A DNA stretch of 64,000 nt from a virus (lineage: Duplodnaviria > Caudoviricetes): positions 1 through 64,000 of the IMG/VR virus record IMGVR_UViG_3300008107_000043, one strand, 5' to 3'. Position 1 is the stretch's first letter. Each line of letters starts with the position of its first letter. Shown here one piece after another: positions 1 through 64,000 of this stretch. Both the position numbers and the translations under genes were made by a program. The notes below the pieces were generated by a model. The model was not told the origin of the DNA and searched no databases. It saw nothing but the letters and a program-made list of their open reading frames with translations.

Positions 1-1
1 C

Positions 2-673
2 CAATATATTGATTGTGGCACTAGCGGTGGTGTTTATGGTTTGGATCGTGGATACTGTCTTATGGTTGGAGGTGGAGATACTGCAGTCGCCACTTGTAAA
101 AGCATTTTTAATGCCCTCTCCCCAGGAATTGACGCTGCCCCCAGGACTCAATTTGACTCGGACATAACTTCTGCCGAATATGGATGGTTACATTGTGGTG
201 GTCCAGGTGCAGGACATTTTGTGAAGATGGTGCATAATGGCATTGAGTATGGTATTATGCAGGCATATGCAGAGGGATTTAACATCATCAAGAACGCTAA
301 TGCAGGTGCTCAGTATGTTAGAGAAGGTGATGCTGAGGTTGCCCCAATGGCAGATCCAGAAAGTTACTGCTATGATATTGATGTTGCTGAGGTTGCTGAG
401 TTATGGCGTCGTGGTAGCGTGGTTGGGTCTTGGTTACTTGACCTTACTGCTGATGTGTTACGCAGGGATGGTAGCCTTAAACAGTTCTCTGGAGGCGTAT
501 CCGACAGTGGTGAGGGTCGTTGGACTGTTTCTGCCGCTGTGGATCTGGGGGTTCCCGCTCCTGTTATTACTACTGCCTTATTTGAAAGATTTAACTCACG
601 CAATCTCGGATCGTTCGGAGCAAAGATTCTAAATGGAATGCGTTACATGTTCGGAGGACACCACGTTAGATAA
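2..673 (+). CDS. gnd: 6-phosphogluconate dehydrogenase (decarboxylating), 5'-truncated by window edge
   Basis: Open frame from base 2 (QYIDCGTSGGVYG); motifs GAGHFVKMVHNGIEYG and DSGEGRWT; known cyanophage AMG. Confidence 0.95.
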   Translation, partial: QYIDCGTSGGVYGLDRGYCLMVGGGDTAVATCKSIFNALSPGIDAAPRTQFDSDITSAEYGWLHCGGPGAGHFVKMVHNGIEYGIMQAYAEGFNIIKNANAGAQYVREGDAEVAPMADPESYCYDIDVAEVAELWRRGSVVGSWLLDLTADVLRRDGSLKQFSGGVSDSGEGRWTVSAAVDLGVPAPVITTALFERFNSRNLGSFGAKILNGMRYMFGGHHVR

Positions 674-674
674 A

Positions 675-681
675 ATAAATA
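675..681 (+). promoter_or_regulatory. T4-type late promoter (ATAAATA)
   Basis: ATAAATA just after gnd stop, about 20 nt before ATG 702. Confidence 0.55.
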
Positions 682-701
682 TTCACAAGTCGCAGGTACT
701 T

Positions 702-1073
702 ATGGATATTCTCCAATCGCCTCAAGAATACTTGTTTAATTTGCAGACAACAAGTTCATCTGAAGCAAAACGATTATGGAGAAAACACATAAAAGAAAGT
801 TGGAATCATAAATGTGCGTATTGTAACTCTGAAGAGAATTTAACATTAGACCACGTTGTTCCCCAATCAAAAGGTGGTTTAGATATTACAAAAAATGTGG
901 TATGCTGTTGCCATTCTTGTAATCAATCCAAGGGACACGAGTATTGGAAGTTGTGGTATGTCCAACAAGACTTCTATAATGAAGATAGTCTGAATAAAAT
1001 AGAAGACTGGATGAAACCACCAAAACCTACTAATCTTTACATTTATCGCCCAAGAAGGAATAATGCTTCATGA
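702..1073 (+). CDS. HNH endonuclease
   Basis: CAYC...TLDHVVPQSKGG...NVVCCCHSCNQSKG; start moved from 633 to ATG 702 to avoid gnd overlap. Confidence 0.85.
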   Translation: MDILQSPQEYLFNLQTTSSSEAKRLWRKHIKESWNHKCAYCNSEENLTLDHVVPQSKGGLDITKNVVCCCHSCNQSKGHEYWKLWYVQQDFYNEDSLNKIEDWMKPPKPTNLYIYRPRRNNAS

Positions 1074-1130
1074 TAAGTTCAACAACTCCATATAAACTTG
1101 CAGAAGTCATCAGAGACACTTGGCCTGGAC

Positions 1131-1159
1131 TTTACAACTCTCCAAAAAAGACTTATAAT
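1131..1159 (+). promoter_or_regulatory. sigma70-type early promoter
   Basis: TTTACA-N17-TATAAT. Confidence 0.65.
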
Positions 1160-1181
1160 GAGAAACCACCATCTACATCAA

Positions 1182-1445
1182 ATGAATCAGATACAAAAAC
1201 TTCAACAGATTGAATATACTGATCATTATTCAGTCTTTGATAGGAATGGTAAAAAAATTTGTGATACTGCAACCATTCAAGATGCTATGTTGATGGTATC
1301 TTTTGCAGAGGGGAGGACTTACAAGCAAGTTAAAATTCTTCTTGATCAGGTTGTAAATATTCCATCAACAAGAATGGAAGATGATAAACAACTTGAAGCA
1401 CAAAATGTTTTGCCCGAAAGAATGGCAGAACCTGTAATTGTATAA
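1182..1445 (+). CDS. hypothetical phage protein
   Basis: ORF; start placed at ATG 1182, downstream of the promoter. Confidence 0.6.
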   Translation: MNQIQKLQQIEYTDHYSVFDRNGKKICDTATIQDAMLMVSFAEGRTYKQVKILLDQVVNIPSTRMEDDKQLEAQNVLPERMAEPVIV

Positions 1446-1468
1446 ATTACCTTATATACTTAACAATC

Positions 1469-1708
1469 ATGAAATTTACAGTTTATTCAAAAGACGGTTG
1501 CCCATATTGCAGCAAAATCAAGCAGGTGCTAGAGTTAGCAAATCTTGAGCATGTAGTTTATACTCTAGGGACTAACTTTGATCGTGAAGGATTTTATTCT
1601 GAATTTGGGGAAGGTTCTACATTTCCTCAAGTTATCCTGAATGATCAAACACATCTTGGAGGATGTACGGACACAGTTCAATATCTTAAGGAGCAAAATC
1701 TAGTCTAA
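1469..1708 (+). CDS. nrdC: glutaredoxin
   Basis: YSKDGCPYC active site, TFPQV, LGGC. Confidence 0.92.
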   Translation: MKFTVYSKDGCPYCSKIKQVLELANLEHVVYTLGTNFDREGFYSEFGEGSTFPQVILNDQTHLGGCTDTVQYLKEQNLV

Positions 1709-2067
1709 TGGAATCTACTTTTCACGAAGTTTATTTTGATGTTGAAAAGGCAATCGATCTTGCTTTCAATGGACAATTTGTTTTAAAGTTTTATGATTAC
1801 TTAAAAATTCGTGGAACACTTAGGCGTGAGGTAGAAGAGTTTATTGAAAGTACCACTGCAACTGAAATTAGTAATCTTGTGATGGATCTGGACGAATATC
1901 TAGAAGGTGGTGCTGATGAAATACATAAACAATTGCGTGAAGGTTATGGTCATATTCCAAAACCACAAGCAAGAAAGATAAGAAATTATCTTTATGCAAT
2001 TCTTGAAGACGCTTGGAAATATAACCATGATAAACGACCAGGAAGACGGAAAAAGCAAACTAAATAA
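1708..2067 (+). CDS. conserved cyanophage hypothetical protein
   Basis: Coupled ORF; LREGYGHIPKPQARKI resembles cyanomyovirus core hypotheticals. Confidence 0.7.
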   Translation: MESTFHEVYFDVEKAIDLAFNGQFVLKFYDYLKIRGTLRREVEEFIESTTATEISNLVMDLDEYLEGGADEIHKQLREGYGHIPKPQARKIRNYLYAILEDAWKYNHDKRPGRRKKQTK

Positions 2068-2236
2068 ACCAGAACCCCAGATTAATCGGGGTGTTGAACT
2101 GTTACTTAGGAATAGGAGGAAGAGAGAGTCATCAAAGCCAAAAACTTTTCAAGTGAAGTTTGGTAAAATGATTTCTCTCTTTCGTAGAGAGTTTCATTTC
2201 TTCATTGAATTTCACTTTGATATTAGAAAAAAATAA
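1994..2236 (+). CDS. hypothetical protein (start uncertain)
   Basis: ORF fills the gap in the operon; basic C-terminus. Confidence 0.5.
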   Translation: MQFLKTLGNITMINDQEDGKSKLNKPEPQINRGVELLLRNRRKRESSKPKTFQVKFGKMISLFRREFHFFIEFHFDIRKK

Positions 2237-2254
2237 CTCTCTGGAGAAAGAAAA

Positions 2255-2485
2255 ATGTTAGCAGTAACTCTAACCATCGGCACATTAGTTTCAATAATGT
2301 TCTTTTTTGTTGGTGGTATGTTAGGATGGATGGCAAAGCAACATTTCTATGAAAGAAATTATATTGCTTCACTAAACACGCATCCAGAGATGTTTGATGA
2401 AAATGGGAATATTATTCCTGACGAAATTTTAGCAGTACGATTTGAGAATGACTATGACTACGACGAAGACGAAGAAGACGACTGA
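2255..2485 (+). CDS. small membrane protein
   Basis: N-terminal TM segment, HPEMFDENG motif, acidic tail, GGAG SD. Confidence 0.7.
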   Translation: MLAVTLTIGTLVSIMFFFVGGMLGWMAKQHFYERNYIASLNTHPEMFDENGNIIPDEILAVRFENDYDYDEDEEDD

Positions 2486-3020
2486 AAAACCTATTGACAG
2501 TCTTCCTCCAAATCCATTTGTTTTTGAAATTCTAGAACTTGCTTCTAAGCAACGCTCTACAGAAAAGAAAATCGAGGTTCTTAAAACCTACGAACACGAT
2601 TCTCTAAAGACTATTTTTATTTGGAATTTTGATGATACTGTAATCTCTCTTCTTCCTGAGGGAGATGTTCCTTATGGGGATCTAAAGGATCAGAATGTAT
2701 ATTCTGGAACTCTGTCACAAAATCTATCTAGAGAAGCAGTTGGTGGCGAATCTGCTACTGGACAAGATTTGGATGGTAGGGGACGCACTTCTTTGCGTAA
2801 AGAATATCAAAACCTTTATCACTATGTGAAGGGTGGTAATAATACACTTTCTACTATTCGTAGAGAGATGATGTTTATCAATCTTCTTCAGGGTCTTCAT
2901 CCGAAAGAAGCAGAGATTTTAATTCTTGTTAAAGACAGACGACTCATTGATAAATATAAAATCAATCACGAAATTGTAAAGAGTGCATATCCTGAAATTA
3001 CTTGGGGTGGTCGTTCGTGA
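2442..3020 (+). CDS. conserved T4-like hypothetical protein (DUF6433-like)
   Basis: LPEGDVPY...RREMMFINLLQGLHPKEAEIL. Confidence 0.7.
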   Translation: MRMTMTTTKTKKTTEKPIDSLPPNPFVFEILELASKQRSTEKKIEVLKTYEHDSLKTIFIWNFDDTVISLLPEGDVPYGDLKDQNVYSGTLSQNLSREAVGGESATGQDLDGRGRTSLRKEYQNLYHYVKGGNNTLSTIRREMMFINLLQGLHPKEAEILILVKDRRLIDKYKINHEIVKSAYPEITWGGRS

Positions 3021-3370
3021 GTAGACTTCGTAATGTTGTAAGAAATGAACAGGAGGAGCAACAATTGGATAAGGTAAATGAAAATTATATTGTTCCTTCT
3101 CAATATGGTTGTGAGATTCTTTTAGAAAAAACTGCAATTGAAAAAACAAAAGATGCTTCTTTTCCCAGCGATGCATATCTAGTTTGGTATGTTGTTGATG
3201 GTAAAGAATGTATTGATCTTTGTCGTGCAGCAAAAAAAGTAAGTCTTTTTGATATGTACTATGACAAATATGGTCCTGGTTCTATTCAAAAAATTGACTT
3301 TGGTTATGGAAGAGTTAATCCCAAACTATGGGGATACAAAGCACCTGAGGCAAAAAAGAAAAGAAAATGA
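3002..3370 (+). CDS. conserved cyanophage hypothetical protein
   Basis: ORF; FDMYYDKYG...GRVNPKLWG. Confidence 0.65.
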   Translation: MGWSFVSRLRNVVRNEQEEQQLDKVNENYIVPSQYGCEILLEKTAIEKTKDASFPSDAYLVWYVVDGKECIDLCRAAKKVSLFDMYYDKYGPGSIQKIDFGYGRVNPKLWGYKAPEAKKKRK

Positions 3371-3552
3371 GTGAAGGTTTTAGTGAAGAAAAGATTGAAG
3401 TCTCAATCTATAAAGATGAAGTTAAAAAGTTACTGAAGAAGTATAAAAAAGTTAAAAAGTATATGAAGTCTCCTCTGTTTACAGTCAAGACTATGGATGG
3501 TACGGAGAAATATGTAAGCAAACTAATTCAAGAAGCAGAGGAGAATCCATAG
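3367..3552 (+). CDS. hypothetical protein
   Basis: ATGA-coupled small ORF. Confidence 0.6.
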   Translation: MSEGFSEEKIEVSIYKDEVKKLLKKYKKVKKYMKSPLFTVKTMDGTEKYVSKLIQEAEENP

Positions 3553-3556
3553 TCTA

Positions 3557-3883
3557 ATGGGGAAGCATTATTTACTTAACTTGTACGGATGCTCGTTTGT
3601 CCTTTTGGACGACGAGCGTTGTCTTATAGACTTACTAGAAAATGCAGCAGTTGCAAGCGGTGCTACTGTGATTCAAACTATTTCAAAGAAGTTTGAACCA
3701 CAAGGAGTCACCGTTATTTGTCTTCTTTCAGAAAGTCATATCTCAATTCATACTTGGCCTGAGGAAGGTAAAGCAGCAGTTGATGTCTATACTTGTGGTG
3801 ATTGCAACCCCAAAATTGGTTGTGACATCATTATTCAACAACTTTATGCTCAGAATCATACTCTGAGTTATATTGAACGGTAA
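3557..3883 (+). CDS. speD: S-adenosylmethionine decarboxylase proenzyme (pyruvoyl-dependent)
   Basis: MGKH...FEPQGVT...LSESHISIHTWPE...DVYTCG; ESH self-cleavage motif. Confidence 0.92.
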   Translation: MGKHYLLNLYGCSFVLLDDERCLIDLLENAAVASGATVIQTISKKFEPQGVTVICLLSESHISIHTWPEEGKAAVDVYTCGDCNPKIGCDIIIQQLYAQNHTLSYIER

Positions 3884-3912
3884 AATAAATAACACTATAT
3901 CTGGTAAAGTTT

Positions 3913-4233
3913 ATGCTCTCTACACAATATCGTCTTCGGCTTGAAGCAATATGTGAACGAATTGTAAAAGGTGAATCAGTAGAATTGAGTGAAATGATCT
4001 GGGCAGAGAAACTTGCTCAGGCAAATAGAAGTGCAGGTACTCTGCTTCGTCAAGCAAGACGGAAAGCAGAAAATCCTGATATGCAAGAAGGTGGATTGGA
4101 TGATTTTTTGAACCAACTTGATATTGGTGGAATTGGTCACGAGTCCAAAGGAGTGTCTGGATTTGACACAGTGGATGATATTATAGATTTCTTCACTGAA
4201 GATAAACCAGATGACTGGAGACAAAGAGATTGA
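3913..4233 (+). CDS. conserved cyanophage hypothetical protein
   Basis: MLSTQYRLRLEAIC; ATAAATA at 3885-3891 upstream. Confidence 0.7.
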   Translation: MLSTQYRLRLEAICERIVKGESVELSEMIWAEKLAQANRSAGTLLRQARRKAENPDMQEGGLDDFLNQLDIGGIGHESKGVSGFDTVDDIIDFFTEDKPDDWRQRD

Positions 4234-4234
4234 G

Positions 4235-4266
4235 AAAGAGGGGTACTTGACTACCCCTCTTTTTTT
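4235..4266 (+). terminator. Rho-independent terminator
   Basis: AAAGAGGGGTA-CTTGAC-TACCCCTCTTT followed by a T run. Confidence 0.85.
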
Positions 4267-4275
4267 GTGTATAAT
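4247..4275 (+). promoter_or_regulatory. sigma70-type promoter overlapping the terminator
   Basis: TTGACT-N17-TATAAT. Confidence 0.75.
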
Positions 4276-4298
4276 TACCTTTGTCCGGGTTGATATGA

Positions 4299-4466
4299 AT
4301 GGATCAAGAAAAGCTTAAGTTAATTGTACAAAATCTTGAATCTCTGGTAGAATGCCTTAAGTCAGAGATTTGTTCTGATGTAGATGAATATAAACCTCTA
4401 CCATACGAACAAATCTCTCAGTACATTTCAGATTACGACGAAGTATTTTATGACGATGAAGTTTGA
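4299..4466 (+). CDS. small acidic hypothetical protein (55 aa, not in ORF track)
   Basis: MDQEKLKLIVQNLESLVECLKSEI...DYDEVFYDDEV*, directly after the promoter. Confidence 0.7.
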   Translation: MDQEKLKLIVQNLESLVECLKSEICSDVDEYKPLPYEQISQYISDYDEVFYDDEV

Positions 4467-4479
4467 AGACTACGAACTT

Positions 4480-5169
4480 ATGAAACCAGAAGTAAAACTA
4501 ATTAGTGTTACTCCTGATGCAGAGAAGCACATGGCATATTGTGCTCGCGTAAGTAATCCAAACAATCAAGAGAATGATAATTTCTCTGGATTACTTAAGT
4601 ATTGTATTAAGCATCAACACTGGAGTATTTTTGAACAGGCAACAATGACTGTTGAGATTAATACGACTCGTGGTATTGCAGCTCAGATACTGCGGCACAG
4701 GTCATTTACATTTCAGGAGTTTTCTCAACGGTATGCGGATACGAATCTGCTTGGTGGAACTATTCCTCTGCCAGAACTTCGTCGTCAGGATACAAAAAAT
4801 CGCCAGAACTCAATTAATGATATGGGCGATTATCTGAAACTGACATTGCTTGAAGATATTCGGATTCATTTTGCAGCTGCTCAGAGACTCTACGATCGCC
4901 TTCTAGAGGCAGGAGTGGCAAAGGAGTGTGCAAGGTTCGTTCTGCCTCTAGCAACGCCTACACGCCTCTATATGACGGGTTCTGTGAGGTCCTGGATTCA
5001 CTATATCGATCTTCGCTCTGGACACGGTACACAGAAAGAGCATAAGGATATTGCAGAAGCAATTCGTTGTCTCTTTACCTGTCAGTTTCCTGCTGTATCT
5101 TCTGCACTTGAATGGACTCGTGAAGGTTGTGCAGAATGTGTAGATGCACCTTCTATTTGCATAGAATAA
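4480..5169 (+). CDS. thyX: FAD-dependent thymidylate synthase
   Basis: QILRHRSFTFQEFSQRY ThyX motif; HWSIFE; start could be 4450, 4456 or 4480. Confidence 0.95.
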   Translation: MKPEVKLISVTPDAEKHMAYCARVSNPNNQENDNFSGLLKYCIKHQHWSIFEQATMTVEINTTRGIAAQILRHRSFTFQEFSQRYADTNLLGGTIPLPELRRQDTKNRQNSINDMGDYLKLTLLEDIRIHFAAAQRLYDRLLEAGVAKECARFVLPLATPTRLYMTGSVRSWIHYIDLRSGHGTQKEHKDIAEAIRCLFTCQFPAVSSALEWTREGCAECVDAPSICIE

Positions 5170-5198
5170 ATATCCTTATATAAAATGGAGTAATAAAG

Positions 5199-5447
5199 TT
5201 GGCAACTTATCCTGTTATTAATAAAGAAACTGGTGAACAAAAAGATGTTGTAATGAGTGTTCACGATTGGGATCAATGGAAAAAGGACAATCCAGAGTGG
5301 GATAGAGATTGGTCTGATCCATCTACTTGCCCAAGTTCAGGAGAACTGGGAGAAGTTTATGATAGACTGAAGAAATCTCATCCAGGATGGAATGATGTTC
5401 TTCACAGAGCATCAAAGGTTCCTGGTTCAAAAGTAAAATCTATCTGA
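5199..5447 (+). CDS. conserved hypothetical protein upstream of phoH
   Basis: TTG start with GGAG SD; MATYPVINKETGE, GWNDVL. Confidence 0.7.
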   Translation: MATYPVINKETGEQKDVVMSVHDWDQWKKDNPEWDRDWSDPSTCPSSGELGEVYDRLKKSHPGWNDVLHRASKVPGSKVKSI

Positions 5448-5455
5448 CTCTTATT

Positions 5456-6208
5456 ATGGCAAGAAAAAATACTCCCAAGAATCCAGTTCCTTTTGGTATG
5501 AGTAATAGGCAAATGAAAAGGAAAAAACCAATTAGTTCTGATATTATAAGAGAGATTGAACCTCTCACAGATAATCAAGAAGCACTATTTAAGTCTTATA
5601 AGTTAGAACAAAATATTGTTGCTTATGGATGTGCTGGTACAGGTAAAACATTCATTACCTTGTATAATGCACTAAGAGATGTTCTTGATGAAAAAACTCC
5701 TTATGAGAAAATCTATATTGTAAGGTCTCTTGTTGCAACTCGTGAGATTGGTTTCCTTCCTGGAGACCATGAAGATAAGTCTTCTCTTTATCAGATTCCA
5801 TATAAGAATATGGTTAAGTATATGTTTGAGTTGCCTGATGAAGCATCGTTCGAAATGCTGTATGGAAACCTCAAAACTCAAGGAACGATTAGTTTTTGGA
5901 GTACTTCTTTTATTCGGGGAACTACTCTGGACAATGCAATCATTATTGTAGATGAGTTTCAGAATCTAAACTTTCACGAACTTGATAGTATCATTACTCG
6001 TGTTGGAGAGAATAGTAAAATTATGTTCTGTGGTGATGCTACTCAATCTGACTTAGTTAAAACAAACGAAAAGAATGGTATTATTGATTTTATGAAGATT
6101 CTCCGTGTAATGCCTTCAATTGATATTGTTGAATTTGGTGTAGGAGATATTGTCCGCTCTGGATTTGTTAAAGAGTATATTATTGCAAAAATGGAATCTG
6201 GTCTATGA
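5456..6208 (+). CDS. phoH: PhoH-family ATPase
   Basis: GCAGTGKT Walker A, GFLPG, RGTT, IIVDEFQN, GDATQSD. Confidence 0.95.
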   Translation: MARKNTPKNPVPFGMSNRQMKRKKPISSDIIREIEPLTDNQEALFKSYKLEQNIVAYGCAGTGKTFITLYNALRDVLDEKTPYEKIYIVRSLVATREIGFLPGDHEDKSSLYQIPYKNMVKYMFELPDEASFEMLYGNLKTQGTISFWSTSFIRGTTLDNAIIIVDEFQNLNFHELDSIITRVGENSKIMFCGDATQSDLVKTNEKNGIIDFMKILRVMPSIDIVEFGVGDIVRSGFVKEYIIAKMESGL

Positions 6209-6885
6209 GTTTTATTCATCATAATTATCTGGGTGACATTGAACTAGAATGTAAAACTACAGAAAGCATCCGTCTCTATAATCTGCCCAATGGAGACTGG
6301 GTGCCTTCTATTACTTCTGTTACTTCCTTTTATAACAAAGATATCTTTGTTAAGTGGAGACAAAGAGTTGGTCTTGAAGAAGCAAACCGTATTACTAAAA
6401 GAGCAACGGCAAGAGGAACAGATTTTCACCAAGTCTGTCAGGACTATTTGGAAAACAAGGAATTGGATTGGAACAATTACCAACCAATGACAAAGATTAT
6501 GTTCATTCATGCTAAACCTTATCTTGATAAGATAAATAATATTCATGCAATTGAAAGGACTTTATATTCAGAATATCTTGGACTCGCTGGAAGAGTAGAT
6601 TGTATTGCAGAATATGAAGGAGAACTTGCGGTTATAGACTTTAAAACATCAGATAAGATTAAACCTGAGGAGTGGATTGAAAACTATTTCGTTCAAGAAA
6701 TGTTTTATGCTGCTGCTTACTATGAACTGACTAATATCGCTCCAGTTAAATTGATCACTTTAATGGTTACTCCTAGTGGTGAAGTTAAAGTATTTGACAA
6801 AAGGAACAAAGGCGATTATATTAAGTTATTAGTTCGGTATATCAAAAAATTTGTACATCACAATACTGGGTCAGATGGAGAATGA
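6205..6885 (+). CDS. PD-(D/E)XK exonuclease
   Basis: PSITSV, RGTDFH, AGRVDCIAE, IDFKTS, Q...Y motifs. Confidence 0.88.
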   Translation: MSFIHHNYLGDIELECKTTESIRLYNLPNGDWVPSITSVTSFYNKDIFVKWRQRVGLEEANRITKRATARGTDFHQVCQDYLENKELDWNNYQPMTKIMFIHAKPYLDKINNIHAIERTLYSEYLGLAGRVDCIAEYEGELAVIDFKTSDKIKPEEWIENYFVQEMFYAAAYYELTNIAPVKLITLMVTPSGEVKVFDKRNKGDYIKLLVRYIKKFVHHNTGSDGE

Positions 6886-7132
6886 ACTAGAAAAGGTACT
6901 GGAAAGTAAATTCTTTTGCCCATCAAGATTTGCTCAAGAGATTGAAAATCTTGTTCAAATTAATGGGGATATGAGTTACATTGATGCAATCATTCACTTT
7001 TGTGAGATGAATAGTATTGATGTGGAGTCGGTCCCCAAACTTATTTCTAAACCTCTTAAGGAAAAGATTAAGTACGAAGCAATGGAACTTAATTTTCTCA
7101 AGAGAAGTTCCAGGGCAAAATTACCCCTTTAA
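6875..7132 (+). CDS. gp33: late promoter transcription co-activator
   Basis: SYIDAIIHFCE...KLISKPLKEKIKYEA; synteny with gp59 and gp32. Confidence 0.88.
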   Translation: MENELEKVLESKFFCPSRFAQEIENLVQINGDMSYIDAIIHFCEMNSIDVESVPKLISKPLKEKIKYEAMELNFLKRSSRAKLPL

Positions 7133-7134
7133 TT

Positions 7135-7171
7135 CATTTTAGGGGAGAAATTTTTCCCGGCAAAAAATCAC
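7135..7171 (+). repeat. intergenic motif copy 1 (CATTTT..GG..AAA..TCCCGGCAAAAA)
   Basis: Shares TCCCGGCAAAAA and flanks with 28645-28685. Confidence 0.55.
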
Positions 7172-7186
7172 TATATTACTTTTTTA

Positions 7187-7783
7187 ATGATGCCCTTCGA
7201 TGCCTATCGTGAATACCTTGCTCTAAAGAATCACTTTACAAAAGATTCTTATGACTATCACAAGTACTGTGGTAAAAGTAGAGCAACTCTTCAGTCTTTT
7301 TATAAGCGTAAAGATCGTTTCTGGTTTGAAAAGGTTACTCGCCAAAAGACAGATAAAGAAATCGTAGAGTTTTTTGTTGCAAATTTTGTATCTTGCAATG
7401 ATCCAGAATCTCTTTGGATTGGTGAGATTATGAAAGAAGGTGAAACAAGATATAAGGAATGGCAAAAGAAAGTTCAATCATTATCTTATATCTTTAAGGA
7501 AGAAACTCAAAAGATATTTGAAGAAAATAAGTTTGAGGAAGTCTTTGATTGTTCAAAAGGACACCCACCACTACTTAAAAAATTCCTGAGCGGGAAGATT
7601 TCTCTAGAGACTATGGTGATTTGTGATAGAATCTTCCAGTACGGTAATAACTTTGATAAGAAACTCAAAGACCCAGTGTGGGAAACCGTCAGTCGTAGAA
7701 TTAAAAAGTATAACCCGTTTCTAAATATTGATGTATTTCGTTATCGTAAAATTTTGAAAGAAGTAATTTTAGGAGATTCATGA
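7187..7783 (+). CDS. gp59: helicase loader
   Basis: YLALKNHFT...YDYHKY, FYKRKDRFWFEK, ISLET. Confidence 0.9.
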   Translation: MMPFDAYREYLALKNHFTKDSYDYHKYCGKSRATLQSFYKRKDRFWFEKVTRQKTDKEIVEFFVANFVSCNDPESLWIGEIMKEGETRYKEWQKKVQSLSYIFKEETQKIFEENKFEEVFDCSKGHPPLLKKFLSGKISLETMVICDRIFQYGNNFDKKLKDPVWETVSRRIKKYNPFLNIDVFRYRKILKEVILGDS

Positions 7784-8124
7784 GTTTCTTTAATTCTGAA
7801 ATTGTTCGTGCAGAGATGGCAGAAATATCCGAACTGCAAGAGGAAATTTATGGAAGTGTCTTTAAATTTCCGACAATGACAACTGATGATAAAATTCGTC
7901 ATGTTAATCTTTTAGATAAACTTCTAAGTAAACAGCAAGTTCTTTATACTCGCTTGAGTCTTTCTGATGACCCTGAAGCAATTGAAATGAAAGAACGCAT
8001 TACGCAATCTGCAATTATGATGGGTATGCCACCAGGCACTGATATGAATATCATCTTGAACAATATGTCCAAGATGCTTGAAGTAATGAAAGAACAGATT
8101 GACAAAACTGGTTCTGACAAGTAG
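7780..8124 (+). CDS. DUF1825-like conserved cyanophage protein
   Basis: MSFFNSEIVR...YTRLSLSDDPEA; usual position before gp32. Confidence 0.75.
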   Translation: MSFFNSEIVRAEMAEISELQEEIYGSVFKFPTMTTDDKIRHVNLLDKLLSKQQVLYTRLSLSDDPEAIEMKERITQSAIMMGMPPGTDMNIILNNMSKMLEVMKEQIDKTGSDK

Positions 8125-8127
8125 AAT
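8099..8127 (+). promoter_or_regulatory. sigma70-type promoter for gp32
   Basis: TTGACA-N17-TAGAAT. Confidence 0.75.
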
Positions 8128-8171
8128 AACGAAGTACCAAAAGCCAAATCCAATTAATCCGAGGTATACAA

Positions 8172-9119
8172 ATGTCTTTTTCTGATCTCAAAAAACAATC
8201 CAAACTGGGTTCCCTCACTTCCAAACTGGTAAAGGAAGTTGAGAAGATGAGCACTACTTCTGGTGGTGCTGATGAGCGTCTCTGGAAACCCGAGATGGAT
8301 AAAACTGGTAATGGATTCGCAGTGATTCGTTTCCTGCCTGCCCCTGAAGGTGAAGAACTTCCCTGGGCAAAGATGTATTCTCACGCTTTCCAAGGTCCTG
8401 GTGGTTGGTATATTGAGAACTCTCTCACCACCATTGGAGGTAAAGATCCTCTTGGTGAATACAACCGCGAACTGTGGAACACTGGTACTGAAGCAAATAA
8501 AGAAACTGTTCGTAAGCAGAAGCGTAAACTGTCTTACTACTCCAACATCTATGTTGTAAAGGATCCTGTAAATCCTGCAAACGAAGGTAAAGTCTTCCTG
8601 TTTAAGTACGGTAAGAAAATCTTTGACAAGATTATGGAAGCAATGCAACCTGAGTTTGAAGATGAGACTCCTATCAATCCCTTTGACTTCTGGCAAGGTG
8701 CAAACTTCAAACTGAAGATTGTCAAGAAAGATGGTTACTGGAACTATGATAAGTCTGAGTTTGGTCCTGTAGAACCCCTACTGGATGATGATGATGCTCT
8801 GGAAGCACTTTGGAAGAAAGAGTATTCTCTTGCTGCAGTAACTGCTCCTGACCAATTCAAGTCCTATGAAGACCTTGAGCGTCGTCTGAAGATGGTTCTG
8901 GGTCAGAAAGTTGCTCCTACACAGTCTCGTGCTGTTGTTGAGCAAGAGGATGATTACGAGTCCTATTCAGTAACTCCTACTGCAGAAAGTCGTGTCGTAG
9001 AAGAACTGGAGCAGTCTTATGCTCGTTCCAAGTCTCCTTCACTTCCTGTAGTTACTAAGGAAGTTGATGATGATGAAGATGATGCTCTTTCCTATTTCCA
9101 AAAATTGGCAGAAGAGTGA
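8172..9119 (+). CDS. gp32: single-stranded DNA-binding protein
   Basis: DERLWKP, AVIRFLP, WYIENSLTT, NYDKSEF, acidic tail. Confidence 0.96.
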   Translation: MSFSDLKKQSKLGSLTSKLVKEVEKMSTTSGGADERLWKPEMDKTGNGFAVIRFLPAPEGEELPWAKMYSHAFQGPGGWYIENSLTTIGGKDPLGEYNRELWNTGTEANKETVRKQKRKLSYYSNIYVVKDPVNPANEGKVFLFKYGKKIFDKIMEAMQPEFEDETPINPFDFWQGANFKLKIVKKDGYWNYDKSEFGPVEPLLDDDDALEALWKKEYSLAAVTAPDQFKSYEDLERRLKMVLGQKVAPTQSRAVVEQEDDYESYSVTPTAESRVVEELEQSYARSKSPSLPVVTKEVDDDEDDALSYFQKLAEE

Positions 9120-9818
9120 TTAACTAGTTAAACGGATATTATCTGCTCTCTTAAGGGTCTCGCTAACATACTGCGAAGACCCTTTTTTGTATTGCATATT
9201 ATCATTCATATCATTAAGGATAATATTTAAGTACGTAGATTTGAGAAGGTAGATATTTCTTTTATCATTATTCAATTTTTCTTCATACTCATAATTGGTG
9301 ACAGGCACTGCAATATTTCCACTATCAACTTGATTATCAATAAAGTAATCGTAATAACTTACTGAATAGTCTGAAGAGACTTGGAGACCTGCAGGAACAA
9401 TAACTACTCCTTGACTATTTTTTACTTCAGTTGTTTCGTAGTGATGTATTCCATTGTAGACTGAATTATAAACATCTTCTTCTGTATAATCATCTTGTTG
9501 CATATACTTGTTAAAAAGATATTCATCAAATGAATTTTGTGTTAATGGCCATTCTGATTGAATATTTACAATATTATTGGATAGAAGAACCACCCAATCT
9601 AATGTTGAATCTCCATAGACTTCAAATGCAACATTATCTGGTCTGTTATCTCCAAGAATCTTGTATTTCTCAAAGAATGCTAAGTTCTGAAAAATATCTT
9701 CCCTTAATTTTCCTTTCTTGAAAAGATTTTTTACTTGAATATAGTCTCCTATCTTAGCATTTGGAAGTCTGCTTACATAATCAAGGTTTGGAACTTGACG
9801 GAAATATGGATTTGCCAT
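9120..9818 (-). CDS. gp53: baseplate wedge subunit
   Basis: RPDNVAFEVYGDSTLDWVVLLSNNI LysM-like motif; HHYET; TNYEYE. Confidence 0.88.
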   Translation of the reverse strand: MANPYFRQVPNLDYVSRLPNAKIGDYIQVKNLFKKGKLREDIFQNLAFFEKYKILGDNRPDNVAFEVYGDSTLDWVVLLSNNIVNIQSEWPLTQNSFDEYLFNKYMQQDDYTEEDVYNSVYNGIHHYETTEVKNSQGVVIVPAGLQVSSDYSVSYYDYFIDNQVDSGNIAVPVTNYEYEEKLNNDKRNIYLLKSTYLNIILNDMNDNMQYKKGSSQYVSETLKRADNIRLTS

Positions 9819-9819
9819 T

Positions 9820-11253
9820 TTAGTAACCTATGTTTAAATCTTGATCTTTATCAAGTTCGGTATAATCATCATTAAAGATTGGTTCAAGTTCTTGGAATTG
9901 TAATTGCAACTCATAAGATGTCATTGATGGTTCTGGTCCTGCATAAGTCATATACTGTCCATCTGGAGTATAATTAACATTGCACTGAGTTAATGCACAC
10001 TCTTTAAATTTATTTAAGTATTTGTGTGGATTTTGACCACTGGTTAGGTATTCTATTCCAAAAGTATTTGGTGCCCTTAAGAGAAGAATGGACTGACTTC
10101 TTTGAACTGACATTGCTTGTTTAAAATGTCTAATAATAGATCTAACTATTTTTGCTTCACTTTCACTCCTTGGTGACAATCTAAATGAGAAACTAAAACT
10201 TCTTAATGATGGTCCAGTAAATAATAGTTCTGAGTTTGGGTTTAAGACCTGCCCATATGCTCTTGAAAGAACATTTGTATTGGTTACTGCTTGGGCAGTT
10301 TTTACTGCAACGATTGATGCAAGAGTTTTTGAATCGGTTTCACTCAATGCACCAAGTGTTTCCTTTGCTGATGCAACACCAGCATCTTTACCCTTAGAGA
10401 CAAATTGTGTAATGAAGTCTGAAATTCCTGCGGTTGCAAGATCTAAATCTTCTTTTTGCCAATCAGCATTATTTGAATCACTAATTCCTGCGGGAACAGG
10501 AAGAACAATTGTTCCTATTGGAGTTTTTCTGTTTAGTCTTCTTCTCTCTCTATTTTCTGCAAGACTTAATCCTCTTGGTTCATATTTAAATATGCTAAAT
10601 TTTATGCAATCTTGATGTTCTAATTGAAGATTTTCTGGATATTTTAAAGGTTTTGCTTCACTTGCATATGAATTCCTAGCAACAGCAAGTTTATCGTCAG
10701 TTATTTTATCTAAAGACTCAAAATCCTCTGGTTTTATTGTACCTGCTGCTGGTGTGGGAGTTTGTGATGGTGAAGGAGTTGTGGTTCCTCCTGCACCTCC
10801 AGGAGGAACTGCTCTTTGCCCACCTTGGGCCTTATTTGCTAATGATTGATATCCTGGTCTTGTTTTTAATCTTTCAAAATCTGCGTTACTAACTGTATCA
10901 GTTCCAGTGTTAATTTGTGCCAGATCAAAAGTTGCTTCTTTTGACGACTTTAGTAATGCCTCAAATTGTTTTTTTCCAGAAGCACCATTATAATATTTGT
11001 TATATGCATTTTGACTTACTATTGTAATTTTATTATCAGATGCATTATAACTAAAAATTGGTTTATCAGGTCTTGGTCCAATCAATCTTGTTTCGTAGAT
11101 ATCAAAGTTTCCTGTTGATGTATTATTTACAATTTCAACGAGCTCTTGTCCCCCAGGTATTGCTGGTACTGCTTGATATGTTTTTGCTTTAAATATTTTG
11201 CTACTATTATTTGAATCGTCTAATTCCCATCCTTGGCGTAAAACAGGGGCCAT
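9820..11253 (-). CDS. gp48: baseplate tail-tube cap
   Basis: NPNSELLFTGPSLRSFSFSF, CALTQCNVNYTPDG, LQFQELEP. Confidence 0.85.
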   Translation of the reverse strand: MAPVLRQGWELDDSNNSSKIFKAKTYQAVPAIPGGQELVEIVNNTSTGNFDIYETRLIGPRPDKPIFSYNASDNKITIVSQNAYNKYYNGASGKKQFEALLKSSKEATFDLAQINTGTDTVSNADFERLKTRPGYQSLANKAQGGQRAVPPGGAGGTTTPSPSQTPTPAAGTIKPEDFESLDKITDDKLAVARNSYASEAKPLKYPENLQLEHQDCIKFSIFKYEPRGLSLAENRERRRLNRKTPIGTIVLPVPAGISDSNNADWQKEDLDLATAGISDFITQFVSKGKDAGVASAKETLGALSETDSKTLASIVAVKTAQAVTNTNVLSRAYGQVLNPNSELLFTGPSLRSFSFSFRLSPRSESEAKIVRSIIRHFKQAMSVQRSQSILLLRAPNTFGIEYLTSGQNPHKYLNKFKECALTQCNVNYTPDGQYMTYAGPEPSMTSYELQLQFQELEPIFNDDYTELDKDQDLNIGY

Positions 11254-11315
11254 CAGAAACTCCTCCCATTTTTAATGGAATTAAGTATCTCAATTTTTTG
11301 CAGAGTATGAGACAT
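11253..11315 (-). CDS. candidate 20-aa leader peptide coupled to gp48
   Basis: MSHTLQKIEILNSIKNGRSF*; its TGA overlaps the gp48 ATG (TGATG). Confidence 0.35.
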   Translation of the reverse strand: MSHTLQKIEILNSIKNGRSF

Positions 11316-11328
11316 TTATAAGGAGTTT

Positions 11329-11715
11329 TTATTTATTTAGACGAAATTTTGCATAAGGTATGGAGAGTAGTTCGTCAAGTTCTTCATATTTAACAACGTG
11401 AAGTTTTCCTGCAATTTCTTCCCAAGTATAGTTTCTAGATTCTCTCCAATGAAAATTGATTGCCTTAAATCCCCATTTTTGTAACTCTGTACAAGCAATT
11501 AGTGGATGCTGGTCATATTCAATATTTGGTGTTTTTGGATTGTATATAAAGGTATAGAATTTTCCTGGTTCTGGATATAGAACTTCTTCCTTAAGAACAT
11601 CCATAATGATGAGCATTAAGTCTTCTGGATCTTTTGTATCTACTTCATCTATTCTTTTTTTAAGTTCTCTTACTCTTGGAGTAGATCCAACATACTGTCC
11701 AAATCCTTGTGCCAT
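11329..11715 (-). CDS. gp2: DNA end protector-like protein
   Basis: PGKFYTFIYNPKT...YDQHPLI...GFKAINFHW; next to gp4. Confidence 0.65.
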   Translation of the reverse strand: MAQGFGQYVGSTPRVRELKKRIDEVDTKDPEDLMLIIMDVLKEEVLYPEPGKFYTFIYNPKTPNIEYDQHPLIACTELQKWGFKAINFHWRESRNYTWEEIAGKLHVVKYEELDELLSIPYAKFRLNK

Positions 11716-12158
11716 TACTTGATGCCTAATTCATTTTCGGTTATCACCTTAAACTCTAATCTTCTATCTTCGCACCATTCCACAGCAGATTTCCACTTTG
11801 CTTGATTGACTGCATATGTTTTTGCTTCGTATAGATATGATTTAGTCACTCTTGTTTTTTTCTTTGGAGGTTCCGTTTGTCTTTTTGGTTTGACTTCAAT
11901 CACATAAGTTTTAATCTGTCCAGTACTTTCTTTTACTTTAATTATAAAATCTGGAAAATATCTATGAACTCTATTATCAACTGGAGAAAGATATGGAATC
12001 CAAAATTCTTCGCTTCCCCATTCAATAATATTTTCATTTAAATCGCACCAATGGCAGAAACGCCTTTCCCAACTACTTCTGCATATGATATTATTAGGAT
12101 CACCTTTATACTTTTGAGGGAATGATGGTCTGTATTTGCTCTTAATACTTTCTGCCAT
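11715..12158 (-). CDS. gp4: head completion nuclease
   Basis: KYKGDPNNIICRSSWE, HRYFPDF, IEVKP, NQAKW. Confidence 0.93.
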   Translation of the reverse strand: MAESIKSKYRPSFPQKYKGDPNNIICRSSWERRFCHWCDLNENIIEWGSEEFWIPYLSPVDNRVHRYFPDFIIKVKESTGQIKTYVIEVKPKRQTEPPKKKTRVTKSYLYEAKTYAVNQAKWKSAVEWCEDRRLEFKVITENELGIK

Positions 12159-12191
12159 TATCCTTACTACATAATATAACGGATCAAAAAG

Positions 12192-12199
12192 TATTTATA
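12192..12199 (-). promoter_or_regulatory. late promoter TATAAATA for the gp4-gp2-gp48-gp53 operon
   Basis: TATTTATA on + strand. Confidence 0.65.
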
Positions 12200-12200
12200 A

Positions 12201-13055
12201 ATGCCTACTAATAGGACAGTAGACCAAATTAAGGCAAACCTTCTACAACCTGCTCTTACCTCTCATTTTGAGGTAAGTATTCCAAGACCTGGTGGATTAA
12301 CGTCAGATTATTTGTCGAGTAATGGAGTCAAGTACGATCAAATCAAATTGAATTTACTGTGTTCTGAGGCTTCTCTTCCTGGGTCAAGTCTAGCAACTCA
12401 CGAAATTAATAATGATTTTACAGGAGTAACTGAAAGACATGCATATAGAAGATTATATGATGACAGAATTGATTTGAGTTTTTATGTTGATGCAGAAAAT
12501 TATCTTCCTATTAGATACTTTGAAACCTGGATGAAATATATTGTCGGGGAAAATATTTCAGAAAAAGAAGGTGGTAGAGCGGGAACAACTGGCAGTAATT
12601 ATTTTTATAGAATGAACTATCCTGAGGGAACTGGTGGAAAAAATCCAAGTGGTGGATATGTTGCTAATGGAATGAAAGTTACAAAATTTGAAAGAACTGG
12701 TAAAAACTCAAACTATACTGGTGGGTCTTTGGAGTATACTTTTGTAAAAGTATTCCCTATCAGCGTCTCTTCAATACCGGTATCTTATGATACTGCTTCC
12801 TTATTAAAATGTACAGTTTCTCTTACATATCTTAGATATGTTGTAAATCCTGTCATTACCCCAAATACTAATGTGAATGGATCAACTCCACAACAACTTG
12901 CGGCAGCAAATAGTTTAATATTCGATCAATCTGTATTTACAAATCCACAGATTATTCCAAACCAAACAATTGGTGGAGTTTCATTGCCAGCATCTCAGTC
13001 ATCTGGAAATTCTATTAATTTGCAACAGGCAGCAAATTTTAATCTTGGATTTTGA
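12201..13055 (+). CDS. tail tube / baseplate tube initiator (gp19/gp54 fold)
   Basis: LCSEASLPG, FYVD, FETWM, FPISVSSIPVSY, CTVSLTY. Confidence 0.75.
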   Translation: MPTNRTVDQIKANLLQPALTSHFEVSIPRPGGLTSDYLSSNGVKYDQIKLNLLCSEASLPGSSLATHEINNDFTGVTERHAYRRLYDDRIDLSFYVDAENYLPIRYFETWMKYIVGENISEKEGGRAGTTGSNYFYRMNYPEGTGGKNPSGGYVANGMKVTKFERTGKNSNYTGGSLEYTFVKVFPISVSSIPVSYDTASLLKCTVSLTYLRYVVNPVITPNTNVNGSTPQQLAAANSLIFDQSVFTNPQIIPNQTIGGVSLPASQSSGNSINLQQAANFNLGF

Positions 13056-13093
13056 GAATAAATAATCATACCTGAAATTTTCTATAGGACATT

Positions 13094-13813
13094 ATGCCTT
13101 TACCAAAGATTAGTACGCCAATTTATCAACTTGAATTGCCATCAACAGGGGAAACAGTTCAATACAGACCATTTCTAGTAAAAGAAGAAAAGGTACTAGT
13201 AATTGCTTTAGAGAGTGAAGATACTAAGCAAATTACTACTGCTATTAAGACAGTAATTAAAAATTGCATTATTACAAAAGGTGTTAAGGTAGAATCTCTT
13301 CCTACTTTTGATATTGAATATTTGTTCTTAAATATTCGTGGAAAGTCTGTAGGAGAAGAAATCGAAGTTAATGTTATTTGTCCTGACGACGAAGAAACTA
13401 ATGTTGCCGTCAGTATCAATCTAGACGACATTAAAGTTCAAAAGGAAGAAACTCATACAAATAAAATTAAAGTAGATCCTACTATTATAATGGAAATGAA
13501 GTATCCTTCATTGGATCAATTTATTAAGACTAATTTTGATTTTAAAAATGATAATGCAATGGATCAATCATTTGAATTGATTGCATCTTGTATTGATAAA
13601 ATTTATACTGAAGATGAAGTGTGGGCAGCATCTGATGTAACTAAAAAAGAACTTCTTGAATTTTTAGAGCAGATGAATTCTGCTCAGTTCAAAGAAATTG
13701 AAAAATTCTTTGAAACAATGCCAAGACTTTCTCATAAAATTACAGTTACAAATCCAAAAACTAAAGTAGAGAGTGAAGTAGTTCTAGAAGGGTTAGCATC
13801 TTTTTTCGCATAG
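13094..13813 (+). CDS. gp26: baseplate hub assembly protein / tail assembly chaperone
   Basis: MPLPKI.TP.Y.LELPS, RPFLVKEEK, FDIEYLFLNIRGKSVGE, LEGLASFF; ATAAATA at 13058-13064. Confidence 0.9.
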   Translation: MPLPKISTPIYQLELPSTGETVQYRPFLVKEEKVLVIALESEDTKQITTAIKTVIKNCIITKGVKVESLPTFDIEYLFLNIRGKSVGEEIEVNVICPDDEETNVAVSINLDDIKVQKEETHTNKIKVDPTIIMEMKYPSLDQFIKTNFDFKNDNAMDQSFELIASCIDKIYTEDEVWAASDVTKKELLEFLEQMNSAQFKEIEKFFETMPRLSHKITVTNPKTKVESEVVLEGLASFFA

Positions 13814-13831
13814 CACTGGTCCATATGGACC
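13801..13831 (+). other. candidate -1 ribosomal frameshift signal
   Basis: T TTT TTC slippery heptamer, downstream GGTCC-ATAT-GGACC hairpin; -1 frame is open into gp51. Confidence 0.6.
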
Positions 13832-14001
13832 TTGAGAACTACTTCAGACTTAACTTTGCTTTAATGCAGTATCATAAATACTCATTAACAGAGATTGAAA
13901 ATATGATTCCTTGGGAAAGGGATGTTTATGTTGAATTATTGAAGCAACATCTGGAAGAAGAGAAACTCAAACAACAAGCAAATGGCGGTCAATCCTTCTA
14001 A
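13825..14001 (+). CDS. gp51: baseplate hub assembly catalyst (58 aa, not in ORF track)
   Basis: MDLENYFRLNFALMQYHKYSLTEIENMIPWERDVYVELL. Confidence 0.85.
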   Translation: MDLENYFRLNFALMQYHKYSLTEIENMIPWERDVYVELLKQHLEEEKLKQQANGGQSF

Positions 14002-16123
14002 AATTAGTTCTCTAGTTCTCTCTAATGGGAAGAAGGTATCTACTGAAAAAATTGATGAAAGGATTTTAGAACTGCTTGGTCTTCAGGATGAATATGAATT
14101 GTCCTATGATGAATATTCTGGACATCTAAAAGAAGCAATGGTTGCTTCCAGAATGTCTAAAACTAGATATTCAACCCTGGAAACAGAATTAATCACAAAT
14201 GAATGGAAGAGGGTAAAATCAAAGAAAGGTAGATTTAAACCAAAAAAAATTAGTGTAGAAAGTTTTAAAAAAGGAAGTGCTGTAGGAATCCAATTAGGAA
14301 AACAAAAATTACTTAAGGGAATATCAACTAAAAGATTGGCATTGCCTTCAGCGATTGATAATATGTCTGGGGCAAATGATATTAATGATATTAAAAATGC
14401 TCTATCTCAAATCATTGCCAATTTAACAGAACAGAATAAAATTCAGAAAAAGATATTAGAAAGAGAAAGAATACAGAGTGAAAAGGAAAAAAGAGCAGGA
14501 GCAGAAGCACTTTTAGAAAAAGGATTTACTAAGGCACTTGGCGTAGCACAAAAGATTTTGGCACCTATCAAGTCATTACTTGATAAAATTATTGATGCAA
14601 TCATTGCTATTTTTATTGGAAGGTCTATTGTAAAACTAATTGAATGGTTTGGTAATAAAGATAATCAAGAAAAAGTCAAGAGTATCTTTAAGTTTCTTGG
14701 TGAACATTGGCCAAAACTACTTGCACTGTATCTAAGATTTGGAACAGGTCTTGGTAAATTTATTGGAGGTTTATCCTCACTTCTAATCAGGGGAACTTTA
14801 AGACTTGTTCAAGCAGCAGCAGGATTGGCAGCAAGAGCAGGATTGAGAGGTGCTGGCAAGGTTGCAGGATTCCTTGGTGGTAGAGGTGGGAAACTATTAG
14901 GTGCTGGATTAGAAATCGGTGCAGCAGTTGCCGGTACTATGGCACTGAGTAAAGGTATTGAGGATTTTGGTGGAGTTAAATTTGCTGGTGGTGGACTTGC
15001 AAACTTTAAAAAATTATTTGGATTTTTTGGTGGTGGTACAAGACCTGGATACATCAGTGGACAAAAGGGTGTAGATAAAATTCCCGCAATGCTGAGTGAT
15101 GGTGAATTTGTTATGTCACGTGGTGCCGTCCAGAAGTACGGTACAAGCACTTTAGAGGCAATGAATGCTTCTGGTGGTGGTACAAACAGACCAAGAATGA
15201 TTACTGGAACAACTTATGCTGCAGGTGGGGGGCAGATTGGAACTCGTAGTGTTGATCCTCCATTGGGCGGAAATGAAAAAATTGCATACAATCAACTCAA
15301 ATTAAATTTCCCATCAGCAAAACCTTATCATATTGCTGCTGCTCTTGGCAATTTCTCAATTGAGGCACCTGGATTAAAACCAAATACTGCTCAAATTGGT
15401 GGAGGTCCTGGTAGAGGAGTGGCACAATGGGAAACTCCTGGAAGATGGGATACGGCAGTAAAAAGATATGGTCCTGGAGTTTTTAATAACCTGAAGCAGC
15501 AAATGGATTATGTTAAGTATGAAATGGATACTGGCAATCCAGACTCTCAGGGAAGACCTCAACTTCCTTGGGGAAGACAAACGAAGAGTGCCTGGTTGGG
15601 ATCAAAAAATTTAAGTGAAGCAACCAAGAATTTTATGCTTGGATATGAAGCACCAAGCGTACCGCACGAATCTGCAAGAATGGCAGCGGCTAAAAGAATA
15701 TTAAATTCAAGTTCATCTGCAAATATTGCATCAAAACCAAAACCAAAAGGTCAGCAACCAAATATGCTGCAGAAAGTTGGAACTGGTATTGCATCTATGT
15801 TTGGATTAAATCAACCAGCAAAAGCAGAACCAGTTTCTAAACCTAAACCCAGATTTGCAGGTGGACTTTCTCCAGATTCTTCTCAGAGAAAGTCATCATC
15901 AATTCCAACAATGACTTTCTCTGCATCAAAATCTAGAGCATCTCAAAGAAATATTTCTGCACCAACTAATTTTATGCCAGAAATAGTTTATGAAGTTGCT
16001 GTTCCAAGTTCAACAAAACCATCTATAGGTGGTCTTGGTGGTTCTCCTCAAGTACCATCATTTAGTAATGTTCATGCATCTAATAATGCAGTCAGAAATG
16101 CAAAGATATATGGAGTAAGATAA
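13982..16123 (+). CDS. tape-measure-like virion protein with tail lysozyme domain
   Basis: Helical and Gly/Ala-rich stretches, DKIPAMLSDGEFVM, lysozyme-like AAALGNFSIE...GRGVAQW...YEAP. Confidence 0.7.
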   Translation: MAVNPSKISSLVLSNGKKVSTEKIDERILELLGLQDEYELSYDEYSGHLKEAMVASRMSKTRYSTLETELITNEWKRVKSKKGRFKPKKISVESFKKGSAVGIQLGKQKLLKGISTKRLALPSAIDNMSGANDINDIKNALSQIIANLTEQNKIQKKILERERIQSEKEKRAGAEALLEKGFTKALGVAQKILAPIKSLLDKIIDAIIAIFIGRSIVKLIEWFGNKDNQEKVKSIFKFLGEHWPKLLALYLRFGTGLGKFIGGLSSLLIRGTLRLVQAAAGLAARAGLRGAGKVAGFLGGRGGKLLGAGLEIGAAVAGTMALSKGIEDFGGVKFAGGGLANFKKLFGFFGGGTRPGYISGQKGVDKIPAMLSDGEFVMSRGAVQKYGTSTLEAMNASGGGTNRPRMITGTTYAAGGGQIGTRSVDPPLGGNEKIAYNQLKLNFPSAKPYHIAAALGNFSIEAPGLKPNTAQIGGGPGRGVAQWETPGRWDTAVKRYGPGVFNNLKQQMDYVKYEMDTGNPDSQGRPQLPWGRQTKSAWLGSKNLSEATKNFMLGYEAPSVPHESARMAAAKRILNSSSSANIASKPKPKGQQPNMLQKVGTGIASMFGLNQPAKAEPVSKPKPRFAGGLSPDSSQRKSSSIPTMTFSASKSRASQRNISAPTNFMPEIVYEVAVPSSTKPSIGGLGGSPQVPSFSNVHASNNAVRNAKIYGVR

Positions 16124-16127
16124 GTAA

Positions 16128-18857
16128 ATGGAACCAAAAGCACTAGCACCTGCAAAAATCAATCCAACAAAACTTCTAGGTGGTTCCTCCTTTGCAATTA
16201 AAAAAATTAGTGTATCAAACAATATTGGACCTCAAAAAGGTGATTTGGTAGTTATTAAAACTCAAGTTATAGAAGTAAAAAACTTGATCAAAAGTTCTAC
16301 TTTATTAAAGCAAGTAGAAATAACCAAAAAAAGAAAACAAGAAGAGAAGGATAAATTTTCAAAAAAAGAAGCAGAACTTGAAACAAAAAAAGAACAACCA
16401 GGAACAGAAAAAGTTAAAGTTCCTGGGGTTCCCAAATTGGGATTTTTAGAAAGAGTTAAAAATATTATCTTCGCAGTTTTACTTGGAAGATTTGTTGTTA
16501 AGATGCTTCCAAATCTTCCAAAATTACTTGGAGTAGTAAAAGCAGTTAGTACTGGTGTTGAATTTGCTGCAGATTTTTCTGTAGGATTGATTGATGCACT
16601 GGGAACTTTTATTCAAAAAACAGATGAAGCATCAAAACAAACTCGTGGATTTCTAAAGACTGTGGGTGGGGATAATGCAGTTAAAATTTTTGATGGATTT
16701 AATAATGCCGTTAATGCAGTTATTATTGCTGCAATTGCCGCAACACAATTACCCTCATTTGATAGACTTAAAACTGAACCAGCTGGCGGTGTTCCCTCAT
16801 CAGGATCTGGTCAAACAGCATCAAGATTTGGCAAAAGAACATTAATAAGAACACTTGGTAGGGGCGGTGCAAAAGTAGCACTCAGGGCTGCAAGACCACT
16901 TTTAAAAGCAATTCCCATAATTGGAGGTCTTATTGATTTTGCAATAAATTATTTTATTTTTAAAGAACCACTTGGAAGAGCAGCATTTAAATCTATTGGT
17001 GCTACACTTGGAGCGGTTCTTGGTGTAACACTTGGTTCTGCAATTCCTTTCTTTGGAAATATTGTTGGTGGTATTGCCGGTGGTAGTGTTGGTGATTGGT
17101 TAGGTGGACTTTTATACGATACTTTTTTTGGAAATAAAACCCCACAAAAACCAAAAGTTCAAGGTCGTGCTCAAGGTGGAGCAATAACAAGAGGTGGAAA
17201 GTTTACTGGTGGTCCTGCAAAAAGAGGAGTTTCTAAAACTAAAAAGAGAGGAGTAACTGCACAACCAACAAAATTAAAACCAGGTGCTGACATTGGTGGA
17301 CAAAAAAATGTTGAGAAAGTTTTTCCATCTCCTCAAGGTAAAGATAAAAATAAGCAAGTAAATCCTCTTGGATATATTAAAAAATCCAATGAAAAAATTA
17401 AGAATGCACCATTCTTTGGAGCACTATTATCACTCAGGGACAAGGCATTGGTTGGTCAAAAACCAACACCATTAGACTATAGTATTGCTGCACAAGGACT
17501 TAATGCTTGGATGAATATGACATTCAGTTCTGGTGTATTGAGAGGTGGTGCATTTGCTAGTGGTGGTGAAGTAAATGCTGATATGTTTTTAAGAGGCGAA
17601 GACTTAACTCAAGTAATTTCTAAGTCTCTGCAAGATAATATTTCAAAACAACTTGAAGGAAGTATCCAAGATTTGATGAAGCAGATGATGTTAAAACCTG
17701 CTGAAGGTGAAAAGAAAGAAAATGTTCCATCCACTACTCCAGATGTTGGTGGACAATATTCTCCAGAAGGACTTCAGGGCGAAATATATCAATACCTCCT
17801 CTCAAAGGGAATGAGTGACACTCATGCATTGGGTATTATGGCAAATATATTCAGAGAAAGTGGATTTAGACCTGGAGTTTCTGAAGCTGGAGGACCTGGA
17901 GTTGGTCTATTCCAATATTCAAGTGGTGGAAGAAAAGATGCTTTCCTAAAGGCAGTTCCTGATTATGCAACAAACTGGAAGGGGCAAATAGATTATGCAC
18001 TAAGAGAACCTGGTGAACCAGGACAACAGTACCTTTCTATGAAATTTTCTTCACCACAAGAAGCTGCGGATTGGTTTATGAGAGAATGGGAAAGACCTGC
18101 AAAATATATTCGAGATACTGAAGGTCCAAGAATACACAGAGAATATCTTGCTAGTTTGGAGAAATATAAAACTAAGAGTGGATATAATATTCCAACCGGT
18201 GTTGCTCTTGGTGCTGGTGTAGGAAATCTTTCTGTAGTAAAAAGTCTTGCTGAAAGTATGGGAGTTGATTTATATTCTCATGTAAGGAAAGATAATCCAG
18301 ATAGTTATCATTATGATGGAAGAGCAATGGATTTTTCAAATGACAGTGTTGGTAATGGAACACCACAACAACTTTCTCTGGCTAAAGAACTAGTCAAGAG
18401 ATATGGTGCCACAGCAAAAGAAATTTTTTATACTCCACTTGGATTTAGTATAAAAGATGGAAAGAAAGTTCCTCCAATTGCTGCTAGCACACACTACAAT
18501 CATGTTCATGTTGCATTCTTTGGTGGTGGTTCAACTGGAAAGGGTGGAATTGTAAGAACTCACCCTGGCGAATATATTATTGATAAAGATTCTGTAGATG
18601 CTTTTGGAATTGATTTCTTTGATATAATTAACCAAACTGAAAGTGTTGCACAAAGAAAAAATTCAGCAAAACAACTGATGAGTATTCTTCAGTTCTATGC
18701 AGGATATGAGGCAGGTGGAAGACAAAGAATTAAAGTCAAAGTTCCTGCACCACAAGTATCATATGTTCCTGTACCAGTTCCTGTTGGTGGTGGAATGCTG
18801 CCAGGAGGGTCTTCTGCAGTAGATTCTGATTATGATTCAACTTATATGGGCCATTAA
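16128..18857 (+). CDS. tape-measure-like protein with tail lysozyme and Zn-peptidase (M15-like) domains
   Basis: GIMANIFRES...GVGLFQY...WERP; SYHYDGRAMDF...HYNHVHVAF. Confidence 0.7.
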   Translation: MEPKALAPAKINPTKLLGGSSFAIKKISVSNNIGPQKGDLVVIKTQVIEVKNLIKSSTLLKQVEITKKRKQEEKDKFSKKEAELETKKEQPGTEKVKVPGVPKLGFLERVKNIIFAVLLGRFVVKMLPNLPKLLGVVKAVSTGVEFAADFSVGLIDALGTFIQKTDEASKQTRGFLKTVGGDNAVKIFDGFNNAVNAVIIAAIAATQLPSFDRLKTEPAGGVPSSGSGQTASRFGKRTLIRTLGRGGAKVALRAARPLLKAIPIIGGLIDFAINYFIFKEPLGRAAFKSIGATLGAVLGVTLGSAIPFFGNIVGGIAGGSVGDWLGGLLYDTFFGNKTPQKPKVQGRAQGGAITRGGKFTGGPAKRGVSKTKKRGVTAQPTKLKPGADIGGQKNVEKVFPSPQGKDKNKQVNPLGYIKKSNEKIKNAPFFGALLSLRDKALVGQKPTPLDYSIAAQGLNAWMNMTFSSGVLRGGAFASGGEVNADMFLRGEDLTQVISKSLQDNISKQLEGSIQDLMKQMMLKPAEGEKKENVPSTTPDVGGQYSPEGLQGEIYQYLLSKGMSDTHALGIMANIFRESGFRPGVSEAGGPGVGLFQYSSGGRKDAFLKAVPDYATNWKGQIDYALREPGEPGQQYLSMKFSSPQEAADWFMREWERPAKYIRDTEGPRIHREYLASLEKYKTKSGYNIPTGVALGAGVGNLSVVKSLAESMGVDLYSHVRKDNPDSYHYDGRAMDFSNDSVGNGTPQQLSLAKELVKRYGATAKEIFYTPLGFSIKDGKKVPPIAASTHYNHVHVAFFGGGSTGKGGIVRTHPGEYIIDKDSVDAFGIDFFDIINQTESVAQRKNSAKQLMSILQFYAGYEAGGRQRIKVKVPAPQVSYVPVPVPVGGGMLPGGSSAVDSDYDSTYMGH

Positions 18858-18879
18858 ATAGTGTAGGAAATAAAGTCTT

Positions 18880-20229
18880 ATGAATAATCAAGTATTAACT
18901 ACAAGAGATGTTAGAAGTATTGATGTTCCAACCATCAATGTGATTTCAAATGATCAGAAAACAAATGCAGATATTAGAGATGTTTGGACTGACATCTACT
19001 ACTATGAAAGTGTCTTGCAGGAGACGATCAGAGCATCTGTAATGTATGTTGATGCTGGTACATCTATTGAAAAGGATGGCAAACAAAAGACAATTCTTGA
19101 GGGGCTGCCTATTGTTGGACAAGAAAAAGTATCCCTGAGAGTAAAAGATGCTAATAATGTTGAATTAAAACTGACTTTATATGTCAATAAAATAACTCCA
19201 GTAAAACAAGACACTACAAAGTCTTTTGTGGGACTTGATTTGATTTCTAAAGAAGGAATCTTAAATCATCAAATAAGACTTAATACTAGATTTGATGGAA
19301 AAATATCTGATCATATTTCAAGAATTTTGACAGATTCCAAATATTTGAATACTCAAAAAAATATTGATATTGAGGAAACTAATAATACTTATAATTTTAT
19401 AGGCAATAATAAGAAACCCTTTTATGCTGCCATTTGGTTGTCAAAAAAAGCAGTACCAAAAGGAATTCAACCAGGAAATACTGCAGGTTATTTTTTCTAT
19501 GAGACATCTGATGGATTTAAATTCAAATCTGTTGATAATCTTTTATCTACTACAGATTCAAAAACTGGTAATAAAAAGGAAATTAAAAGTTTAATCTATA
19601 ATCAGACTCCAGATGGTTCTGGGCAAAATATTCCACCTGGATATAGTGCAAAAATATTAGAGCATAATGTTGATGATGTAAGTGGAAATGTTCAGACAAA
19701 ACTTGAGATAGGAACATACTCAACAAAAACAATACTGTTTGATCCATTTAACTGTTACTATGAGGTAGTGTTACCAAAAACTGAAGTTACTGAAGAAAAA
19801 CTTCAACTTGCAGGTAAAGAACTTCCAAAGTTTAATCCGGAGTTTAAAACTAATTTTACAAGAACTCAATATATGTTGATTGATACTGGTACTCTTCCTA
19901 CTGGAGATACAAAACAGCAAATAGAAAAGTCAAAGTTAAAAAACTTTGACCCCAAAAATATTTTGAATCAATCAACAATGAGATATAATCAGTTGTTCAG
20001 TACAAGAACAACGATTACAATAGTTGCTGATTTTAGTTTGCACGCAGGAGATTTAGTTTTTATTGATGCTGGTGTTCCAGGACAAGAGTTAGGAACTCTT
20101 CATAGTGGTTCATATCTTATTGCGGATTTATGTCATTATATTAATAAGGCTCAGGGTGGATATACAAAACTAACATTAGTAAGAGATTCTGTAGGTAAGA
20201 AAGGATCTCCAACTTATAATGCAATTTAA
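18880..20229 (+). CDS. baseplate hub protein (gp27-like)
   Basis: YYESVL, GYFFYETSDGFKFKSVD, SGSYLIADLCH, LTLVRDS; precedes gp5. Confidence 0.7.
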   Translation: MNNQVLTTRDVRSIDVPTINVISNDQKTNADIRDVWTDIYYYESVLQETIRASVMYVDAGTSIEKDGKQKTILEGLPIVGQEKVSLRVKDANNVELKLTLYVNKITPVKQDTTKSFVGLDLISKEGILNHQIRLNTRFDGKISDHISRILTDSKYLNTQKNIDIEETNNTYNFIGNNKKPFYAAIWLSKKAVPKGIQPGNTAGYFFYETSDGFKFKSVDNLLSTTDSKTGNKKEIKSLIYNQTPDGSGQNIPPGYSAKILEHNVDDVSGNVQTKLEIGTYSTKTILFDPFNCYYEVVLPKTEVTEEKLQLAGKELPKFNPEFKTNFTRTQYMLIDTGTLPTGDTKQQIEKSKLKNFDPKNILNQSTMRYNQLFSTRTTITIVADFSLHAGDLVFIDAGVPGQELGTLHSGSYLIADLCHYINKAQGGYTKLTLVRDSVGKKGSPTYNAI

Positions 20230-20263
20230 GTTTGTTAAATAGTAGTACAATGCAATCACTAAA

Positions 20264-20476
20264 ATGGATAGTGTAGAAAAGCATATAGAGTATGATAAAA
20301 AACTTCTTGATGATCCTTTAATTTCTCCACAATCTCGTCGTCATACTGAAGAGGAATTGGAAGCATTAGAAAAGTGGGTTAAGAACCATCCAGAAGATCA
20401 TCACGATCCATCTTCTTTGGAACTTTATTGCGATTCAAATCCAGAAGCACTGGAATGTAGAGTATATGATGATTGA
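20264..20476 (+). CDS. cp12: CP12 Calvin-cycle inhibitor
   Basis: LELYCDSNPEALECRVYDD C-terminal CP12 motif. Confidence 0.9.
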   Translation: MDSVEKHIEYDKKLLDDPLISPQSRRHTEEELEALEKWVKNHPEDHHDPSSLELYCDSNPEALECRVYDD

Positions 20477-22179
20477 TTATGTCTGAAGGAACATTATTTA
20501 ATTCTGGATTTTTGGGTGCAGATTTCAATTGGTGGATTGGCCAAATTGCTGAGGATTCCACTTGGAGAGATAATATTCTTCCTGGAAAGTTTGAAAATAA
20601 AGATCAAATTGTTGGTTGGGGTCGTAGGTATAAAGTAAGAATCATTGGTCTTCACGACCAAGAGAGTACCATACTTCCTTCAGAAAAACTTCCTTGGGCA
20701 CAGGTAATGTATCCTGTGACTGCTGGTGGTGGTCAGTCAGGTTCTTCTGCAACTTCTGCATTAAGACAAGGAAATTTTGTATTTGGATTTTTCTTGGATG
20801 GACCTGACCAACAAGTTCCAGTTATTATGGGAGTTCTTGGTAATAACGCCCAAACTCAACTTGGTGTTAAAACTGGCGATAAGGGATTTGTTCCTTTAAC
20901 TGGATATAATCGTGTAGACGATCCTAATCCTGATGCAAACATTTCAGTTGCAGATAAAAATCTTGCAATTACTAAACCAAAAGGTTCTGAACAATCACAG
21001 GAATGTTCGCCCATAGTATCTGGGGTTACTCTGGATAAGTATGGACTTCCATATGGAAAAGCAACTAAAGCACAGTTGCAAGATATTCAAAGTGCATCTG
21101 CAGAAGCAAACGCAAGAAATTTAACTGGTAATGCTTTTGATGAGTTTGTCAAGAATGCGGTTCAAAACGGAATCAAAAATCGTTGTGAGCAGGCAAACTC
21201 TTCAACATCTTCAGCAAGACCTGGAGCAACAATAGAGCAACCTGATAATCCACACCAACAAAGTGTTGCTGATGTAAAGAAGAATGATCTTTATCATAGA
21301 AAGGTTGTTCTAATGTCTCCTTGTGATGTTACAAATTCATCATTAAAAGCAATGCAAGTTGTGATTGAAAATCTAACAAATGATATTAATAAAAAATTAA
21401 ATGCTGCAGTAAGTTATATTGATGCTGCTACTGATGTCCTTTCGCAAATTCAAACATTAATTTCAAATGCTGCTTGTGAAATTGCAAAGTATATGAAGAC
21501 TATCTTTGATAAAATTATGGAATATGTTTTGAAGAAAATTAATAAAGCAATGTCTCCAACTGTCAGTCTGATGTATCCAAATCAGAGACATAGGTACTTA
21601 GACATTAAAGAAAAAATTACTGAATTAATATACTGTCTTTATCAAAAAATTACTAATAACCTATGTGCATTAATCCAAGGAATTCTTGATAGCGAACTGG
21701 ATACAAAAACAATTCCACCAGAAACCTCTTCACCTACAACACCAATATGTTCTGTTGAATCTTTAACTGGTAAGGTAATTTCTGCAAATATGGGTGCTAT
21801 GAATCAGGGAATTGATGATGTCTTGACAAGTATTAATGGATTCTTGGGCGATATTATTGGGGAACTAAACGAAGTATCATCAGTAATAGGTAGCGTTAGT
21901 GAGTTGATTAATTCTATAAGTTCAAGTTTAACTTCTGCACTAAGTTTTCAAAATATAAGTCTTTCTGTTTTTGGTTGTGATATAACTCCAAATTGTGCAG
22001 CATCATCCTATTATACACTTCAAATTGGAAGTGGTGACGCTAAAGATTGTCAGATTCCCAAATTCCCGAATGTTGACTATCAGGCACAAATTTCGTTTAA
22101 GGCACCAAAAATTGGTAATGTTCAATTTGCAACTCCATCCACAAATGTTCCGGATGTAAATGTCCAATTGGGATGTTGA
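20473..22179 (+). CDS. gp5: baseplate hub/spike protein, gp5 N-terminal OB domain
   Basis: WWIGQI...RYKVRIIGLH...LPWA...VFGFFLDG...QVPVIMG. Confidence 0.85.
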   Translation: MIMSEGTLFNSGFLGADFNWWIGQIAEDSTWRDNILPGKFENKDQIVGWGRRYKVRIIGLHDQESTILPSEKLPWAQVMYPVTAGGGQSGSSATSALRQGNFVFGFFLDGPDQQVPVIMGVLGNNAQTQLGVKTGDKGFVPLTGYNRVDDPNPDANISVADKNLAITKPKGSEQSQECSPIVSGVTLDKYGLPYGKATKAQLQDIQSASAEANARNLTGNAFDEFVKNAVQNGIKNRCEQANSSTSSARPGATIEQPDNPHQQSVADVKKNDLYHRKVVLMSPCDVTNSSLKAMQVVIENLTNDINKKLNAAVSYIDAATDVLSQIQTLISNAACEIAKYMKTIFDKIMEYVLKKINKAMSPTVSLMYPNQRHRYLDIKEKITELIYCLYQKITNNLCALIQGILDSELDTKTIPPETSSPTTPICSVESLTGKVISANMGAMNQGIDDVLTSINGFLGDIIGELNEVSSVIGSVSELINSISSSLTSALSFQNISLSVFGCDITPNCAASSYYTLQIGSGDAKDCQIPKFPNVDYQAQISFKAPKIGNVQFATPSTNVPDVNVQLGC

Positions 22180-22227
22180 TGATAAATAAGGTTAATGGAA
22201 AGACTTTGAAATATAATACTACTAAAA

Positions 22228-25200
22228 ATGCCAAATAGTTTTAACACACCAATTAGTATAGATTCTATTAGAGTTGGATATGTTGATCCATCTCTTGGGT
22301 TTGTTGATGGCATTACAGTCTGTCAAGCAAATGATTACGCATACAAAAATCCTGGAACAGTATTTGTTTTTAGGGATGGTAGCAATAATATTAAGTACTT
22401 AACTATCAATGAAGTTAATAAATTAACTACAAATGATATTGTAACCACAGCAAGTACTTGTGGTGGATATCAACAAATAAAAGAATGTGGACCACCTAAG
22501 ATTCAAATTTTTGGTGGCGGTGGAGTAGGTGCTGTAGGGAATCCAGTTGTAGGAGAAGATGGTGCGATTCTTGCAGTAGATTTGGTAAGTGGTGGATTTG
22601 GATATCAGTTCCCTCCAATTACTCAGGCAAAGGATGAATGCCAATATGGAACTGGTTCAGTATTAAGAGCAATTCTTGGCGAAACTATAGAAGAATATGA
22701 AACCTTTGAGGGAGAAGAAGACTTTGAAGAATATGAATTATGTGAGGATACTAGTGTTGGATATGGTACAAAATACGGACCCAATGGAGAAAATTTAGGT
22801 GATTGGGACCCAGATTCATATACAAGCACGACAAAAGACCCCATTCAAAATGAGATTGAAAAGTATCAAGAGTCACTTACAAAATATAAAAATCCTTTTT
22901 GGACAACAAGAAAAAAACTACCAGTAAGAATTAGTTCTTTAGGCAAAGATTTTTCTTCTTATGAGGTGACATTTCCTACTTGGAATGACTTTATGAATTC
23001 TTATGCAATTTCTCCAGTTGCTCCTTCAAATGTTGCTGGCAGTGATTTTGCAGGAAGAATATTTACATTTGAATGGGAAGAAAATTTTCCGTATGATGGA
23101 GAGTATGTTTTTAGGGGACTGTGTGATAATCTTGCAAAACTGTATATTGATGGCGATTTAATCTCTGACTTAAAGGGATTTAATGATTCGGCACAGCCAA
23201 TTCAAAAAACATTAAAATCTGGTGTTTATCTTATTAGAATTGACTTATTGAATATTCCAATAACAACGAACACTTCAACAACAACTTCAGTTACTTCTAA
23301 AATAAATGCTAAATTTGTAAAGAGAGGAAATGATTTTTATCTCGATGTTACTGGAAGTGGCACGGGTGAAGTGGATTTATTGATGGAAATTGATGATTCA
23401 TCTTATATTGCAGGACTTGCTGCGAGAGAAATTATTATTCCTTCGGATAACGGCAAAGTAAAATTTACAAGGGCAGATGGCACACCTAAAGTAGAAAACA
23501 TTAAAAAGACTATTAATGTTACTGGAGGTCAATCTTATGGACCAATACAAATATTGGGAGCAACTATTGGGGTTGCAAAACCAACTGTAAATAGCAACAA
23601 AATTGCTTTATATGATGCTGCTGGAACTGATGAAAATATCAAGTTTCTTATTACAAATGTTAAAGGAAATGTAACTACAACTTCAATTAATACATCAGCA
23701 TCTACCCCAAATGTTGCATCAATTACTACTCAGAATCCTAAAGATTATGTAATACCAGAAGCAAAAATTATTGAGAAGAAAGGTCAATATTATATTCAAG
23801 TTGGTGGAACAGGTATAGTAAACATAACATTTAAAATGGATGTGAATGATGCCTACTATATTGCAGGAATAGCAGCATCAGAAATTAGAGTTCCTTCTGA
23901 AAGTGGTACTATTTCATTAAAAAGAAAGTCAACCATAAGTATCTCCGGGCAATCTTTTCCAAATGCATATGAAAAAGAAGAGACTATTAAAAAGTCTGGT
24001 AAATTTGCTGGAGGTAAAACTTATGGTCCTATTGAAATAATCAACCAAAATCCAACAGGTCTTCCTCCAAAACTATCTGGTTCAAAAAAACTTGAACTAA
24101 GAGATGCTGAAGGAGATGATGCAAATATTAAATTTGAAATTGATAATATAGAACCACAAAAATCGACGGTTTCGAATGTTGCTACAGGTACAGTTGTATC
24201 ATCAAAATCTTGGAATGAAAATCCAATGGGCATTTCGGTAACAATTGATGCTCCACCACAACCTGTTCCTCAAGAAAAACCTCCCGTACAAGAAGGTAGA
24301 TGTCCACCAAATCCTATTTGGTCTACAAGATTTCCAAGTGCAAAGGAAAATTGGTATCCAGTTCGTTTTCCCAAATGGTCTAAATTTTTGAATAGATATG
24401 CACTATCTCCAGTAAAACCATTAGACACTCCTGGAAGTGATAGTGGTGGAATATCTTATTCAAATTCTTGGAATGTTAATGCCCCTTTTAGGGGATATTA
24501 TAAGGTTCGTGGAGAGGTTGATGATATTGCAAAAATTTATGTTGATGGAAATTTAGTTCTAGATCTATCAAGAAGAGTTGGTAAAACTAGTGGATCGGAA
24601 AAAGTTTTATTGGAAGAAGGTAATCATACGATAAAAGTTGAGGTTGAAAATTATTCTTCAGAATCTTTCTCAACAATAAATCAAAAAATCTTTAGTACTC
24701 TTGACTGGCAATCTCCTCTGACATCTACATCTTCTAATATAAAAGCAAAGTTTATTCAGAAAGGAAAAGATTATTATTTGGATGTTTCTGGGTTTGGATC
24801 TGGTGAAATTTCTTTTGTGATGGATGTCAATGATGCACCTTACATCGCTGGTCTTGCTGCGAAGGAAGTTATTATTCCTTCAGACGGCGGTAAGTTAATG
24901 TTTACTAGAACTGGCATATCTCAAAGAGATTCTATTTCATATTTTAGTATCCCAAAAGAAGAGACTATTAAAAAGTCTGGTAAATTTACTGGAGGTAAAA
25001 TTTATGGACCAATACAAATATTAGGTGCTACAGTTGGTGCAGGAACTCCAAAAGTTTTCAATAATAAGTTATCTCTATTTGATGCTGCTGGGACTGATGA
25101 AAATATCAAACTTGAAATTTCTAAAATAGAACAAACTGCAAAAAATTCAGTTACATCAAGTTCTGTTTCTTCTGGTACATCAAAGGATGGTGTAATATAT

Positions 25201-26331
25201 CAGGGACCAGAAATTTTTCACCACATTCAAACCACAGGTGGTTCAACAGGTAAGGGTTGGGGAGACTTTATGAATAAGTATTCGGTCTCTCCAAAAGTGT
25301 TTAAGAGTATATCAGAACCTGATGAAAGAATAAATGGAACATTTACTTTAACTTGGAAAAACGTAAAATTTCCTGAAGATGGGGATTACAGAGTTAGATT
25401 TCAGGCAGATAATATTGGTGTTCTTAAAATTGGCGATAAACAAGTTCAAAAGACCACAGATTTTTATGGAGATCCTGCAACAATTCAAACAAATATAACT
25501 GCAGGAACATATGATATTGTAATTGAACTGACGAATATCAAAGATAGAACCAATAAGTTTTCGAATAATCCAACAGGAACTTCTTTGGTTATTGAAAAGG
25601 ATATATCTGTAAGAGATAGTTCATCAAAATCTTGGACAGAAAATCCGATTGGAGTTTCTGCAGTTTTAATTTCTCCACCCTGTCCAAAGAAAATTAGTGG
25701 TAAGGGCGTAGTAGAAAAAATTATTATAGATGATCCTGGTAACGGATATCTTGCACCACAAGATCCTAGTGGAGGATATCCAGTTATTGTTAAATTGAAA
25801 GAAGTGCTTGTTGATAATGGTGGGATCAATTATAATTGTGGTGGCGATCAACTTAAGATTACACCAGATAATGGTGCAAAATTGAGTTATACCTGCAATG
25901 CCTTTGGCGTTATTAATACAGTGACTGTTGATGATTCTGGCACACCTTTTACAAGTTATCCAAGAATCACTCTTCCATCAGAAACCGGAGTAAATGCAAA
26001 GTTTACACCAGTCTTTGAAGTTGTAAGAGATCCTTTAGATCCAGCAATATCACCAAATAATATTATTCAAGTTACTGATTTGGTTGGTCTCAAGCAAACT
26101 GGATATGTCGATGGTCGTGCATATTATGGTGCAGTATATTATGATGAAGGTGTTAAGTATGCAGGATACTATAAGACAATTGGTACACCAATTCGTGTCT
26201 ATAATACTCTTCAGGAGAGTATTACTGCTAAGGTGACTACTCCTGCAAGTGCAATTGAAAGATCTGGTACAGATGTTACAAGTAATGATCCGCGTCTTAA
26301 TATCCCAGGAACTCCAGAGAATTTAATTTGA
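22228..26331 (+). CDS. large virion protein with repeated PA14-like and other beta domains
   Basis: Three W..F.N.Y..SP + DD/DN.AK.Y.DG modules and three IAGLAA.E..IPSD modules; ATAAATA at 22182-22188. Confidence 0.7.
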   Translation: MPNSFNTPISIDSIRVGYVDPSLGFVDGITVCQANDYAYKNPGTVFVFRDGSNNIKYLTINEVNKLTTNDIVTTASTCGGYQQIKECGPPKIQIFGGGGVGAVGNPVVGEDGAILAVDLVSGGFGYQFPPITQAKDECQYGTGSVLRAILGETIEEYETFEGEEDFEEYELCEDTSVGYGTKYGPNGENLGDWDPDSYTSTTKDPIQNEIEKYQESLTKYKNPFWTTRKKLPVRISSLGKDFSSYEVTFPTWNDFMNSYAISPVAPSNVAGSDFAGRIFTFEWEENFPYDGEYVFRGLCDNLAKLYIDGDLISDLKGFNDSAQPIQKTLKSGVYLIRIDLLNIPITTNTSTTTSVTSKINAKFVKRGNDFYLDVTGSGTGEVDLLMEIDDSSYIAGLAAREIIIPSDNGKVKFTRADGTPKVENIKKTINVTGGQSYGPIQILGATIGVAKPTVNSNKIALYDAAGTDENIKFLITNVKGNVTTTSINTSASTPNVASITTQNPKDYVIPEAKIIEKKGQYYIQVGGTGIVNITFKMDVNDAYYIAGIAASEIRVPSESGTISLKRKSTISISGQSFPNAYEKEETIKKSGKFAGGKTYGPIEIINQNPTGLPPKLSGSKKLELRDAEGDDANIKFEIDNIEPQKSTVSNVATGTVVSSKSWNENPMGISVTIDAPPQPVPQEKPPVQEGRCPPNPIWSTRFPSAKENWYPVRFPKWSKFLNRYALSPVKPLDTPGSDSGGISYSNSWNVNAPFRGYYKVRGEVDDIAKIYVDGNLVLDLSRRVGKTSGSEKVLLEEGNHTIKVEVENYSSESFSTINQKIFSTLDWQSPLTSTSSNIKAKFIQKGKDYYLDVSGFGSGEISFVMDVNDAPYIAGLAAKEVIIPSDGGKLMFTRTGISQRDSISYFSIPKEETIKKSGKFTGGKIYGPIQILGATVGAGTPKVFNNKLSLFDAAGTDENIKLEISKIEQTAKNSVTSSSVSSGTSKDGVIYQGPEIFHHIQTTGGSTGKGWGDFMNKYSVSPKVFKSISEPDERINGTFTLTWKNVKFPEDGDYRVRFQADNIGVLKIGDKQVQKTTDFYGDPATIQTNITAGTYDIVIELTNIKDRTNKFSNNPTGTSLVIEKDISVRDSSSKSWTENPIGVSAVLISPPCPKKISGKGVVEKIIIDDPGNGYLAPQDPSGGYPVIVKLKEVLVDNGGINYNCGGDQLKITPDNGAKLSYTCNAFGVINTVTVDDSGTPFTSYPRITLPSETGVNAKFTPVFEVVRDPLDPAISPNNIIQVTDLVGLKQTGYVDGRAYYGAVYYDEGVKYAGYYKTIGTPIRVYNTLQESITAKVTTPASAIERSGTDVTSNDPRLNIPGTPENLI

Positions 26332-26368
26332 CCCTATTAAATAGTACTACATTGAATCCGAATTTCTG

Positions 26369-26995
26369 ATGGCAATTCCTCCAAATAGTAAACCAAATAA
26401 TACAAGAGTAAATAATACTACATCCAAACAAAACTATACTGATATTGCTTATGGAAATGACCATGGTTCAATTAACTTTGGTCATATTTCAAAACAAGGG
26501 GATGTGACTGCTGACGTACAACTTCAGGCATCTGATGGTCGTCATCAAATCACTTTAGATAAAGATGGTCCAAGAAAAGGATGTACCTCAATAACAGCTC
26601 CTGGCAATTTTCAAATTCAATGTGGTCTTGATAAGAATGAAGCAGAAGATACTCTGTTTATAAATGCTGTGAATGGCAATGTTTGTATCATTGCTAGTAA
26701 TGGAAAACTGAGACTTCAGGGAACTGATATTGAATTGGTTGCAATTGGTGAGGGTGGAAGCAAAGGAAATATTCGTATGAATGCAAAAGGTGGTTCTATT
26801 GAAATGGACGCCAAAAAGGTCTTGATAAATGCCTCAAGTTTGTGTAAAATGGCATCTAGTGGAAAAGTTGAGGTGGCAGCAAATAGTTGCTTAAGTATGT
26901 ACGGTTCTATAATTAGAGGAGTTACTGATGCTTGTGCAGTAAAAGACTCTAAAGTTGGTGGAAGAAGATTCCAAGTAAGTCAAGAAATTTTTTAA
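26369..26995 (+). CDS. baseplate/spike-associated protein (possible gp5 C-terminal-like)
   Basis: Short beta-strand repeats; position after gp5. Confidence 0.5.
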   Translation: MAIPPNSKPNNTRVNNTTSKQNYTDIAYGNDHGSINFGHISKQGDVTADVQLQASDGRHQITLDKDGPRKGCTSITAPGNFQIQCGLDKNEAEDTLFINAVNGNVCIIASNGKLRLQGTDIELVAIGEGGSKGNIRMNAKGGSIEMDAKKVLINASSLCKMASSGKVEVAANSCLSMYGSIIRGVTDACAVKDSKVGGRRFQVSQEIF

Positions 26996-27005
26996 GGAGA
27001 AATAA

Positions 27006-27665
27006 ATGTCATCTTGTCAAGACGATGTTGCAGTTGGTGGACAACTGATGGTAGGTGCGGGATTACCTCCCTCACTTGGAGTTGGTCCCTCAAAAATTAA
27101 CGGTTCTGCATTTGTTGAAGGACCAATGCAGGTTGGTGCAGCTCAGCAATTTGGAAAGGTTGATGCAACTTTAATGGTTGGTCAAACTTTTAATTCTGAA
27201 TCTAAGTCTCCACTATATTCTTTATGGGCAAGACTTTATTCACGGTTTCAAAATTTTGTTCGCGTTGATGTGCTATTGAAATCAAAATACATAGAAGCAG
27301 AAACAATTTATTGCAAACACTTTTATTGTCCAGACAAACATTTCCTAATTGATCACCCTTCAGAACAGGGAAAGAAGTTAGTTTATGGATGTTTGGAAGG
27401 ACCCGAGAATGGTGTTTATGTTCGGGGGAAAGTTTTAAATAGAGATTATATCGAACTTCCTCTTTATTGGAAAGATTTGGTGGATGAAACTACAATTACA
27501 GTTTCATTAACTCCGATTGGTTCTCATCAAGATATTATTGTAAAACGAATTGATGAGAGTAAGGTATACTTGCAAGCAAAACCCGGTATGCCAATTCATT
27601 GTTTTTATCATATTTTTGCTACAAGAAAAGATATTCCTAGATTAGAAGTAGAGGTTCAAGAATAA
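27006..27665 (+). CDS. virion protein with F.IDHP...LEGPE...RG C-terminal domain
   Basis: AAGGAG SD; domain shared with next gene. Confidence 0.65.
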   Translation: MSSCQDDVAVGGQLMVGAGLPPSLGVGPSKINGSAFVEGPMQVGAAQQFGKVDATLMVGQTFNSESKSPLYSLWARLYSRFQNFVRVDVLLKSKYIEAETIYCKHFYCPDKHFLIDHPSEQGKKLVYGCLEGPENGVYVRGKVLNRDYIELPLYWKDLVDETTITVSLTPIGSHQDIIVKRIDESKVYLQAKPGMPIHCFYHIFATRKDIPRLEVEVQE

Positions 27666-28408
27666 TGGCAATTACATTCCAAAAATCAGGTTCCTTTACT
27701 GGACCGGGATTTGATTTTGAATATAGAGATAATGATGATTTTTCTTTACAATTTACTGACTTAACTTTTCCAGACGATGTTGGAATGATTCTTGTAAACA
27801 CATTATCTTCTCCAAATGATTATGTTTATATGCACCTTGCAGGAACAAGCACTGCCAACGTAACGCTTGAAGCAAGTTATGGGAACATTCCTGTTTTTAA
27901 TTTTAATGCAACACAAACTAATTTTAATGGCAATATCACCGCCACTGGAACAATATCTGCTCCTTCCTTTGCTGGTCTTGCTTGGTCAAATTTAGTCAGT
28001 GATGTAAATAGCAAAAAGTCTTTTGATATTTCTCATCCCTCAAAAGAAGGATACAGGCTCAGATATATCTGTGTAGAAGGTCCAGAGGCAGAAGTTTATT
28101 TTAGAGGAAAACTTTCTAATGGAAATGTTATAGAACTTCCAGATTATTGGAAAGATTTGGTTGATATTGAAACTGTAGGTGTGACTCTAACACCAATTGG
28201 ATGTTATCAAGAACTCTTCGTAGAAAAAATTGAATGGGGAAGTAAGATTATTGTGAAAAATAATGCAGGTGGTGCTGTTAATTGTTCTTATGTTGTCTAT
28301 GGAGAAAGAAAAGATGTTGATAAGAATATTTCAGAATATCAAGGAACAAGTCCTGCCGATTACCCAGGAGACAATTCTCAATATGTGATCAATGGTATAA
28401 GGGCTTGA
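27665..28408 (+). CDS. virion protein, paralogous C-terminal domain
   Basis: KSFDISHP...VEGPEAEVYFRG...IELPDYWKDLVD...YGERKD. Confidence 0.65.
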   Translation: MAITFQKSGSFTGPGFDFEYRDNDDFSLQFTDLTFPDDVGMILVNTLSSPNDYVYMHLAGTSTANVTLEASYGNIPVFNFNATQTNFNGNITATGTISAPSFAGLAWSNLVSDVNSKKSFDISHPSKEGYRLRYICVEGPEAEVYFRGKLSNGNVIELPDYWKDLVDIETVGVTLTPIGCYQELFVEKIEWGSKIIVKNNAGGAVNCSYVVYGERKDVDKNISEYQGTSPADYPGDNSQYVINGIRA

Positions 28409-28433
28409 CACCCTCCTCAGGACCTGCTATGAT
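28405..28433 (+). promoter_or_regulatory. strong sigma70-type early promoter
   Basis: TTGACA-N17-TATGAT with extended -10 TG. Confidence 0.8.
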
Positions 28434-28459
28434 ACTTGGGTAATCACGAAACGAACCGA

Positions 28460-28642
28460 ATGCAAGGTGAGTACCTCTCCCGCTGTGTCGTAGACCCTCT
28501 TAAGCGTACTGTGTATCTTTATTCCAGTGAAGGGTCGGAAAAGCAAGTGTCCTGTGATACTGTTGATGAGTTTATGAATGTGCTAGAATTTGTTCGTTCA
28601 ACACTTGATGAAAGTACTCTCTCATACGCAAATCCACTTTAA
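28460..28642 (+). CDS. conserved hypothetical protein
   Basis: MQGEYLSRCVVDP...; start placed downstream of the promoter. Confidence 0.65.
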   Translation: MQGEYLSRCVVDPLKRTVYLYSSEGSEKQVSCDTVDEFMNVLEFVRSTLDESTLSYANPL

Positions 28643-28644
28643 GT

Positions 28645-28685
28645 TCCATTTTTGGTGGTAAAAAATCCCGGCAAAAATTCTCACA
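28645..28685 (+). repeat. intergenic motif copy 2
   Basis: CATTTTTGGTGGTAAAAAATCCCGGCAAAAATT, compare 7135-7171. Confidence 0.55.
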
Positions 28686-28701
28686 CGATACTTTTTTTAA
28701 A

Positions 28702-28881
28702 ATGCGTCCAGAAACAAGAGAATCAATGGAAATGCTTTTCACAGCAAAGTGGAACGTTCCAAAAGCAGCAGAAAACTGTAATCTTACCAATAAAGAAATG
28801 AAGATTACCTTTAACGAATACTGCCGTTTACATCCTGCCACTTATATGGTAGAATGTAGCAATCAACTCAGTCTTCTCTGA
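28702..28881 (+). CDS. hypothetical protein (59 aa, not in ORF track)
   Basis: MRPETRESMEMLFTAKWNVPKAAENCNLT...QLSLL*. Confidence 0.65.
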   Translation: MRPETRESMEMLFTAKWNVPKAAENCNLTNKEMKITFNEYCRLHPATYMVECSNQLSLL

Positions 28882-28890
28882 GTTTTTTAT

Positions 28891-28963
28891 GCCCGTGTAG
28901 TCCAGCGGAAGAGACAGAGCACTTAAAATGCTTCCAGGGTCGGTTCGAATCCGACCACGGGTA
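28891..28963 (+). tRNA. trnL: tRNA-Leu(UAA), short variable loop, CCA not encoded
   Basis: Acceptor GCCCGTG/CACGGGT; anticodon arm GAGCA-CTTAAAA-TGCTT; T arm GTCGG-TTCGAAT-CCGAC; discriminator A. Confidence 0.88.
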
Positions 28964-29012
28964 TTAGAGGATATAAACCTCCTCTAAATAAACAAAAGTA
29001 GGAAAAGTTCCT

Positions 29013-29282
29013 ATGAAGTACAGAATTGATGCCAGGTATTGTTGGTATAATAAGGAAACACAAATTGTTCTAATGTACTTTATAAATCAAATTCCTTTTA
29101 CTTTTGATGAACTTCCAGATGACTCAATTTATGATCTGGAATTAATCAAATTAGCAGACACTGAAAGAAGATTTGAACCAGAGGATTTATACAGAACATC
29201 ATTCTATTTGATTGATGAAGAGTGCCATCCTCTTATGTTTGAACTTGAACTGGAAAATCCAGAAATGTTGCCTGTTGATTAA
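29013..29282 (+). CDS. conserved hypothetical protein
   Basis: Acidic ORF with AGGA SD; CTAAATA upstream. Confidence 0.65.
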   Translation: MKYRIDARYCWYNKETQIVLMYFINQIPFTFDELPDDSIYDLELIKLADTERRFEPEDLYRTSFYLIDEECHPLMFELELENPEMLPVD

Positions 29283-29285
29283 TTT

Positions 29286-29357
29286 GCCCTTGTAGCTCAG
29301 TGGTAGAGCAACGGTTTTGTAAACCGTTGGTCGTCTGTTCAAATCAGATCGGGGGCT
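29286..29357 (+). tRNA. trnT: tRNA-Thr(UGU), CCA not encoded
   Basis: GCCCTTG/CGGGGGC acceptor; GCTC-AGTGGTA-GAGC D arm; ACGGT-TTTGTAA-ACCGT; GTCTG-TTCAAAT-CAGAT. Confidence 0.93.
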
Positions 29358-29379
29358 CTAAATTCTTTATAACTCCAAA

Positions 29380-29553
29380 ATGAACATTAATCTCTGGTAC
29401 TGCGAGTCTATGAAGCAATGGCGTTGGACTCTCACTGACAGTTCTCGTCCTATTCGCAGACAAGAATCAGGACAACAACCATTTCTTCGTGATGCTATGA
29501 ATGATGTAGCAAATACTGTAGAATATATGTTAGAATGCAAACAAAATGAGTAA
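29380..29553 (+). CDS. hypothetical protein (57 aa, not in ORF track)
   Basis: MNINLWYCESMKQWRWTLTD...QESG...AMNDVANTVEY. Confidence 0.65.
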   Translation: MNINLWYCESMKQWRWTLTDSSRPIRRQESGQQPFLRDAMNDVANTVEYMLECKQNE

Positions 29554-29563
29554 TAATACTTAA

Positions 29564-30193
29564 ATGAAGTCGGATTTTTATATAGATAGAGTTGGAAAGG
29601 ATAAAGTAAAAAACTTGCTTTACACTTACCATTATCTAAAAGACGAATCCAAAGATTTCAAAAGTGGTTATAACTACGGTTTATTCAAATCCAGTGTTTC
29701 TGACATTTTGCATATTGGTGACTGCCTCGCTGCTTGCATCTTTACTAAGATCCCCGTCCCAGAAATAGCAGTAGGGGCGTTTGGACTAGAAAGGCATGAA
29801 CAGGAAGGACTTTATGAGTTATCAAGACTTTGCATAGATCCAGAAGTGCAAAAGGAAGAATATAATATCACATCCTGGTTTGTAAGTAGATGTATCAAAA
29901 GGTTTAGGAAAGATGCCACAGTTCGTGCTGTTCTTAGTTACGCTGACTCTAATCACCACTCTGGAACTATATACAGAGCTTGTAATTTTCAGTACTACGG
30001 TTTAACAGACGCCAAAAAAGATTTTTACTATGCTGATGGAACCAAACATTCACGAGGTAGTATCAAAGGTGCTGATGGTGAGTGGCGTAATAGGAGTCGT
30101 AAACATCGGTATCTTATGGTTTTCGACAAGAAACTCAAAGAACAGTTGACTTGGCAAGAACAAGAGTGGTATAATATTAAAGGCGATACTTAA
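29564..30193 (+). CDS. Mom-like adenine-modification enzyme (GNAT fold)
   Basis: YHYL, YELSRLC, SWFVSRCIK, SYADSNHHSGTIYRACNFQYYG, KHRY. Confidence 0.75.
   Translation: MKSDFYIDRVGKDKVKNLLYTYHYLKDESKDFKSGYNYGLFKSSVSDILHIGDCLAACIFTKIPVPEIAVGAFGLERHEQEGLYELSRLCIDPEVQKEEYNITSWFVSRCIKRFRKDATVRAVLSYADSNHHSGTIYRACNFQYYGLTDAKKDFYYADGTKHSRGSIKGADGEWRNRSRKHRYLMVFDKKLKEQLTWQEQEWYNIKGDT
30146..30175 (+). promoter_or_regulatory. sigma70-type promoter inside the 3' end of the mom-like gene
   Basis: TTGACT-N18-TATAAT with TGn extended -10. Confidence 0.6.
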
Positions 30194-30241
30194 CCAAATC
30201 CCTTCCGTGTGCTTCAGAACCTCCCTTGTGGAGGTTTTGTT
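30182..30241 (+). ncRNA. candidate ~60-nt small RNA
   Basis: Bounded by the promoter and a terminator hairpin; no start codon inside. Confidence 0.35.
30215..30241 (+). terminator. terminator hairpin
   Basis: CAGAACCTCC-CTTGT-GGAGGTTTTG. Confidence 0.65.
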
Positions 30242-30282
30242 GTATGATAAATAATCCATAACGGAACTTATAATAAAATAAG

Positions 30283-33200
30283 ATGGGTCTCTCTCGTTTA
30301 GATAATTTTCTAAAGTCTGTTCGTGGTACAATCATATATGTTGATCCAAACAGTCTTGATTCTACGGATAGTATTGAGAATCAAGGAAACTCACTGACTC
30401 GTCCATTTAAAACGATTCAAAGAGCACTAATTGAGGCATCAAGATTCTCTTACCAAAGAGGACTGAATAATGATAGATTTGGCAAAACAACAATTCTTCT
30501 ATACCCAGGCGATCACCTTGTAGATAATCGTCCAGGATGGATTCCTGATGGTTCTAATAATTTTAGACTTAGAAATGGGTCTACAAGTAATAATTTTCCT
30601 GCTTGGGATTTAACATCAAACTTTGATCTCACTACCGCAGATAATGTACTTTATAAAATGAATAGTATTCACGGTGGAGTTATTATTCCTCGTGGTACTT
30701 CAATTGTTGGACTCGATTTAAGAAAGACTAAAATTCGCCCAAAGTATGTTCCCAATCCAACTAACGATAATATTGAAAGATCGTCTATTTTCCGCGTAAC
30801 TGGCGGATGTTATATATGGCAGTTTTCTTTATTTGATGCTGATCCAAATGGACAGTGTTATCTTGATTACACTGAAAATCTTTTTGTACCTAACTTCTCC
30901 CATCACAAATTATCTTGCTTTGAATATGCTGATGGAGTAAATGATGTAAATATTAATGATGTTTTTCAAACATATTCAACAGATCGTACTGACCTGGATA
31001 TGTATTATGAGAAAGTTGGACTTGCGTATGGACAATCATCTGGTCGTGCAATTGAACCAGATTATCCTTCATCTAGTATCGATATTCAACCCAAGATTGA
31101 TGAATATCGTATTGTAGGTTCTACTGGAGCATCTGTTGGTATTTCGAGTATTATTTCTGGCGATGGAATTACTCCATCAAAAATAATTACAGTTACTACT
31201 GAATCTAGCGTATCTGGCCTTGATGTAGATACTCCATTCAGAATTTCTGGTATTATTGCAGAAGGTTATAATGGACAATTTGTTGTAACAGAAAAATTAA
31301 GTGACACTGTAATTAAATATCAAGTTCAAAATGCCCCAGCAGTTGCTTTTCCATCAACGACGGGATCAACTTTATCACTCACTTCCGATACTGTAACTTC
31401 AGCATCTCCATACATCTTTAACATCTCTTTACGTTCTGTTTATGGAATGTGTGGAGTTCTTGCTGATGGTGACAAGGCATCAGGATTTAAATCAATGGTT
31501 ATTGCCCAATTCACGGGCATTGGATTGCAGAAAGATGATAATGCGTTTGTATTGTATAATTCATCTACAGGAACTTATGATGATAATACAGTTCCTGGAA
31601 ATGAGACAATTAGTACAAATTCACGAGCAATCTTTAAACCTGCATATAGGAATTTTCATATTAAGGCAATTAATGATGCATTTGTTCAGAATGTTTCAAT
31701 CTTTGCGATTGGTTATGCTGAACATTTTGTGGTAGAAAGTGGTGGTGACTTTTCCGTTACCAACTCAAACCCTAACTTTGGAGCAAAGGCACTTGTTGCT
31801 TCAGGTTTTAGAAGAAATGCATTTCCTCAAGATGATCTTGGTTATATCACTCATATTATTCCACCAAAAGAAATTTCAAAAGTTGAAACTGCAATTGAAT
31901 TTAATTCAATTGACGTAAGTAAGACCGTTGGTGTTGCATCAACAGGATATCTGTATCTGTATAACCAAACAAACTCTGATGTTGCACCAGAAAATGTTCT
32001 AGAAGGATATCGTATTGGTGCTAGAGAAAATGATACTCTAAAAGTTATAATTTCAGCAGGAAGCACTGCATCCGAATATAGTGCTCGTATTGTAATGCCT
32101 GGATCTCAGACAACTTCTGAGAAGAAATTCTATGTAAGTCGTAGTATTTCTGGTATTAATAATATTTCCAGCAATACACTTTCATTAACACAAAATCATA
32201 CATTTATAAATGGAGAATCTGTTCGCATATTGAGTGATAATGGACAACTTCCTGATGGTTTGTTGCCAAATACAGTTTATTATGCAATTACAAGTAGTAA
32301 TGCAAGTAGTGGACTTACAACAACCACAGAACTGAAACTTGCAAAAACTCAAAACGATGCCATCAGTGCAAGTGAAATTTTAATTAACAACAAAGGAGGT
32401 ATTCTAAGTGTTGTAAGTAGAGTATCTGATAAGAATTCTGGGGACATTGGACACCCAGTTCAGTTTGATTACAGTAATTCGCAATGGTATATTCAAGTAT
32501 CAAACAGTGAAACCGATAATAAGATTTATCCAGCAATCGTAAGTTTTGGTTCAACTATTCTTGGTGCAGCAACTCCTAGAACATATATCAATCGTAAGCA
32601 AGATTCAAGAAGTGCAAATGATATAATTTATCGTCTAAGATATGTAATTCCAGCATCTTCTGGAGTGTATGCAAGACCTCCAAGTGATGGATTTGTTATC
32701 CAAGAATCTAATACCACTATTGGAGCAACTAGCGGAGAGATTCAAACTTATTTTGGTACTGGTTCGATTTCAAATGTAAATCAGCAAAGAAACTTTAGAT
32801 TCGTTGCTGATGCCCAGTGGCAAGCAGGTATTGCATATATCACTACAGAACTTCCTCATAATTTATCAGTAGGATCTGAAGTTAGATTTTTTAATATTAA
32901 GAGTTCGAATAATGTAACTGGTGCAAGTGATTCCGGATATAATGGAACTTATGTGGTAAGTACAATTACAAATGCTAAAGTATTTACATTTGCTTTAGAT
33001 ACTGATCCAGGTGCATTTACAAGTGATATTTCAGCAAGAGATTCTTCTCTCCCATATTTTAAAAGAAGTAAGTATAAGAATACCTATTATAATCTCAAAA
33101 CTCAAGAAGCACAAAAATATATTGCAGGACAACAAGATGGAGTCTATTACTTAACTTTACTAAATTCATCAAATTCTCCAAGTGTTGATCCTTTTGCTGA

Positions 33201-36117
33201 TGAAAAATATTCTCAACCAGTAAAAGAACTTTATCCACAAACAAATCGTGATAATCCGGAATCAGATCCGGATGAGACTCAATCGTTTGCATCTTCCTCA
33301 GTAATTGGTGAAGTTGTAGTTAATGATGTCCGTAAGAGTATTACAAAAGAAACAATCTCCAAAGTTTTATCTGATAGTAATGTAGGTATTGCTATTACTG
33401 ATATTTCTTCAGCAGATGCATCTACACATACTGTACATACTGCTATTGATCATGGATTAAATCGTATCACGCGAGTTAGTATTACTAATCCTGGATCTGG
33501 ATATGGATACGGAAGTGCTACAAGTTTATATAATGCAAGTCTTGTGGGATTTGCTGGATCCACTACTGGAATCTTTGCTACTGCCAAAATAACAGTAGAT
33601 GGATCAGGATCTATTTCTGACATTGCAATTATGGATGGTGGGTCTTCTTATGGAATTGGAAATACTCTTTCTGTTGTAGGTGTTGCAACAACCACAGGTT
33701 ATTCTCCAGCGGTAGTGACAGTTACTCAAATCTATAATAATGTTGGAGATACAATCAGAATTTCTGGAGTATCGTCGGAAGGTTATTCTGCATTTAATGA
33801 TCTTTATAGAATTACAAATGTTACTGTTGGAGCTGGGTATAGATTTGCAGTTTCTTCCGCATCTTCAATCTCAGTTGGTTCAACAACTGGTATCGGAACG
33901 CAATTTACATCAAATGCATTTGCTAACTTAACTGGCGAATCAATTAGAGTTGGTTCATTGGCATATGATAATAATTCAGGAATTGCAACCATTACAACTT
34001 CTAACCGTCATGGATTAAAGGTTGATAATAAGATTCGTTTAATCGGATCTACTGAAGAAATATACAACGGAGATTTTGTTGTTAAAGAAAATCTCAGTTT
34101 AAATTCATTCTCTGTTACGATTGGTGTTGGAACATTTTCTCCGTCAGCCGCAGGAACTCTTTATGCATATCGTGAAGGTGTAACATCAAATGGTGGTACA
34201 ATTACAGTCGATAATGAAAATTTAAATGGTAGAATGATTCCAACTTATGCTGGAATCACAACTACTTTATCAGCACTTATTCCAGATGCACTTACGGACC
34301 AGATTAACATTCAAAACATTGAAAATCTTGATATTAAAATCGGTGATTATTTGACAATTGACGAAGAAATTGTGAGAGTAAAAACAACCATTCCAAGCAC
34401 TCCAACAAATCCAATTTATGTTTTCCGTGGAGTTCTTGGAACAAAGGCAGTTAGTCATGCAGTAAACTCTGTTGTAAGAAGAATTTATGCCAGTCCAATT
34501 GAGTTTCGTAGGCATTCAATTATTCGTGCATCTGGTCATACATTTGAATATGTTGGATTTGGTCCTGGCAACTATTCAACTGCATTCCCCGATAAACAAG
34601 ATCGTCAGATTTCTTCAATAGAGGAACTCCTTGCACAATCAACCAGAAAGGATGGTGGTATTAACTTCTATACTGGTATGAATGATAAAGGCATTTCATA
34701 TTCAGGAAATAAGAAATTAAGTTCAGTTACCGGTCAAGAAGAAATCTTTGATACTCCTGTCCAAACTGTAACTGGTGAAGATATTGGAGGACTTCCTGGA
34801 TTAAATGTTATTACTCCAGTTCAAGGAACATTTAGTCGTTCAATCCGTGTTGATGGTGGTAGTGATGGCAAATCAATTTCTGAGTTTAATGGACCTGTTG
34901 TATTTGGAAATAAGATAACATCAACTTCCAATAAAGGTATTGAAGCATTTTCACTGTTCTTACAGGGTGATGCTACAGTTTCTAGAAAATATACTGTTGG
35001 AGTTACTACACCAACACTTTCAGGTAACCCAGGTGATGTAATTTACTATCAAAATCCAACGAAGGGTGGATATCTTGGATGGGTTTATACTACTGATAAT
35101 GAATGGTATCGTTTTGGTGCTGTCAGCCTTTCCAAAGATTTAAATATTGCTCTCTTTGATCAGGTTGGTATTGCAACTATAAGTCCCGGATCTAATCTTC
35201 TCCAGATTGGTGCAGGTTCTTCACTTGTTTCTATTAATTCAAATGGTGGTGTTGGTATTGGAACCAGTGCAAATCAATTCAAACTTCAGGTAAATGGTAG
35301 TGCAAATTTTATCGGCACTTGCTACGGTTCTTACTTCTCTGGCGATGGAAGTGCATTAACAAATATAAATGTAAGTGCTGCTGGGTGGTCACAAATTAGT
35401 GGTGGAATTTATAATACCTTATTGAGTACTGTTGGTATTGGTACATCAGTTCCTAGATTTAATCTTGAAGTTGGTCCTGTTGGAACATCTGCAACGACAC
35501 TTTATGTTAATGGGCAGGCAGTATTTGCTGGAATTATCACGGCAAATAATGCATTTGTAAGTGGAATGTTAACTGCAACAGCATTTGATCTAAAGTCAAC
35601 ATCAGGTCAAATCAGAGCAGGTATTGTTACTACAACAAATCTTGTAGTTGGTAGTGCTGGAACTACACTCACAACTAATGGTCCATTAATTGGTATTGGA
35701 ACAGCAGTACCAAGAGCAAAACTTGATATTGAAGGGCATACAAGATTTAAGACATATTCTGAAGTTGTTCAAACAATATCAAGTTCGTCTAATATTCTCA
35801 CAATTGATCTGTCTCAGGCACAGTCATTTGATTTTACATTATCGGAAACAGTCAATCAATTTACGATTATTAATGCACCATCTGGAGCAAGTTCATTTGT
35901 TATTAAAATTGCACAAAATGCAACTGGTGGATATCTAGTTGATATTGATGACTTTAGAAATTCTAGTGGAGGAATTTTACCGGTTTATTGGCCAGGTGGT
36001 GGTGTTCTACCAACCGTAACACCAACTGCAAATAGAGCGGATATATATTCATTCAAGACTTTTGATGGTGGGTCATCTTGGTACGGTTTCGTTGACGGAC
36101 AAAACTTTGTTAACTAA
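30283..36117 (+). CDS. very large virion structural / fibre protein
   Basis: MGLSRLDNFLK.VRG.IIYVDP...PFKTIQRAL N-terminus; VGIGT fibre repeats; ADIYSF...DGG..WYG C-terminus; ATAAATA at 30247-30253. Confidence 0.8.
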   Translation: MGLSRLDNFLKSVRGTIIYVDPNSLDSTDSIENQGNSLTRPFKTIQRALIEASRFSYQRGLNNDRFGKTTILLYPGDHLVDNRPGWIPDGSNNFRLRNGSTSNNFPAWDLTSNFDLTTADNVLYKMNSIHGGVIIPRGTSIVGLDLRKTKIRPKYVPNPTNDNIERSSIFRVTGGCYIWQFSLFDADPNGQCYLDYTENLFVPNFSHHKLSCFEYADGVNDVNINDVFQTYSTDRTDLDMYYEKVGLAYGQSSGRAIEPDYPSSSIDIQPKIDEYRIVGSTGASVGISSIISGDGITPSKIITVTTESSVSGLDVDTPFRISGIIAEGYNGQFVVTEKLSDTVIKYQVQNAPAVAFPSTTGSTLSLTSDTVTSASPYIFNISLRSVYGMCGVLADGDKASGFKSMVIAQFTGIGLQKDDNAFVLYNSSTGTYDDNTVPGNETISTNSRAIFKPAYRNFHIKAINDAFVQNVSIFAIGYAEHFVVESGGDFSVTNSNPNFGAKALVASGFRRNAFPQDDLGYITHIIPPKEISKVETAIEFNSIDVSKTVGVASTGYLYLYNQTNSDVAPENVLEGYRIGARENDTLKVIISAGSTASEYSARIVMPGSQTTSEKKFYVSRSISGINNISSNTLSLTQNHTFINGESVRILSDNGQLPDGLLPNTVYYAITSSNASSGLTTTTELKLAKTQNDAISASEILINNKGGILSVVSRVSDKNSGDIGHPVQFDYSNSQWYIQVSNSETDNKIYPAIVSFGSTILGAATPRTYINRKQDSRSANDIIYRLRYVIPASSGVYARPPSDGFVIQESNTTIGATSGEIQTYFGTGSISNVNQQRNFRFVADAQWQAGIAYITTELPHNLSVGSEVRFFNIKSSNNVTGASDSGYNGTYVVSTITNAKVFTFALDTDPGAFTSDISARDSSLPYFKRSKYKNTYYNLKTQEAQKYIAGQQDGVYYLTLLNSSNSPSVDPFADEKYSQPVKELYPQTNRDNPESDPDETQSFASSSVIGEVVVNDVRKSITKETISKVLSDSNVGIAITDISSADASTHTVHTAIDHGLNRITRVSITNPGSGYGYGSATSLYNASLVGFAGSTTGIFATAKITVDGSGSISDIAIMDGGSSYGIGNTLSVVGVATTTGYSPAVVTVTQIYNNVGDTIRISGVSSEGYSAFNDLYRITNVTVGAGYRFAVSSASSISVGSTTGIGTQFTSNAFANLTGESIRVGSLAYDNNSGIATITTSNRHGLKVDNKIRLIGSTEEIYNGDFVVKENLSLNSFSVTIGVGTFSPSAAGTLYAYREGVTSNGGTITVDNENLNGRMIPTYAGITTTLSALIPDALTDQINIQNIENLDIKIGDYLTIDEEIVRVKTTIPSTPTNPIYVFRGVLGTKAVSHAVNSVVRRIYASPIEFRRHSIIRASGHTFEYVGFGPGNYSTAFPDKQDRQISSIEELLAQSTRKDGGINFYTGMNDKGISYSGNKKLSSVTGQEEIFDTPVQTVTGEDIGGLPGLNVITPVQGTFSRSIRVDGGSDGKSISEFNGPVVFGNKITSTSNKGIEAFSLFLQGDATVSRKYTVGVTTPTLSGNPGDVIYYQNPTKGGYLGWVYTTDNEWYRFGAVSLSKDLNIALFDQVGIATISPGSNLLQIGAGSSLVSINSNGGVGIGTSANQFKLQVNGSANFIGTCYGSYFSGDGSALTNINVSAAGWSQISGGIYNTLLSTVGIGTSVPRFNLEVGPVGTSATTLYVNGQAVFAGIITANNAFVSGMLTATAFDLKSTSGQIRAGIVTTTNLVVGSAGTTLTTNGPLIGIGTAVPRAKLDIEGHTRFKTYSEVVQTISSSSNILTIDLSQAQSFDFTLSETVNQFTIINAPSGASSFVIKIAQNATGGYLVDIDDFRNSSGGILPVYWPGGGVLPTVTPTANRADIYSFKTFDGGSSWYGFVDGQNFVN

Positions 36118-36128
36118 AGGAGATTGAT

Positions 36129-39100
36129 ATGTTAAACAAACAGACAACTTTAGATCTAAACGGTCCAATTCTATCATTTACTACAAATCCTGTTGGAGCA
36201 GCAACTACTAATGGTGGGTCTGCAACTTTTATAGGTATTGCAACCGCAACATTTCCCATACAAACCCCACCAAATCCTGCAATACCTACTGGATATATTT
36301 CTTACCGATGGTATGATCAAAATGGACCATTAACTGATGGTGCAAATGTAACTGGATCTGCAACTACAACATTAACTATTTCTAATGCAGTTAGTCCAAC
36401 TGATCATAATAGACAATTTTATTTAAATGCGGATTATATACCATCTGCATATGGAGAAAATCCAATTACAGTTGGTACTGCAAGATCAACTGGAAATGCA
36501 ATAAATGACCCAATTGTATCTAGTAGTGCGGTTTTAACGGTCTATCCAATACTATCAGTAACAAGACAACCTGTTAGTAGTACTATTGGACAAAACTCAG
36601 ATACGAGATTTGTTACTGATGCATCAATTACAGATACTAGTCGAGGAAATATTTCTTATCAATGGCAATTAAATGGTTCTGATCTTTCAGACACTCTAAC
36701 TATACAAGGTTCTAAAACAAAAGAACTTTTAATTTCTTTACCAAATATTGGGATTAATACTGTTAGAGCAAAAATTACTCATCCCACTGCTTCAAACTCT
36801 CCATTATATACAAATAATGCCAATCTTGATGTAGTTGCTCCTAGAAAAATTCTTAATGTCGAAGTAATTCGGGATGATAACAGTGCTGAGGCACTATTAT
36901 ATTCTTGGAATATTGTTACTCAAGGTCCATATACAATAAATCCAGACCAAGTACCGCCAGGAAGTATTCTTACATTTTATGCACCAGAACTAAGTATTGA
37001 TGCATATATCGATATGTACGGAACTGCTGGTGCAAATTATGGAACTTTTGTTGGAGGAAGAGGTGGAGTATCTACAATCAGATTAACATTAAATAAAAAT
37101 CAAGAATATGCTGTCACACCTCTTTCTCCAATTAAAAATGGTGGAGGTGTTTTTCTATATAAAAAAGCAAAATTAATTGCTGTTGTTGGTGGGGGAGGAA
37201 ATGCGGGAAAAAATGGTAGTGGTGGTGATGGTGGTGGTGTTAACGTAGCAGGTCAAGATGGTAGTGGTGGTAGTAAAGGTGGAAGTCTAGGAACATTATC
37301 TCCAAATGGTATATTTGGTTCTACTGTTCAATTCGTAACACTTAAATCTGGAGATACTTTAGCAATTGCTCCCAACGGAGGTAGAGTACTGCCCTGCACT
37401 AAAGGAGAATATTGGGCCGCCCAAGGATTTTCTGCTTGTACTGATGTTGGAAATACAAAATATTATACACCTACTGCAGGAGTAAGTACAAATACAGCAA
37501 CAATTACAAGAGGATATAAGCCAGGATATGGAATTACTGGCACTGCAGGACTAGGAATAAATTTTGGAGGCAATGGTGGCAGTGGTGCAACTGGAGGCAA
37601 TGGTGGTAACGGTGGTGGTGGAGGAGGTGGAAGTGGATATAGTGATGGGTCTGTAATAATTACTTCTACGCAACAAGGTGGTAATGCTGGTCTTGGAAAA
37701 GTTGTAATTCGCGAATATGTACCACCGCCACCACCACCACCGCCTCCACCACCACCGCCACCGCCATCTTGTCCTGCTCCATGGACAAAGATCTTAATGT
37801 CTGATGGAACTCTTAAGAATGCTGGTGATTTAGTGGTTGGAGATATTCTCAAAACACAGCATAAAGATACCTTAGAATGGGGAGAGTATCCAATTACATA
37901 TAAAAAAGTAAGTCCTTCAGAAAGATTAAAACTCACTTTTGAAGAGTCTAACTTTACTTGCTCTCCAACTCATAAAATGTATGTTGAGGGTAAAGGTTGG
38001 ATATTAGTTACTGATATGGTAATTGGTGATGTTGTAAGTAACCAAAAATTATTGTCGGTAGAACCTGATGAAAGTGGTGATGTTATTGTTATTGAAGTTG
38101 ATGAGGCATATACTTTTATTGGTGAAGGATTGTTATCTCGTACAGTGAAGATAGAATTAACAGAATCTCCACTGCCAATTTTTAATCAATTTCCAAAGAT
38201 TTTGATGTCAGATGAGACTCAAAAAAATGCTAGAGATTTGAAAGTTGGTGATTTAATTAAAACTCAACATGAACATACTTTAGAATGGGGAGAGTATCCA
38301 ATTACACATAATTCAACATTACAGTCGGAAAGATTAAAACTTACTTTTGATAATGCTAAGGTTATTTTTTCTCCAACTCATAAAATGTATGTTGAAAATA
38401 AAGGTTGGATTAGAGTTTGTGATATGGTAATTGGTGATATTGTAAGTAATCAAAAATTAATAAGTGTGGAGAATGTTGAATATGGTGATGTTGTTTCAAT
38501 TGAAGTTGATGACGCACATACTTTTATTAGTGATGGATTATTATCGCACAATAGAAGAAATTCACCTCCACCACCGCCACCACCATTTACATTACCACGA
38601 ACGCAGCAAGACCCCTTGTTAGCATTTGTGTCACCACCACCTCCTCCACCGCCACCAAAAGCACCGCCACCACCTCCTCCACCGCCACCAAAGCCACCCC
38701 CACCACCGCCGCCACCGCCGCCACCACCTCAGCTGGCACCATCTTGTCCTGCACCCTGGGCAAAGATATTAATGACTGACGGGACCCTTAAGAATGCAGG
38801 TGATCTAAAAGTTGGTGATTTAATAAAAACTCAAGATGAACACACTTTAGAATGGGGTGAATACTCTGTATTAAAAGTTTCTATCGTTCAAGAAGATAGA
38901 TTTAAAATGAAATTTGACCACAAAGATTTGGTCTGCTCAACATCTCATAAAATGTATGTTGAAAATAAAGGTTGGACTAGAGTTTGTGATATGGTAATTG
39001 GGGATATTATAAGTGGACATACCTTACTTGAAATTGATGATTATGAATATGGAGATGTCGTTGCAATTCAAATTAAGGGTGCTCATACTTATATCTGTGA

Positions 39101-39593
39101 AGGATTATTATCTCACAATTTAAAGATAGTTACTCCACCACCTCCTCCACCAGCACAACCTCCTCCACCACCACCATTTACATCCTGTCCTGCTCCATGG
39201 ACAAAGATATTAATGGCAGATGGAACTCAAAAGAATGCTGGAGACCTAAAAGTTGGTGATTTAATCAGAACTCGACATGAGCATACTTTAGAATGGGGTG
39301 AATACTTAATTGATTATGTTAAGCAAGTTGATTCTGAAAGATTGAAAATTATCTTTGATCATGTTGAATTTACTTGCTCACCTACTCACACATTTTATAG
39401 TGAAGAAAATGGTTGGATTTTAGCTTGTAGTTTAAAAATAGGTGATATTATTTCTGGACATACGATTATAAAAATTGAAAGTGCAGAACCTGGAAAGGTT
39501 GTTGCAATTCAAGTTGATGGTGGTCACACCTATATCTCAGAAAACTTATTATCTCACAATAAACTAGTTGCACCCCCACCAACAGTCAAATAA
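36129..39593 (+). CDS. virion-type protein: Ig-like domains, Gly-rich domain, four tandem Hint domains with polyproline linkers
   Basis: ISYRWY/ISYQWQ Ig-like motifs; GGGGGSGY; four copies of KILM.D.T.KNA.DL.VGD...S.(T/S)H...V..I...TY/F...LLS. Confidence 0.85.
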   Translation: MLNKQTTLDLNGPILSFTTNPVGAATTNGGSATFIGIATATFPIQTPPNPAIPTGYISYRWYDQNGPLTDGANVTGSATTTLTISNAVSPTDHNRQFYLNADYIPSAYGENPITVGTARSTGNAINDPIVSSSAVLTVYPILSVTRQPVSSTIGQNSDTRFVTDASITDTSRGNISYQWQLNGSDLSDTLTIQGSKTKELLISLPNIGINTVRAKITHPTASNSPLYTNNANLDVVAPRKILNVEVIRDDNSAEALLYSWNIVTQGPYTINPDQVPPGSILTFYAPELSIDAYIDMYGTAGANYGTFVGGRGGVSTIRLTLNKNQEYAVTPLSPIKNGGGVFLYKKAKLIAVVGGGGNAGKNGSGGDGGGVNVAGQDGSGGSKGGSLGTLSPNGIFGSTVQFVTLKSGDTLAIAPNGGRVLPCTKGEYWAAQGFSACTDVGNTKYYTPTAGVSTNTATITRGYKPGYGITGTAGLGINFGGNGGSGATGGNGGNGGGGGGGSGYSDGSVIITSTQQGGNAGLGKVVIREYVPPPPPPPPPPPPPPPSCPAPWTKILMSDGTLKNAGDLVVGDILKTQHKDTLEWGEYPITYKKVSPSERLKLTFEESNFTCSPTHKMYVEGKGWILVTDMVIGDVVSNQKLLSVEPDESGDVIVIEVDEAYTFIGEGLLSRTVKIELTESPLPIFNQFPKILMSDETQKNARDLKVGDLIKTQHEHTLEWGEYPITHNSTLQSERLKLTFDNAKVIFSPTHKMYVENKGWIRVCDMVIGDIVSNQKLISVENVEYGDVVSIEVDDAHTFISDGLLSHNRRNSPPPPPPPFTLPRTQQDPLLAFVSPPPPPPPPKAPPPPPPPPPKPPPPPPPPPPPPQLAPSCPAPWAKILMTDGTLKNAGDLKVGDLIKTQDEHTLEWGEYSVLKVSIVQEDRFKMKFDHKDLVCSTSHKMYVENKGWTRVCDMVIGDIISGHTLLEIDDYEYGDVVAIQIKGAHTYICEGLLSHNLKIVTPPPPPPAQPPPPPPFTSCPAPWTKILMADGTQKNAGDLKVGDLIRTRHEHTLEWGEYLIDYVKQVDSERLKIIFDHVEFTCSPTHTFYSEENGWILACSLKIGDIISGHTIIKIESAEPGKVVAIQVDGGHTYISENLLSHNKLVAPPPTVK
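37770..38144 (+). other. Hint domain 1 (Cys1 present, ends SRT, no His-Asn)
   Basis: CPAPWTKILMSDG...CSPTH...EGLLSRT. Confidence 0.8.
38178..38552 (+). other. Hint domain 2 (Cys1 lost, ends His-Asn, +1 Arg)
   Basis: IFNQFPKILMSDE...FSPTH...DGLLSHN-R. Confidence 0.8.
38745..39119 (+). other. Hint domain 3 (Cys1 and His-Asn, +1 Leu)
   Basis: CPAPWAKILMTDG...CSTSH...EGLLSHN-L. Confidence 0.85.
39186..39560 (+). other. Hint domain 4 (Cys1 and His-Asn, +1 Lys)
   Basis: CPAPWTKILMADG...CSPTH...ENLLSHN-K. Confidence 0.85.
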
Positions 39594-39597
39594 AAAT

Positions 39598-40167
39598 TCA
39601 ATCGTTATAAACGGGAGCGGCATGTGGATCATAAGTCAAAAAAACGCTTAATGTCTGCCTAACGCCGCTCTCAACTTTTTTAACTCCATGTGTAAATTTT
39701 AAATCTGCTGGATGAACAACTAGCATTCTTGGTTCTGGTTTAACTTCTATATTCAAATTTGGATAATATAGTTCTCCTCCAACAAAAGAACTATTAAAAT
39801 AAAGAACACTTCCGTGCGATCTCCAAGGAGATGCATTTGGAGTAACTCCATCTTGCTCAATATTATCTGCATGTGGAGTAAGTTCTACTTTATTTTCCCA
39901 CCTAACAAATTGTGGATATTCTATAAAAAGTTTTTGGTCAGATATAGAAGTTTTCTCTACAACACTTCTAATTGATACAATTAACTTAATTAATTTTTCT
40001 CTAACTTCTTCTTCCTTAATTGAAGAATAATATATGCATCTTTTGGACCAGTAATCTTCTGAACTTATATGTTGATCATATGAAGATTTATTTTCTTCTA
40101 CCCAGTTTAAAAAATAATCATTTTCTTCTTCTGTAATAAAATTTCTAATTACCAATGGATAAGACAT
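39598..40167 (-). CDS. 2OG-Fe(II) oxygenase, prolyl-4-hydroxylase-like
   Basis: VIRNFITEEE, HADN (HxD), SVLYFNSSFVGGELYY, HGVKKVESGVR. Confidence 0.85.
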   Translation of the reverse strand: MSYPLVIRNFITEEENDYFLNWVEENKSSYDQHISSEDYWSKRCIYYSSIKEEEVREKLIKLIVSIRSVVEKTSISDQKLFIEYPQFVRWENKVELTPHADNIEQDGVTPNASPWRSHGSVLYFNSSFVGGELYYPNLNIEVKPEPRMLVVHPADLKFTHGVKKVESGVRQTLSVFLTYDPHAAPVYND

Positions 40168-40197
40168 AAATGTGAATTTTAAAATTGTTCATATTCG

Positions 40198-40220
40198 TAT
40201 TTATTTCTTTATTATAAATA
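40198..40220. promoter_or_regulatory. back-to-back divergent late promoters
   Basis: ATAAATA on - strand (40204-40198) and TATAAATA on + strand (40213-40220). Confidence 0.65.
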
Positions 40221-40248
40221 CTTAAAATAAGGTTGGCGTTCTCCACCT

Positions 40249-42345
40249 ATGGCAATTAAAAAAGCGTTTGTTATAAAAGACGGATTAGAAGTTAATTCCG
40301 ACGTTCTTATTGTAAGCAGTCAAACTAAAAATGTTGGCATAGGTTCTACTATTCCGAGAGTAGAATTAGATCTACGTGGTAGGTTTATTGCAACAGATTC
40401 TTATCTAACAGGAATCTCAACTGTTATAAACGAATTAAACGTAGGATCAAATGGAACGGTTCTTACAGCATTAGGTAGTGGTTCTGTTGGTGTAGGAACA
40501 GCACTGCCAAACTACTTATTAGATGTTCGTTCTTCAGTCTCTACAGGACAAACAGCACTCTATGTTCAAGGTGATTCAAATATTACTGGAAAGTTGGATA
40601 TTGGGGGTAGTATATCCTTTAGTGGGTTTACTGCACTTAATGCCAATATCACTGGTATTGCAACAATTGGAACAGTACAAATATCTTCAGGTATTGTAAC
40701 TGCTACAAGTACAAGTGGTGTTGTAACTTATTATGGTGATGGTTCTAAACTTACTAATGTTGCTGCTTCTTCTGCTGTCTATGCTATAAATTCTGGTATA
40801 GCAACTTATGCTACCTCTAGTGGTATTTCTAGTACTGCTACTTATGCTACTTCTAGTGGTATTGCTACTTATGCTACCAGAGCAGGAATATCAACTTATG
40901 CTACTAATGCTGGAGTAAGTACCTATGCTACCTCTAGTGGTATAGCAACTTATGCTACTTCTAGTGGTATTTCTACTACTGCAACTTATGCTACCTCTAG
41001 TGGTATAGCAACTTATGCTACTTCTAGTGGTATTGCTACTTATGCTACCAGAGCAGGAGTAAGTACCTATGCAACCTCTAGTGGTATTGCTACTTATGCT
41101 ACCTCTAGTGGTATTTCTTCCACACTTACTGCAACCGCATCAGTTAATACTACTGGCATCATAACAGCATCATCATTCGTTGGAAATGGTTCTGGATTAA
41201 CAAATTTACCAACAGTTTTTAGTGGTATTGCTACATCAGTTATAGGTGGTATTGCATCTGTTACACAATTAAATGTTTCTGGTGTTTCTACATTTACAAA
41301 TGGACCTGTATTAGTCGGAGTAGCAACAGCAACAGGAACTGCATCACAACCACTTCAAGTAACTGGTGGTGCTTATGTAAGTGGTAATCTTGGAGTTGGC
41401 GTCACAAATCCACAAGAAAAACTTCACATTTATGGAGGAAACGTTACTAGTCTTGAGATAACGGCAGATTCTGAACCAAACATTAATTTTAATACCACTG
41501 ATGGTTTAAGAAACGCTACTTTATTCAATTCTTATGGTAGTGTAGGACTTGTTGGATATGGTCCATCATCCAATTATATTTTATATCATAATAATAGCAG
41601 TGGAGTTCTTAACAATCAATACACTTATTTCCAAGTAGCTGGACAGGAGGTATTAAGACTTGTACCCGGTACAGCACTTATTGGTTCTGGAACTTCAACA
41701 GGAACTGCATCACAAAAACTTCAAGTAACTGGTGGCGCTTATGTTTCCGGTAATTTTGGAATTGGGTCCACAAATCCATCTCAACCTCTACACGTTCAAG
41801 GTAATGCAAGAGTTACTGGAGGAATTTATGATTCCAATAATCAAATAGGTACTTCAGGACAAGTTTTACAATCTATTGGAACTGGTATAAGTTGGACAAC
41901 ATTTTCTGGTGGTGCTACATTATCAAATGATACAACTACTAATGCATCATATTATCCAACATTCAGTTCTGCTACTTCTGGTACATATACTACAGCATAT
42001 GTTTCTGATACTAAATGTACATTTAACCCATCAACGGGTACATTATCAGCAACTCAATTTACATCACTATCAGACGCAACTCAAAAAACTAACGTAAGAC
42101 CTATAGAAAATCCAATTGAAATTACAAAACAACTTGATGGAGTTAGGTTTGATTGGATAAATACCAATAAACCTTCACTTGGTCTGATTGCTCAAGAAGT
42201 TGAAAAAGTACTTCCAGAACTCGTTGAAACTAATAGTGATGGTATTAAGTCAGTAAGTTATTCTAATATGGTTGGACTTTTAATTGAAGCAATCAAAGAA
42301 CAACAAATTCGTATTGAAGAACTGGAGAGAAAGTTAAATGTCTAG
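40249..42345 (+). CDS. tail fibre with C-terminal intramolecular chaperone (peptidase S74)
   Basis: VGIGST repeats; SLSDATQKTN...GLIAQEVEKVLPELV...LLIEAIKEQQ. Confidence 0.88.
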   Translation: MAIKKAFVIKDGLEVNSDVLIVSSQTKNVGIGSTIPRVELDLRGRFIATDSYLTGISTVINELNVGSNGTVLTALGSGSVGVGTALPNYLLDVRSSVSTGQTALYVQGDSNITGKLDIGGSISFSGFTALNANITGIATIGTVQISSGIVTATSTSGVVTYYGDGSKLTNVAASSAVYAINSGIATYATSSGISSTATYATSSGIATYATRAGISTYATNAGVSTYATSSGIATYATSSGISTTATYATSSGIATYATSSGIATYATRAGVSTYATSSGIATYATSSGISSTLTATASVNTTGIITASSFVGNGSGLTNLPTVFSGIATSVIGGIASVTQLNVSGVSTFTNGPVLVGVATATGTASQPLQVTGGAYVSGNLGVGVTNPQEKLHIYGGNVTSLEITADSEPNINFNTTDGLRNATLFNSYGSVGLVGYGPSSNYILYHNNSSGVLNNQYTYFQVAGQEVLRLVPGTALIGSGTSTGTASQKLQVTGGAYVSGNFGIGSTNPSQPLHVQGNARVTGGIYDSNNQIGTSGQVLQSIGTGISWTTFSGGATLSNDTTTNASYYPTFSSATSGTYTTAYVSDTKCTFNPSTGTLSATQFTSLSDATQKTNVRPIENPIEITKQLDGVRFDWINTNKPSLGLIAQEVEKVLPELVETNSDGIKSVSYSNMVGLLIEAIKEQQIRIEELERKLNV
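40780..41118 (+). repeat. coding tandem repeat YATSSGIAT, about 12 copies
   Basis: 27-nt units (some 36 nt) such as TATGCTACCTCTAGTGGTATAGCAACT. Confidence 0.9.
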
Positions 42346-43555
42346 ACCCAATCAGTTTTTATCTCCGGAAGGTGATTTGGAAGATTATTTTGTAGATGAA
42401 TATTGGTTAATTGACCAGTATGTTGGTGATACTTTATGGGTTTGGGGTGGAAATAATTCAAATCAATCGGGATCATTGGGAGACAATACATCAGTCTCTA
42501 GATCTACTCCAGTTACTACAATTGCGGGAGGAGCAAACTGGAAATCTGTTGCTGTTGGATATGGACATAAGTTTGGAATTAAAACTGATGGAACTTTGTG
42601 GGGTTGGGGGGCAGATTATGATGCTATGTTGGGGACCAATGCCAGTAATTTGCTTGCAAGATCTACTCCAGTCACCACATTTGCAGGAGGAACCGACTGG
42701 AAACAAGTTTCTTGTGGTTATTATTTTTCTGCAGCGATTAAAACTGATGGAACTCTATGGACTTGGGGAGCTAATACCGCTGGACAACTTGGAATTAATA
42801 GTACAATTAAGAAATGTACTCCAGTCACCACATTCGCAGGAGGAAACAACTGGAAACAACTTTCTTGTGGATATGCAAGAATAGCAGCAATCAAGACTGA
42901 TGGAACTTTGTGGACTTGGGGAGTTGGTAATAGTGGAGAGATGGGAAGTAATACTGCAATAGATAGATCCACTCCAGTTACTACATTCGCGGGAGGAACC
43001 AACTGGAAACAAGTTGCTTGTGGAACTTATCATACTGCAGCAATCAAGACTGATGGAACTCTATGGACTTGGGGAAGTAATTTTGCATCACTAGGAGACA
43101 ATACGGTAATCAATAGATCCACTCCAGTCACTACATTCGCAGGAGGAACCAACTGGAAACAAGTTGCTTGTGGGTTTAGTTATACTGCAGCAATAAAAAC
43201 TGATGGAACTCTATGGGGTTGGGGAAATAATAGTAATGGTCAACTAGGAGACAATACTTCAACCAGTAGATCCACTCCTGTCACCACATTTGTAGGAGGG
43301 ACCAACTGGAAACAAGTTGCTGCTTCCAATAGCAGTTATCATACGGCAGCAATAAAAACTGATGGAACTCTATGGGCTTGGGGTGATAATGGATTTAGTG
43401 GTTCTGGTGGGATGATAGGAGACAACACAATATCCTCTAGACTCACTCCAGTTACAACATTTGCAGGAGGATCAAACTGGAAACAAGTTTTTGTGGGAAG
43501 GTCTCAAACTGCAGCAGTCACATCAGGTACTGATCCCACCTACTTCATCTCATAA
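42338..43555 (+). CDS. RCC1/BLIP-II-like beta-propeller protein 1
   Basis: Seven repeats of TPVTTFAGGTNWKQV.CG..HTAAIKTDGTLW.WG. Confidence 0.9.
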   Translation: MSRPNQFLSPEGDLEDYFVDEYWLIDQYVGDTLWVWGGNNSNQSGSLGDNTSVSRSTPVTTIAGGANWKSVAVGYGHKFGIKTDGTLWGWGADYDAMLGTNASNLLARSTPVTTFAGGTDWKQVSCGYYFSAAIKTDGTLWTWGANTAGQLGINSTIKKCTPVTTFAGGNNWKQLSCGYARIAAIKTDGTLWTWGVGNSGEMGSNTAIDRSTPVTTFAGGTNWKQVACGTYHTAAIKTDGTLWTWGSNFASLGDNTVINRSTPVTTFAGGTNWKQVACGFSYTAAIKTDGTLWGWGNNSNGQLGDNTSTSRSTPVTTFVGGTNWKQVAASNSSYHTAAIKTDGTLWAWGDNGFSGSGGMIGDNTISSRLTPVTTFAGGSNWKQVFVGRSQTAAVTSGTDPTYFIS

Positions 43556-43572
43556 ATAATTAAAAAAGTCAT

Positions 43573-44235
43573 ATGTACGCACTAGTTAATGGTCAAGAAT
43601 TACTTTTAGGACCAATCACATTCAACTACAGAATGATTAATTCAGTTCTTGAAGATGAACTTGAAGTAGATTATAGGGTGACTTCACAAGACTATCAATC
43701 AGTTCCTATTATTTTTAATGAAGAGATTAAAATTCTTCCAGCAAGAAATGAGATTCCAGAGTTTGATCCAAGATTTCAAACAGTATCCCAAACAAGTCAT
43801 ACAATTGCAGATGATGAAGTAGTCTTTGTTTATACTGTTTCCGATAAACCACTTGAGCAAATTAAAGACGAATACAAAGCAGGTGTAAAACCAGAAAGAC
43901 AAAGAAGAGAAAGTACTAGGGTTGAAGTTACTATTAATAATTCTACAATTACAGTAGCAACAGACAGAGAAAATCGTTTAGCACTTACTTCAAAGTACAT
44001 TGCAGGACCTGGACCTCATAACTTTAAGTTTGATAATGGAACTTGGTTAGAAATCACCACAGAAGATTTGCAAACCATTATTCAAGCAGTGGATTCAAAA
44101 GTTCAAGAAGCATATGATTGGGAACTTGCAAAACTTCAAGAGATTGATGCTTGTGAGACTAAAGAATCTGTTTATGAAGTAGAGATTGTTCCACCTGTAG
44201 AAATGCCTGGAGTAGTTCAAAATGCCCAATCCTAA
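43573..44235 (+). CDS. DUF4376-like tail-fibre-associated protein
   Basis: LEQIKDE...R..RE...TDRENR...FKF...W...VQEAYDWE; ATAAATA at 43552-43558. Confidence 0.65.
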   Translation: MYALVNGQELLLGPITFNYRMINSVLEDELEVDYRVTSQDYQSVPIIFNEEIKILPARNEIPEFDPRFQTVSQTSHTIADDEVVFVYTVSDKPLEQIKDEYKAGVKPERQRRESTRVEVTINNSTITVATDRENRLALTSKYIAGPGPHNFKFDNGTWLEITTEDLQTIIQAVDSKVQEAYDWELAKLQEIDACETKESVYEVEIVPPVEMPGVVQNAQS

Positions 44236-45484
44236 TACCAACTTTAAAGATTCTTTTGGTACTGATTTAGGCAATAAACTCATTACCAAAGAATACTTAA
44301 TGACTGTGTATCCACAGATTGCAAATCAGTTGATTACTCCAGAACTTTGGGTTTGGGGATATAGTGGTTTTGGACAATTAGGAAACAATAATTCATTAGT
44401 AAATATATCTACACCAATCACAACAATAGCAGGAGGAGCAAACTGGAAACAAGTTTCTTGTGGATATCGGCATACGGCAGCAATCAAAACTGATGGAACT
44501 TTGTGGACTTGGGGATTTTCCAATAGTAATAATAAAGGTTCTGTAGTTGTTGTAGGAACACTTGGTATAAATGACACAACTACATTTATTAGATCCACTC
44601 CAGTTACTACATTTGCAGGAGGAACCAACTGGAAACAAGTTTCTTGTGGAGGTAATTTTACAGCAGCAATCAAAACTGATGGAACCTTATGGACTTGGGG
44701 AAATAATAGTAATGGACAACTAGGAGACAATACAGGAACCAATAGACTTACTCCAGTCACAACATTTGCAGGTGGAACCAACTGGAAACAAGTTGCTGGG
44801 GGGGGATACAGTACAGCAGCAATCAAGACTGATGGAACACTATGGACTTGGGGATATGGTGCATTTGGGCAACTAGGAGACAATACAACTACATTTATTA
44901 AATCCACTCCAGTCACAACATTCGCAGGAGGAACCAACTGGAAACAAGTTTCTTGTGGACAATATCATACAGCAGCAATCAAAACTGATGGAACTTTGTG
45001 GGGTTGGGGTGAGCCTGGTGGAGGGAGACTTGGAGATAATACAAATCTAACAAGTAAACTTACTCCAGTCACAACATTTGCAGGAGGAACTAACTGGAAA
45101 CAAGTTTCTGGTGGAAATAATCATACCGCAGCAATCAAGACTGATGGAACCTTATGGACTTGGGGTAGTAATACTTCAGCAGGAGTACTTGGGATTAATA
45201 GTTCAAATGCCGCTCTTAATATATCTACTCCTGTTACTACATTCGCAGGAGGAACCAACTGGAAACAAGTTGCTTGTGTATCCGGTACTATAAATGCAAT
45301 CAAAACTGATGGAACTTTATGGATTTGGGGATCTAATAATCTTGGACAACTAGGAGATAATACAATAATCTCCAGATCCACTCCAGTCACAACATTCGCT
45401 GGAGGGACCAATTGGAAACAAGTTTCTGCTGGACCTAATTATACTGCAGCAATCAAAACTTCAGATGATTTGCAAGGTATCTAA
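44222..45484 (+). CDS. RCC1/BLIP-II-like beta-propeller protein 2
   Basis: Seven repeats of the same unit. Confidence 0.9.
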   Translation: MPNPNTNFKDSFGTDLGNKLITKEYLMTVYPQIANQLITPELWVWGYSGFGQLGNNNSLVNISTPITTIAGGANWKQVSCGYRHTAAIKTDGTLWTWGFSNSNNKGSVVVVGTLGINDTTTFIRSTPVTTFAGGTNWKQVSCGGNFTAAIKTDGTLWTWGNNSNGQLGDNTGTNRLTPVTTFAGGTNWKQVAGGGYSTAAIKTDGTLWTWGYGAFGQLGDNTTTFIKSTPVTTFAGGTNWKQVSCGQYHTAAIKTDGTLWGWGEPGGGRLGDNTNLTSKLTPVTTFAGGTNWKQVSGGNNHTAAIKTDGTLWTWGSNTSAGVLGINSSNAALNISTPVTTFAGGTNWKQVACVSGTINAIKTDGTLWIWGSNNLGQLGDNTIISRSTPVTTFAGGTNWKQVSAGPNYTAAIKTSDDLQGI

Positions 45485-45509
45485 ATACCTTCAAATACAT
45501 TATTCTTAT

Positions 45510-46874
45510 ATGAACCCCCTTGAGTTAGTTGCAAAAACATTATATTCCTTTCAAGAACATCAACTTACATTTGAACTTCTAGATGCTTTTGGAAAAAGAG
45601 CACAAGTATTCTCACAATATGATGAGATTGCAAAGTGCTTTTTTGAACTTAAGAACTTCTCCAAAGCAATTGAGTATGGAGAAAAAGGTCTTAAATTAGC
45701 ACAAACAAAAGAAGAAAAATATACAACAGCAAAGAACCTGATTAATGCCTATAATCAGTCTAATATTCCAGAGAAATCAATTACTCAGATTGAAAAACTA
45801 AAGAAACAAAATCCTCAAGATACTGAACTTCTTCTTGAGGAAACTTTTGCTTATTCTGCAATTAATCAAAAAGAAAAATCAGAAAAACTTTTATTCAATC
45901 TTCTTCAAAAGAAACTACCAGAAGAAATTGAAAGAAAAGCATATCACAACTTATCGGGACATTATTTTAGGAAGGATGATATTCGTACAGGACTTCAACA
46001 TTTTCTCAAAGCAGGAGAAGTAGAAGCATATAAGAATAGAAAACTTCCTGAATATGAGAAATGGGATGGAACCATTACACCAGGAAGAACAATTATTGTA
46101 GATAATGAATGTGGTGCTGGTGATGAAGTGATTCATATCAGGTTTATGAAGCATCTCAAAGAACTTGGAATGAAACCGATTTGGAGTTCAACCAGAAGAG
46201 AACTTGTAGAACTCTTTCAGCATAATAGGTATGATGCTGTTTGTGTTTATGATAATCCAGAGTTTCCTAAAGATGCCTGCTGGGTTTATGGACTTGCACT
46301 TCCCTATTATCTTAATCTAACAATAGAAGATTTGGGACAAGAACCTTATCTTCAAACCATTCCAAAGTATGATGAGAAGTGGAAATGGATGCAGGAAGAT
46401 ACTGGATATAAGATTGGAATGTTCTGGGCATCTAGCTCTGGATTTGAACAGAACTCATTTAGAAGTGTAGAACTTAAAGACTATATGAATGTGCTGGGAA
46501 ATAAAGGGTACTCATTATACTCACTACAAACTCATAGTGATAATAAGGATGCTGATGAGTATCCAGAAATCAAACAATCACTTTCAGTTCAAGGTAGAGA
46601 ATTTGCTGATACATTCTCCATCATTAAGAACCTTGATATGGTTGTGACTTCTTGTAGTTTTGTAGCACACGTTGCAGCATCATTAGGAAAACAAGTCTGT
46701 GTCTTTGTTCCTATTATGGAATACTATGTTTGGACAAGTTCAACAGGAAAATCTATGTGGTATGGAGATAATGTTCATTTATTTCGTCAAAAGAAACCAA
46801 GAACCTGGGATGCCCCTATTAAAGAATTTAAAGAGTTTATGAACAGTAAATTGGAGGTAAATTATGTTTCGTGA
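45510..46874 (+). CDS. TPR-repeat protein fused to GT-B glycosyltransferase (GT9-like)
   Basis: N-terminal TPR-like helices; ECGAGDEVIHIRF; FADTFSII..LDMVVTSCSFVAHVAASLGK; WYGDNVHLFRQ; start moved to ATG 45510. Confidence 0.8.
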   Translation: MNPLELVAKTLYSFQEHQLTFELLDAFGKRAQVFSQYDEIAKCFFELKNFSKAIEYGEKGLKLAQTKEEKYTTAKNLINAYNQSNIPEKSITQIEKLKKQNPQDTELLLEETFAYSAINQKEKSEKLLFNLLQKKLPEEIERKAYHNLSGHYFRKDDIRTGLQHFLKAGEVEAYKNRKLPEYEKWDGTITPGRTIIVDNECGAGDEVIHIRFMKHLKELGMKPIWSSTRRELVELFQHNRYDAVCVYDNPEFPKDACWVYGLALPYYLNLTIEDLGQEPYLQTIPKYDEKWKWMQEDTGYKIGMFWASSSGFEQNSFRSVELKDYMNVLGNKGYSLYSLQTHSDNKDADEYPEIKQSLSVQGREFADTFSIIKNLDMVVTSCSFVAHVAASLGKQVCVFVPIMEYYVWTSSTGKSMWYGDNVHLFRQKKPRTWDAPIKEFKEFMNSKLEVNYVS

Positions 46875-47241
46875 ATGTGGAGAATGTAAAGAATGCTGTA
46901 TTTGGCCCAATGATACTGCTTTTGGGTGGGAATTTGGTGGGGGGAAAAAATGTAAATTTTTAGATGATGATGGTTGTAGCATTTATAAATTAAGACCAAA
47001 ATGCTGTAGTCACTATCAATGTGTATGGAGTCAAAATTTACTTCCAGAAGAAATGAGACCTGATAAATGTAATTTTTTAGTTAATGCAAGAAATAATGAA
47101 TATGGATTGTATTTTCAGGTAGTAGTAATAAATGGTAAGCAAATAAGTGATGATGAAATTTTTTGGTTTAAAGATTGGGCAAAAAAATTAAATATTCCCA
47201 TATTATTTGAAAATCCTTCTCTAAAAATGGAGAGTTTATGA
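46864..47241 (+). CDS. YkgJ-like CxxCxxCC cysteine-cluster protein 1
   Basis: CGECKECC, CKFL...GCSIY..RP..C..Y.C.W, RPDKC. Confidence 0.75.
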   Translation: MFRECGECKECCIWPNDTAFGWEFGGGKKCKFLDDDGCSIYKLRPKCCSHYQCVWSQNLLPEEMRPDKCNFLVNARNNEYGLYFQVVVINGKQISDDEIFWFKDWAKKLNIPILFENPSLKMESL

Positions 47242-47700
47242 ATGATAGGGGAGTATGATTTATCTTTTCTGAATCTCAATACTATTAAGAGTAAACTTTT
47301 ACAGATAGAAACCAATTCTCACGGTCTTGTAAGCAAAGGTGTTTCTACTTACAATCACGGAATGCCTACTCTAATGTATCCAGAATTAACTGGATTAAAA
47401 AATACAATCAAACAATATGTGAGATTGTATTGCAATAAGTATGAGATTCCTCCACTCAAGTTTATCAACAGTTGGTTCAATATCTCACAACCAGGAAACA
47501 AACTCAAAGCACATAAGCACGAAGAAAGTATTGTAAGTGGAGCATTTTATATTTCTGGAAAAACTCCTTTGATATTTCCAGATACATCAATCAATCCTTA
47601 TCCAGGATTATTAGTCATCTTCTCAAGTGATTTGGTTCATTATACAGAAGAAGAAACAGAAGAACGAATTATTATTAGTTTTAATACAGATTACCTATGA
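47242..47700 (+). CDS. 2OG-Fe(II) oxygenase-like protein
   Basis: SWFN...HKH...VSGAFYI...LVIFSSDLVH...RIIISFN. Confidence 0.8.
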   Translation: MIGEYDLSFLNLNTIKSKLLQIETNSHGLVSKGVSTYNHGMPTLMYPELTGLKNTIKQYVRLYCNKYEIPPLKFINSWFNISQPGNKLKAHKHEESIVSGAFYISGKTPLIFPDTSINPYPGLLVIFSSDLVHYTEEETEERIIISFNTDYL

Positions 47701-48377
47701 AATTTCATACATTTTATACAGACAATCTTCCAGAACAACTGATAGAAGACCATAAAAAAGTTTGTAATCATATAGGTATTGAAGTTCAATATCATAGTGA
47801 AGAATTTACTGATTATGATAATGTTTATACTGCTCACGGAAAGTTTATGACTTCTGTGATGGAACAAGAAGAAGTTGCTTGTTTTCTTGATATTGATTGC
47901 CTTCCTCACAACAAAGAACTTCTGGGGAAAGCATATTCCTGGGCAGTAGATAATCAATCATTTGTGGGTAATGCTCAAAACATTTCTCACACACAAATGA
48001 GAAATCATATCTATGCTGCTGCTTCTTGTTTGATTGTGACAAAAGATGCTTGGAATACATTAGGCAATCCAGACTTTTCTTGGTTTATGCAGAATGGAGT
48101 ACAGATAGATACTGCACAACTTTTAACACTAAGAGCAGACCAAATTGGAATGTCTTATCAGTTAATGTATTCAGTTGGGTATGATGGTCCTGAAGAATAT
48201 AAACTCTCTGGTTATGGAATGTATGGAACAGGAACTTTATATCCAGCAACCTGGCATTATTTTAGAATTAGTAAGTTTAAAGATTCAATTCCAGACCTCT
48301 GGACAACTCGTGTAAATAATATATTAGAAGATCAAAAAATCATTCCACATCATTCATCGTGTTTTTATGAACTATAA
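47697..48377 (+). CDS. putative GT-A glycosyltransferase
   Basis: ACFLDIDCLP DxD motif; island context. Confidence 0.55.
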   Translation: MKFHTFYTDNLPEQLIEDHKKVCNHIGIEVQYHSEEFTDYDNVYTAHGKFMTSVMEQEEVACFLDIDCLPHNKELLGKAYSWAVDNQSFVGNAQNISHTQMRNHIYAAASCLIVTKDAWNTLGNPDFSWFMQNGVQIDTAQLLTLRADQIGMSYQLMYSVGYDGPEEYKLSGYGMYGTGTLYPATWHYFRISKFKDSIPDLWTTRVNNILEDQKIIPHHSSCFYEL

Positions 48378-49134
48378 GTTTTTGTTTTTAGTTGGGTCTG
48401 CAATCAATCATTTCAACGAAGAACATATAAGTGCTTTCAAAGCAGAAGAAAGATTTCAGCAGACATTAGACACCATTCAATCTATTAGAGATAAAGCTCC
48501 TGATGCTTATATTTTAATCTATGAAGCATCAGAAACTTCAATTAAGGAAGAATACAAAGACATCTTAAGAGAAAAGTCTGATTTGTTTATGGAGTGTGGA
48601 AATGACCCATATATGAAATCTCTTTATGAAAATGTTCATAGAGACCCAGATAAGTTTACATTTGTAAAGTCTATGCTTGAGTGTAGATGTTTAGAACTTG
48701 TTCTTCATCATATGATGGAACATAATGTCTTTAGTGATGTAACCAGAGTATTCAAGTTAAGTGGTAGATATAAACTGAACGAATACTTTGATATTAATGA
48801 CTATAAGACTAGATTCTTAACAAATAAGTATGTGATGAAGTATTATGATTATGAGGAAAGATTTGAAGATATTGAAAATATTTACTCCACTCTTTATGGG
48901 TGCAAAGGAAGTATTGTAACTGGGTTGTGGTCATTTGATAGGTTCTTGTTTAATGATATTTTTAGTGTTCTTCAAAGAAGTTTTCAGTATATGGAAAGAG
49001 CAATTCAATTAACTGCTGGAATTGATATTGAGCATTCTTTCTATCATTTTATTGATAGAGATAAAATTCTAAATGTTCCAATACTTGGATTGGATTTGAT
49101 TAAGGGTATGGATGGAGATAGATATTCATTATGA
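48367..49134 (+). CDS. glycosyltransferase-like hypothetical protein
   Basis: ERFQQTLDTI.SIR, VFKLSGRY, DIEH; island context. Confidence 0.45.
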   Translation: MNYKFLFLVGSAINHFNEEHISAFKAEERFQQTLDTIQSIRDKAPDAYILIYEASETSIKEEYKDILREKSDLFMECGNDPYMKSLYENVHRDPDKFTFVKSMLECRCLELVLHHMMEHNVFSDVTRVFKLSGRYKLNEYFDINDYKTRFLTNKYVMKYYDYEERFEDIENIYSTLYGCKGSIVTGLWSFDRFLFNDIFSVLQRSFQYMERAIQLTAGIDIEHSFYHFIDRDKILNVPILGLDLIKGMDGDRYSL

Positions 49135-49835
49135 AAATCGCAATCTTCTATCATACCTTTCAATCTGGTATGAGTGCTTTTGTCTATCAATCTCAAATTC
49201 ATAGGTTGTATTGTTCTGGACTGATTGATGCTGCTGATTATATTCATATTGGCGTGAATGGTGACCAGGAAATGTTTAATGTTCCAGAAAAAGCAAAAGT
49301 TGTTTATAACAGTAACTGGAAAGAAGAAACAGAAACTCTAATTGCACTCAAGAACTTTGCATATGAAAATCCAGATTATAAGATTTTATATTTTCATATG
49401 AAAGGAACAAGTAAAGAAACTCTTGTTGCAAATTCTTGGAGATTGATGATGGAATATTTTGTAATTGATAAATGGAAAGAGTGTGTAGAGTATCTAAATG
49501 ATTATGATTGTGTTGGACAGACATTCAAACCACTAGGACCAACAATATGGGGTGATGGATCTATTACTTCTAATGAGGGTATAAGTTGTTATTGCGGAAA
49601 CTTCTGGTGGGCAAATGCATCTTATATTCAAACATTAGACCACAATTATTTGAATACTGATTATCGTTTTGATAGAGAGTTCTGGATAGGAACCAATAAA
49701 AATGCAAAAGCAAAATCCTTTATGGAATATGGACAAGATGATTATGTTGCGGACAATCATCCAATTCCATTAAAGAAAGGTATGAGTGACTATGAACCTT
49801 ATACTCATTATTTTAAAGAGGTAGAATACTTATGA
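49131..49835 (+). CDS. glycosyltransferase-like hypothetical protein
   Basis: ILYFHMKG, WRLMMEYF, GNFWWA...YI, R...EFWIG. Confidence 0.45.
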   Translation: MKIAIFYHTFQSGMSAFVYQSQIHRLYCSGLIDAADYIHIGVNGDQEMFNVPEKAKVVYNSNWKEETETLIALKNFAYENPDYKILYFHMKGTSKETLVANSWRLMMEYFVIDKWKECVEYLNDYDCVGQTFKPLGPTIWGDGSITSNEGISCYCGNFWWANASYIQTLDHNYLNTDYRFDREFWIGTNKNAKAKSFMEYGQDDYVADNHPIPLKKGMSDYEPYTHYFKEVEYL

Positions 49836-50200
49836 GACCTTGTGGAGATTGTACTGCTTGCTGCACTTGGTTAAAAGGAAGTGCTTATGGTTATGAGTTT
49901 GGTGGTGGAAAGTCCTGTAAATTCTTATGTGAAAGTGGATGTAGTGTTCATAAGGTAAGACCAAAAGTATGCGAGGGGTATTTTTGTGCTTGGTCTCAAG
50001 AATTAATATCAGAAGAACTGAGACCTGATAAATGTGGAGTTCTTGCTTCTGTTGAAAATAATGAGAATGGTCAGTATTTAAGATTGACTTTAATGAGAAA
50101 AGAGATAAATACTGATATATTAGAATATTTTAAGGAGTGGAGTATCAAGATGAACACTCCAGTTTTGTATCTAAACAATCATATTTGGGAAGTTCTCTAA
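49832..50200 (+). CDS. YkgJ-like CxxCxxCC cysteine-cluster protein 2
   Basis: CGDCTACC, CKFL...GCSVH..RP..C..Y.CAW, RPDKC; paralogue of 46864-47241. Confidence 0.75.
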   Translation: MRPCGDCTACCTWLKGSAYGYEFGGGKSCKFLCESGCSVHKVRPKVCEGYFCAWSQELISEELRPDKCGVLASVENNENGQYLRLTLMRKEINTDILEYFKEWSIKMNTPVLYLNNHIWEVL

Positions 50201-50201
50201 G

Positions 50202-51392
50202 ATGCCTACTTTTTACAACTATACGGAAGGTGGTCAAGTATATTCTTTTGATGATGTTTTTGTGCCTGCTGATGCTTTTAGGCAAGGGAACTTGTGGTCT
50301 TGGGGATATAATTATAATGGACAGCTGGGAGATAATACAAATCTAACAAGTAAACTTACTCCAGTCACAACATTTGCAGGAGGAACCAACTGGAAACAAG
50401 TTGCTGATGGAGGTAGTCATACAGCAGCAATCAAAACTGATGGAACACTATGGACTTGGGGATATAATTATAATGGACGACTAGGAGACAATACAGGCAA
50501 TACAGGATTCAATAGACGCACTCCACTCACCACATTTGCTGGTGGAACCAATTGGAAACAAGTTTCTGCTGGATTTGTTCATACAGCAGCAATCAAGACT
50601 GATGGAACCTTATGGACTTGGGGTCGTGCTGATAGTGGGCAACTAGGAATCAATAACACAAACCAAAGACTCACTCCAGTCACAACATTTGCAGGAGGAA
50701 CCAACTGGAAACAAGTTTCTTGTGGTGGATATTTTACAGCAGCAATCAAAACTGATGGAACTTTATGGAATTGGGGACGTAATTATAATGGACAACTAGG
50801 AAACAATACAACAACTAATGGACTTACTCCAATCACCACATTTGCAGGTGGAACCAATTGGAAACAAGTTGCTTGTGGAAATAACCATACATCAGCAATC
50901 AAGACTGATGGAACTCTTTGGACTTGGGGATATAATTATAATGGGCAACTAGGAGACCTTACATCAACCCAAAGAAACACTCCAGTCACCACATTTTTTG
51001 GAGGAACCAACTGGAAACAAGTTTCTTGTGGACAAAATTATGCAGCAGCAATCAAAACTGATGGAACTTTGTGGGGTTGGGGTGCTACTGGTTATGGGCG
51101 ACTGGGAGCTGGTGAAACCTTTTTTGATTCAGTATTCATACCAATAGAAACATTTGCAGGAGGAACCAACTGGAAACAAGTTGCTTGTGGTGAATCTCAC
51201 ACTGCAGCAATCAAAACTGATGGAACCTTATGGACTTGGGGTGGGAATGGTTATGGAGCACTAGGAAATAATACATCAGGAATCAATAGACTCACTCCAG
51301 TCACCACATTTGCAGGAGGAACCAACTGGAAACAAGTTTCTTGTGGACAATATCATACAGCAGCAATCACATACATAGATGATTATCAGTAA
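50202..51392 (+). CDS. RCC1/BLIP-II-like beta-propeller protein 3
   Basis: Seven repeats of the same unit. Confidence 0.9.
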   Translation: MPTFYNYTEGGQVYSFDDVFVPADAFRQGNLWSWGYNYNGQLGDNTNLTSKLTPVTTFAGGTNWKQVADGGSHTAAIKTDGTLWTWGYNYNGRLGDNTGNTGFNRRTPLTTFAGGTNWKQVSAGFVHTAAIKTDGTLWTWGRADSGQLGINNTNQRLTPVTTFAGGTNWKQVSCGGYFTAAIKTDGTLWNWGRNYNGQLGNNTTTNGLTPITTFAGGTNWKQVACGNNHTSAIKTDGTLWTWGYNYNGQLGDLTSTQRNTPVTTFFGGTNWKQVSCGQNYAAAIKTDGTLWGWGATGYGRLGAGETFFDSVFIPIETFAGGTNWKQVACGESHTAAIKTDGTLWTWGGNGYGALGNNTSGINRLTPVTTFAGGTNWKQVSCGQYHTAAITYIDDYQ

Positions 51393-51409
51393 AATATTAT
51401 TCTTTAATT

Positions 51410-52192
51410 ATGAAAACATTATTCTTTCTTTCTGGTCTTCCAAGATCAGGTTCTACTTTACTTGGATCAATTCTTTCACAACATCCAAAACTACAAGCAA
51501 CTCCAACATCACCACTTGCAGATTTGCTTTGTTGGATTGATGAAGGTTTTTCTAAACTGGATCTTCAATATACTTATGATAAGCAACAAATTCAATACAA
51601 TACTTATAATTCAATTCTAGAAAACTTTTATAATCACATAGAGAAACCTTGCATACTTGACAAACATCGTGGTTGGTGCAAGAATGTACCTTCTATTGAA
51701 AAGTTTCTACATCAAACTCCAAAAATCATAGCAACCAACCGTAGAATAAGTGAAGTTCTTGCTTCTTATATTCTACTCATTCAAAGAAATAATGAAGCAG
51801 ATAATTTTGTAGATGCTCATTTAAGAAGAGAAGGAAAACCAATTACAACAGATAATCGTATTGAATGTCTTTGGAAGAATTATGTCTGCGATCCTTATGA
51901 AAGTTTGGTTTATGGATTGACACATAACAGATCAAATATTCATCTAGTAGATTATAATGATCTTACACAAAAACCAGAAAGAGAATTGAATAAGATCTAT
52001 GAGTTTCTAGAAATAGAATCTCATTCACACGATCTTTCCAGCATCTTTAATACTTGTGCCGAAGAAAAAGACCACGAATGGGGTATTGATAATCTTCATC
52101 AAATTCGTTCAAAACTTCAAAGAACTTCACCACCTCCTGAAGAAGTGATTGGTGAAGAAAACACTAAACTTTATGATAAATTTAACATATGA
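51410..52192 (+). CDS. PAPS-dependent sulfotransferase
   Basis: FFLSGLPRSGSTLL..ILSQHP 5'-PSB loop; LDKHR; VDYNDL..KP...L..IYEFL. Confidence 0.88.
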   Translation: MKTLFFLSGLPRSGSTLLGSILSQHPKLQATPTSPLADLLCWIDEGFSKLDLQYTYDKQQIQYNTYNSILENFYNHIEKPCILDKHRGWCKNVPSIEKFLHQTPKIIATNRRISEVLASYILLIQRNNEADNFVDAHLRREGKPITTDNRIECLWKNYVCDPYESLVYGLTHNRSNIHLVDYNDLTQKPERELNKIYEFLEIESHSHDLSSIFNTCAEEKDHEWGIDNLHQIRSKLQRTSPPPEEVIGEENTKLYDKFNI

Positions 52193-52875
52193 TTGAAGTA
52201 TTTTTAAGACATTGTTATACATCCAAAGTTAATCTTTCAGGAGCAAATCGTCCAGATTGGTGGGATAAAGAAAAGGTATTTGAGAATTTCAAGAATACAC
52301 TCAATCCAGAAACTACCAACTATACAATCATCTTTGATGAGTGTTATGGAAAGCAAGAAGACACTTTCCTCAAAGATGAAGAGTCAATTACAATTAACTG
52401 CGGTAAAGAAAGTTCTAGTTTTTGTAAGACACTAGACCATATTCTTTCTCAAGACTTTGATAATGATACAATCATCTATTTTCTTGAAGATGATTATGTA
52501 CACCGTCCAGAATGGGATAGGGCTCTCATAGATGCATTTACTCTTCCAGTTCAGTACGCAACCTTATACGACCACGGAGATAAGTATCAGGAGATGTATA
52601 AGGACTTTATGACTAAAGTTCTAGCAACAAAATATTCTCATTGGATGCCAACTCCTTCAACAACAAATACTTTTGCTGTTAAGTTTAAAACACTCAAAGA
52701 AGATAAAGAAATTCATAGACACTTCTCAACAGGATTTGAACCTTCTGCAGACCACGGTAAATTTTTAGAACTACATAAGAAAGGAAGGAATTTAATCTCA
52801 AGTATTCCTGGTTATTCTACACACTGTCATTCACAATTTTTATCCCCGTGTATTGATTGGAGCACATACTTATGA
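52189..52875 (+). CDS. GT-A glycosyltransferase-like protein
   Basis: IIYFLEDDYVH, YATLYDH.DKY, STTNTFA, IPGYSTH. Confidence 0.65.
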   Translation: MIEVFLRHCYTSKVNLSGANRPDWWDKEKVFENFKNTLNPETTNYTIIFDECYGKQEDTFLKDEESITINCGKESSSFCKTLDHILSQDFDNDTIIYFLEDDYVHRPEWDRALIDAFTLPVQYATLYDHGDKYQEMYKDFMTKVLATKYSHWMPTPSTTNTFAVKFKTLKEDKEIHRHFSTGFEPSADHGKFLELHKKGRNLISSIPGYSTHCHSQFLSPCIDWSTYL

Positions 52876-54407
52876 AAGTTACACTATACGCAATTGCAAA
52901 GAACGAAGAAAAGAATATTGAAAAGTTTCTCAAGAATGCAGAGAAGTTTGATGATGTAGTTGTAGTTGATACTGGAAGCACAGATGATACAGTTCAACTA
53001 CTGAAGGATGCTGGTATTAAAGTTTATGAGCATTCACAAACTCGTGAAGAGTTTGATTTTTCAGTTGCAAGAAATCAGGCACTTTCTTATGTAGAAACTG
53101 ATTGGGCATTTGCACTTGATTTTAATGAGGATGTTTCTGAGTTTCATCCAGAAGGTTTTGGTGTGATTGCTGGTGAATTTACCACATTCAGACATTTGAG
53201 ATATGATGATAATGGTGGTGATGAACCAGTTCAGTCTAATGAAGTTCATACTCGTCTTCATAGAACCAAGAATTATACTTGGGTGAATGCTGTTCACGAA
53301 GTTCCAAACTTTATTCCAACAGAAGAATATCTGAATGAAGTTTGTGTAGATACTACCATTAAGATTACTAAGAAAATTAATAAGACTGTAGATAAGGAAT
53401 TATTCTACTTTAATATTTGTGAAAGAGAGCATAAAAAAAATCCTACTGACTGGTATTGGATTTGGTTTATTTTCAATCATTATTATAATGTCCAAAATGC
53501 ACAAAAAGCACTTGAATATGGTCAAGAGTTTCTAAACGTATCTAAACCTTACTTTGATAGTTTTAGAATTCTTGCTTTTATTCGCTGCAGTCAAATTCTA
53601 CTGAATACGGGTGATATGCAACGAGGAATGAATTATGCATTCCACGCAGTTAGTGAAGGAATGAATATGGGAGGTTCTCATTTATCTCAAGCATTTGGAT
53701 ATTTGTTTGAACTTTCTAAGAGATTGAATAATCCCAATCTTACAATTTTTGCAACTGGATTCAATCCAGATATGCTTTCATCACCAGAAAGACTTAGTGC
53801 AATTGATAAACTATTCTTAACCAATCTTGAAGATATTCCTTCTTGCTGGAGAGGTCATCGTAGATTTGCTGAATGGTTGGTAACGCAAGTCAATCCAGAA
53901 GTAACTGTGGATCTTGGAGTTGATTGGGGATTCTCAACTTTCTGTTTTGCAATGCCTCGTATTGGGCAAGTTTATGGTGTTGATACTTTTGAAGGAGATC
54001 AATTTACTGGTGGAAATCACGGTTCTTATGAGTATGTTCTCAATAAGCAAGAGAAGTTGTTTATGAAAGATAATGTGACTTTCATCAAAGGACTTTTTGA
54101 TGAGGTTGCAAAGACTTGGGATAAGCAAATAGACATCTTACATATTGATGGTGATCACGCTTATGAATCAGTAAAGCACGATTATGAAACTTGGAGTCCG
54201 TTTGTAAAAGAAAATGGTGTGATACTATTCCACGATACTTGTATTGAAGAACTGAATGGAAATCAATATGGTGTGAAGAAATTTTTTGATGAACTGGATC
54301 TTCCAAAAGTAACCTTTACTCATACTTTTGGTCTTGGAGTTGCCTCTAAAAACAAAGATCTGATTGAGTTTATTCAGAATAACTTTGATTTAAATAATCC
54401 ACTATGA
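52872..54407 (+). CDS. GT2 glycosyltransferase + TPR-like region + class I SAM methyltransferase fusion
   Basis: IAKNEE, VVDTGSTD, FDFSVARN.AL, W...VHE; C-terminal VDLGVDWGFS, IDILHIDGDHAYESVKHD, GVILFHD. Confidence 0.85.
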   Translation: MKVTLYAIAKNEEKNIEKFLKNAEKFDDVVVVDTGSTDDTVQLLKDAGIKVYEHSQTREEFDFSVARNQALSYVETDWAFALDFNEDVSEFHPEGFGVIAGEFTTFRHLRYDDNGGDEPVQSNEVHTRLHRTKNYTWVNAVHEVPNFIPTEEYLNEVCVDTTIKITKKINKTVDKELFYFNICEREHKKNPTDWYWIWFIFNHYYNVQNAQKALEYGQEFLNVSKPYFDSFRILAFIRCSQILLNTGDMQRGMNYAFHAVSEGMNMGGSHLSQAFGYLFELSKRLNNPNLTIFATGFNPDMLSSPERLSAIDKLFLTNLEDIPSCWRGHRRFAEWLVTQVNPEVTVDLGVDWGFSTFCFAMPRIGQVYGVDTFEGDQFTGGNHGSYEYVLNKQEKLFMKDNVTFIKGLFDEVAKTWDKQIDILHIDGDHAYESVKHDYETWSPFVKENGVILFHDTCIEELNGNQYGVKKFFDELDLPKVTFTHTFGLGVASKNKDLIEFIQNNFDLNNPL

Positions 54408-54760
54408 AAGTAGTAGTTCCTATATCAGTTGGAGAACTTTTAGATAAGATTACTATCTTAGAAATAAAATCTATGTTCACTAACAACGAATATGTTTTGA
54501 AAGAGTTAGCAGATCTCAATTTAATTAAAAGTTGTCTAACTCAATATACTTTAGGGTATGAAGTCCAACTCAAAAAAGTGAATGAAAAACTTTGGAAAAT
54601 AGAAGATAGACTCAGAGAAAAGGAAAAATTACAACACTTTGATGAAGAGTTTATTGAACTTGCTCGCAGTGTTTATATCACTAATGATGAAAGAGCAAAG
54701 ATTAAAAAAGAAGTCAATGAGTTATGTAATTCTGATTATAGAGAAGTAAAGGTATACTAA
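54404..54760 (+). CDS. DUF6165-like protein
   Basis: PISVGELLDKITILEIK...LWKIED..R...FIELARSVY.TNDERA.IK..EVK.Y. Confidence 0.8.
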   Translation: MKVVVPISVGELLDKITILEIKSMFTNNEYVLKELADLNLIKSCLTQYTLGYEVQLKKVNEKLWKIEDRLREKEKLQHFDEEFIELARSVYITNDERAKIKKEVNELCNSDYREVKVY

Positions 54761-54783
54761 ATACTTAAAAGTTCTTAAGACAG

Positions 54784-55119
54784 ATGGCAGTTGCTGAAAT
54801 TACGAATATTGTAATCGATAAAGGAACTGATTTTGAAGCAACCTTTAATCTTTATGACCCGGACCAATCTCAAACATATTTGACGGGTCTTACAACAACT
54901 TATGCAAGTATTCGTAAGTATCCTGAAGCAACTTCATATGAAGAGTTTTCCAAGACTATTACTGCAGCAACCGGAACTATTTTATTAAGACTCACTGCAC
55001 AACAAACTGCAAATCTTAAGGCAGGAAGAAATTATTTTGATGTCATTTTAACAATTGATGGAAAGAAAACGAAGGTAATTAAAGGTACTGCAATTGTAGA
55101 AGAGAGTGTATCCCTATGA
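54784..55119 (+). CDS. small virion structural protein
   Basis: IDKGTDF, ASIRK, L.LTA.QT..LKAGRNYFDV. Confidence 0.65.
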   Translation: MAVAEITNIVIDKGTDFEATFNLYDPDQSQTYLTGLTTTYASIRKYPEATSYEEFSKTITAATGTILLRLTAQQTANLKAGRNYFDVILTIDGKKTKVIKGTAIVEESVSL

Positions 55120-55442
55120 CATATAAAGTTACCTTTTCTTCTGGTAATAATTATTCAGTCAAATCTTCACAACCAATCAATCCAAAAGTTTCTATCAGTT
55201 ATGGAATTCAAATTATGCCACAGAATTTAGATGAACTTACGGATGTAGAAATTAGTGGTAATAATGATAAGTATGTGTTGATGTATGATGCTGCATCGGG
55301 AAAATGGAGAGATGTAAATCCGGATGAAGTTCTTTCTGCTGCAACAAATGAACCTAATCAACCAGGATTGCCTGCCGACTTTGAAAATCAATTGGATATT
55401 GATTTAGACAATAAAATTGATCTTGATGCAGGTACTTTCTAG
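55116..55442 (+). CDS. small virion structural protein
   Basis: LDELTDV, VLMYDA..GKW, C-terminal LDAGTF. Confidence 0.6.
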   Translation: MTYKVTFSSGNNYSVKSSQPINPKVSISYGIQIMPQNLDELTDVEISGNNDKYVLMYDAASGKWRDVNPDEVLSAATNEPNQPGLPADFENQLDIDLDNKIDLDAGTF

Positions 55443-55478
55443 TTAAACTAAATAACTAAAAGTAAATAGCATAAAGAA

Positions 55479-57728
55479 ATGCCTGCACCAGTACTTCAGT
55501 TTAAAAGAGGTAATGCAGGGGTAGCAGGAACCGTACCTGCACTCCGTCCAGGTGAGCCAGCAATTTCATTAAATAACTTTGACCTTTTTATTGGTATTGA
55601 TACCTCAGTAGCGAACAATAAATTCTTTGGTTCTCATCGTTATTGGGAAAGAGAAGATGGAACAAATTCTTCAAAGTTAAAACTTGTTTCTAATAACGGG
55701 TCGCAATCAATAAATTTAAGAGCTCCTACAGGACTTGGTGCAACTTTTACTTACACTTTTCCAGCAACTGGTGTTGGAAATAGTGGAAAAGTATTGACTA
55801 CAAATGAAAGTGGACAATTATCTTGGGTTGACTCAATAAATAGTCTTACAATTATTGATATTGTTGGGGGTATTGGAACTTTTTATAATGATGTTGGATT
55901 TACTTCAACTACAAATAATGTTCTCGGCAACGAAAATACTGGTGCTGTCCAGATTGATGGTGGTGTGGGTATTGCCAAGAACCTAACAGTTAAAGAAAAT
56001 TTTTATGTTGGTGGGAATTCTCAATTTGTTGGTAGTTTAGATATAAATGGAGATTTAGATGTAGCTGGTAATGTTTATATTGGCGGAACCACAGTTACTC
56101 TTCGTGGTACTGATGTTTATATTGAAAACAAAGACATTATTCTTGGATATACAACATCAATCACGCCAAATGATAATACTGCAAATCACGCAGGTGTTGC
56201 AATTGCATCAACTGTAGGAAGTCCATTAGTATCTTTTAGTGCCTCGGGAATCAATACTCTTCCCGATACTTATAAGCAAATGATGTGGTTCAAGAGTGGA
56301 ACTCTTGGATTCTCAACTGATGCATTTGGTTTTAACTATGGTGTAGCAATTGGAACCACAACGATGGCGGATGGAGTTCGCCTTGCTGTCGGTTCAGGTA
56401 TCACAATGTCTGATACCACGATCACTGCATCAAATTTTTATGGTACTTTTAATGGTACTACATCAACCGCAACTAGAGCGACAACTGTTGATACTACATC
56501 AACTTCAACAAACACTAACTATCACTTAGTCTTTACTGATAATGCAACAAGCACTAATAGTGCAACGATGCGTGTTGATGCTGGTATTTACTATAACCCA
56601 TCATCAAATTACTTGTTCTCTAGTCTATTTGTAGGTGATGTTGCTGCAGGAATCATTAAGGCAGCAGATACAACTACAGCAATGACGCTGGCAAATAGCA
56701 CAGGTAATGTGACATTTAATGGCGATATTCAAATTGGTGGTAATGATATTAAGGCATCTGATGGAACAACAGCACTTACACTTTCAACATCAACTGGAAA
56801 TGTTGCGTTCCAAGGCAAAGTTATTGCAAATAGTTATAGAAGTTCAATAAATGCAAGTGATACATTAACATTCTCTGATTTAGATGCAACTTTTGCAAGA
56901 AATCTAGTTGTTACTGGTATTACTACAACAGGAACATTTAAACTTTCTGGCACTTCTGGTATTGGTATTACTGGTATTTCAGCAAGTACATCTCTTGCAG
57001 AAAATAGTGATAATTATCTACCAACTCAAAAGGCAGTTAAGGCATATGTTGATGCTGTTGATGTAACTCTTGGACTGAATGCTGATAGTGGTGGTCCAAG
57101 CACAGTCAACACATCACAGACATTAACGATTAGTGGAACTGCGAGTGAAGTAGAAACATCCGTTTCTGGACAGACTGTTACAATTGGTCTTCCAAATGAT
57201 GTTGTTGTCGGAACTTCTTTGAGTGCTCCAACACTCAGAACTGGCACAATTCAATCATCAAACACTGGTGCCACGGCAATTACGATTGTTGCAAATGATG
57301 TTACCATCGCAGATGATTTAACAGTTCAAGGAAATCTTTATGTAAACGGAAATACAACTCAAGTTAATACTACTTCAATTACTGTAGAAGATCGTACTAT
57401 TGAACTTGGTGTTGTTGATGGTTCTGCTCCTTCTTCATCAACTACTTGGGACCTTGGAGTTTTCTTTAACTATTATACGGATGCAGCAAAGAAATCTGCA
57501 GTTGTCTGGGAGCATTCTGATTCAAGATTTAAGTTTGGTTCAGTAGTTACTGATGGAGGTGGATCTGGAAATAATAACCCACAACTCACAGTATCTACAT
57601 TTGCTCCAATTGAAGTTGGAGAACTCTGGATTAATAATTCTTGTACAGGTGGTTCTGCTCAGGTGATTGGATGTGTAGGTTCTGAACTGCAACTCCAAAA
57701 TATCACGATTGACGCTGGAACTTTCTAA
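55479..57728 (+). CDS. tail fibre-like protein
   Basis: LQFKRG...LRPGEP N-terminus; GAVQIDGGVGI; LPTQKAVKAYVD; ends IDAGTF. Confidence 0.75.
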   Translation: MPAPVLQFKRGNAGVAGTVPALRPGEPAISLNNFDLFIGIDTSVANNKFFGSHRYWEREDGTNSSKLKLVSNNGSQSINLRAPTGLGATFTYTFPATGVGNSGKVLTTNESGQLSWVDSINSLTIIDIVGGIGTFYNDVGFTSTTNNVLGNENTGAVQIDGGVGIAKNLTVKENFYVGGNSQFVGSLDINGDLDVAGNVYIGGTTVTLRGTDVYIENKDIILGYTTSITPNDNTANHAGVAIASTVGSPLVSFSASGINTLPDTYKQMMWFKSGTLGFSTDAFGFNYGVAIGTTTMADGVRLAVGSGITMSDTTITASNFYGTFNGTTSTATRATTVDTTSTSTNTNYHLVFTDNATSTNSATMRVDAGIYYNPSSNYLFSSLFVGDVAAGIIKAADTTTAMTLANSTGNVTFNGDIQIGGNDIKASDGTTALTLSTSTGNVAFQGKVIANSYRSSINASDTLTFSDLDATFARNLVVTGITTTGTFKLSGTSGIGITGISASTSLAENSDNYLPTQKAVKAYVDAVDVTLGLNADSGGPSTVNTSQTLTISGTASEVETSVSGQTVTIGLPNDVVVGTSLSAPTLRTGTIQSSNTGATAITIVANDVTIADDLTVQGNLYVNGNTTQVNTTSITVEDRTIELGVVDGSAPSSSTTWDLGVFFNYYTDAAKKSAVVWEHSDSRFKFGSVVTDGGGSGNNNPQLTVSTFAPIEVGELWINNSCTGGSAQVIGCVGSELQLQNITIDAGTF

Positions 57729-57746
57729 AGATTAATCACATATTCT

Positions 57747-57776
57747 AAATAGGAGGAGATAACTCCTCCTATTTTT
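57747..57776 (+). terminator. hairpin/terminator overlapping a CTAAATA late-promoter motif
   Basis: AAATAGGAGGAG-ATAA-CTCCTCCTATTT then TT. Confidence 0.7.
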
Positions 57777-57965
57777 ATGTCTGAAGATGATTTGAAATCA
57801 GTAATTGCAAAATATCAACAAAAATCATTTGAACTTTTTAATCAAAATATTGTATTGGAAACTCAAGTAGAAAAACTTAATATTACAGTAAGTGCTTTGA
57901 GTGCAGAACTTGAGAAATTAAAGAAACCAAAAAGAGGAACAAAGACAGAAGGAGAATTTGAATAA
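57777..57965 (+). CDS. small coiled-coil protein
   Basis: Heptad pattern; follows the fibre gene. Confidence 0.65.
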   Translation: MSEDDLKSVIAKYQQKSFELFNQNIVLETQVEKLNITVSALSAELEKLKKPKRGTKTEGEFE

Positions 57966-58727
57966 ATGGCACTTGCTCACTCACCCTCAATAGTTACATC
58001 AGGATTAGTTCTTTGTTTAGATGCAGCAAATACAAAGTCTTATCCTGGAACAGGTGAAACTTGGACTGATTTGAGTGGTCGTGGAAATAATGCAACAAGA
58101 ACAAATAATGGTGGATATGGTGGTCAAGTAACATATAATTCTTCTGGTTATTTTGATTTTAGTGTGAATAGTCCTGCATCTACTTCTGGTGCTGGTGCTG
58201 GTAATGGATTTACTATGTCAAGTATGATTATCCCATCAACTGGTAGTTTTACTTTAAGTGCTTTTATACGAAGAAATCTATCAGTAAAAGCAGCAGGAGA
58301 TAGAGAAACTATCTTTAGTAATACTGCTAGTGCTGATGGATGGAGATTTGGGGTATTTGATACTGGAGGCATATACTATCTTATTGGTGGTGCTGGTGGT
58401 TCTGGATATCAAGAAGGTGGTCTTGGCGGAAGCACTCTAACAAATGGAAATTGGCATATGATGACTGCTGTGTTTGACCGTGCTGCTGTTCTTGGTTCTT
58501 ATACAATATATGGTTATATTGATGGTGTTGCATCTGGGAGTGCAACTATTTCTGCCGGTGCTGGTGGTAATGTTGCATTTAGTACTCAAAATCCTGGAGT
58601 TGGTTATGGTGGATGTTGTGATGTTTTTGCAGGACAAATAGCAACTGTTTCTGCATACAACAGAGCCCTCACGGCATCAGAAATACGACAAAACTTCAAC
58701 GCCCTTCGTAGTCGTTTCTCAATTTAA
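57966..58727 (+). CDS. LamG / concanavalin-A-like lectin domain protein
   Basis: GLVLCLDAAN..SYPGTG..W.DLSG; YNRALTASEIRQNFNA. Confidence 0.85.
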   Translation: MALAHSPSIVTSGLVLCLDAANTKSYPGTGETWTDLSGRGNNATRTNNGGYGGQVTYNSSGYFDFSVNSPASTSGAGAGNGFTMSSMIIPSTGSFTLSAFIRRNLSVKAAGDRETIFSNTASADGWRFGVFDTGGIYYLIGGAGGSGYQEGGLGGSTLTNGNWHMMTAVFDRAAVLGSYTIYGYIDGVASGSATISAGAGGNVAFSTQNPGVGYGGCCDVFAGQIATVSAYNRALTASEIRQNFNALRSRFSI

Positions 58728-58761
58728 CATAAATACAAAAACGAAGAGGTATTGAGAGAGA

Positions 58762-59385
58762 ATGGGAGTACAATATAACACCCCTCGCACAACATTTGGA
58801 CTTGCTGGAAAGTTTTTTAACGGAAGTTGGAGAGCAACTATTGCTAATGGTAATATTGGAACTTTACCACTAACCACAGCAAACGACAGTAGTAATGTTA
58901 CTGGAACTACTGGACTACCATCAGCAAATCATAGATATGGAGTTAATTTGTGGACTTCCATAGCATTTGGTAATGATATTGGTAGTAATTATGGTTTTAT
59001 TGCTATTGGATATTTTTTACCACCATCTACAGGAACTTATACAATATATACTTCATCTGATGATTATAGTGGTGTTTGGATAGGAAATTTAGCACTACCA
59101 GAGGAAACAAGAACCTCTGCTAATGCAACATTAAATAATGGAATGAATTTGGGAAGTGGTGGTCAAGCAAACACTAAAAGGTCTGCAACTATATCTTTGA
59201 CTGGCAAAGTGATGTATCCAATCAGAATAGTAATGGAAGAAGCTGGTGGAGGAGACAATCTTACTTTTAGTTGGTCAGGTCCCGGAATAGCAGAGACAAC
59301 AGATTTATCAACACATTTTCGTACACCTATATCACCAAGTGGAGCACTAGCAGGAAATTACTTTTTTAGACCAAGCAATATCTAA
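58762..59385 (+). CDS. PA14/GLEYA carbohydrate-binding domain protein
   Basis: GYFLPP.TGTYTIYTSSDD, YPIRI...E.GGG..L.FSWSGP; ATAAATA at 58729-58735. Confidence 0.85.
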   Translation: MGVQYNTPRTTFGLAGKFFNGSWRATIANGNIGTLPLTTANDSSNVTGTTGLPSANHRYGVNLWTSIAFGNDIGSNYGFIAIGYFLPPSTGTYTIYTSSDDYSGVWIGNLALPEETRTSANATLNNGMNLGSGGQANTKRSATISLTGKVMYPIRIVMEEAGGGDNLTFSWSGPGIAETTDLSTHFRTPISPSGALAGNYFFRPSNI

Positions 59386-59402
59386 ATACTTCAAAAACCC
59401 AA

Positions 59403-59477
59403 ATGTACAGCAGAGCACTCACAGCGGCAGAAATCCAACAAAACTTCAATGCATTAAGAGGGAGGTTTGGAATCTAA
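59403..59477 (+). pseudogene. orphan C-terminal fragment of a LamG gene
   Basis: MYSRALTAAEIQQNFNALRGRFGI* matches the end of 57966-58727 (YNRALTASEIRQNFNALRSRFSI*). Confidence 0.75.
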
Positions 59478-60007
59478 TGGGTGTTTATTGTGGCATTACA
59501 ACTAGTTGGATTAACTTACAATCTGGACTTTTAGGAAAAAGATATGTTAATTATTATAATGATGTTGTTTCATTTTTTTCCACCGCAACATTGCACGGTG
59601 ATATCAACTTAACAACATCTATTAATAACTTTACTAGCAGTGCTGATTTAGACAGTTGGATGTGGTTAGGATATTTTCTTGCACCTACAACAGGAACTTA
59701 TACTTTTTATACCTCCTCTGATGATGCAAGTCATTTATGGATAGGTTCTAATGCATTAACTGGATATACTACTGCAAATTCAACTGTTAATAATGGAGGT
59801 CTTCACGGAGTTGTGGAGAAAAGTGGAACTACAACATTAACAGCGGGAGTTTATTATCCAATTAGAATAATGTTTGGGGAAAATGGTGGTGGTGATGTTA
59901 TGACAGTTTCATTCGCTGGACCAGGAATAACAAAAACTACCAATGGTTTGGGGTATTATTTTGGTGGTAGAGATATTTTATTTACAGATAAGAGAACTTT
60001 TACATAA
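59477..60007 (+). CDS. PA14/GLEYA carbohydrate-binding domain protein
   Basis: GYFLAPTTGTYTFYTSSDDAS.LWIG, NNGGLHG, YYPIRIMFGENGGG. Confidence 0.85.
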   Translation: MGVYCGITTSWINLQSGLLGKRYVNYYNDVVSFFSTATLHGDINLTTSINNFTSSADLDSWMWLGYFLAPTTGTYTFYTSSDDASHLWIGSNALTGYTTANSTVNNGGLHGVVEKSGTTTLTAGVYYPIRIMFGENGGGDVMTVSFAGPGITKTTNGLGYYFGGRDILFTDKRTFT

Positions 60008-60053
60008 TTAAATTTAACAAAATAACAACAAAATCTCGCTATGGTCTATAGGT

Positions 60054-60061
60054 TATAAATA
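60054..60061 (+). promoter_or_regulatory. late promoter TATAAATA
   Basis: Exact T4 late consensus upstream of 60120. Confidence 0.7.
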
Positions 60062-60119
60062 ATAAAAAACTCTTACATAAGAGTTTCTCTACGGTATATA
60101 CCATCAATGAGAGGATTGA

Positions 60120-61985
60120 ATGGCAGATCCAAATATTAGGATAAAAAGGTCAGCAGTTCCCGGTAAAGCACCGCAGGTAAGTGATTTGCCTTTGGGAGAA
60201 CTTGGCCTTAATACATATGATGCAGAGTTATATGCCCGTAGAGAAAGAGCAGGTATAGGCACCGATATTGTAAGACTTGGTGCTGGAGCAACAGTTACTA
60301 ATATTCTTTATGTCACACAAGATGGAAGCGACACCAATACAGGAAAAAAACTTGGAGACGCAAAACGAACAATTGGAGCAGCACTTACAACAGCAACAAC
60401 AGGAACAGTTATTAAAGTTAGTGCTGGATCTTATCTAGAAAATAATCCTCTCATTATTCCAGAGCAAGTTTCAATTGTTGGAGATAGTTTAAGAGAAGTA
60501 TCAGTATCTCCACAGAATGCAAATCAAGACTTGTTCTATGTTTCTAATGGAAATTATATTGCAGAGATGTCTTATACAGGCACTCTGAATTCTGGTAAGG
60601 CAATCTTTGCATTCAATCCAACTGAAGTAGGATATTTTAATCAGTCACCTTATATTCAGAACTGCACTAACTTTATTCCAAATAGTATTGGATTAAAGAT
60701 TGATGGTTCAAAGGCAATAGGACCATTAAAGTCAATGGTTCTGGATTCATATACGCAGTATAATCAAGGCGGTATTGGTTGCTCAATTACCAACGAAGGT
60801 TATGCACAGTTGGTTTCATTGTTTACCATCTGTAATGATACTGCAGTTTTTTGTGGTTCTGGGGCTGCTTGTGATTTAACCAACTCAAACTCATCGTTTG
60901 GAAATTATGCACTCGTTGCCGATGGAGTTGGTCCAAAAAAATATACAGGTATTGTTACAAGTTCTGCAGCAGCAAATGCAGATACTTTTGTTTTGGATTT
61001 AAATGTTCCAACATTCAGTGTAACCAACGCACTTTATAATAATACTACAGGTCTTACCACAATTACAGTAAACTCTAATCACAATTTTAATGTTGGAATG
61101 GGAGTTTCGATTGTTGGTCTTGCATTTACTTGCTCTTCTGGACCAGGAATTGTAACTTACCCATCAGGAAATAAAGGATATATTTTTGAAGTTGTAGGAA
61201 CTCCTTCTTCAACTTCTTTTGAGGTTTATGTTGGAGTTTCTACTCTCTCTCATACCTATCAATCTGGTGGAACTGCAAAAATAAATGTAGCAAGACCTTT
61301 TGATGGACAAGTGGTTTATTTTGAGGACTTATATTATACAGTTGGTGATATTACAGTTGGGTCTGGTGGAACTGGATATTCTGGAAATGCTGATGTGACA
61401 ATTGGTTCTCCTTCAACACCTTGGGGTATTCTTGCCACTGCTGTTGCTGAAGTTAGAAATGGTTCTGTTATTTCCGTTGAAATGGTTTCAAGTGGGAGAG
61501 GTTATGGTTCTACGCCACCTTTAGTATCTTTCAGTATGCCAAATGTTGGGGTTAATTCTGCAACAGGATCTGCAAATCTTGCTCCAACTTATTATGTTAT
61601 TCAAAGTTCTACACCAGTTTCTGCTGGAATATGTACGATTACACTAACTGATAATGTTCCTTATGCAGTTGGTGTAGGCACAACAGTTCCTTTCTTTAAA
61701 CAAAGTAGAGTATTAGCATCAGGTCATTCTCTTGAATATATTGGATCTGGAACAAACATTGCAACTGCACTTCCTCAAAATGGTGGTGTGCCAATTCAAA
61801 ATAATGAGACTAATTCTCGTAATGGTGGTCTTGTAGTATTCACATCTACTGACCAATCAGGAAACTTTAGAATTGGTGAGGGTGTTGCAATTAATCAACA
61901 AACAGGAACCATTAGTGGAACATTTTATTCCAAGAGTTTGTTTTCAACAATGACACCATTTATTTTAGCACTAGGGGGAGATTAA
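60120..61985 (+). CDS. virion structural / fibre protein with beta-helix-like domain
   Basis: IRIKRS...GEL.LNTYD; YV..DGSD.N.G...AKRTI; SPYIQNCT; TSTDQSGNFRIG. Confidence 0.75.
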   Translation: MADPNIRIKRSAVPGKAPQVSDLPLGELGLNTYDAELYARRERAGIGTDIVRLGAGATVTNILYVTQDGSDTNTGKKLGDAKRTIGAALTTATTGTVIKVSAGSYLENNPLIIPEQVSIVGDSLREVSVSPQNANQDLFYVSNGNYIAEMSYTGTLNSGKAIFAFNPTEVGYFNQSPYIQNCTNFIPNSIGLKIDGSKAIGPLKSMVLDSYTQYNQGGIGCSITNEGYAQLVSLFTICNDTAVFCGSGAACDLTNSNSSFGNYALVADGVGPKKYTGIVTSSAAANADTFVLDLNVPTFSVTNALYNNTTGLTTITVNSNHNFNVGMGVSIVGLAFTCSSGPGIVTYPSGNKGYIFEVVGTPSSTSFEVYVGVSTLSHTYQSGGTAKINVARPFDGQVVYFEDLYYTVGDITVGSGGTGYSGNADVTIGSPSTPWGILATAVAEVRNGSVISVEMVSSGRGYGSTPPLVSFSMPNVGVNSATGSANLAPTYYVIQSSTPVSAGICTITLTDNVPYAVGVGTTVPFFKQSRVLASGHSLEYIGSGTNIATALPQNGGVPIQNNETNSRNGGLVVFTSTDQSGNFRIGEGVAINQQTGTISGTFYSKSLFSTMTPFILALGGD

Positions 61986-61988
61986 GAA

Positions 61989-62318
61989 ATGGCTTTACCA
62001 TTAAATGTATTTCAAACTATTACTGCAGTTATATCCATAAGTCCAACAGAGGTTTATACGGCACCTGTCGGATATACGGGTGTTGTCCTTTTAGCACAAG
62101 TTGCAAATATTGGAGCAACTTCTGCGGATGTGACTTTAGTTCATCGTAGAAGTTCTACCGATACTGAATTGTTAAAAAATTATCCAATTTCGGCAACTGA
62201 TACTGCAAATCTTTTATCTGGAAAGTTAGTGCTTGAAAGTGGTGATAAATTAGTATTATCAGGTAGTAATGCAACTGACTTAAAATTTATCACAAGCATT
62301 TTAGAAACACTTAACTAA
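61989..62318 (+). CDS. small virion-associated protein
   Basis: VYTAP.GY..VVLLAQVAN, KLVLESGD, SILET. Confidence 0.65.
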   Translation: MALPLNVFQTITAVISISPTEVYTAPVGYTGVVLLAQVANIGATSADVTLVHRRSSTDTELLKNYPISATDTANLLSGKLVLESGDKLVLSGSNATDLKFITSILETLN

Positions 62319-62327
62319 TATAGAAAA

Positions 62328-64000
62328 ATGGCAAAGTACATCAGTAACCGTCAAAAAAATCTTAAGATTGGTATTAGTTCATATACCGAAAGTCAGACAG
62401 TACTTGAGGTTACTGGTAAAGTTGGAATTGGAACTACAAACGCAACACAAAAATTAGATATTGTAGGAAATATTAGAATTCGTGGTGGAATTTATGATAA
62501 GGACAATAATTCAGGTACAGATACTTATGTTCCAATTGCAGATGGTGTTGGAGGATGGAGTTGGCAACCAGTAACTTCTGCTGGAGCTGGTGTACTTGAT
62601 GGTATTACAATTAAAGAAGAAGGTTCAACAGTCGGAACTGCTGGAAGTGTTACATTTATTAACTTTGTTGGAGCAGGTGTAACAGCAACTGCAGCAGGTG
62701 CTGGAGCCACCATTACTTTTACTCAACAAGCTGGACCTCAGGGTATTCAGGGTTCTACAGGTAGTCAAGGTTCTGTTGGTGCTCAAGGATCAACAGGTTC
62801 TCAAGGATCAACAGGTGCTCAAGGTTCAACAGGTGCTCAAGGTTCAACAGGTAGTCAAGGTTCTACTGGAGCACAAGGTACATCAGGTATTCAAGGTGAT
62901 GTAGGTTCTCAAGGTTCTACTGGATCTCAAGGTGCATCAGGTTCTCAAGGTTCTACAGGTTCTCAAGGTTCTACAGGTAGTCAAGGTTCTGTTGGTGCTC
63001 AAGGTTCTACAGGTTCTCAAGGATCAACAGGTAGTCAAGGTTCTGTTGGTTCTCAAGGTACATTAGGTAGTCAAGGTTCTGTTGGTGCTCAAGGATCAAC
63101 AGGTTCTCAAGGTTCAGCAGGTGCTCAAGGTTCAACAGGTGCTCAAGGTTCAACAGGTTCTCAAGGTGCATCAGGTATTCAAGGTGATGTAGGTTCTCAA
63201 GGTTCTACTGGATCTCAAGGTGCATCAGGTGCTCAAGGTTCTACTGGAGCACAAGGTTCTACAGGTTCTCAAGGTTCTACAGGTTCTCAAGGTTCAACAG
63301 GTTCTCAAGGTTCAACAGGTGCTCAAGGTTCAACAGGTAGTCAAGGTTCTATAGGTAGTCAAGGTGTCCAGGGTACAACGGGACCAGTAGCAGGATCTGC
63401 AAATCAAATTGTTTATAAGGATGGTTCTAATAACCCTGCTGGATCTGTCAACTTAACTTTTGATGGTTCCAATCTTTATGTTGGTGGAAATATAACCATT
63501 GGTGGTACATCATCATATATTGTATCTAACGAACTTAGAATTAAGGATAAGGATCTTGTAGTTGGTATTGTTACAAATTCTCTTGGTAATGATACTTCTA
63601 CAGATACAACAGCAAATACTGGTGGTATTGCGATTGCTTCTACCGAAGGCAGTCCATTAGTTAGTTTAAGTTCTGCTGGAGAAGTAACACCAGATACCTA
63701 TAAGCAGTTAATGTGGTTTAAGTCTGGTTCCTTTACTGGTCTCAATACTGATGCTTGGATATTTAATTATGGTGTTGGTATTGGTTCTACACAAATTCCA
63801 TTAGGAGTTAGACTTGCTGCTGGAGGAATGCAAGTTACTGATACAACTTTAAGCATTCCACAATTGAATGTTTCTGGTGTTTCTACAATATCAGTTAATA
63901 GTTCAACTGATGCATTAAGAATTACTCAAGAAGGTTCTGGTAATGCATTAGTTGTAGAAGATAGTACAAATCCAGATTCAACTCCATTTGTAGTTACTGG
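62328..64000 (+). CDS. collagen-like tail fibre, runs off window end (not in ORF track)
   Basis: ATG 62328 MAKYISNRQKNLKIGISSY...VGIGTTN; no stop seen before 64000. Confidence 0.85.
   Translation, partial: MAKYISNRQKNLKIGISSYTESQTVLEVTGKVGIGTTNATQKLDIVGNIRIRGGIYDKDNNSGTDTYVPIADGVGGWSWQPVTSAGAGVLDGITIKEEGSTVGTAGSVTFINFVGAGVTATAAGAGATITFTQQAGPQGIQGSTGSQGSVGAQGSTGSQGSTGAQGSTGAQGSTGSQGSTGAQGTSGIQGDVGSQGSTGSQGASGSQGSTGSQGSTGSQGSVGAQGSTGSQGSTGSQGSVGSQGTLGSQGSVGAQGSTGSQGSAGAQGSTGAQGSTGSQGASGIQGDVGSQGSTGSQGASGAQGSTGAQGSTGSQGSTGSQGSTGSQGSTGAQGSTGSQGSIGSQGVQGTTGPVAGSANQIVYKDGSNNPAGSVNLTFDGSNLYVGGNITIGGTSSYIVSNELRIKDKDLVVGIVTNSLGNDTSTDTTANTGGIAIASTEGSPLVSLSSAGEVTPDTYKQLMWFKSGSFTGLNTDAWIFNYGVGIGSTQIPLGVRLAAGGMQVTDTTLSIPQLNVSGVSTISVNSSTDALRITQEGSGNALVVEDSTNPDSTPFVVT
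62733..63389 (+). repeat. collagen-like Gly-X-Y repeat, about 73 triplets
   Basis: GSQ/GST/GAQ units such as GGTTCTCAAGGTTCTACA. Confidence 0.9.

Follow-up and report, generated by a model that had tools for sequence, protein, structure and literature searches.

Four tandem Hint domains resembling type A BIL domains at the C terminus of a putative phage tail-module protein

The ORF combines an Ig-like and glycine-rich body with four Hint copies

The window that we analyzed is a 64,000-nucleotide stretch (positions 1 to 64,000 of IMG/VR record IMGVR_UViG_3300008107_000043) from an uncultured cyanophage-like virus. It contains an open ORF on the plus strand encoding 1154 aa plus stop, in which two Ig-like domains, an ALK-type glycine-rich domain and a Pro15-Ser linker are followed by Hint1, an 11-aa linker, Hint2, a 64-aa Pro-rich linker, Hint3, a 22-aa Pro-rich linker, Hint4 and a 10-aa tail. 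This layout, originally predicted from the letters of the window (two Ig-like domains, a Gly-rich domain and four tandem Hints with polyproline linkers), was borne out by the ORF sequence and by structural models. The features, with their positions in the window, are the following.

36129..39593, + strand: whole ORF, 1154 aa; orthologues of 1167 aa, with 91% identity, on other viral contigs
36162..36842, + strand: two Ig-like domains (aa 12-238), from AF2 model, VIA-align and Foldseek
36909..37721, + strand: ALK-type glycine-rich domain (aa 261-531; also given as 261-532), from VIA-align
37722..37769, + strand: Pro15-Ser linker (aa 532-547); Pro run 532-546, Ser547 being the -1 residue of Hint1
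37770..38144, + strand: Hint1 (aa 548-672); Cys1 and block B SPTH present, C-terminal catalytic residues lost
38145..38177, + strand: 11-aa linker VKIELTESPLP (aa 673-683), at the dead Hint1/Hint2 junction
38178..38552, + strand: Hint2 (aa 684-808); no Cys1, C-terminal set present, +1 residue Arg809
38553..38744, + strand: 64-aa Pro-rich linker (aa 809-872); Pro runs of 7, 8, 9 and 12, two Lys
38745..39119, + strand: Hint3 (aa 873-997); all catalytic motifs, +1 residue Leu998, then Lys999
39120..39185, + strand: 22-aa Pro-rich linker (aa 998-1019); two Pro6 runs
39186..39560, + strand: Hint4 (aa 1020-1144); all catalytic motifs, +1 residue Lys1145
39561..39590, + strand: 10-aa tail KLVAPPPTVK, after Hint4
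39598..40167, - strand: 2OG-Fe(II) oxygenase, 189 aa, candidate prolyl hydroxylase (PF13640 match), convergent neighbor

Judging from its neighborhood of tail and baseplate genes, the ORF product is probably a virion protein. The next tail-fiber gene (40249-42345) encodes a C-terminal region matched by tail-fiber PHROGs.

The similarity between the repeats is far beyond chance. When used to search the 78.5-kb record, Hint3 matches the other three copies with E values of 1e-47 to 1e-52, and has no further match elsewhere in that record. Protein identity between copies is 55-66% and pairwise DNA identity 66-76%, with longest identical runs of 17-33 nt, which means that the long DNA-identical stretches first attributed to the repeats were overstated. 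Because the proline runs use mixed codons (CCA, CCG, CCT and CCC) and the whole layout recurs on other assemblies, the array is not an assembly artifact.

The AF2 model of the N-terminal part has a pLDDT of 82.1, with residues 389-420 below 50, and matches Ig tandems at E about 1e-9 by Foldseek. As assessed by VIA-align, residues 12-238 superimpose on MuSK Ig1-2 (Z 13.7, rmsd 4.4, 184 aligned) and on Robo2 Ig (Z 12.9). Pfam Ig_3 matches 18 of the 36 aligned homologues, and has no match in the ORF protein itself. The fold of ALK/LTK-type glycine-rich domains (GRD) consists of a TNF-like part plus polyglycine, and modeling predicts such a fold for residues 261-532, which align with the human ALK GRD (7ls0; Z 13.3, rmsd 3.2, 192 aligned, 22% identity), with 7nx3 (Z 13.2) and with an invertebrate ALK GRD (7lir; Z 10.9). 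The Pfam family PF12810 has no match in the ORF protein, and just one of the 120 listed homologues has it as a precomputed label. Most homologues of the N-terminal module stop directly after the glycine-rich domain: 59 of the best 120 are 525-574 aa long, none of these 120 carries a Hint, and some other homologues carry different folded add-ons at the same C terminus. The array, carried on a variable C-terminal extension, is an addition to a module whose usual form stops at the glycine-rich domain.

The repeats have a predicted Hint fold closest to BIL structures

The whole ORF protein matches the Pfam families Hom_end_hint (45.9 bits; gathering score, 32.1) and Intein_splicing (38.2 bits; gathering score, 35.8). 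Each repeat alone scores below every Pfam gathering score, and this Hint family is therefore remote from characterized Hints. The best single match of Hint4 is the pretoxin HINT family PT-HINT (PF07591), at 20.8 bits versus a gathering score of 27.7, and no PT-HINT match was found in Hint1, Hint2, or Hint3 at E≤10. In line with the original prediction of no endonuclease domain, no endonuclease family was matched by Pfam in either the whole protein or the single repeats.

We modeled Hint3 with moderate confidence using AF2 from only 4 aligned sequences (pLDDT 78.7; 53-61 for the last 16 residues, which include His-Asn). By Foldseek, this model matches BIL, mini-intein, and Hedgehog Hint structures with E values of 5e-8 to 1e-5 and TMq of 0.65-0.76. 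The top match is BIL2 of the Tetrahymena BUBL locus (6y75/6tmm; E 5e-8, TMq 0.76), followed by the Clostridium thermocellum BIL 2lwy (E 1e-7), then by the gp41-1 and DnaB mini-inteins and Hedgehog Hint. All 47 PDB chains that match the model at E≤1e-3 (ranks 1-47) are BILs, inteins, or Hedgehog Hint, and a profile-to-PDB sequence search recovers the same set of BILs, mini-inteins, and Hedgehog Hint, with 2lwy at E 1.6e-4. The modeled fold thus places the repeats in the Hint (Hedgehog/intein) superfamily, with BIL domains as the nearest solved structures.

Catalytic residues point to three units rather than four

Hint3 and Hint4 carry the complete set of catalytic motifs: Cys1, block B SxxH, block F His, and a terminal His-Asn. 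Across the array, SxxH is found in all four Hints and Cys1 in Hint1, Hint3, and Hint4; Hint1 keeps the N-terminal set of catalytic residues and Hint2 the C-terminal set. In Hint1, Tyr replaces the block F His, and the domain ends with Ser-Arg-Thr, i.e. Arg-Thr in place of His-Asn. Hint2 starts with IFNQF versus CPAPW in the other copies, and hence has no Cys1, and it contains the block B SPTH, the block F His, and a terminal Ser-His-Asn. The prediction that the copies combine Cys1 and His-Asn with no nucleophile at +1 therefore stands for Hint3 and Hint4 and fails for Hint1, which has lost His-Asn, and for Hint2, which has lost Cys1. The +1 residues proposed to follow His-Asn (Arg, Leu, and Lys) are indeed R809, L998, and K1145. 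In these features (Cys1, S-x-x-H, block F His, His-Asn, and no +1 nucleophile), as in structure, the proposed resemblance to BILs is upheld.

The two dead sites flank the only inter-Hint junction without a proline run. This junction is dead in orthologues too, which share the Hint1 defects. From these residues, Hint1 and Hint2 appear to constitute one unit, with a putatively live N-site at Cys548, a putatively live C-site at Asn808, and a dead shared junction. Each unit bounded by proline linkers has exactly one live N-site and one live C-site, and the four separately processed Hints originally envisaged are thus replaced by three units.

Building on the Hint fold, the catalytic residues, their conservation across the family and the purifying selection on the domains (see below), our preferred reading, probable although by no means secure, is that the C-terminal half is a type-A-BIL-like autoprocessing Hint array, the copies of which arose by in-gene duplication and the main outcome of which is release of the body. 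Cys548, Cys873, and Cys1020 would undergo an N-to-S acyl shift, converting the preceding peptide bond into a thioester, and succinimide formation at Asn808, Asn997, and Asn1144 would cut the chain. The canonical branched intermediate could not form, because there is no Cys/Ser/Thr after Asn, and the thioesters would then be either hydrolyzed (cleavage) or attacked by an amine (ligation). Hint1 and Hint2 would act together, the sites at their shared junction being lost. Most likely, the Ig-Ig-glycine-rich body would be set free, ending in Pro15-Ser, and would then look like the Hint-less orthologues (roughly 540 aa) that other cyanomyoviruses have, while the Hint1-Hint2 unit, Hint3, Hint4, and the Pro-rich spacers would be shed or in part rejoined. 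One Hint would suffice for body release, and this model leaves the four copies and the very long proline runs unexplained.

Catalytic residues are conserved across a large family and the Hints are under purifying selection

The Hint domain belongs to a family of 2127 cluster representatives at E≤1e-3 (448 at E≤1e-10), the examined members of which sit in phage-like structural proteins. No close relative was found among 50,697 GenBank phage records (isolates and records). Residues were counted in 163 full-length family domains, from matches clustered at 50% or 90% identity. Cys1 is present in 160/163, block B Ser in 156/163 (Thr in 5/163), block B His in 163/163, block F His in 153/163, the penultimate His in 163/163, and Asn in 162/163. 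Counted separately, 126 of the 163 domains have Lys at +1, 160 have Lys or Arg somewhere from +1 to +3, and only 3 have Ser/Thr/Cys at +1. That Lys almost always occupies +1 or a neighboring position suggests, at the sequence level, that an amine takes part in the chemistry. Recent common descent might account in part for the conserved catalytic residues, but their conservation across 163 diverged domains argues against this.

The same layout recurs in four orthologues, complete or partial, that lie on other viral contigs. Their Hints are almost unchanged and their linkers are rewritten, with PPVA and PPVTN repeats instead of polyproline and a gain of 13 aa: Pro15 is Pro14, the 64-aa linker is rewritten and longer, and the 22-aa linker is of the PPVTN type. 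Because the linkers are rewritten while the Hints hardly change, they are unlikely to be specific released peptides, contrary to the proposed release of proline-rich peptides. Relative to one orthologue (L005), dN/dS is 0.12 for the Hints, a value resting on 48 differences (32 synonymous and 16 non-synonymous) from one orthologue lineage, compared with 0.24 for the N-terminal body; it is 0.09 for Hint4, after which only 10 aa of the ORF remain, and 0.36 for Hint2 alone. The Hint domains are under purifying selection.

These findings bear on the improbable alternative that the Hints undergo no chemistry and remain part of the mature protein, where they would serve as small folded spacers separating rigid polyproline rods and lengthen a whisker or fiber. 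Rapid change in linker length, as in length-tuned fibers, is consistent with it, as are the folded add-ons at the same C terminus in other homologues, the loss of catalytic residues at one junction, and the independent duplication of copies in several proteins: the two copies are nearest kin in P0060, P0056, and P0058 (99-100% support), and pair with 88/71 support in P0003. However, catalytic residues with no structural role are nearly invariant across the 163 domains, and Hint3 and Hint4 retain theirs despite a paralogue dS of 0.5-1.0 among the Hint copies. Cys1, His-Asn, and a +1 Lys would not persist in a domain whose role is purely structural.

It is likewise unlikely that the Hint, its Pro-rich flanks, and the +1 Lys travel between phage structural genes as a cassette, selfish or neutral, that has no function itself and spares its host protein by cutting itself off. 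The host module is usually found without a Hint, and family Hints are found at the N terminus, in the middle, or at the C terminus of unrelated structural proteins, including DUF4815 and VrlC-type proteins (in P0006, the Hint lies within an N-terminal add-on to a VrlC-type protein). Nevertheless, neither a homing endonuclease nor another mobility function is present. Moreover, a C-terminal passenger with no downstream part needs no activity, yet Hint4 has the low dN/dS given above. Because the four copies form one clade in the tree (96/95 support), they arose inside the gene and not by repeated invasion.

Comparison with known Hint systems

Type A BILs, as described by Mills et al. 2014 (PMC4031507), have no +1 nucleophile and mostly cleave, and they can ligate when the amine freed at the C-terminal junction attacks the N-terminal thioester. 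BILs are known from non-conserved regions (PMC2814812). The repeats fit this type in having a Hint fold, an N-terminal Cys, a C-terminal His-Asn, no Cys/Ser/Thr at +1, and no endonuclease, and in occupying a region of the host protein that is variable and not conserved. The array differs from type A BILs such as 2lwy, to which it is distantly similar in sequence (19% identity when structurally aligned), in its host, a phage tail-module protein and not a secreted bacterial one, and in its four tandem copies, polyproline spacers, and family-wide +1 Lys.

Since type A BILs can also splice in this manner (PMC4031507), a rather unlikely alternative is that the three units excise and the flanks are re-joined through the α-amine of Arg809, Leu998, or Lys1145. 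The Hints would then be intein-like passengers inside a polyproline stalk, and the mature protein would have one continuous 112-aa Pro-rich C-terminal tail, possibly hydroxylated by the neighboring oxygenase. One live N-site and one live C-site per proline-bounded unit are what joining needs, and a small -1 residue (Ser, Gly, or Thr in 119/163 family domains) and the conserved +1 residue travel with the domain. The candidate prolyl hydroxylase is only 4 nt from the ORF stop codon. It matches PF13640 at 30.9 bits (gathering score, 27), its PDB sequence matches are only prolyl 3- and 4-hydroxylases (E 2e-4 and about 0.04), and it adjoins the ORF on the contigs of the orthologues, whereas the flanks retrieved for Hint-less relatives do not contain it; a connection with the polyproline linkers is no more than a lead. 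On the other hand, cleavage products dominate in the type A BILs that have been studied, no Hint-less orthologue with a comparably long proline tail occurs among the best 120 homologues, and 24 of 162 family Hints are ≤15 aa from the C terminus, leaving little to join.

BUBL1 BIL2 (6y75, 6tmm) is the best structural and PDB sequence match and, like the array, is repeated within one polypeptide. It differs in being eukaryotic (17-18% identity) and in being flanked by ubiquitin-like domains, whereas the Hints are flanked by proline-rich spacers without folded cargo. We rejected a BUBL-type array because the proline-rich inter-Hint segments (11, 64, and 22 aa) contain no Pfam domain, ubiquitin-like or other. 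According to PMC8616854, this BIL2 makes an isopeptide bond with Lys, and it is reported to attach the domain upstream of it to the Lys side chain in an ATP-independent manner. By analogy, the Hints might be single-use ATP-independent ligases that weld or hook the tail-module protein through Lys-captured Cys1 thioesters, a doubtful reading to which we give little weight. The capturing Lys would be the +1/+2 Lys, a linker Lys, or a Lys of another particle or host-surface protein, and the product a branched or cross-linked polyproline structure, or a covalent hook to a partner; the convergent 2OG oxygenase might hydroxylate the prolines. If true, this would represent thioester-driven covalent assembly in a phage tail by a domain family widespread in uncultured marine phages.

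Self-cleaving C-terminal intramolecular chaperone domains of the Peptidase_S74 type are known in tail fibers. The analogy with these is functional only, in that the C-terminal part of a fiber-region protein may remove itself after its job; fold and chemistry are unrelated. The region that tail-fiber PHROGs match in the product of the neighboring gene 40249-42345 is a C-terminal part of this sort. Pretoxin HINT (PF07591) is autoproteolytic, lies within long filamentous or fiber-like proteins, and frees what follows (PMC3482391). It resembles the array in its fiber-like host and as the best single match of Hint4, and is a precomputed Pfam label on several family members; the host of the array is, unlike that of pretoxin HINT, a phage structural module. 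This assignment was rejected, considering the sub-threshold Hint4 score and that no toxin domain but only Pro-rich linkers and the 10-aa tail lie downstream of any of the four Hints. Class 1 mini-inteins such as gp41-1 (6qaz) and Ssp DnaB (1mi8) share the fold, the size of about 125 aa, Cys1, blocks B and F, and His-Asn. In contrast to these, the array is in tandem and not within the conserved site of an essential enzyme. Canonical class 1 inteins were rejected because the +1 residues are Arg, Leu, and Lys, with Ser/Thr/Cys as rare at this position across the family as noted above, and because the array is a C-terminal extension absent from the best 120 body homologues, not a conserved-site insertion.

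Hint domains are known from inteins in replication and packaging enzymes, from BILs in secreted bacterial proteins, from toxin-releasing modules, and from Hedgehog processors. In the literature outside subscription journals, we found no description of Hint domains in phage tail or fiber proteins, nor of a phage system with this layout, in line with the original remark that no described system of this kind is known. The domains form a coherent family, with near-invariant catalytic residues, a signature Lys after His-Asn, and repeated in-gene duplication. If they are active, many marine phages would process or covalently join tail proteins by intein chemistry, and domains of roughly 125 aa with no need for a +1 nucleophile would be of interest to protein engineers. 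Of the family members seen, none is more extreme than the four-copy polyproline array, which is also a convenient test object.

As a minor observation, the KLVAP motif with which the tail after Hint4 begins is also found after the second Hint of the family protein P0002.

Four tandem repeats with a Hint fold

The ORF at 36129-39593 (+), hereafter the Hint ORF, encodes a 1154-aa protein in which an Ig-Ig-glycine-rich body is followed by four repeats of ~125 aa (Hint1 to Hint4; aa 548-672, 684-808, 873-997, and 1020-1144). The originally predicted layout of the array (aa 532-1154) is borne out by the sequence. In pairwise comparisons, the repeats share 55-66% protein identity and 66-76% DNA identity; the "long DNA-identical stretches" reported for them were overstated, because the longest identical runs span only 17-33 nt. 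The whole protein passes the Pfam thresholds for two Hint families. When single repeats are searched, every Pfam match is below the gathering scores, and the spurious-looking AXH and MS_channel matches among these were disregarded. In NCBIfam, only the short intein_Cterm model, at Hint2, scores above its cutoff (23.2 bits against 15.6), and the others are far below.

A check of the fold by AF2, suggested with the original prediction and run on Hint3 (pLDDT 78.7), gave a model matching Hint structures. The best match is BIL2, a bacterial intein-like (BIL) domain of the Tetrahymena BUBL1 locus (E 5e-8, TMq 0.76), followed by a C. thermocellum BIL, mini-inteins, and the Hedgehog Hint, and a profile-to-PDB sequence search agrees with these matches. 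ESM Atlas provided leads at the level of clusters only (PT-HINT and Intein_splicing), in which the few members with a taxon are labelled "Viruses 100%". A BFVD fold search returned uncultured Caudovirales proteins that contain a Hint but have no functional name.

Catalytic residues of the four Hints

The block B S-x-x-H motif is present in all four repeats. The Hints had been described as having Cys1 and a terminal His-Asn, which holds for Hint3 and Hint4, where every catalytic residue is kept, but not for the other two. Hint1 has kept Cys1, its block F His is replaced by Tyr, and its His-Asn by Arg-Thr; Hint2 lacks Cys1 and has kept its C-terminal catalytic residues. The two dead sites, i.e. 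the C-terminal end of Hint1 and the N-terminal end of Hint2, face one another at the sole junction without a proline run. As far as its sequence goes, this linker (SRT-VKIELT-ESPLP-IFNQF) reads like a degenerate version of the one between Hint3 and Hint4 (SHN-LKIVT-polyPro-FTS-CPAPW). Since the dead sites share one junction, the array amounts to three units, each with one N-site and one C-site predicted from their residues to be live. By our own estimate, one dead N-site and one dead C-site placed at random would meet at one junction with a probability of 3/16, and the shared junction is therefore not significant on its own.

Conservation and origin of the array

A full-length 1167-aa orthologue is encoded on three viral contigs with different metagenome identifiers. 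On a fourth contig the gene is cut within Hint1, and a fifth contig, which is short, covers its 3' end. Whether they encode the protein in full or in part, all these contigs agree with the window in the four-Hint layout and in which sites are dead, and this rules out an assembly artefact. Compared with the window, the Hints of the orthologues are almost unchanged, whereas their linkers have been replaced by different sequence and exceed those of the window by 13 aa. Compared with one orthologue (L005), the Hints of the window have a dN/dS of 0.12, based on 32 synonymous and 16 non-synonymous changes, and the body has a dN/dS of 0.24. Taken singly, Hint4 has a value of 0.09 and Hint2 one of 0.36; all are from small counts in one lineage. 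That the Hints are inert spacer beads we consider quite improbable.

In a maximum-likelihood tree, the four copies form one clade (support 96/95) that branches as (H3,(H4,(H1,H2))). The copies therefore originated within this gene, and repeated invasion as their source is ruled out. Among stored proteins matched by a profile of the four repeats (P-numbers), sister copies within one protein also occur, with 99-100% support in P0060, P0056, and P0058 and 88/71 in P0003.

A common N-terminal body with a variable C terminus

The earlier call of two Ig-like domains and a Gly-rich domain was right, because the AF2 model of the body (aa 1-531; 36 homologues aligned, pLDDT 82.1) displays these folds. 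Residues 12-238 form two Ig-like domains (MuSK Ig1-2: Z 13.7, rmsd 4.4, 184 aligned), and residues about 261-532 (36909-37721, +) an ALK-type glycine-rich domain (7ls0: Z 13.3, rmsd 3.2, 192 aligned, 22% identity). As modelled, the latter resembles the ALK receptor domain of both human (Z 13.3) and invertebrate (Z 10.9) origin. The body has no Pfam match and no meaningful PDB sequence match, its folds being known from the AF2 model alone.

A tblastn search of GenBank phages with the whole protein identified body homologues in the cultured cyanomyoviruses P-TIM68, S-SM2, Bellamy, and SynMITS9220M01; in these, only the N-terminal body matched and never the Hints. The body module is very common (2018 matches among 8000 scored candidates). 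Most of its more than 2000 homologues are ~540 aa long, and some are on ~200-kb contigs. Among the 120 best homologues, 59 have a length of 525-574 aa and thus end directly after the glycine-rich domain, some of the remainder have different C-terminal add-ons, and none contains a Hint. Such varied or absent add-ons indicate that the C terminus of the module is a plug-in point, at which the Hint array is, judging from these sequence comparisons, one rare plug-in. The only other body-plus-Hint proteins seen among the Hint-profile matches are P0002 (two Hints) and P0016 (one Hint). That the array is a self-removing passenger without a role is, in our opinion, unlikely.

A wider family of Hint domains in phage-like proteins

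Tightening the cutoff from E<=1e-3 to E<=1e-10 and then to E<=1e-30 reduces the cluster representatives matched by the four-repeat profile, among 1.84 billion, from 2127 to 448 and then to 78. From the stored matches, we compiled 163 full-length domains covering profile positions 2-125 with E<1e-15, a set that excludes the window protein as well as two proteins hosting true inteins and is biased towards likeness to the query profile. Cys1 is found in 160 of the 163 domains, the block B position is Ser in 156 and Thr in 5, the block B His is invariant (163/163), and the block F His is present in 153. The penultimate His occurs in 163/163 and the Asn in 162/163. Directly after His-Asn, at +1, a separate count finds Lys in 126/163; Lys or Arg is present at +1 to +3 in 160/163, and Ser/Thr/Cys at +1 in 3/163. 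The residue before Cys1 is Ser, Gly, or Thr in 119/163, proline makes up 16-19% of the flanks, and 24/162 domains are <=15 aa from the C terminus. The host proteins are varied and phage-like, including DUF4815 proteins, a "predicted phage tail protein", and Arg/Pro-rich proteins. Cultured homologues of P0006, a VrlC-type structural protein, match from residue ~292 onward only, and its 98-aa leader, Hint, and linker are therefore an N-terminal add-on.

The 195 stored proteins have one (166 proteins), two (22), three (3), four (3), or five (1) Hint copies, several of the multiple counts being one domain split by an insert. A search for multi-Hint relatives, as originally suggested, was partly rewarded: two full copies of this subtype are the most that any other of these 195 proteins has, but arrays of more distant Hints exist. 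P0091 (2780 aa) has five Hint-like units in tandem, which are of a more distant CFL...HN-Ala type, P0182 has three distant units and P0188 and P0193 two each, all without a +1 nucleophile, and P0158 has at least four abutting units in which His-Asn is followed by Cys or Phe-Cys. The arrays of P0091 and P0188 imply that tandem Hints without a +1 nucleophile are not confined to the window phage. P0188 starts with a pilin-like hydrophobic N terminus, and its two tandem Hints each end in HN-Lys.

In the Arg/Pro-rich proteins P0055, P0057, P0104, P0109, P0110, P0118, P0120, P0123, P0126, and P0143, the Hint is split after approximately profile position 37, where inteins often have extra domains, by an insert in which the motif L-E-[NS]-S-[YF]-A is conserved (e.g. 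LENSYAKA). In P0016, P0052, P0032-P0037, and P0041, a short stretch after the Hint contains an SD(I)xLKTNI-like or CDIRTK-like motif, which we take to resemble the start of tail-fibre self-cleaving chaperone domains.

GenBank phage records contain no close relative of the Hint, a tblastn search with Hint3 returning only an uncultured phage (31% identity) and Corynebacterium phage terminase inteins (25%). Scanning viral contigs with the four-repeat alignment identified only 8 loci, 5 of which belong to the same lineage, with patterns too specific for this to measure family frequency in IMG/VR. In the full-text literature, mostly outside subscription journals, we found no report of phage tail or structural proteins with Hint or intein-like domains and no phage system with this layout, in keeping with the original prediction; the few matches on phage inteins concern terminase, helicase, or reductase inteins. 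This kind of domain is already known. As far as could be seen, no description exists so far of the phage-structural Hint family, of the Lys that marks it, or of the polyproline array with its four copies.

Proposed autoprocessing of the array

The likeness to BILs proposed originally is well founded, as the fold and motifs of the Hints and their place in the protein agree with what has been published on type A BILs. Type A BILs form an N-terminal thioester and are cut at the C-terminal Asn; having no +1 nucleophile, they give mostly cleavage products, and ligation can occur when the freed amine attacks the thioester (PMC4031507). BILs are located in non-conserved regions (PMC2814812). Splicing, by which the units would come out and leave a continuous 112-aa proline tail, is fairly unlikely. 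We favor autoprocessing as the probable function of the Hint array, which would free the Ig-Ig-glycine-rich body with a Pro15-Ser end, ligation being a possible side or main reaction. The body thus freed would resemble the common Hint-less orthologues. Autoprocessing leaves the four copies and the very long proline runs unexplained.

BUBL BIL2, the closest solved structure to the Hint3 model, is reported to couple the domain upstream of it to the side chain of a lysine with no need for ATP (PMC8616854), which makes the family-wide Lys after His-Asn notable. This joining is reported for BIL2, and lysine-directed covalent cross-linking of tail parts by the phage Hints strikes us as a long shot.

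Genomic setting and a convergent oxygenase gene

The window comes from an IMG/VR virus record of 78.5 kb (completeness estimate 35%), and no near-identical DNA was found among GenBank phages. The Hint ORF is surrounded by a T4-like myovirus tail and baseplate module with genes for a tail tube cap, a gp5-like hub and lysozyme, and a number of fibre proteins. Its immediate upstream neighbour codes for a fibre protein of 1944 aa (phrog_529), and in P-TIM68 the body homologue likewise comes after a giant "putative fiber protein". A 157-aa minus-strand ORF (37463-37936) is not a gene, being a poly-Gly reverse reading of Pro and Gly codons. Downstream of the Hint ORF are the following:

39598-40167 (-), 189-aa 2OG-Fe(II) oxygenase (PF13640, 30.9 bits against 27)
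40249-42345 (+), 698-aa fibre-like protein
42338-43555 (+), RCC1-repeat ("regulator of chromosome condensation") protein
44222-45484 (+), RCC1-repeat protein

The oxygenase gene is convergent to the Hint ORF, with 4 nt between its end and the ORF stop. Its product has only weak PDB sequence matches, all prolyl 3- and 4-hydroxylases (E 2e-4 and ~0.04). The gene adjoins the Hint ORF in all orthologous contigs, and it is not in the examined flanks of Hint-less relatives (L009, L010-L015, and P-TIM68) or of other Hint loci (L022-L024). A viral prolyl 4-hydroxylase of PBCV-1 acts on Pro-Ala-Pro-Lys repeats (PMC3634087), and the linker of the Hint ORF orthologues contains KAPPPKAPKPPAP. The oxygenase may hydroxylate the polyproline linkers; because a single lineage is involved, its association with the Hint ORF may be due to chance.

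The middle of the 698-aa fibre-like protein contains many near-identical ATYATSSGI-type repeats, and there are many tail-fibre PHROGs whose ends are matched by its last ~100 aa. This C-terminal end presumably resembles a self-cleaving chaperone end. Both RCC1-repeat proteins are encoded within the tail-fibre region.
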